Positions 1 through 64,000 of a stretch of 64,000 nucleotides of DNA are shown here, one piece after another. The notes under the pieces are model-generated. The model had not been told where the DNA came from. It made no database searches and saw only the letters and a list, made by a program, of their open reading frames with translations. This DNA comes from Anolis carolinensis (lineage: Eukaryota). How positions within the stretch are numbered: the stretch's first letter is position 1; each line of letters opens with the position of its first letter. The DNA lies in contig NW_026943818.1 of the NCBI RefSeq assembly GCF_035594765.1, forward strand, positions 34,283,559 to 34,347,558. The letters are read 5' to 3'. Position numbers and translations under genes: made by a program.

Positions 1-265
1 CCTCCGTCTCTCCTCAGCGCCGTCACAATGAAACACGCATGCGCACTCTCTCGTTCCCTCTCCTCAGCGTTCTCAATGACGCGCCCTCTCCTTCTCCCCT
101 CAGCGCTCACAATGAAGCACGCATGCGCACTCCCTCCTTCCCTTTCTCAGCGTCGTCTCAATGACGCGCTCTCCTTCTCCCCTCAGCGCCGTCACAATGA
201 AGCACGCATGCGCAAAGAGGGAGAGAGGAAAGCCACGCCCCTTGGCCCCGGCCCCGCCCCCTTTG
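1..265. promoter_or_regulatory. CpG-rich promoter-like segment: three ~85-bp imperfect units each with an NRF1-like ACGCATGCGCA, followed by GCCACGCCC and a GC box; probably the promoter of a gene outside the window
   Basis: cgcatgcgca at ~37, ~120 and ~206; gccacgccc 232-240; ccccgccccc ~252-261; abrupt switch to AT-rich DNA after 270. Confidence 0.45.
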
Positions 266-589
266 GGTAAAAAAGGCTTTTCTATTATAATATTAATATT
301 ATTATTATTATTGTATAGATTGATACCCCGTTTTATATAAGGCATCAAGGAGAAGGCTTTTATCTGTGTTTTCCAGCAAGGCTTTTATCTGTGTTTTGTG
401 CATCTATGATTAATTATTATTAACACTATTATTAATATATCAATATTATTATAACTATTATTACTAATATCAAATAATAATTAATAGATACACAAAAGGC
501 CCCTCATCCTTGACGTATATATATATATATATTGCAAAATTGCACACCAATTTTGCAATAGTCGTATATCTAGATTTTCACGTGTACTG

Positions 590-646
590 TATGTCTATAT
601 GTATGTATAATTGCATATAATTTTAACCATAACCAAAATCCATATA

Positions 647-679
<33 letters not shown>

Positions 680-826
680 TCATTACTATGTATATTTTAT
701 ATGTGTGTATGTATATATTATTGCATATAATTTTAACCATAACCAGAATGCATACATATATATATTCATTACTATGTATGTATATATTATTGCATATAAT
801 TTTAACCATAACCAAATCCATATATA

Positions 827-857
<31 letters not shown>

Positions 858-1002
858 TCATTACTATGTATATTTTATATGTGTGTATGTATATATTATT
901 GCATATAATTTTAACCATAACCAGAATCCATACATATATATATTCATTACTATGTATGTATATATTATTGCATATAATTTTAACCATAACCAAATCCATA
1001 TA

Positions 1003-1035
<33 letters not shown>

Positions 1036-1127
1036 TCATTACTATGTATATTTTATATGTGTGTATGTATATATTATTGCATATAATTTTAACCATAACC
1101 AAAATCCATACATATATATAATTATAT
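590..1127. repeat. AT-rich ~178-bp tandem repeat with (TA)n tracts
   Basis: recurring ttgcatataattttaaccataacca and attcattactatgta; ends at an N gap. Confidence 0.85.
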
Positions 1128-1281
1128 NNNNNNNNNNNNNNNNNNNNNNNNNNNNNNNNNNNNNNNNNNNNNNNNNNNNNNNNNNNNNNNNNNNNNNNNN
1201 NNNNNNNNNNNNNNNNNNNNNNNNNNNNNNNNNNNNNNNNNNNNNNNNNNNNNNNNNNNNNNNNNNNNNNNNNNNNNNNNN
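1128..1281. other. assembly gap (N run)
   Basis: run of n. Confidence 1.
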
Positions 1282-1503
1282 TCTTCTCACCCCGAGGGAG
1301 ACTCAGAGCGGCTTACAAATCAAATGTACATAGCATTAAATTGCATTAAATTGCTATATTGTACTATATCATTATATGGTAATATTATTAGTAACATTAC
1401 ATTTAATGTGTAATATATAATTAATATTATTATATTGTTAGTAATATAATATTACATCATAATATTATTATCAATATTAGGAGTATATACAATATATTAT
1501 ATA

Positions 1504-1642
1504 NNNNNNNNNNNNNNNNNNNNNNNNNNNNNNNNNNNNNNNNNNNNNNNNNNNNNNNNNNNNNNNNNNNNNNNNNNNNNNNNNNNNNNNNNNNNNNNNN
1601 NNNNNNNNNNNNNNNNNNNNNNNNNNNNNNNNNNNNNNNNNN
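1504..1642. other. assembly gap (N run)
   Basis: run of n. Confidence 1.
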
Positions 1643-1759
1643 ATAATATATTATGTAATAGCAATGCTCCTACTACATGAAAGCCTTTGACAACACAATT
1701 GCATTTTTTCACACGTCTAGAAAAAGGGAGACTGTTTCTCTTTTGAATAATTTGCGCAT

Positions 1760-2463
1760 CCAACGTATTAAAAAATCCGATTTATTACTCACTTTTATTA
1801 CAAAACCCATATTCCCTCCAAGGGTGGGGGTCATACATGAAGACAAATATGTCATCGACGAACGTATTGAAAAGACGGGCGAAAGGACGGTCGGCGTTTC
1901 CAAAAGGTGGAGTGACCACTGATTCGAATCTGAGTGATGGACACTCCTCAATTTATTTAGGAAAGGAGGAGGAGACGAGACAAGTCTGGACCAACTGTGT
2001 TTACGTTATGATTCATTGAGACGGTCTGCTAAAAAAATTCCCCAGAATTAATATTTCCACAACGTCAAGATTCAAAAATTGCCAATATCCTGGCCCCGAT
2101 TCGAGCGAAACCAAGTCCAATTCTGAAGGGCTGGCGGTCCGTTTCGGATCGTTTTCGCGACAGGGCAAGACACACAAAAGGAAAACCCGCCCTCCCAGTA
2201 AACCCAGTATCTAAAACCCAGTAAGACAGGGACTGGGGAGGACTCAATTCCCCAATTCCAAGAGTCCTTAGTAATACATACAAGACGAAACCGGACCCTC
2301 GTGTGGGATTCGGAGACGGGATTTTTGTTCGGTGGCGGAGCTCAAATGCAACGCGTCCCGTTGGGCGTTGTTCTCCTGTCCGCAGGTCGGGATCGGAAGA
2401 AGGGGTCGCCGATCGAGACGCGGACAGAACGGGTTCAGAAAGAAGGGCACCATCTTAAGAACT
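1760..2463 (-). other. MBD3: MBD3 terminal non-coding (3'UTR) exon; 3' end approximate
   Basis: minus-strand acceptor ttctttcctccttctag|ag at 2464; minus-strand AATAAA at 1799-1794 and 1786-1781 (another at 1957-1952); matching donor lies 5 nt after the stop codon. Confidence 0.65.
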
Positions 2464-2529
2464 CTAGAAGGAGGAAAGAAGTTGTCTTGAAGCAACAAAA
2501 CAACAACAACAACAACAACAAACTATAGT

Positions 2530-3300
2530 CTGGGCCGCAACACAAATGGGCAGCCAGGACTGGGATGGGCGGAGTTATGAGCTCTGAGACAGGGCTGAGC
2601 TTCTATCCCTGTCAGGCAAGGTATATACAGGCTCAGCCCTGTCTGGCGCTCTTGGGAAGAGGCCCCGCCCCCACCCTAGCCCCGCCCATTAGTCCTAAAA
2701 GGCCTCTCAGGAGAAATATAGAGGCTCAGCCCTGTCTCAGGCTCTTGGAAAGAGGCCCCGCCCCCACACCTAGCCCCACCCTTTAATCCTAAAAGGCCCC
2801 TCAGGAGAGATATAGAGGCTCAGCCCTGTCTCAGGCTCTTGGGAAGAGGCCCTGCCCCCACCCTTAGCCCCTCCCTTTAGTCCCAAAAGGCCTCTCAGGA
2901 GAAATATAGAGGCTCAGCCCTGTCTCAGGCTCTTGGGAAGAGGCCCCGCCCCCACACCTAGCCCCGCCCATTAGTCCTAAAAGGCCTCTCAGGAGAAATA
3001 TAGAGGCTCAGCCCTGTCTCAGGCTCTTGGGAAGAGGCCCCGCCCCCACCCTTAGCCCCTCCCTTTAGTCCCAAAAGGCCTCTCAGGAGAGATATAGAGG
3101 CTCAGCCCTATCTCAGACTCTTGGGAAGAGGCCCCGCCCCCACCCCTAGCCCCGCCCTTTAGTCCTAAAAGGCCTCTCCGGAGAGATATAGAGGCTCAGC
3201 CCTATCTCAGGCTCTTGGGAAGAGGCCCCGCCCTCACCCCTAGCCCCGCCCTTTAGTCCCAAAAGGCCTCTCAGGAGAGATATAGAGGCTCAGCCCTGTA
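2530..3300. repeat. 94-bp GC-box-rich minisatellite (~7 units) plus unique flank, in the MBD3 3'UTR intron; same family as 44980-46075 in inverted orientation
   Basis: unit gaggctcagccctgtctcaggctcttgggaagaggccccgcccccacccctagccccgccctttagtcctaaaaggcctctcaggagagatata, starts at 2721 and 2815. Confidence 0.9.
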
Positions 3301-3337
3301 ACTGTCACCGCCCCCCTGGATCGCTGTATTACCTGGA

Positions 3338-3542
3338 CTATACGCTCTCCGCTTCTGGGACATGCTCCACTTCCTCTTCTTCCTCTTCCTCCTCCTCGTC
3401 CTCCTCACCGTCTTCGGGCCCCCCGACCTTGGCCAGCGGGGCCTCTCCGTCCTTCGCGATCTCCTCCACGTGGGCCAACATGTCGGCCATCAGGGCCTCC
3501 TCCAGGCGCTTCCGCACTTGCTGGACCAGCTCTTCCTGCTTC
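3338..3542 (-). CDS. MBD3: MBD3 coding exon 6 (coiled-coil KQEELVQQVRKRLEEALMADMLAHVEE plus acidic tail), stop TAG
   Basis: translation matches the MBD3 C-terminus; acceptor ctcaacag|g at 3543; TAG at 3340-3338; donor GTAAT at 3332. Confidence 0.96.
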
Positions 3543-4067
3543 CTGTTGAGCGGGAGAAAGAGGAGGCATATTGGAAATAACGGCACCCAGTCTCTGGACA
3601 CATCTCCCTTTGGAAATAAATAAACTTTATTTCAATATGAATCTCCATGAACATGTGGAGACCACCTTTTGAAAACCACTGGTCAAGAAAAGCATCACCT
3701 TGTTAGAAGTGGAGCAAGTGATATTCATAAACATTCATGTAATGGCACACAGGTAACACGGTTGTTAAACTGAAGAACCGTGTCTTTGAACTGCCAAGGA
3801 CATATGCCAACACAATAATATAATGTATATGTATATAATAATAATATTATTTTGTAACACAATATAATACTAATAATACAATATAATAATGTTAATTATA
3901 TATTACATATTACATGTAATATTATTAACAATATTACAATATATAGTACAATATGGTAACTTATTCCCAGTATTGTGCCATGCTAATCATATAATATTGT
4001 ATGTAAATTTAATTTGTAAGCCCTTCGGGATGAGAAGGCCGGGATATAAATGTATTAAATAAATACA

Positions 4068-4350
4068 TATCTCACTTATCCAACGTTCTGGATTGTCCAA
4101 CACATTTTTGTAGTCAATGTTTTCAATATATATGGTGCTAAATTCGTAAATACAGTAAATAACATTACTGCGTATTGGACTACTTTTTTTGTCAAGTTTG
4201 TTGTATAACATGTTTTGGTGTTCAATTTGTAAAATCATAATCTAATTTGATGTTTAATAGGCTTTTCCTTAATCTCTCCTTATTATCCAAGATATTCGCT
4301 TATCCAACGTTCTGCCGGCCCGTTTACGTTGGATAAGTGAGACTCTACTG
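4068..4350. mobile_element. Tc1/mariner-type MITE, left end truncated
   Basis: right TIR gttggataagtgagactctactg followed by TA; same body as the full copies at 28927 and 35119. Confidence 0.75.
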
Positions 4351-5147
4351 TAATAATGTCTATGTATATGCATATAATATTAATAATATTATTTTGTAAT
4401 ACAATATAATACTAATAATACAATATAATAATATTAATTATATATTACATGCAATATTATTACTAATATTACAATATATAGAAATAGTACAATATGGTAA
4501 TTTATTGCCAGTATTGTGCCATGCTAATCATATAATATTAATTATATATTATATATTACATGTAATATTATTAATAATATTACAATATATAGAAATAGTA
4601 CAATATGGTAATTTATTGCCAGTATTGTGCCATGCTAATCATATAATATTAATTATATATTATATATTACAAGTAATATTATTAATAATATTACAATATA
4701 TATAGTACAATATGGTAACTTACTGCCAGTATTGTGCCATGCTAATCATATAATATTGTATGTAAATTTAATTTGTAAGCCCTTCAGGATGAGAAGGGCG
4801 GGATATAAATGTATTAAATAAATATATATACATATATATATTTGGCTAGCAGAGGGTGGTTGTTTCTTTGAAGTTGCAATTGTAATTTCAGTTGGCCTTG
4901 AAACCTCATAGTTTAAAATATGCAGAGATAAAAAAAAGTCTTTTGTGAAAAAATAACATATTTTGTTTACTCGCAAAAATCATCATATAGGCACATTTCT
5001 TATTTAAGTTTAGCTATAGATAGGATGTAGTTTCTATATGTTGACTACACAGGGTATCATTCTCAATCAATAGTCCATAATCTTTAGGTATAGTTGTACT
5101 CACTGAAGTCCATAAGTCATACTTCTGAACTGAAATCCTAACAGCAA

Positions 5148-8100
5148 CATCCACCTCCACTGAGGTGTAAAACAGACAGACATCCACCTCCACTGAGGTG
5201 TAAAACAGACTGACATCCACCTCCACTGAGGTGTAAAACAGACAGACATCCACCTCCACTGAGGTGTAGAACAGACAGACATCCACCTCCACTGAGGTGT
5301 AAAACAGACAGACATCCACCTCCACTGAGGTGTAGAACAGACAGACATCCACCTCCACTGAGGTGTAGAACAGACAGACATCCACCTCCACTGAGGTGCA
5401 AAACAGACAGACATCCACCTCCACTGAGGTGTAAAACAGACAGACATCCACCTCCACTGAGGTGTAAAACAGACAGACATCCACCTCCACTGAGGTGTAA
5501 AACAGACAGACATCCACCTCCACTGAGGTGTAAAACAGACAGACATCCACCTCCACTGAGGTGTAAAACAGACAGACATCCACCTCCACTGAGGTGTAAA
5601 ACAGACTGACATCCACCTCCACTGAGGTGTAAAACAGACAGACATCCACCTCCACTGAGGTGTAGAACAGACAGACATCCACCTCCACTGAGGTGTAAAA
5701 CAGACAGACATCCACCTCCACTGAGGTGTAGAACAGACAGACATCCACCTCCACTGAGGTGCAGAACAGACAGACATCCACCTCCACTGAGGTGCAAAAC
5801 AGACAGACATCCACCTCCACTGAGGTGCAAAACAGACAGACATCCACCTCCACTGAGGTGTAGAACAGACAGACATCCACCTCCACTGAGGTGTAAAACA
5901 GACAGACATCCACCTCCACTGAGGTGTAAAACAGACTGACATCCACCTCCACTGAGGTGTAAAACAGACTGACATCCACCTCCACTGAGGTGTAGAACAG
6001 ACAGACATCCACCTCCACTGAGGTGTAAAACAGACAGACATCCACCTCCACTGAGGTGTAAAACAGACAGACATCCACCTCCACTGAGGTGCAAAACAGA
6101 CAGACATCCACCTCCACTGAGGTGCAAAACAGACAGACATCCACCTCCACTGAGGTGTAGAACAGACAGACATCCACCTCCACTGAGGTGTAAAACAGAC
6201 AGACATCCACCTCCACTGAGGTGTAAAACAGACAGACATCCACCTCCACTGAGGTGCAAAACAGACAGACATCCACCTCCACTGAGGTGCAAAACAGACA
6301 GACATCCACCTCCACTGAGGTGCAAAACAGACAGACATCCACCTCCACTGAGGTGTAAAACAGACAGACATCCACCTCCACTGAGGTGTAAAACAGACAG
6401 ACATCCACCTCCACTGAGGTGCAAAACAGACAGACATCCACCTCCACTGAGGTGCAAAACAGACAGACATCCACCTCCACTGAGGTGCAAAACAGACAGA
6501 CATCCACCTCCACTGAGGTGTAAAACAGACAGACATCCTCCTCCACTGAGGTGTAAAACAGACAGACATCCACCTCCACTGAGGTGTAAAACAGACAGAC
6601 ATCCACCTCCGCTGAGGTGTAAAACAGACAGACATCCACCTCCGCTGAGGTGTAGAACAGACAGACATCCACCTCCACTGAGGTGTAGAACAGACAGACA
6701 TCCACCTCCACTGAGGTGCAAAACAGACAGACATCCACCTCCACTGAGGTGTAAAACAGACAGACATCCACCTCCACTGAGGTGTAAAACAGACAGACAT
6801 CCACCTCCACTGAGGTGTAAAACAGACAGACATCCACCTCCACTGAGGTGTAAAACAGACAGACATCCACCTCCACTGAGGTGTAAAACAGACAGACATC
6901 CACCTCCACTGAGGTGTAAAACAGACTGACATCCACCTCCACTGAGGTGTAAAACAGACAGACATCCACCTCCACTGAGGTGTAGAACAGACAGACATCC
7001 ACCTCCACTGAGGTGTAAAACAGACAGACATCCACCTCCACTGAGGTGTAGAACAGACAGACATCCACCTCCACTGAGGTGTAGAACAGACAGACATCCA
7101 CCTCCACTGAGGTGCAAAACAGACAGACATCCACCTCCACTGAGGTGCAAAACAGACAGACATCCACCTCCACTGAGGTGCAAAACAGACAGACATCCAC
7201 CTCCACTGAGGTGTAAAACAGACTGACATCCACCTCCACTGAGGTGTAAAACAGACTGACATCCACCTCCACTGAGGTGTAGAACAGACAGACATCCACC
7301 TCCACTGAGGTGTAAAACAGACAGACATCCACCTCCACTGAGGTGTAAAACAGACAGACATCCACCTCCACTGAGGTGTAAAACAGACAGACATCCACCT
7401 CCACTGAGGTGCAAAACAGACAGACATCCACCTCCACTGAGGTGCAGAACAGACAGACATCCACCTCCACTGAGGTGTAGAACAGACAGACATCCACCTC
7501 CACTGAGGTGTAAAACAGACTGACATCCACCTCCACTGAGGTGTAAAACAGACTGACATCCACCTCCACTGAGGTGTAGAACAGACAGACATCCACCTCC
7601 ACTGAGGTGTAAAACAGACAGACATCCACCTCCACTGAGGTGTAAAACAGACAGACATCCACCTCCACTGAGGTGTAAAACAGACAGACATCCACCTCCA
7701 CTGAGGTGCAAAACAGACAGACATCCACCTCCACTGAGGTGCAAAACAGACAGACATCCACCTCCACTGAGGTGCAAAACAGACAGACATCCACCTCCAC
7801 TGAGGTGTAAAACAGACAGACATCCACCTCCACTGAGGTGTAAAACAGACAGACATCCACCTCCACTGAGGTGCAAAACAGACAGACATCCACCTCCACT
7901 GAGGTGCAAAACAGACAGACATCCACCTCCACTGAGGTGCAAAACAGACAGACATCCACCTCCACTGAGGTGCAAAACAGACAGACATCCTCCTCCACTG
8001 AGGTGTAAAACAGACAGACATCCACCTCCACTGAGGTGTAAAACAGACAGACATCCACCTCCGCTGAGGTGTAAAACAGACAGACATCCACCTCCGCTGA

Positions 8101-9200
8101 GGTGTAAAACAGACAGACATCCACCTCCGCTGAGGTGTAAAACAGACTGACATCCACCTCCGCTGAGGTGTAAAACAGACTGACATCCACCTCCGCTGAG
8201 GTGTAAAACAGACAGACATCCACCTCCACTGAGGTGTAAAACAGACAGACATCCACCTCCACTGAGGTGTAAAACAGACAGACATCCACCTCCGCTGAGG
8301 TGTAAAACAGACAGACATCCACCTCCGCTGAGGTGTAAAACAGACAGACATCCACCTCCGCTGAGGTGTAAAACAGACAGACATCCACCTCCGCTGAGGT
8401 GTAAAACAGACTGACATCCACCTCCACTGAGGTGTAAAACAGACAGACATCCACCTCCACTGAGGTGTAAAACAGACAGACATCCACCTCCACTGAGGTG
8501 TAAAACAGACAGACATCCACCTCCGCTGAGGTGTAAAACAGACTGACATCCACCTCCGCTGAGGTGTAAAACAGACTGACATCCACCTCCGCTGAGGTGT
8601 AAAACAGACAGACATCCACCTCCGCTGAGGTGTAAAACAGACAGACATCCACCTCCGCTGAGGTGTAAAACAGACAGACATCCACCTCCGCTGAGGTGTA
8701 AAACAGACAGACATCCACCTCCGCTGAGGTGTAAAACAGACAGACATCCACCTCCGCTGAGGTGTAAAACAGACAGACATCCACCTCCGCTGAGGTGTAA
8801 AACAGACAGACATCCACCTCCGCTGAGGTGTAAAACAGACAGACATCCACCTCCACTGAGGTGTAAAACAGACAGACATCCACCTCCACTGAGGTGTAAA
8901 ACAGACTGACATCCACCTCCACTGAGGTGTAAAACAGACTGACATCCACCTCCACTGAGGTGTAAAACAGACATCCACCTCCACTGAGGTGTAAAACAGA
9001 CTGACATCCACCTCCACTGAGGTGTAAAACAGACTGACATCCACCTCCACTGAGGTGTAAAACAGACAGACATCCACCTCCACTGAGGTGTAAAACAGAC
9101 TGACATCCACCTCCACTGAGGTGTAAAACAGACAGACATCCACCTCCACTGAGGTGTAAAACAGACAGACATCCACCTCCACTGAGGTGTAAAACAGACA
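5148..9200. repeat. 33-bp minisatellite, ~122 copies, MBD3 intron 5
   Basis: unit catccacctccactgaggtgtaaaacagacaga; 11-aa periodicity in all three minus-strand frames. Confidence 0.98.
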
Positions 9201-9501
9201 CTGAATACAAAAAGGAGTCCTGAGTCTGAACATGCTCAGTACAATCATATATCTATAACCCCGCCCACACCAAACTGGCAAATCAACATACACATAGAAT
9301 ACAGGTTAGCAAATATATACATTAACAAATAAATAGTGAAAGGCTTGGGAGGTTGCTATTTCCAGCAAGGCATAGGCTCCTGTTGATGCGGTCTAGGATC
9401 GCATTGGTGCCATTTGCTGCTGCATCACACTGTTCGCTAGTGTCCAGCTTGCGTACGTCCTTCTAGCTGAACAACAGGGTAGAGTGTCCCCACCCCAATA
9501 C

Positions 9502-9679
9502 CTGATGTCTTCGTCGGTCACCATGAAGGCCTTGCAGAGGGGCTGGGAGGTGTTCAGCCAGACGCCGGGGTTCTTCTCCACGGCGGCCGACAGCTGACCG
9601 GTGATGGGCATGGTGCTGGTGTGGAGGGCGCTGGCTATGGCCGAGAGGAGGGTCTCGTCCGTGCAGCCAGGCCCCACGC
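9502..9679 (-). CDS. MBD3: MBD3 coding exon 5 (GVGPGCTDETLLSAIASALHTS...VTDEDIR)
   Basis: near-identity to vertebrate MBD3; acceptor cacag|gc and donor ag|gtatt; 178 nt, phases consistent. Confidence 0.97.
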
Positions 9680-9996
9680 CTGTGGGGAGGGGAAGAGGAA
9701 TCGTGTAATGTGACTTCTTCCAAACTAGGCAGTGCTGCAAGCTCATCCCTGGCTTGTTGTTGCGGGATTTGTTATGTATCTTTCCATGCAATACTATAGT
9801 ATCCTTCCATGCAATGTTATTGTATCCTTCCATGCAACCCTATGGAAGACTTCACTGGGAATTTGCTAGGCCATTTAATGGAATGTTATTGTATCTTATC
9901 GTGCAATGTTATAGTATCCTTCCATGCAATATTATTGTTTTCTCCCATGGAATGCTATTGTATCCTTCTATGCAATATTATATCCTTCCATTGTAT

Positions 9997-10146
9997 CAGC
10001 TCGGGTCCACCCTCTTGGAAGATTTCAGCAGGGATCCCATCAGGTCCGCTGGCTTTCCTGTTTTTTTGTTGGCTGATGGCATTGCTGACTTCTTCCAAAC
10101 TAGGCAGTGCTGCAAGCTCATCCCTGGCTTGTTGTTGCGGGATTTG
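9997..10146 (-). mobile_element. RTE-type LINE coding fragment; part of it is duplicated at ~9711-9780
   Basis: reverse complement reads approximately QIPQQQARDELAALPSLEEVSNAISQQK..KASGPDGIPAEIFQEGGPEL, the K-A-x-G-P-D-G-I-P-A-E motif upstream of LINE RT domains. Confidence 0.65.
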
Positions 10147-10284
10147 TTATGTATCCTTCCATGCAACCCTATGGCAGACTTCCCTGGGAATCTGCTAGGT
10201 CCTTTAATGGAATGCTATAGTATCTTTCCATTCACTGCTATTGTATCTTATTGTGTAATGTTATTATATCCTTCCATGAAATAC

Positions 10285-10375
10285 CTTGCAGACCCTTTGG
10301 GAGATCCATTGTTTTGACCAGCTCCTCCGCGATATCGAACGCGTTGAGGCCACTCAGTTTCTTTTCCCAGAAGAG
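10285..10375 (-). CDS. MBD3: MBD3 coding exon 4 (LFWEKKLSGLNAFDIAEELVKTMDLPKGLQ)
   Basis: matches MBD3; acceptor ctcag|ctc, donor g|gtatt; 91 nt. Confidence 0.97.
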
Positions 10376-10419
10376 CTGAGAGAAAAGAGAGAGGATGGCT
10401 TCATAAGACCATCGGTAAG

Positions 10420-11458
10420 GAAAGGGACCCCCAAAGGCCATCTAGATGATCTCATAAGGCCATCAAAAAACCATAGATAAGGAAAGCGACCCTCAAAGTC
10501 CATCTAGATGATCTCATAAGGCCATCAGAAGACCATAGATAAGTAAAGGAACCCTCAAAGGCCTTTTAGACAGTCTCATGGGACCATAGGTAAGGAAAAT
10601 GACCTCCAAAAGCCATCTAGATGGTCTCATAAGTCCGTAGCTAAGCAAAGAGACCTCCAAAGACCATCTAGATGGTCTCATAAGTCCGTAGCTAAGCAAA
10701 GAGACCTCCAAAGACCATCTAGATGGTCTCATGAGTCCGTAGCTAAGCAAAGAGACCTCCAAAGACCATCTAGACAATCTCATAAGTCCATAGCTAAGCA
10801 AAGAGACCTCCAAAGACCATCTGGATGGTCTCATAAGTCCGTAGCTAAGCAAAGAGACCTCCAAAGACCATCTAGATGGTCTCATGAGTCCGTAGCTAAG
10901 CAAAGAGACCTTCAAAGACCATCTAGATGGTCTCATAAGTCCGTAGCTAAGCAAAGAGACCTCCAAAGACCATCTAGATGGTCTCATGAGTCTGTAGCTA
11001 AGCAAAGAGACCTTCAAAGACCATCTAGATGGTCTCATAAGTCCATAGCTTAAAAAAGTGACCTCCAAAGACCATCTGGATGGTCTCATAAGTCCGTAAC
11101 TAAGCAAAGAGACCTCCAAAGACCATCTAGATGGTCTCATGAGTCCGTAGCTAAGCAAAGAGACCTTCAAAGACCATCTAGATGGTCTCATAAGTCCGTA
11201 GCTAAGCAAAGAGACCTTCAAAGACTATCTAGATGGTCTCATAAGTCCGTAGCTAAGCAAAGAGACTTTCAAAGACCATCTAGATGGTCTCATAAGTCCG
11301 TGCTAAGCAAAGAGACTTTCAAAGACCATCTAGATGGTCTCATAAGTCCGTAGCTAAGCAAAGAGACTTTCAAAGACTATCTAGATGGTCTCATAAGTCC
11401 GTAGCTAAGCACAGAGACTTTCAAAGACCATCTAGATGGTCTCATAAGTCCATAGCTT
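10420..11458. repeat. 51-bp palindrome-containing minisatellite (~20 copies), MBD3 intron 3
   Basis: unit agaccatctagatggtctcataagtccgtagctaagcaaagagacctccaa; 17-aa periodicity in the ORF track. Confidence 0.95.
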
Positions 11459-11533
11459 ATGAGGAGGACCGCATCCGGGCTACAGGCCTTAGTTTGTGGA
11501 CCCCTGGACCAATAATATAACACAAGGCCTTAC

Positions 11534-11671
11534 CTGTCTGGGCTGGTCGACCGCTTTCTGGGGGTCGGTCTTCACTTTGTTGCTGGGGTGGTTGGTGATT
11601 TTGGTCACCGGCTGTTTGAAGATAGAAGCCGTCTGCCGGACGGGGAGCGCCGTGTTGAGGTCCGGTTTGCC
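11534..11671 (-). CDS. MBD3: MBD3 coding exon 3 (GKPDLNTALPVRQTASIFKQPVTKITNHPSNKVKTDPQKAVDQPRQ)
   Basis: manual translation matches MBD3; acceptor cttag|ggc, donor cag|gtaag; 138 nt. Confidence 0.97.
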
Positions 11672-11757
11672 CTAAGAAGGAAAACAGGAACGAAATTGGG
11701 GTGAAAAAACTCCACCCACTCCAAGCACCATGGGCGATGCTTCCGGCTGTGGCTCAC

Positions 11758-11917
11758 CTTGGCCTGGCTGGCGCAGTCGTAGCGCATGCGCTGGCGGTTC
11801 TTGTTGACTTTGCTCATGAGCATCTTGCCCGTCCGGAAGTCGAAGGTGCTGAGGTCCATGGAGCTGCCCAGGTAGCGGGCCAGTTGGGGCTTGCTGCGGA
11901 ACTTCTTCCCACTCGGG
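11758..11917 (-). CDS. MBD3: MBD3 coding exon 2 (C-terminal half of the MBD: PSGKKFRSKPQLARYLGSSMDLSTFDFRTGKM...)
   Basis: matches MBD3; acceptor tgcag|c, donor aag|gtgag; 160 nt. Confidence 0.97.
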
Positions 11918-12809
11918 CTGCAGGACAGGAGACAAGACACCCCGGGACCACAGTGAGCCATTTCAGACAAAACAATCCAACAATGAACAAGTTTTCTGAA
12001 GAACTCTACACTCGGTTTCCGTGACCGACGTCTCGCAGTACTCATCGTGCACAGATCTTCCGATAACCAAGCAAAGCAATAATGTGACCCACACGTTCTT
12101 GTGAAATGCTGATGATGCTTGAAATTTCTCTCTGATACGACGATCATCCTGAATCTCCGCAGGGTTCCATACTTCGCACTTTAACAACACAACCGTTCAG
12201 TGCTATAGCAGTGAAAACGGGACAAAACGGTTCAATAAGGGGTCATGGGAAACAACAAAAAAGGCAGCTGCGGAGCGGCAATAACCGATTCAGCAGGCCC
12301 TTCACGCCCCAAAGCATTGTGAGCCCATTTCTATGGGCCCGACTTTCCGCCTTTCATGCCTTGACGGGATCCGAACTCGAAAGGCTCCTTGGCCATTCAG
12401 GCAGCTCCCAGATGTCCGCTTCGCCCAGAAAATAAGGCTCACACTCGGCTCTTTTGTCCCTTTTCTATCTGGGAGACAAAAAAGCAAGGCGCTCAGACTG
12501 GGCAACTGGCTTTATTGATCCAATTACTCAAGGAGCAAACGTAAACCAAAAACTCTGGACAACTTCAGACAGTGCAAACCTTCTCCCTTTTCCAAGCTTT
12601 ACTTCTACTGGACAGACCACTTGTATGTGTGTGTGCATACACATCCAGGATATATACAATCCAATCCCTCCCGACAGTTGGCCATCTAGCCAATGTCTCA
12701 AAACCTCCAGGGAGGGTGGATAGTCCACCATCGAGCTGCCATCATTTGAACTGATATCTCCATTGTGTAGTAGGACAGAGAATCGCACTGGATTCTTAGA
12801 CGTCTTCTC

Positions 12810-15800
12810 CTTGTCCACCTAAAGCTCGGACTATGGACCATGCCTTGTCCATCTCAAGCCCTATCTATGGTCCATTCCTTGTCCATCTCAAGCCCATCCC
12901 TTGTCCATCTCAAGCCCATTCCTTGTCCATCTCAAGCCTATTCCTTGTCCATCTCAAGCCCTATCTATGGTCCATTCCTTGTCCATCTCAAGCCCTATCT
13001 ATGGCCCATCCCTTGTCCATCTCAAGCCCATTCCTTGTCCATCTCAAGCCTATTCCTTGTCTATCTCAAGCTCTATCTATGGTCCATTCCTTGTCCATCT
13101 CAAGCCCATTCCTTGTCCATCTCAAGCCCTATCTATGGTCCATCCCTTGTCCATCTCAAGCCCATTCCTTGTCCATCTCAAGCCTATTCCTTGTCCATCT
13201 CAAGCCCTATCTATGGTCCATTTCTTGTCCATCTCAAGCTCATTCCTTGTCCATCTCAAGCCCTATCTATGGTCCATTCCTTGTCCATCTCAAGCCTATT
13301 CCTTGTCCATCTCAAGCTCTATCTATGGCCCATTCCTTGTCCATCTCAAGCCTATTCCTTGTCCATCTCAAGCCCTATCTATGGTCCATTCCTTGTCCAT
13401 CTCAAGCCTATTCCTTGTCCATCTCAAGCCCTATCTATGGCCCATCCCTTGTCCATCTCAAGCCCATTCCTTGTCCATCTCAAGCCTATTCCTTGTCCAT
13501 CTCAAGCCCTATCTATGGTCCATTTCTTGTCCATCTCAAGCTCTATCTATGGTCCATTCCTTGTCCATCTCAGGCCCATTCCTTGTCCATCTCAAGCCCT
13601 ATCTATGGTCCACCCCTTGTCCATCTCAAGCCCATTCCTTGTCCATCTCAAGCCTATTCCTTGTCCATCTCAAGCCCTATCTATGGTCCATTTCTTGTCC
13701 ATCTCAAGCTCTATCTATGGTCCATTCCTTGTCCATCTCAAGCCCTATCTATGGTCCATCCCTTGTCCATCTCAAGCCCATTCCTTGTCCATCTCAAGCC
13801 CTATCTATGGTCCATCCCTTGTCCATCTCAAGCCTATTCCTTGTCCATCTCAAGCCCTATCTATGGTCCATTTCTTGTCCATCTCAAGCTCTATCTATGG
13901 TCCATTCCTTGTCCATCTCAAGCCCTATCTATGGTCCATCCCTTGTCCATCTCAAGCCCATTCCTTGTCCATCTCAAGCCTATTCCTTGTCCACCTCAAG
14001 CCCTATCTATGGTCCATTCCTTGTCCATCTCAAGCCCTATCTATGGTCCATCCCTTGTCCATCTCAAGCCCTATCTATGGTCCATTCCTTGTCCATCTCA
14101 AGCTCTATCTATGGTCCATTCCTTGTCCATCTCAAGCCCATTCCTTGTCCATCTCAAGCCCTATCTATGGCCCATCCCTTGTCCATCTCAAGCCCATTCC
14201 TTGTCCATCTCAAGCCTATTCCTTGTCCATCTCAAGCCCTATCTATGGTCCATTTCTTGTCCATTTCAAGCTCTATCTATGGTCCATTCCTTGTCCATCT
14301 CAAGCCCATTCCTTGTCCATCTCAAGCCCTATCTATGGTCCATCCCTTGTCCATCTCAAGCCCATTCCTTGTCCATCTCAAGCCCATTCCTTGTCCATCT
14401 CAAGCCCTATCTATGGTCCATCCCTTGTCCATCTCAAGCCCATTCCTTGTCCATCTCAAGCCCTATCTATGGTCCATCCCTTGTCCATCTCAAGCCCATT
14501 CCTTGTCCATCTCAAGCCTATTCCTTGTCCATCTCAAGCCTATTCCTTGTCCATCTCAAGCCCTATCTATGGTCCATTTCTTGTCCATCTCAAGCTCTAT
14601 CTATGGTCCATTCCTTGTCCATCTCAGGCCCATTCCTTGTCCATCTCAAGCCCTATCTATGGTCCATCCCTTGTCCATCTCAAGCCCATTCCTTGTCCAT
14701 CTCAAGCCCTATCTATGGTCCATTCCTTGTCCATCTCAAGCCCATTCCTTGTCCATCTCAAGCCCTATCTATGGTCCATTCCTTGTCCATCTCAAGCCCA
14801 TTCCTTGTCCATCTCAAGCCCTATCTATGGTCCATCCCTTGTCCATCTCAAGCCCATTCCTTGTCCATCTCAAGCCTATTCCTTGACCATCTCAAGCCCT
14901 ATCTATGGTCCATTCCTTGTCCATCTCAAGCCCTATCTATAGTCCATTTCTTGTCCACCTAAACCCCTATCTATGGTCCATTCATTGTGCATCTCGAGCC
15001 CTATCTATGGTCCATTCCTTGCCCATATCAAGCCCTATCTATGGGTCATTCCTTGTGCACCTAAAGCCTGATCTATGGTCCATTCCTTGTGCACCTAAAG
15101 CCCAATCTATGGTCCATTCATTGCCCTTCTAAAACCTGATCTATGGGTCGTTCCTTGTGCATCTAAAGCCCGATCTATGGTCCATTCATTGCCCTTCTAA
15201 AGCCTGATCTATGGGTCGTTCCTTGTGCACCTAAAGCTCGATCTATGGTCCATTCATTGCCCTTCTAAAACCTGATCTATGGGTCGTTCCTTGTGCACCT
15301 AAAGCCCGATCTATGGTCCATTCATTGGCCTTCTAAAGCCTGATTTATGGGTCGTTCCTTGTGCACCTAAAGCTCGATCTATGGTCCATTCATTGCCCTT
15401 CTAAAACCTGATCTATGGGTCGTTCCTTGTGCACCTAAAGCCCGATCTATGGTCCATTCATTGGCCTTCTAAAGCCTGATCTATGGGTCGTTCCTTGTGC
15501 ACCTAAAGCCCAATCTATGGTCCATTCATTGCCCTTCTAAAGCCTGATCTATGGGTCGTTCCTTGTGCACCTAAAGCTCGATCTATAGTCAATTCCTTGC
15601 CAATATCAAGCCCTATCTCTGGGCTGTTCCTTGTGCATCTAAAGCCCTATCTATGGTCCATTCCTTGACTACCTGAACCCCTATTTATGGTCCATTCCTT
15701 GTGCACCTAAAGCCCTATCTCTAGGCCGTTCTTTGTGCACCTAAAGCCTGATCTATTGTCAATTCCTTGTGCATCTCGAGCCCTATCTCTGGGCCGTTCC

Positions 15801-18785
15801 TTGTGCACCTAAAGCCCCATCTATGGTCCATTCCTTGTCCACCTAAACCCTTATCTATGGTCCATTCCTTGTCCACCTAAAGCCCTATCTATGGTCCATT
15901 CCTTGTCCACCTAAAGCCCTATCTATGGTCCATTCCTTGTCCACCTAAACCCTTATCTATGGTCCATTCCTTGTCCACCTAAAGCCCTATCTACAGACCA
16001 TTCCTTATGCATTTCAATGTCTCTTCTTGTCTGTCTCAAACCACAACTATGGTCCATTCCTTATGCATCAAAAGCTCTAGCTATAGGCCACTGCTTCTCC
16101 ATCTAAAGCTTGATCTATGGTCCATTCCTTGTCCATCTCAAGTCCTATCTATGGTCCATTCACTGCCCATCTAAAGCCCTATCTATGGCTCGTTCCTTGT
16201 GAATCTCAAGCCCGATCTCTGGTCCATTCGCTGTCCACCTAAAGCCCGATCTATGGGCCATTATCTGTGCATCTAAAGCCCTTGCTTCTCCACCTAAACC
16301 CCTATCTATGGTCCATTCCTTGTTCACCTAAACCCCTATCTATGGTCCATTCCTTGACTACCTGAACCCCTATCTATGGTCCATTCCTTGTCCACCTAAA
16401 CCCCTATCTATGGTCCATTCCTTGTCCACCTAAACCCCTATCTATGGTCCATTCCTTGACCACCTGAACCCCTATCTATGGGCCATTCCTTGTGCATCTA
16501 AAGCTCTGACTATGGTCTGTTCCTTGTGCATCTCGGGCCCTGTCTCTGGGCTGTTCCTTGTGCTCTCGAGCCCTATCTACGGGCTGTTCCTTGTTCATCT
16601 AAAGCCCTGTCTCTGTGCTGTTCCTTGTGCATCTCGAGCACGATCTATGGTCCCTTCCTTGCCCATCTAAAGCCCTATCTATGGGCCATTCCTTGTCTAT
16701 CTCAAGCCCTATCTATGGGCCGTTCCCTGTGCATCTCAAGCTCTATCTACGGGCTGTTCCTTGTGCGTCTCAAGCTCTATCTACGGGCTGTTCCTTGTGC
16801 ATCTCAAGCTCTATCTACGGGCTGTTCCTTGTGCATCTAAAGCCCTATCTATGGGCTGTTCCTTGTGCACCTAAAGCCCGATCTATGGTCCGTTCCTTGT
16901 CCATCTCGAGCCCTATCTCTGGGCTGTTCCTTGTGCATCTCGAGCCCTATCTCTGGGATGTTCCTTGTGCACCTAAAGCCCGATCTATGGTCCATTCCTT
17001 GTGCACTTAAAGCCCGATCTATGGTCCATTCCTTGTGCATCTAAAGCCCGATCTATGGTCCGTTCCTTGTGCACTTAAAGCCCGATCTAGGGTCCATTCC
17101 TTGTGCATCTAAAGCCCGTTCTATGGGCTGTTCATTGTGCATCTCGAGCCCTATCTCTGGGATGTTCCTTGTCATCTCGAGCCCGATCTATGGTCCGTTC
17201 CTTGTGCACCTAATCCCCGAACTATGGTCCATTCCTTGCTTATCTCAAGTCATTCCTTGTGCACCTAAAGCCCGATCTATGAGCCATTCCTTGTGCATCT
17301 CAAGCCCTATCTCTGGGCCGTTCCTTGTGCACCTAAAGCCCGATCTATGGTTAATTCCTTGCCCATATCAAGCCTAATCTATGGGTCGTTCCTTGTGCAC
17401 CTAAAGCCCTATCTATGGTCCATTCCTTGCTTATCTCAAGTCATTCCTTGTGCATATAAAGCTCTGACTATGGTCCGTTCCTTGTGCATCTCGAGCCCTA
17501 TCTTTGGGCCGTTCCTTGTGCACCTAAAGCCTGATCTATGGTCCGTTCCTTGTCCATCTCAAGCCCTATCTATGGTCCATTCCTTGTGCATCTCAAGCCC
17601 TATCTCTGGGCTGTTCCTTGTGCACCTAAATCCCGATCTGTGGTCCATTCCTTGTGCATCTCGAGCCCTATCTATGGGTCGTTCCTTGTGCACCTACTGC
17701 CCTATCTATGGTCCATTCCTTGTGCATCTAAAGTCCGATCTATGGTCCATTCCTTGCCCATATCAAGCCCTATCTGTGGGCCATTCCTTGTGCATCTCGA
17801 GCCCTATCTCTGGGACGTTCCTTGTGCACCTAAAGCCCGATCTATGGTTTGTTCCTTGTGCATCTCAAGCTCTATCTCTGGGCTGTTCCTTGTGCACCTA
17901 AAGCCCAATCTATGGTCCATTCTTTGCTTATCTCAAGTCATTCCTTGTGCACCTAAAGCCCTATCTATGGTCCATTCCTTGACTACCTGAACCCCTCATT
18001 CCTTGTCCATCTCGAGCCCTATCTACGGGTTGTTCCTTGTGCATCTAAAGCCCTATCTATGGTCCATTCCTTGCCCATATCAAGCCCTATCTGTGGGCCA
18101 TTCCTTGTGCATCTCGAGCCCTATCTCTGGGACGTTCGTTGTGCACCTAATGCCCGATCTATGGTTTGTTCCTTGTGCATCTAAAGCCCTATCTATGGGC
18201 TGTTCATTGTGCATCTCGAGCCCTGTCTATGAGTCGTTCCTTGTGCACCTAAAACCTGATCTATGGTCCCTTCCTTGTGCATCTTGAGCCCTATCTCTGG
18301 GCCATTCCTTGCCCATATCAAGCCCTATCTATGGGTTGTTCCTTGTGCATCTCGAGCCCTATCTCTGGGGCGTTCCTTGTGCACCTAAAGCCCGATCTAT
18401 GGTCCATTCCTTGTGCATCTCGAGCCCTATCTCTGGGACGTTCCTTGTGCACTTAAAGCCCGATCTATGGTCCATTCCTTGTGCATCTCGAGCCCTATCT
18501 CTGGGATGTTCCTTGTGCACCTAAAGCCCGATCTATGGTCCATTCCTTGTGCATCTCGAGCCCTATCTATGGGTCGTTCCTTGTGCACCTACTGCCCTAT
18601 CTATGGTCCATTCCTTGTGCATCTAAAGTCCAATCTATGGTCCATTCCTTGCCCATATCAAGCCCTATCTGTGGGCCATTCCTTGTGCATCTCGAGCCCT
18701 ATCTCTGGGACGTTCCTTGTGCACCTAAAGCCCGATCTATGGTTTGTTCCTTGTGCATCTCGAGCCCTATCTATGGGCCGTTGCT
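12810..18785. repeat. ~6-kb compound satellite of 22-bp and 34-bp related units filling most of MBD3 intron 1
   Basis: units ttccttgtccatctcaagccca and ttccttgtccatctcaagccctatctatggtcca; homogeneous over 12840-14940, more diverged (gtgcacctaaagcc variants) towards exon 1. Confidence 0.95.
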
Positions 18786-18846
18786 TCTCCTTCGGGCTGT
18801 TCCTCGTGCGCCTGCACCCCCCGTGCGCGGCCGGTCCCCCATTCAC

Positions 18847-18956
18847 CTATAATAATAGACATCGCTCTTGCCAGCGGAGAGCCCCGATTTCCGCGTCACT
18901 TCTTCCCTTTTCCATCCCTGCGGGAGGGCAGAGCACTCCCACCTCTTCCGATCCAT
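18847..18956 (-). CDS. MBD3: MBD3 coding exon 1 (MDRKRWECSALPQGWKREEVTRKSGLSAGKSDVYYY); full CDS 882 nt, 293 aa
   Basis: ATG at 18956 in gccATGg context; donor ag|gtgaat; 110 nt; exon sizes 110/160/138/91/178/205 give a continuous frame. Confidence 0.97.
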
Positions 18957-18959
18957 GGC

Positions 18960-19280
18960 TTCCGCCGCCGACGCCAGCGAGGAGGGGTCGGGCTCGGGGT
19001 CGGCCCAGCCGCCTCCCCCTCGGGCGCTGGCTCCGGCCAGGGTGGCGGCCACGGCGGGGCTGTCAGGCTCAGGCGGAGGTGTCAGTCAGTCGGCCAGAGG
19101 CCCTCTCGGCTGGGCGGCTGTTCCGGGATGACTCCCTCTGGGGAAGGGGCTCTTCCGGCTGTCAAGCGCACCTCCCTCCTCTCCCCCTGGCAATCCTGCG
19201 CATGCGCACGCTCTCCGCTCTCCTTTTCCTCCCCCTCCCAAAGGGGAAAATGCAAATGAGGCAGCCGGGCAGGGAATGAA
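18960..19280 (-). promoter_or_regulatory. MBD3 proximal CpG-island promoter/5'UTR with NRF1 and ETS motifs
   Basis: tgcgcatgcgca at 19197-19208; cttccgg (ETS core) at ~19152; high CpG density. Confidence 0.6.
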
Positions 19281-19660
19281 TGGAACAACCACAATGTAGA
19301 AACTCTAGGCAAAGTTCTGATCAACAATAACAACAACAACAACTTTCTCACAACTTTCCACATTAGAAAGAATAAAAATCATTATATGCAACCTATTGTT
19401 ATATTATAGTAATAAGTAATTATTATAAAATATAAAAATAACAACTTTCTCACATTCTCACCTCTTTCCACATTAAAAAAAAATCATTATATGTTATTAT
19501 ATTATAGTAATAATTATTATAAAATATAAAAATAACAACTTTCTCACATTCTCACATCTTTCCATATTGATAAGAATAATAATTAAAGCCTTCGACAACA
19601 CAAGAATAATAATCATTATATGTGACAATATTGTTATTACATTATAATAATAAGTAATAA

Positions 19661-20105
19661 TCTATATATATAAAAGAGTGATGGCATCACGGCGACCCAC
19701 AAAACAACAAAACTACAGGCCCCCCAACCTCGAAATTTGACAACACAACCCATCATCCATGCCTCTAGGTTGATACAACAAAAAGAAAAGAAAAATAAAG
19801 TCCTAATTAGAGAGAGAGGAATAATTGCTTTTATCCAATTGCTGCCAGTTAGAAGGCTAAGCTCCTCCAACTTGGTCTCCTAGCAACCCAATAAAAAATA
19901 ATAAAAAACACTAAAAATTGATACAGTAAAATACCATAATAACAGAAAATAACTAAAAATAATACAAGAAAATAATAAAATATAATAAAAAAAACTTACA
20001 ATAAAATTAATAAAAAAATACAAATAACGTCAAATAAAAATTACACAATTTTTAACCAATACCACCACCACTTTGCCACAGCAACGCGTGGCCGGGCACA
20101 GCTAG
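19661..20105 (+). mobile_element. non-autonomous Helitron
   Basis: inserted between A and T; 5' TC; 3' hairpin gccacagcaacgcgtggc then CTAG; same family at 41439, 53605 and 56385. Confidence 0.8.
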
Positions 20106-20811
20106 TGTTTTATAAAATATAAAAATTACAGCTTTCTCACATTCTCACTTCTTTCCACATTAAAAAAGAATGATAATTATTATATGTAACTATATTATTA
20201 TATTATAGTAACAAGTAATTATTATAAAATATAAAAATAACTTTCTCACATTCTCACCTCTTTCCACATTAAAAAAAATCATTATATGTAACTCAACAAT
20301 GACAACTTTCTCACATCTTTCCACATTAAAAAAGAATAATAATCCTTATATGTGACAATATTGTTATTATATTATAGTAATAATTATAAAATATAAAAAT
20401 AAAAACTTTCTCACATTCTCACATCTTTCCACATTAAAAAAGAATAATAATCCTTATATGTGACAATATTGTTATTATATTATAGTAATAAGTAATAATA
20501 AAACTTTATTTATACCCCGCCACCATCTGTATTATAAAATATAAAAATAACAACTTTCTCAGAACAATATTATATAATAATTAATAATATATTACAATAT
20601 GTCCCACAGCTTTCCATATTGATAATATTATTATATATAACAATATTATATACTAATAATTAATAATATAACCTACTATAATATATTATAATATTAATAT
20701 TAAGAGTTTTACTATATTGCCTTACTTTCACATATATTTGCTCGGTGTTCAAAAATTGTAATATTAATAATATAATGTCTCACTTTCCCAGATTTACCTT
20801 TGCCCCAGCTT

Positions 20812-20845
<34 letters not shown>

Positions 20846-20927
20846 GAATGTCTCACTTTTTCATATATTTACTTTCCCCTCAGCTTTCCATAATAATAAT
20901 AACAACCACAAGAATAATGTAATGTGA

Positions 20928-21120
20928 TGTCAAAGACTTTCATGGCTGGAATCACGAGTTTTCCGGAATCTATGGCCACGTTCCAGAAGCATTCAGAAAA
21001 TGGGAATCCAAGGCAAGAAACAATCAGGGCCAGCTAACACCTCCCAGCAAGGATTCCCCCCAGGCAGGGAGCAGCCAGGCTTCGAAGCTGCAAGGCTATT
21101 CAATGCTAATCAAGGTTTCC
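20928..21120. mobile_element. dispersed repeat remnant, probably a Penelope-like terminal region
   Basis: ctttcatggctggaatcac...ttccagaagcattc and aaacaatcagggccagctaacacctccc recur at ~47080-47290, 53335-53520, 58080-58160 and 60488-60610. Confidence 0.5.
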
Positions 21121-21351
21121 AATAAGAACAACAACAATAATAGTAATAATTCAAAGCTGCTCACGAGGCAAAACAATGAAATGTATAACAAACAACAAAT
21201 AAACAAACAGGACAGAATTCCAACATCATAGCCAGGCAGAGCTGAATACAAAGAGCTATTAAAAAATCCTAAACAATGATATTATTATCAAATATTAATT
21301 ATTTTAATAAGAATTAGGCCTCACTTTCTCCTCCTATATAATAACATTTTA

Positions 21352-21487
21352 NNNNNNNNNNNNNNNNNNNNNNNNNNNNNNNNNNNNNNNNNNNNNNNNN
21401 NNNNNNNNNNNNNNNNNNNNNNNNNNNNNNNNNNNNNNNNNNNNNNNNNNNNNNNNNNNNNNNNNNNNNNNNNNNNNNNNNNNNNNN
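21352..21487. other. assembly gap (N run)
   Basis: run of n. Confidence 1.
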
Positions 21488-23078
21488 TTTGTGATCGCTT
21501 GTGCTCCTATTTTTACCAGTTTTATATACTGTTATGCACTGCTTTTTAAAATAATTATATAATACATTACAATACCTAATATCTATTTAATATCTAATAA
21601 TACAATATAATATAGACGTATATATTATGTAATATATTATACCTAATATTATTTATCTAATAATATATCTAACAATATAGTTTCATAGTAATATATAATA
21701 ATACAATATCTTGCATATAATAATATACTATCTAATGATTTAATATTATATATAGTACCATAATCATATATAATATCTTGTATATAATATTATAATGTCT
21801 AATAATTTACTATAATATAAATATCTAATAGTTCAAAATATAACATCTAATAATGTAATATAAATAGATACGTAATAATATTATCATCTAATAATCTATA
21901 ATGTTATAATATATAATCGAATAGAAATATATATTAAATTATTTAATATATATTTAATATTATATATAGTACCATAGTAAAACATAATATAATATCTTGT
22001 ATATAATATAATAGTGTCTAATAATTTAATATTATATACAGTACCATAGTCATATATAATATATTGTAGATAATATTATAATGCCTAATAATGTAATATA
22101 GTATAAATTTCTAATAATGCAAAATACAGCATCTAATAATGTAATATAGATATATATTCATGTTATTATTTAATATATATTTAATATATATAGTACCATA
22201 GTAATATATAATATGTATATAATAATGTCTAATAATTTAATATAATATAAATATCTAATAATACAAAATATAACATCTAATAATGTAATATAAATAGATA
22301 TATATTAATGTTATAAATAATCTGTAATGTTATAATATATAATTAATAGAAATATATATTTAATGTCTCATATTATATAGACTATAATAGAAATATATAT
22401 TCTTATAAATATAAATTAATGTAACATAAATAGATATATATTAATGTTGTAATTCAGTAATCTATAATGTTATGATATATAATCTAATAGAAATATATAT
22501 TAAATATATATTTAATATTATATATAGTATAATATTAGTATATTTTGTATATAATATCATAATGTCTAATTTAATATAAATATCTAATAATACAAAGTAT
22601 AACATTTAATAATGTTATGATATATAATCCAATAGCTATATTAAATTATTTAATATATATTTAATATTATATGTAGTATAATATCAGTATATTTTGTATA
22701 TAATATTACAATGTCTAAGATAAATATCTAATAATACAAAATATAACATTTAATAATGTTATGATACATAAATATTAGTAAAATATTAGTATATTTTGTA
22801 TATATTATAATGAATAATTCAATAATACAAAATATAACATTTAATAATGTTATGATATATAATCTAATAGAAATATATATTAAATGTCTCATAACATATA
22901 GATTATAATCTAATAGAAATATATATTCTTATAAAAATATAAATATTATAAATATGAATAAGAACAACTCCCAGAATCCCCTCAGCCCCTAGTCTTCCAA
23001 ACAATGGGGCCAAAGGAAGCCCCTTCCCCACATAAATCAACACAGAGAGAGAGAGATAAAATATCTGGGTCCACTCAC

Positions 23079-23131
23079 CCCATGGAAGGAGAGCGTGGGC
23101 CCCACTTGGGACCCCCGGCTGCCTTGGCCAT
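23079..23131 (-). CDS. candidate alternative first coding exon of MBD3 (MAKAAGGPKWGPRSPSM-G, phase 2)
   Basis: aagATGg start in a CpG island; consensus donor GG|GTGAGT at 23078; phase 2 matches the MBD3 exon 2 acceptor. Confidence 0.4.
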
Positions 23132-23199
23132 CTTCCTCTTCCTCTTCCTCTTCCTCTTCCTCTTCCTCTCTCTTTGGGGAAGAAGGCGCCACGTGGTCT

Positions 23200-36295: not shown

Positions 36296-36419
36296 TTATA
36301 ATAATTATTTATTTATTTATATCCGACTCCATCTTCTGAAGGATTCAAGGCGGTTATATCCATACACATATATACACACATATACATATACACAGTGTGC
36401 ACCCATTCCCTCCCACTTC

Positions 36420-36788
36420 CACTTGAGATAGATATCTGTATGTGTGTGTTCATGATATATGTATGTATGTATGTATATGTATGTATGGTTCCCCCCCCTC
36501 CCCTTCCACTTGGTCTGGATCCAAAGGCCCGAGTCCCTTCCCCTTCCACTATAATAATAATAATAATAATAATAAGTCAAAAATCAGAAACCCCTCAAAG
36601 CACAGCAGACAAAAAAACCAGTACAAGAAAACCGCACTACAAACTAGAGCTGACAACCGGCACAACAAAACATTGCATGGAAAGTTCCTTGACAAAATTG
36701 TGTGTGTGTGTATGTATATGTATGTATGGTTCCCCCCCCTCCCCTTCCACTTGGTCCGGATCCAAAGGCCCGTCCCTCCCCCTTCCAC

Positions 36789-36855
<67 letters not shown>

Positions 36856-37277
36856 TATCCCTCCTGCTTCCACTTTAGATAGATATCTATGTGTGTGTGT
36901 GTGTGTGTGTATATACACAGTATAATTTACAATAATATATAATAATTATAACATATTGTATATACATATAATATTCATAATATTAATTATATATTACATT
37001 TTACATGTAATATTACTAATAATATTACAATATATTGATACAGCACAATAGAGTAATTTATTGCCAGTATTGTGCTATGCTAATAATATAATATTGTATG
37101 TAAATTTAATTTGTAAGCCGCTCTGAGTCCCCTTCGGGGTGAGAAGGGCGGCATATAAATGTATTAAATAGATAAAATAAATAAATATATGATATATGTA
37201 TGTATATGTATGAATGGTTCCCCTCCTCCCCTTCCACTTGGTCCGGATCCAAAGGCCCAAGTCCCTTCCCCTTCCAC

Positions 37278-37314
<37 letters not shown>

Positions 37315-37344
37315 TATCCTTCCTGCTTCCACTTGAGATAGATA

Positions 37345-37397
<53 letters not shown>

Positions 37398-37820
37398 GAT
37401 ATATGTATGTATATGTATGTATGGTTCCCCCCCTCCACTTCTATTTGGTCCGGATCCAAAGGCCCAAGACCCTTCCCCTTCCCCTATAATAATAATGATA
37501 AGTCAAAAATCAGAAACTCCTCAAAGCACAGCAGACAAAAAACCAGTACAAGAAAACCGCACTACAAACTAGAGCAGAATCAGTACAAGAAAACCGCACT
37601 ACAAACTAGAGCAGAATCAGTACAAGAAAACCGCACTACAAACTAGAGCAGAATCAGTACAAGAAAACCGCACTACAAACTAGAGCTGACAGCTGGCACA
37701 ACAAAACATTGCATGGAAAGTTCCCTGACAAAATTGTGTGTGTGTGTGTATGTATGTATGTATGGTTCCCCCCCCCCCTCCCCTTCCACTTGGTTTGGAT
37801 CCAAAGGCCTGAGTCCCTCC
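36420..37820. repeat. composite local duplications with an R4-like internal fragment and microsatellites
   Basis: KNQYKKTALQTRADSWHNKTLHGKF-like coding fragment at ~36575-36700 and ~37500-37735 (37-bp sub-array); repeated ggatccaaaggccc module. Confidence 0.6.
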
Positions 37821-38016
37821 CCGGCGCTCCGCAATCCCTCCTCCTCTCCATCCCTGGGATGCGGACGAGAACAAGGATGGCCATTTTCCGGTCCTGAGGA
37901 TTTGTGACAGCTCCGGGGACGGATTTGAGATACACACACACACACACACACAGAGCCTCTCTTTTTCTCTTTCACAAGCACACGCGTGTAGGAGCGAACA
38001 CACCGAAGCCGCAGCC

Positions 38017-38032
38017 ATGGATGTCCGAAGAG
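38017..38032 (+). CDS. candidate upstream coding mini-exon of C19orf25 (MDVRR-, phase 1), inside a CpG-rich exon starting at ~37820
   Basis: strong Kozak gcagccATGg; donor AG|GTATTT; in frame with the 40992 acceptor and the 41018 ATG. Confidence 0.45.
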
Positions 38033-38074
38033 GTATTTTTTCAAGGGTGAGGGGGAAATATCCCTTTTAGGGTC

Positions 38075-41290
<3,216 letters not shown>

Positions 41291-41438
41291 TAAAATATTT
41301 TTTGTGTTTTTCGTTAATTCTCGCAACTGTTGTTTTATGTCATTTGAAGCTGTTATCGATTCCGGTAAATTTCTCTCTATATATGTGCATTTCTCTCCAG
41401 CAATATTTGCAAGCCCTATGTATTTATGTTTATATCTA

Positions 41439-42938
41439 TCTATATATATAAAAGGGTAATGAAATTTCGGCCTAGGACATAACAACAAAACTACACATCC
41501 CAGAAACACTAAACTTGGCAGCACAACCCCTCATCCATGCCTCTACATTCATACAACAAAAAGAAAAGAAAAATAAAGTCCTAATTAGAGGGAGAGGAAT
41601 AATTGTTTTTATCCAATTGCTGCCAGTTAGAAGGCTAAGCTCCGTCAGGGGAAAACCTTTACCCTTTACCTTAACTACCACCAATACCTCAATACTTTAT
41701 TTCCCATACCACCATACTTCGCCACAGCAACGCGTGGCCGGGCACAGCTAGTATTTATATATAAAAGAGTAATGGAATCACGGCACCGGACAAAACAACT
41801 AAACTAAATGCCCCACAACCTCGAAAATTGAAAGCACAACCTCTCATCCACGCCTCTACGTTCATACAACAAAAAGAAAAGAAAAATAAAGTCCTAACCA
41901 CAGCAACACATGGCTGGGCACAGCTAGTATATTTATAAATGTAATGTGCATTTTTCCCATGGAGTAAACAACAAAACTGCTGAACCAAATCACACCAAAT
42001 TTGGTCACAAAAGACATAGTCATCCAAAATATGTCCTTCAATTAAAAAAACCTAGAAAAATAAAGTCCAAGTAACAGAAAACCCCAAATTGCTTATTGCG
42101 CATGCGCAGAGGCCCCCCGGGAATTGAAACAACTACATTACCCAGAGGACCTCATAGCTGTGCGTGGAGCCTAACGCCACTTTTAAAATACGTTGCCATG
42201 GTGGAACAGCCTTGTAGCTTCACAGCCAGGCTGCTTCCTAACCAAAGGGATCCTAAACACCAGACTACACCACAGCAATCTATATATATTTATAAATGTA
42301 ATGTGCATTTTTCCCCTGGAGTAAACAACAAAACCGCTGAACCAAATCACACCAAATTTGGTCACAAAAGACATAGTCATCCAAAATATGTCCTTCAATT
42401 AAAAAAACCTAGAAAAATAAAGTCCAAGTAACAGAAAACCCCAAATTGCTTATTGTGCATGCGCAGAGGACCCCCGGGAATTGAAACAACTACATTACCC
42501 AGAGGACCTCATAGCTGTGCGTGGAGCCTAACGCCGCTTTTAAAATACGTTGCCATGGTGGAACAGCCTTGCAGCTTCACAGCCAAGCTGCTTCCTAACC
42601 AAAGGGATCCTAAACACCAGACTACACCACAGCAATCTATATATATTTATAAATGTAATGTGCGTTTTTCCCCTGGAGTAAACAACAAAACCGCTGAACC
42701 AAATCACACCAAATTTGGTCACAAAAGACATAGTCACCCAAAATATGTCCTTCAATTAAAAAAACCCAGAAAAATAAAGTCCAAGTAACAGAAAAACCCA
42801 AATTGCTTACTGCGCATGCGCAGAGGACCCCCGGGAATTGAAACAACATTACCCAGCTTCACAGGCAGGCTGCTTCCTAACCAAAGGGATCCTAACCACC
42901 AGACTACACCACGGCAACGCATGGCCGGGCAGAGCTAG
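41439..42938 (+). mobile_element. cluster of non-autonomous Helitrons with a 357-bp internal tandem duplication
   Basis: 5' TCTATATATATAAAAG; 3' hairpin+CTAG ends at 41751, 41927 and 42938; 357-bp period (42096/42453). Confidence 0.75.
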
Positions 42939-42943
42939 TAAAC

Positions 42944-42974
<31 letters not shown>

Positions 42975-43073
42975 GCACTCAAAGGACCAAATGAAAGGCA
43001 TGAGCCCTGTGTGTTGTGCCCTCGCTCTTCTGGAGAGTAAGTAAGTGACCACTTCTCTCTCTCTGCCCCACAG

Positions 43074-43270
43074 ACCTGCCCACTCCGGTCAAAAACGAGG
43101 ACCCCGAAGCCAAGCGGGAGCGCCTCTACCGCCTGACCCAGTCCTACGTGGAGATGAACCACCGCCTGCAGAAGGCCTGCAGCCTCCTGAAGGAGAAGTG
43201 CGAGGAGCTCAAACTGGCCGGGGCCACCTTGGAGCAAGGCATCCTGGAGATGAAGCAGAGGGCCTTGTGA
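43074..43270 (+). CDS. C19orf25: C19orf25 last coding exon (DLPTPVKNEDPEAKRERLYRLTQSYVEMNHRLQKACSLLKEKCEELKLAGATLEQGILEMKQRAL*); protein 111 aa
   Basis: acceptor ccacag|ac; manual translation gives the conserved coiled-coil; TGA at 43268-43270. Confidence 0.9.
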
Positions 43271-43597
43271 GGCACACGACTCGTTCTTCCTTTCGCGGGG
43301 GGCTGGGGAGGGGGCCGGGGAGGGGGAATCAAAGACTCTCCCCTTGCCACGAAAACCCAGAAGCATCCTCTTCCTTTCTGCAACAAAAACAAAAAGACTC
43401 GCCGGCCTGCAACGTGATCGATTCCAGCATGCCTCTGCCACCGCCGCCGCTTCTTCTTCTTCCTCGACGCCGCTGCCATCTTGTGTTTTAGGTCCCGTGA
43501 ATGTGTGCCGACCGTAGGCCGCTAGGTCCCGCCACTCCCTTCCGCCGTCTGCTTTCCGATCTCGTGCGCTTTGTATAAGTCGGGGTAGAACTGGGGG

Positions 43598-44455
43598 GTG
43601 GGGGCTCGTCCGGGATTCTTCGTTCAGTCGTCGTATGTGTTTCGTTCCGGAGAACTGGACTCTGAGGGCCAAGAGGTGGGAAAAGGAGACGGGTATAGCC
43701 ATTTGGGTGGGTGGGTAGAGTGTCCCGTCGACGGGAGGCTTTGCAATGACCTCTCTCCCTCCGCCCCGTTATGGGGGCTCGTCCGGGATTCTTTCTTCAG
43801 TCATCGTATGTGTTTCATTCCAGAAAACTGGACTCTGAGTTTCGTTCCAGAAAACTGGACTCTGAGGTAGGGAAAGGAGAGGGGTATAGCCATTTGGGTG
43901 GGTGGGTAGAGTGTCCCATTGACAGGAGGCTTTGCAATGACCTCTACACCCCATTAGGTTGGGGGCTCGTCCGGGATTCTTTGTTCAGTCATTGTATGTG
44001 TTTCGTTCCAGAAAACTGGACTCTGAGGTGGGGAAAGGAGAAGGGTATAGCCATTTGGGTGGGTGGGTAGAGTGTCCCATTGACAGGAGGCTTTGCAATG
44101 ACTTCTACACCCCATTAGGTTGGGGGCTCGTCCGGGATGCTTTCTTCAGTCATTGTATGTGTTTCATTCCGGAGAACTGGACTCTGAGGGCCAAGAGGTG
44201 GGAAACGGAGACAGGTATAGCCATTTGGGTGGGTGGGTAGAGTGTCCCGTCGACAGGAGGCTTTGCAATGACCTCTACACCCCATTAGGCTGGGGGCTCG
44301 TCCGGGATTCTTTGTTCAGTCATTGTATGTGTTTCGTTCCGGAGAACTGGACTCTGAGGGCCAAGAGGTGGGAAACGGAGACGGGTATAGCCATTTGGGT
44401 GGGTGGGTAGAGTGTCCCGTCGACAGGAATGACCTCTCTCCCTCCGCCCCGTTAC
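43598..44455 (+). repeat. five ~160-190-bp tandem units; the first four end in copies of the TIR ORF start context and the last runs into the ORF
   Basis: gggggctcgtccggg at ~43600, 43773, 43961, 44122, 44292; aatgacctct(ctccctccgccccgtta) at the unit ends. Confidence 0.9.
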
Positions 44456-44857
44456 GATTTCTCCCTCTGGTACTCCCCGGAGGACGAGAACATCGCCGCC
44501 GCCGTGGCCGGGATCCTCCGGGAGCACGGCTTCCGCGGATACGTGGAGCACCAAGACGCCGTGGCCGGGAGGCCGGTCCTCGCCTCGGCCGACGAGGGCA
44601 TCCGCTCCAGCCGGGTGGCCCTCCTCCTCCTGAGCCCCCGCTCCTTGGGCGACCGCTGGTGCCGGCGGGTGGCCGAGCTGACCCTGCTCCACGCCGTCCA
44701 CCAAGAGGAAGCCAAGGTCGTCCCGGTGTACGTGGGCGTCCGGCCGGAGGAGGCCCCGCCGTCCCTGAGGCTCTTAACTGGACTGGAATACGGCCAGCGG
44801 TTTTTCAAGCAGAGGCTCCTCCGATGCCTGGAAGCGAGTTGTAAAGGACGCCGCTAA
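44429..44857 (+). CDS. intronless stand-alone TIR-domain protein (TIRAP/MAL-like), 142 aa
   Basis: TIR motifs YDFSLWYSPED, GFRGYVEHQDAVAG (BB loop), SRVALLLLSPRSLGDRWC, KVVPVYVGV..PPSLR; GC3-rich coding-like composition; ATTAAA at 44931. Confidence 0.8.
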   Translation: MTSLPPPRYDFSLWYSPEDENIAAAVAGILREHGFRGYVEHQDAVAGRPVLASADEGIRSSRVALLLLSPRSLGDRWCRRVAELTLLHAVHQEEAKVVPVYVGVRPEEAPPSLRLLTGLEYGQRFFKQRLLRCLEASCKGRR

Positions 44858-44979
44858 GATCGGATCCGCTTGGTCTCTGTGGGTTTGGTGAATGTCTGGA
44901 GGCTGGTTGTTTTAATTTAAGGAAACCCTTATTAAAGAGCAGGTTTTGGACAACGCTCGGTTGTGGGTGGAATCCTTCC

Positions 44980-46075
44980 TTTTAGGACTAAAGGGCGGGG
45001 CTAGGGGTGGGGGCGGGTCCTCTTCCGAAGAGCATGAGACAGGGCTGAGCCTCTATACTTCTCCTGAGAGGCCTTTTAGGACTAAAAGGCGGGGCTAGGG
45101 GTGGGGGCGGGTCCTCTTCCGAAGAGCATGAGACAGGGCTGAGCCTCTATACTTCTCCTGAGAGGCCTTTTAGGACTAAAAGGCGGGGCTAGGGGTGGGG
45201 GCGGGGCCTCTTCCGAAGAGCATGAGACAGGGCTGAGCCTCTATACTTCTCCTGAGAGGCCTTTTAGGACTAAAAGGCGGGGCTAGGGGTGGGGGCGGGG
45301 CCTCCTTCCAAGAGCCTGAGACAGGGCTGAGCCTCTATACTTCTGAGAGGCCTTTTAGGACTAAAAGGCGGGGCTAGGGGTGGGGGCGGGGCCTCTTCCC
45401 AAGAGCCTGAGACAGGGCTGAGCCTCTATATTTCTCCCGAGAGGCCTTTTAGGACTAAAGGGCGGGGCTAGGGAAGGGGGCGGGGCCTCCTTCCAAGAGC
45501 CTGAGACAGGGCTGAGCCTCTATATTTCTCCCGAGAGGCCTTTTAGGACGAAAGGGTGGGGCTGGGGGTGGGGGCGGGGCCTCCTTCCAAGAGCCTGAGA
45601 CAGGGCTGAGCCTCTATATTTCTCCTGAGAGGCCTTTTAGGACTAAAGGGCGGGGCTGGGGTGGGGGCGGGGCCTCTTCCCAAGAGCCTGAGACAGGGCT
45701 GAGCCTCTATACTTCTCCTGAGAGGCCTTTTAGGACTAAAGGGCGGGGCTAGGGAAGGGGGCGGGGCCTCCTTCCAAGAGCATGAGATAGGGCTGAGCCT
45801 CTATATTTCTCCTGAGAGGCCTTTTAGGACTAAAAGGCGGGGCTAGAGGTGGGGCCGGGGCCTCTTTCCAAGAGCACGAGACAGGGCTGAGAATCTATAC
45901 CTCCCCTGAGGCACTTGTTATAACATGGGGGTGGGGTATAGAAGCCCCGCCCCCTCCTCTAGCCCCGCCCCCTGTGTCCTGGCAGGAACTACAGGACAGG
46001 GATAGATGCTCAGCCCTATCTCAGAGCTCGTAACTCCGCCCATCCCAGTCCTGGCCGCCAATTTGTGGCGGCCCG
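44980..46075. repeat. 94-bp GC-box minisatellite (~10 units) plus unique flank; inverted relative of 2530-3300
   Basis: unit ttttaggactaaagggcggggctaggggtgggggcggggcctcttcccaagagcctgagacagggctgagcctctatacttctcctgagaggcc; period 45041/45135. Confidence 0.92.
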
Positions 46076-46359
46076 TTTACGTTGGATAAGCGAGACTCTA
46101 CTGTATTTATTTATTTAATACATTTATAATCCCGCCCTTCTCAGAGCGGCTTACAAATTAAATTTACATACAATATCATATTATTAGCAATAAAATTACC
46201 ATATTGTACTATATCTATATATTGTAATATTATTAGTAATATTGCATGTAATGTATAATTAATATTATTATATTGCATTATTAGTATTATATTGTATTAC
46301 AAAATAATATTATTAATATATGTATATACAATATATTATAATATTATAGTAAATTATAT

Positions 46360-46840
46360 TGTCTCACTTATCCAACGTAAACAGGCCAGCAGAACGTTGG
46401 ATAAGCGAATATGTTGGATAATAAAGAGAGATCAAGGAAAAGTCTATTAAACATAAAATTATGTTATGATTTTACAAATTAAGCACAAAAACATTGTTAT
46501 ACCACAAATTTGACAGAAAAAGTAGTTCAATACACAGTAATGCTATGTAGTAATTACTGTATTTACGAATTTAGCACCAAAATATCACGATGTATTGAAA
46601 ACATTGACTACAAAAATTATTGGATAATCCAGAACATTGGATTAGCGAGTGTTGGATAAATGAGACTTTACTGGAATAAGATCAGAGTGAAATAATAAAT
46701 GTATTAATAATAATAAAAATAAAATAATAATAATAATAGAGTAAAATAAATGTAATAGCAACAATAATAGAAAACAAAAATGCGTTGGATAATCCAGAAT
46801 GTTGGATAAGCAAGTGTTGGATAAGTGAGACTCTACTGTA
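46360..46840. mobile_element. rearranged Tc1/mariner MITE copies; further partial copies at 50440-50712 and 58675-59182
   Basis: gtctcacttatccaac...gttggataagtgagactctactgta with internal AT-rich insertion. Confidence 0.7.
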
Positions 46841-46869
46841 TTGTAATATTATTAGTAATATGACATGTA

Positions 46870-46900
<31 letters not shown>

Positions 46901-47499
46901 GCATTATTAGTATTATATTGTATTACAAAATCATATTAATATAGTTATATACAATATATTATAATATTATAGTAAATTATATTGTATGTATATATATATA
47001 AACATAAAATCATAAAACATATAATACATTAAAACATACTCAAGCAATAGCTACGAGTCAGGCTCAGTGAACAGCCCAGCAGGGAGGAAGCAGCCAGGCT
47101 TCGAAGCTGCAAGGCTATTCAATGCTAATCAAGGTGATTTATTGCAATATTAACACTTGCCTCCAACAGACAAGAGTCCTACCCAGAGATATATAAACCC
47201 CACTTGCCTGGTTTCCAACAGGCCTCACAACCTCTGAGGATGCCTGCCATAGTTGTGGGCGAAACGTCAGGAGAGAGTGCTTCTGGAGACATGGAAAATT
47301 CGCAGCAACCCTGTGACTGCTTTCGACAGTATGTTGCCAAATTGTGGAATTAGGAATGGTGGGAGTTGGAGTCCAAAATACCTGGAGGGCCCAAGTTTGC
47401 CCAGGCCTTTGTTTACATATTGCTATTTCGATCAGGCGTTCGTCTTGGACAGCCTCCACATTGTTTACATGTTGTGATTTCGATCAGGCGTTCGCCTAG

Positions 47500-47975
47500 G
47501 ACAGGCTCCACATCTTGGGCCTGTCTCAAAAAAAAATGGCGTCGAGGACCTCACTTCGGCCTTTGTTTCCTTTGGCTGGGTTTTGCCTTTGAGCAAAATG
47601 GTGGCTTAGAGGCACTTCCGCCAGGCGCTCTGTGTTTCTTTAATGCGCATGCGCATCGCCACTCCCGGCTTTGTATATAGACCAGGTGGGATGTTGGTAT
47701 GTGTTCCAGCGCATGCGCGATTATTCTTTTCCCGCCTCCTCGCCCTTTCAGAGAGGAGGGTTAGGTTTGCGTATGAGTGCGCATGCGCATTATCTAATCT
47801 CCCTCTTCACTGCCCTTAGTGGCAATGGCGACAAGCAACGGCGAAGGTGTTAACATCCACTGCAGCGCATGCGCAGTCCCCGCGCTGACTCCTTTCTCCT
47901 GCCCATAGCCAGCATGGCGGCGGCCTGAGGTAAAGGGAAGCGACCCGCTGAGGCGGAGAAAGCGGCGGTTGAGGG
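47500..47975 (+). promoter_or_regulatory. REXO1 CpG-island promoter/5'UTR with four NRF1 palindromes and YY1/ETS motifs
   Basis: gcgcatgcgc at ~47645, 47709, 47779, 47865; aaaatggcg ~47533; catggcggc ~47913; cacttccg ~47613. Confidence 0.7.
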
Positions 47976-48120
47976 ATGCTCCGCTCCAGCGGTTTCTTCC
48001 GCGGCGTCGAGTGCCCCTTCGGGCCGGCCTGCGGGAGGCCTTACTGCCACTTTCGGCACCCGGCGGGCCCGCCTCAAGCCGCCGCCCCGCCAACGGCGAC
48101 TCTCCCGCGGCGCCGCCGAG
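47976..48120 (+). CDS. REXO1: REXO1 coding exon 1 (MLRSSGFFRGVECPFGPACGRPYCHFRH...)
   Basis: matches REXO1 N-terminal MLRSxGFFR and C..RPYCHFRH; phase-1 donor G|GTAACG. Confidence 0.93.
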
Positions 48121-48139
48121 GTAACGGGGCCTATTCGGG

Positions 48140-50180
48140 GCAGTGCGCATGCGCAGAGGCGCTTCCAGGTTGGAGAAGGGGGGTGGGCCTTGCCTTTAGC
48201 CAAAGGCACTCTGTACGTGCTCAGAGGTGCTTTGGAGAGGCCTCTGGTGAGCCAAGGCACTCTGTACATGCTCAGAAGCACCTCCAGGGTGGAGAAGTTG
48301 GGAAAATAGACCTTGTTTTGAGTGAAGGGTACTCTGCACATGCTCAGGAGCCCTTCCAGGGTGGAGAGGAAGGGAAAATAGACCTTGTTTTGAGTGACAG
48401 GCACTCTGCACATGCTCAGAAGCACCTCCAGGGTGGAGAGGAAGGGAAAATAGGCCTTGTTTTCAGTGAAAGGCACTCTGCACATGCTCAGAAGCACCTC
48501 CAGGGTGGAGAGGAAGGGAAAATAGGCCTTGTTTTCAGTGAAAGGCACTCTGCACATGCTCAGAAGCACCTCCAGGGTGGAAAGGAAGGGGAAATAGACC
48601 TTGTTTTGAGTGACAGGCACTCTGCACATGCTCAGAAGCATCTCCAGGGTGGAGAGGAAGGGAAAATAGACCTTGTTTTCAGTGAAAGGCACTCTGTACA
48701 TGCTCAGAAGCACCTCCAGAGTGGAGAGGAAGGGGAAATAGACCTTGTTTTGAGTGACAGGCACTCTGCACATGCTCAGAAGCACCTCCAGGGTGGAGAG
48801 GAAGGGAAAATAGACCTTGTTTTCAGTGAAAGGCACTCTGCACATGCTCAGAAGCACCTCCAGGGTGGAAAGGAAGGGGAAATAGACCTTGTTTTGAGTG
48901 ACAGGCACTCTGCACATGCTCAGAAGCATCTCCAGGGTGGAGAGGAAGGGAAAATAGACCTTGTTTTCAGTGAAAGGCACTCTGTACATGCTCAGAAGCA
49001 CCTCCAGAGTGGAGAGGAAGGGGAAATAGACCTTGTTTTGAGTGACAGGCACTCTGCACATGCTCAGAAGCACCTCCAGGGTGGAGAGGAAGGGAAAATA
49101 GACCTTGTTTTCAGTGAAAGGCACTCTGCACATGCTCAGAAGCACCTCCAGGGTGGAAAGGAAGGGGAAATAGACCTTGTTTTGAGTGACAGGCACTCTG
49201 CACATGCTCAGAAGCACCTCCAGGGTGGAGAGGAAGGGAAAATAGACCTTGTTTTCAGTGAAAGGCACTCTGCACATGCTCAGAAGCACCTCCAGGGTGG
49301 AGAGGAAGGGAAAATAGACCTTGTTTTGAGTGACAGGCACTCTGCACATGCTCAGAAGCATCTCCAGGGTGGAGAGGAAGGGAAAATAGGCCTTGTTTTC
49401 AGTGAAAGGCACTCTGCACATGCTCAGAAGCACCTCCAGGGTGGAGAGGAAGGGAAAATAGACCTTGTTTTGAGTGACAGGCATTCTGCACATGCTCAGA
49501 AGCACCTCCAGGGTGGAGAGGAAGGGAAAATAGACCTTGTTTTGAGTGACAGGCACTCTGCACATGCTCAGAAGCATCTCCAGGGTGGAGAGGAAGGGAA
49601 AATAGGCCTTGTTTTCAGTGAAAGGCACTCTGCACATGCTCAGAAGCACCTCCAGGGTGGAAAGGAAGGGGAAATAGACCTTGTTTTGAGTGACAGGCAC
49701 TCTGCACATGCTCAGAAGCACCTCCAGGGTGGAGAGGAAGGGAAAATAGACCTTGTTTTCAGTGAAAGGCACTCTGTACATGCTCAGAAGCACCTCCAGA
49801 GTGGAGAGGAAGGGGAAATAGATCTTGTTTTGAGTGACAGGCACTCTGCACATGCTCAGAAGCACCTCCAGGGTGGAGAGGAAGGGAAAATAGGCCTTGT
49901 TTTCAGTGAAAGGCACTCTGCACATGCTCAGAAGCACCTCCAGGGTGGAGAGGAAGGGAAAATAGACCTTGTTTTCAGTGAAAGGCACTCTGCACATGCT
50001 CAGAAGCACCTCCAGGGTGGAGAGGAAGGGAAAATAGACCTTGTTTTCAGTGACAGGCACTCTGCACATGCTCAGAAGCACCTCCAGGGTGGAAAGGTTG
50101 GGAAGATTGTATGATTCTATGATTCTAGATGAGCCTTGTTTACAGTGAAAGGCACTCTGCACATGCTCAGAGGTACTTTG
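48140..50180. repeat. 72-bp minisatellite (~27 copies) at the start of REXO1 intron 1; degenerate copies at 50220-50290 and 50755-51200
   Basis: unit aggcactctgcacatgctcagaagcacctccagggtggagaggaagggaaaatagaccttgttttcagtgaa; 24-aa periodicity. Confidence 0.97.

Positions 50181-64000: not shown

Follow-up and report, generated by a model that had tools for sequence, protein, structure and literature searches.

The C19orf25 locus and the TIR frame behind it

The window analyzed here is a 64,000-nt stretch of the Anolis carolinensis genome, and all positions refer to it. C19orf25 (UPF0449) is followed on the same strand by a spacer that contains a tandem array and then by an open reading frame (ORF) encoding a TIR domain (Table 1). 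The two C19orf25 exons were searched separately, and an intron-less lungfish ORF served as query when the whole protein was needed. With the lungfish UPF0449 protein, tblastn gave a match at 41018-41155, and the second coding part was 93-97% identical to exon 2 of Varanus, Podarcis and Phrynocephalus (tblastn). Four runs gave RNA contig pieces over 40990-41154, where a loose end at 40990 indicated a further upstream exon. The C19orf25 intron also harbors a high-copy expressed repeat.

Table 1. Features of the C19orf25-TIR locus (window positions)
Feature	Position	Strand	Details
C19orf25/UPF0449 start-codon exon	40990-41156	+	ATG 41018; residues 1-46; phase-1 donor AAG/GT
C19orf25 intron	41157-43073	+	GT..AG, 1917 nt skipped
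C19orf25 second coding part	43074-43270	+	stop 43268-43270
Transcribed spacer between ORFs	43271-44428	+	1158 nt; 13 ATGs; no poly(A) hexamer
Tandem array, 170-191-bp units	43673-44428	+	TRF: period 191 x1.9, period 170 x3.4
TIR-only ORF	44429-44857	+	142 aa, stop codon included; Pfam, orthologues, model, Foldseek, RNA contigs
Poly(A) signal ATTAAA and likely cleavage zone	44931-44955	+	hexamer 44931-44936; RNA contig ends

A preliminary description, made from the letters alone, had noted an intact, intronless, GC-rich 142-aa ORF with a series of TIR motifs, and all of these features were present. The frame begins with ATG, is uninterrupted, and has a GC content of 0.68-0.73 along its length. 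Open frames alone are cheap evidence in such GC-rich DNA, since three further ORFs of 118-173 aa overlap it in other frames. The Pfam search proposed in that description was positive for both TIR_2 (PF13676; E 2.5e-15, 57.5 bits against a cut-off of 28) and TIR (PF01582; E 5.4e-8, 33.3 bits against a cut-off of 21.3); thus, this is not a chance ORF. TIR was the sole Pfam domain of the protein, and a death domain was absent.

An AlphaFold model of the protein (pLDDT 87.3, pTM 0.82) placed strands at residues 9-14, 37-40, 61-68 and 96-101, in addition to helices, and predicted a complete TIR fold over residues 9-139, with the flavodoxin-like arrangement of five strands alternating with helices by which such a fold is recognized. 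When the model was compared with PDB structures using Foldseek, 162 matches were obtained at E<=0.001; the best 50 listed were TIR domains throughout, with probability 1.00 to TIRAP, TRAM and MyD88. The protein begins with MTS and the TIR core follows immediately, strand A lying 8 residues from the start, and an N-terminal targeting region is absent. Because an in-frame stop is located at 44408-44410, 21 nt 5' of the ATG, the ORF has no 5' extension unless by splicing.

The tandem array terminates exactly at the TIR ATG, and its units copy the TIR start codon and first codons, with AUGs at 43746, 43937, 44098 and 44268. These copies, which open upstream ORFs of 30, 6, 6 and 6 aa, may act as decoy AUGs. 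Xenopus likewise has 13 ATGs in its spacer. An Rfam scan of 40500-46500 (E<=0.1) detected no known IRES or RNA family. As had been noted before, no AATAAA or ATTAAA occurs between the C19orf25 stop and the TIR ORF; we found no common variant hexamer in the spacer either, and the ATTAAA at 44931, 74 nt past the TIR stop, is the only hexamer of the two kinds on the + strand in 43000-45100. Since only approximately 0.3 such hexamers would be expected by chance in 1158 nt at 55% GC (an estimate), their lack in the spacer is weak evidence when taken alone.

An unnamed vertebrate family of TIR-only proteins

The TIR ORF is the lizard representative of an ancient and unnamed family of vertebrate TIR-only proteins of approximately 140 aa. 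An exhaustive profile search yielded 11 representatives with E<=1e-30 and a sharp fall beyond. Family members were detected in lizards, turtles, birds, frogs, a lungfish and a lamprey, and a weaker relative was found in amphioxus. Among reptiles they include Varanus, Podarcis, Phrynocephalus, Gopherus and Chelydra, and among other vertebrates Podargus, Hirundo, Xenopus, Leptobrachium and Lampetra. The search for orthologues that had been suggested in squamates, turtles, birds and amphibians was therefore successful in each group and extended to lamprey. Orthologues share the starting Met and a common beginning, MT..P.RYDFSLWY, and conservation of squamate DNA sets in at the TIR ATG. In the family tree, members clustered by taxon, and the lizard ORF was sister to Podarcis with support of 98/97.

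Database names have obscured this family. The lizard's own TIR protein was absent from a collection of 15 billion proteins, as expected for the unannotated gene that had been proposed, but a few species do have predicted orthologues, whose names are either uninformative or wrong. NCBI deposited the Podarcis orthologue as "C19orf25 homolog isoform X1", the Podargus orthologue appears as "MYD88 protein, partial", and those of Xenopus and Hirundo are "hypothetical protein". Our literature search found no paper on a C19orf25-linked TIR gene.

Evolutionary rates also bear on whether the lizard frame still encodes a protein. Pairs of squamates had dN/dS values of 0.32-0.44 with a bootstrap interval of pN/pS below 1, and the lizard gave 0.44 against Podarcis and 0.35 against Varanus. 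Purifying selection implies that the TIR ORF is translated somewhere, but does not indicate from which RNA. The dN/dS test that had been suggested thus gave a clear answer in squamates, but not in two close songbirds, for which the value was 1.26 (0.6-3.3) at a dS of only 0.07. It could be argued that the family is real and the lizard ORF an untranslated relic drifting within a 3' UTR: the lizard protein is on a long terminal branch (0.5 vs 0.2 for Podarcis), it differs at sites that are otherwise conserved (C16S, P76R and W84L), and the four array-derived AUGs lie upstream as potential decoys. Decay also occurs elsewhere in the family. Damaged orthologues, which had been named in advance as evidence against a functional gene, were seen as a frame change in one Phrynocephalus copy and as one Xenopus laevis homeologue (P0017) that looks degraded. 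On the other hand, all 142 lizard codons are intact and the structure model is confident. Both dN and dS are elevated in the lizard lineage, implying that it is faster overall rather than relaxed, and RNA and assembly differ within the ORF at one base only (44446 G>A), a synonymous change. We consider a relic improbable.

The position of the gene is also conserved. In nine of nine vertebrate loci or transcripts read, the TIR ORF was a single exon, located on the same strand behind UPF0449 at a distance of 197-1158 nt. These comprised four squamates (Podarcis, Varanus, Phrynocephalus and the Anolis window), a Catharus thrush, Hirundo, Xenopus laevis, the lamprey Lampetra fluviatilis and a lungfish transcript. 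Gene order was REEP6-C19orf25-TIR-APC2 in one bird, where PCSK4 is also adjacent, and UPF0449-TIR-SRP19-APC in the lamprey. Birds have a spacer of only about 200 nt. PIP5K1C is a neighbor in three other squamates; the 19 kb past the lizard TIR ORF gave no match to it, and REXO1, taken as the neighbor in the preliminary description, was not confirmed either. No UPF0449 gene was present within 10 kb upstream of the amphioxus relative.

Relationship to known TIR proteins

Affinity to known adaptors was judged by profile scores against solved structures. For the single lizard sequence, TIRAP was the first match (E 1.8e-6, approximately 22% identity), with TICAM2 close behind. The resemblance to TIRAP/MAL that had been seen by eye therefore holds for the single sequence, but is not specific: a family profile favored MyD88 (62 bits, E 3.7e-16) over TIRAP (50) and TICAM2 (47), another placed oyster TIR-STING and TICAM2 level with TIRAP, and Foldseek did not separate TIRAP, TICAM2 and MyD88.

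TIRAP/MAL and the lizard protein are both animal adaptor-type TIRs with a similar box 1, the DPWC and C-terminal PP.LR motifs, and a residue other than Glu at the position of the NADase glutamate. If the ORF were the ordinary TIRAP orthologue, or a TIRAP retrocopy as its lack of introns might suggest, its locus would be difficult to explain: the gene occupies its own deeply conserved place behind UPF0449 from lamprey to birds, and TIRAP is presumably located elsewhere. The PIP2-binding N-terminal segment of TIRAP is absent from the lizard protein, and the BB loop reads QDxVAG, with VAG in place of the PG of signaling TIRs; the BB-loop Pro of MAL, P125 in the human protein, is Ala here. There is neither a poly(A) tail nor a target-site duplication, as would be left by retrocopying. 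Beyond the family, the named or sampled entries in the best 150 library matches were TIR proteins from invertebrates or a TLR fragment; no entry that was checked turned out to be TIRAP. TIRAP-length candidates among these 150 matches were set aside, being invertebrate proteins or a TLR1/2 fragment. We give the TIRAP explanation almost no credence; consistent with the preliminary description, the protein is a stand-alone TIR from a single-exon family at a UPF0449-linked locus, and neither TIRAP nor the last coding exon of another protein.

MyD88 was the top solved-structure match of the family profile, and a bird member was deposited under its name. In contrast to MyD88, the lizard protein has no death or intermediate domain, is half as long and is encoded at another locus. 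TICAM2/TRAM resembles it in being a short adaptor with intron-less TIR coding that is co-transcribed with an upstream gene (TMED7-TICAM2 read-through is listed in PMC10379344), and it gave the top TM-score with the predicted lizard structure (0.75). The neighbors of the new gene (APC-type, REEP5/6-type and SRP19) have relatives beside human TICAM2 at 5q22; human APC, SRP19, REEP5 and TICAM2 lie together at 5q22.1-q23.1 (PMC10379344). A kinship with TICAM2 through paralogous chromosome segments is only a lead. The myristoylation motif and the targeting region of approximately 70 aa of TICAM2 are absent from the lizard protein, its sequence is no more similar to TICAM2 than to TIRAP or MyD88, and the upstream partner differs (TMED7 vs UPF0449). 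In addition, reviews report TICAM2 only in mammals and elephant shark (PMC6043800).

Outside the family, the nearest identified library proteins were TIR-only and multi-TIR proteins of invertebrates (amphioxus, sea urchin and brachiopod), many of which differ in being long multi-domain proteins. The amphioxus relative (P0015) scored 93 bits with a five-sequence profile built without it and shares the RYDF.MWY and P..R.L.G..F..F motifs.

TIRs of the TLR2, plant and SARM1 types have a Glu four residues past a conserved Trp. By sequence alignment, this position appears to correspond to V81 in the lizard protein; in the same alignment it is Val or Ile in every vertebrate family member and Lys in the two invertebrate rows. 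Bacterial and SARM1 TIRs were among the Foldseek matches, with scores similar to those of adaptors, and an ESM Atlas feature search listed bacterial TIR clusters (only generic ones, and thus uninformative), which might suggest an NAD-cleaving enzyme of the SARM1 or bacterial type. The apparent lack of Glu at the catalytic position in vertebrate members and the fact that NADase TIRs were the weakest sequence matches listed make such activity very improbable, and the best reading of the aligned residues is a non-enzymatic protein.

RNA contigs and the C19orf25-TIR transcription unit

RNA data for the lizard consisted of contigs from four runs belonging to four studies. The splice junction from 41154 to 43072 (cut +2) was present in one contig per run in all four runs, and depth was zero in intron bins 41223-41363 and 42774-43055, implying that these runs represent RNA. 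The spliced C19orf25 contig passes its stop codon and extends to 43662. Further pieces of RNA were found in the spacer at 43703-43911, 43984-44072 and 44229-44412, and the TIR ORF was covered by contigs spanning 44399-44951/44955. In three runs, contigs ended at 44951, 44953 and 44955, 15-19 nt past ATTAAA. The two ORFs had about equal depth, the values for the C19orf25 and TIR contigs being 326/456, 76/58, 19/17 and 43-52/40 in the four runs. In the deepest run every spacer bin was covered; bin 44043-44183 had no contig in the other three. The 170-bp tandem array interrupts the assemblies, and as a result no lizard contig reached from one ORF to the other.

Both ORFs were found on one mRNA-like contig in a lungfish (L009, 1416 nt), taken from a run that has served to build lungfish transcriptomes (PMC5994560). 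In this contig, a spacer of 531 nt separates the UPF0449 ORF, which has no intron, from the TIR ORF, and AATAAA lies 10 nt before the contig ends. In Varanus, an Ensembl-derived model links the TIR exon to exon 2 of C19orf25. Although contigs, in lizard or lungfish, cannot prove single RNA molecules, at this level the data support, as had been proposed, that C19orf25 and the lizard TIR ORF are transcribed as one unit with a common poly(A) site.

The gap at 44043-44183 could reflect differences in repeat copy number, or could be a real gap with a downstream start site. The latter would fit a separate gene with its own promoter, whose short monocistronic mRNA would begin in the spacer, in the last array units, while C19orf25 RNA reads through and shares the poly(A) site. 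Scanning from upstream would have to pass 13 spacer ATGs, both here and in Xenopus, and would seldom arrive at the TIR AUG; two songbirds are very similar over the final 60 nt ahead of the TIR ATG; and the array duplicates the 5' flank and start codon, as promoter-proximal DNA might. Nevertheless, only one of the four runs had greater depth in the TIR contig than in the C19orf25 contig, RNA spanned all spacer bins in the deepest run, the lungfish contig unites both ORFs, and the bird spacer is short (about 200 nt). We regard a separate promoter as unlikely, yet as deserving serious weight.

Splicing could also connect the two genes. The phase-1 donor of C19orf25 exon 1 might be joined to the AG at 44425-44426, placing a conserved, basic 46-aa UPF0449 N-terminus before the TIR domain in a TIRAP/TRAM-like arrangement. 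The frames agree in lizard, where the exon would begin at base 44427, and in Xenopus, where it would begin at 9999, and compatible AGs with good pyrimidine tracts are present in Podarcis, Phrynocephalus and Hirundo. A fit by chance, however, is expected for one third of AGs, and no joint between exon 1 and TIR was detected in contigs of the four runs. The lamprey has no compatible acceptor, the Hirundo site is missing in the Catharus thrush, the pyrimidine tract in lizard is weak (0.44), and the conserved Met and short N-terminus favor a start at the ATG. A fusion of this type is quite improbable. Stop-codon read-through into the TIR ORF was also considered and rejected, as in-frame stops intervene in lizard and the path is open only in Hirundo.

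The explanation that we favor, with a probability of roughly 70%, is a C19orf25-TIR two-ORF transcription unit whose second ORF would be translated into a non-enzymatic TIR adaptor or decoy. The RNA would start at the C19orf25 exons, with an upstream exon joined at 40990 and one splice in the coding region, continue through the 1.16-kb spacer and the TIR ORF, and be polyadenylated approximately 20 nt past the ATTAAA at 44931. Ribosomes may reach the second ORF by reinitiating, by entering at an internal site, or on a minor transcript that starts in the spacer; the 13 spacer ATGs in lizard and Xenopus are unfavorable to simple reinitiation. The protein would probably work by TIR-TIR contacts, modulating Toll-like or IL-1 receptor signaling. 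A decoy or brake appears likelier than an activating bridge, since the protein lacks both an effector part and a membrane-targeting part.

SNURF-SNRPN and MOCS2 are vertebrate bicistronic genes. The unit described here resembles them in having two conserved ORFs, apparently on one polyadenylated RNA, and long evolutionary retention. It differs in its long, sequence-variable spacer, in that translation of the second ORF is inferred only, and in that no functional link is known between the UPF0449 and TIR products; a predicted complex of the two lungfish proteins scored 0.00, which is evidence neither way.

A wider reading can be offered tentatively. UPF0449 and TIR may form a true two-cistron gene, a unit older than the split between lampreys and jawed vertebrates, in which one mRNA encodes two proteins that act together. 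The TIR protein would then be an extra adaptor of non-mammalian vertebrates beyond the five counted in reviews (PMC6043800), possibly a whole-genome-duplication twin of TICAM2/TRAM, and would have escaped notice because gene callers go no further than the first ORF. According to the same reviews, birds, reptiles and amphibians lack TRAM (PMC6043800). If our interpretation is correct, these TRAM-lacking groups have another TIR-only protein that was overlooked or misnamed in annotations, which could alter models of TLR and IL-1 signaling in chicken, Xenopus and reptiles. The fixed placement of UPF0449 and TIR from lamprey to birds would be a rare candidate for a deeply conserved vertebrate two-ORF transcript, would provide a first functional lead for the uncharacterized C19orf25, and would illustrate that conserved ORFs can hide in annotated 3' UTRs.

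A TIR-domain reading frame behind C19orf25

The 142-residue TIR ORF follows the stop codon of the UPF0449 gene C19orf25 on the same strand (Table) and is preceded by an in-frame stop 21 nt 5′ of its ATG. Its GC content is 0.68-0.73, and three overlapping ORFs of 118-173 aa were present in other frames over it. Because open frames are common in such GC-rich DNA, the ORF by itself proves nothing. Unlike the open frame, the Pfam match proves the ORF genuine: TIR_2 was matched with an E value of 2.5e-15 (57.5 bits, cut-off 28) and TIR with 5.4e-8. The intact TIR-domain ORF proposed in the preliminary description was thus confirmed by the profile search suggested there. An AlphaFold model computed from a 16-sequence family alignment (mean pLDDT 87.3, pTM 0.82) had strands and helices alternating in TIR-domain order and was uncertain only at the BB loop (residues 41-48). 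In a Foldseek search with this model, the 50 matches listed of 162 in the PDB (E<=0.001) were all TIR domains, none of which did better than TRAM (TM 0.75), the MAL filament (0.73) and MyD88 (0.73).

Features of the window and gene order at related loci
Feature or locus	Position	Strand	Description
C19orf25/UPF0449, first coding part	41018-41155	+	tblastn
C19orf25/UPF0449, second coding part	~43074-43270	+	tblastn; stop 43268-43270
Tandem array, 170-191-bp units	43673-44428		most of spacer; end coincides exactly with TIR ATG
TIR ORF	44429-44857	+	142 aa, ATG start, uninterrupted
Second tandem array, 94-bp unit x 10, 93% match	44978-45910		starts ~25 nt 3′ of shared poly(A) site
Podarcis, Varanus, Phrynocephalus			C19orf25-TIR-PIP5K1C
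Catharus thrush			TIR ORF behind UPF0449, same strand
Hirundo			PCSK4-REEP6-C19orf25-TIR-trypsin-APC2
Xenopus laevis			TIR ORF behind UPF0449, same strand
Lampetra fluviatilis (lamprey)			MAP1B-like, UPF0449, TIR, SRP19 domain, APC

The spacer between the C19orf25 stop and the TIR ATG is 1158 nt long. Each 170-191-bp unit in it carries a copy of the TIR start-codon region; the copy at 43746 reproduces the initial 26 nt of the TIR ORF, and those at 43937, 44098 and 44268 create 6-codon upstream ORFs. The array therefore originated when the 5′ flank was duplicated together with the first codons of the gene. Relative to the copies, the true start has lost 9 nt immediately 5′ of the ATG. Elsewhere in the window, a 72-bp x 25.7 tandem array (48254-50104) is the source of long ORFs at 47976-50114 (+) and 47850-50162 (-), and its Pfam IF3_C match looks spurious, with no single significant stretch. 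The 19 kb of tandem-repeat-rich sequence from 44858 to 64000 yielded no PIP5K1C, and REXO1, which had been named as a neighbor, was not confirmed there.

Transcription of the two reading frames

Transcription was assessed in small sequencing runs that contained 63-82% of the words sampled from 43000-45000 and whose contigs were placed on 40800-45000. Contigs from four runs of four studies skipped from 41154 to 43072 with GT..AG ends, and the intron bins 41223-41363 and 42774-43055 had zero depth, indicating that these runs are RNA. In all four, C19orf25 RNA continued past its stop as far as 43662; three runs showed this in a single spliced contig and the fourth in two contigs that overlap. Contigs break after this position, at the onset of the tandem array, where de Bruijn assemblies fail. 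Further pieces covered 43703-43911, 43984-44072, 44229-44354 and 44325-44412 of the spacer, and the last contig begins at 44399, one k-mer ahead of the array end, and spans the entire TIR ORF. It ends at 44951, 44953 or 44955 (three runs), 15-19 nt past the ATTAAA at 44931. This hexamer lies 74 nt 3′ of the TIR stop and is the sole AATAAA/ATTAAA in 43000-45100 (+ strand), so the preliminary description was correct that the spacer has none. Depths of the C19orf25 and TIR contigs were nearly equal within each run (326/456, 76/58, 19.4/17 and 43-52/40). No single lizard contig from the four runs crosses the array, and bin 44043-44183 was empty in three of them, which could reflect differences in repeat copy number or a real discontinuity.

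Independent support for a shared UPF0449-TIR transcript is provided by lungfish contig L009 (1416 nt), whose source SRA run was used in building African lungfish (Protopterus) transcriptomes (PMC5994560). It carries a UPF0449 ORF (30-347), a 531-nt spacer, a TIR ORF (879-1325) and an AATAAA 10 nt from the contig end. Its UPF0449 ORF is intron-less, whereas all UPF0449 genomic loci carry an intron after approximately residue 46, and the contig looks like a complete two-ORF mRNA. Annotations also link the two ORFs: the Podarcis TIR protein is named a C19orf25 isoform by NCBI, and in a Varanus model derived from Ensembl the TIR exon is attached to exon 2 of C19orf25, which is read in a different frame. 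A poly(A) hexamer was absent from seven of nine spacers, both exceptions being AT-rich; this scarcity fits a shared transcript but, given spacer base composition, lacks significance. At the contig level, then, transcription runs from C19orf25 through the TIR ORF to a common poly(A) site, as had been proposed. If the phase-1 donor of C19orf25 exon 1 were spliced to the AG at 44425-44426, the TIR ORF would be in frame, but this junction did not occur in the contigs and its site lacks conservation.

Several other features of the RNA data were observed. Contigs from two runs carried 56-151 extra letters before 40990, implying at least one upstream C19orf25 exon spliced onto this position. Contig depth over a repeat in the C19orf25 intron (41364-42068) rose to ~166,000 in one run, and loose ends were numerous; the repeat is presumably an interspersed element that is expressed and present in high copy number. 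At 43514 and 44446 the assembly has G and all four RNA runs have A; the latter falls on the third position of codon 6 (Pro) in the TIR ORF, and the difference is synonymous.

A conserved family in vertebrates

A word-indexed search yielded four relatives, whose alignment was used for an exhaustive HMMER search. Eleven cluster representatives were detected at E<=1e-30, followed by a steep fall in score. Named sources were lizards (Podarcis, Varanus, Phrynocephalus), turtles (Gopherus, Chelydra), birds (Podargus, Hirundo), frogs (Xenopus laevis, X. tropicalis, Leptobrachium) and the lamprey Lampetra fluviatilis; an additional thrush locus (L004) was traced by run number to genomic DNA of Catharus gracilirostris (PMC12068868). 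An amphioxus TIR-only protein was a weaker relative (93 bits), and UPF0449 was not found within 10 kb upstream of its gene. Mammals were absent among the named matches; because the ORF is usually unannotated even when present, its absence from mammals cannot be concluded. The teleost Scleropages had REEP-UPF0449-APC2 with no TIR ORF in the intervening 8 kb.

At all vertebrate loci read, one exon holds the TIR ORF, which lies on the UPF0449 strand 197-1158 nt after the UPF0449 stop. MRPL54 lies upstream of C19orf25 in Podarcis and Varanus, and PIP5K1C follows the TIR gene at a distance of 2.1-2.8 kb in these two and Phrynocephalus. The TIR gene represents a vertebrate family that has been overlooked and whose two-ORF arrangement is remarkably fixed. 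The source names were in every case uninformative or mistaken ("hypothetical protein", "TIR domain-containing protein", "MYD88 protein, partial", "C19orf25 homolog isoform X1"), and our literature search found no paper tying C19orf25 or UPF0449 to a TIR domain. The description of the gene as previously unannotated is partly correct: orthologues are already predicted in a few species, under such names.

Individual loci showed additional features. The lamprey gene model (L007 10001-18071) fuses the TIR exon to the SRP19 domain, placing SRP19 directly 3′ and the APC gene next. In Hirundo rustica (L006 9797-10001), the UPF0449 stop shares the reading frame of the TIR ORF and the 204 nt between hold no further stop; in this species alone, stop read-through would yield a UPF0449-TIR fusion. 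The final 60-75 nt 5′ of the TIR ATG (L004 1340-1413, L006 9925-10000) are more similar between the songbirds than the coding sequence and may be a regulatory element, although a comparison of two close species cannot decide this. In Phrynocephalus forsythii the frame changes at L003 10513-10519 and the deposited protein is short, reflecting an assembly error or a decaying copy. In the second of two Xenopus laevis copies (P0017), a deletion affects the BB-loop region and a precomputed Pfam match is missing, as if this homeologue were degenerating.

In the family tree, members clustered by taxon, with the window protein beside Podarcis (98/97) on a long branch. Compared with Varanus, both dN and dS were higher for the window than for Podarcis, and the long branch thus stems from a faster lineage and not from clear relaxation. 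The proposed dN/dS comparison gave 0.32-0.44 among the window, Podarcis and Varanus (pairwise Nei-Gojobori; pN/pS bootstrap intervals below 1). The two songbirds are little diverged (dS 0.07), and their ratio of 1.26 (0.6-3.3) is uninformative to mildly worrying. Squamate spacers could not be aligned, and DNA conservation begins at the TIR ATG. The best argument for its probable translation is that the TIR ORF has stayed intact and recognizable from lamprey to birds.

Relation to known adaptors and predicted function

When the single TIR sequence was compared with solved structures, TIRAP was best (E 1.8e-6), followed by TICAM2 (4.5e-5), and MyD88 was weak. The order shifted with family alignments as profiles: A2 (16 sequences) favored MyD88 (62 bits) over Hydra TRR-2 (52), TIRAP (50) and TICAM2 (47), A4 (17 sequences) ranked them similarly, and A1, limited to sauropsids, favored oyster TIR-STING (35) over TICAM2 (33) and TIRAP (32.5). 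The earlier term "TIRAP-like" fits the top single-sequence match, but "MyD88-like" or "TRAM-like" would be equally accurate. Checked library matches ranking after the family were invertebrate TIR proteins or a TLR fragment, none being vertebrate TIRAP, TICAM or MyD88, which, together with the shifting order, suggests that the family is its own branch of animal TIR domains.

The TIR protein lacks the lipid-binding N-terminus of TIRAP, the myristoylated N-terminal region of TRAM and the death domain of MyD88. Its box-2/BB-loop motif is EHQDxVAG, with Ala in place of the BB-loop Pro of TLR4, MyD88 and MAL, mutation of which blocks signaling. Four residues past the conserved Trp, where NAD-cleaving TIRs have Glu, all vertebrate family members have Val or Ile.

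The family could be a duplication twin of TICAM2. Its neighbors APC or APC2, a REEP5/6-type gene and SRP19 match a human 5q22.1-q23.1 group that contains APC, SRP19, REEP5, TMED7 and TICAM2 (PMC10379344), TICAM2 too is short for an adaptor and shares transcription with its upstream gene, and reviews report it only in mammals and elephant shark (PMC6043800). Sequence scores speak neither for nor against this origin.

Judged from sequence, the product would act through TIR-TIR contacts without enzymatic activity, and damping or tuning of TLR/IL-1R signaling would be likelier than initiating it because effector and targeting parts are lacking and the BB loop is atypical. The ~200-nt spacer of the two songbirds contains no ATG, which would allow reinitiation at the TIR ORF there; the window and Xenopus spacers contain 13 ATGs. 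A minor transcript starting in the spacer, or internal entry, is a possible route to translation.

The core proposal, a TIR-only gene that shares a transcript, holds: the TIR fold is real, the gene is conserved in a fixed place behind UPF0449, and its transcription is continuous with C19orf25 at the contig level. Not confined to the Anolis lizard, the gene belongs to an overlooked vertebrate family whose function is predicted.
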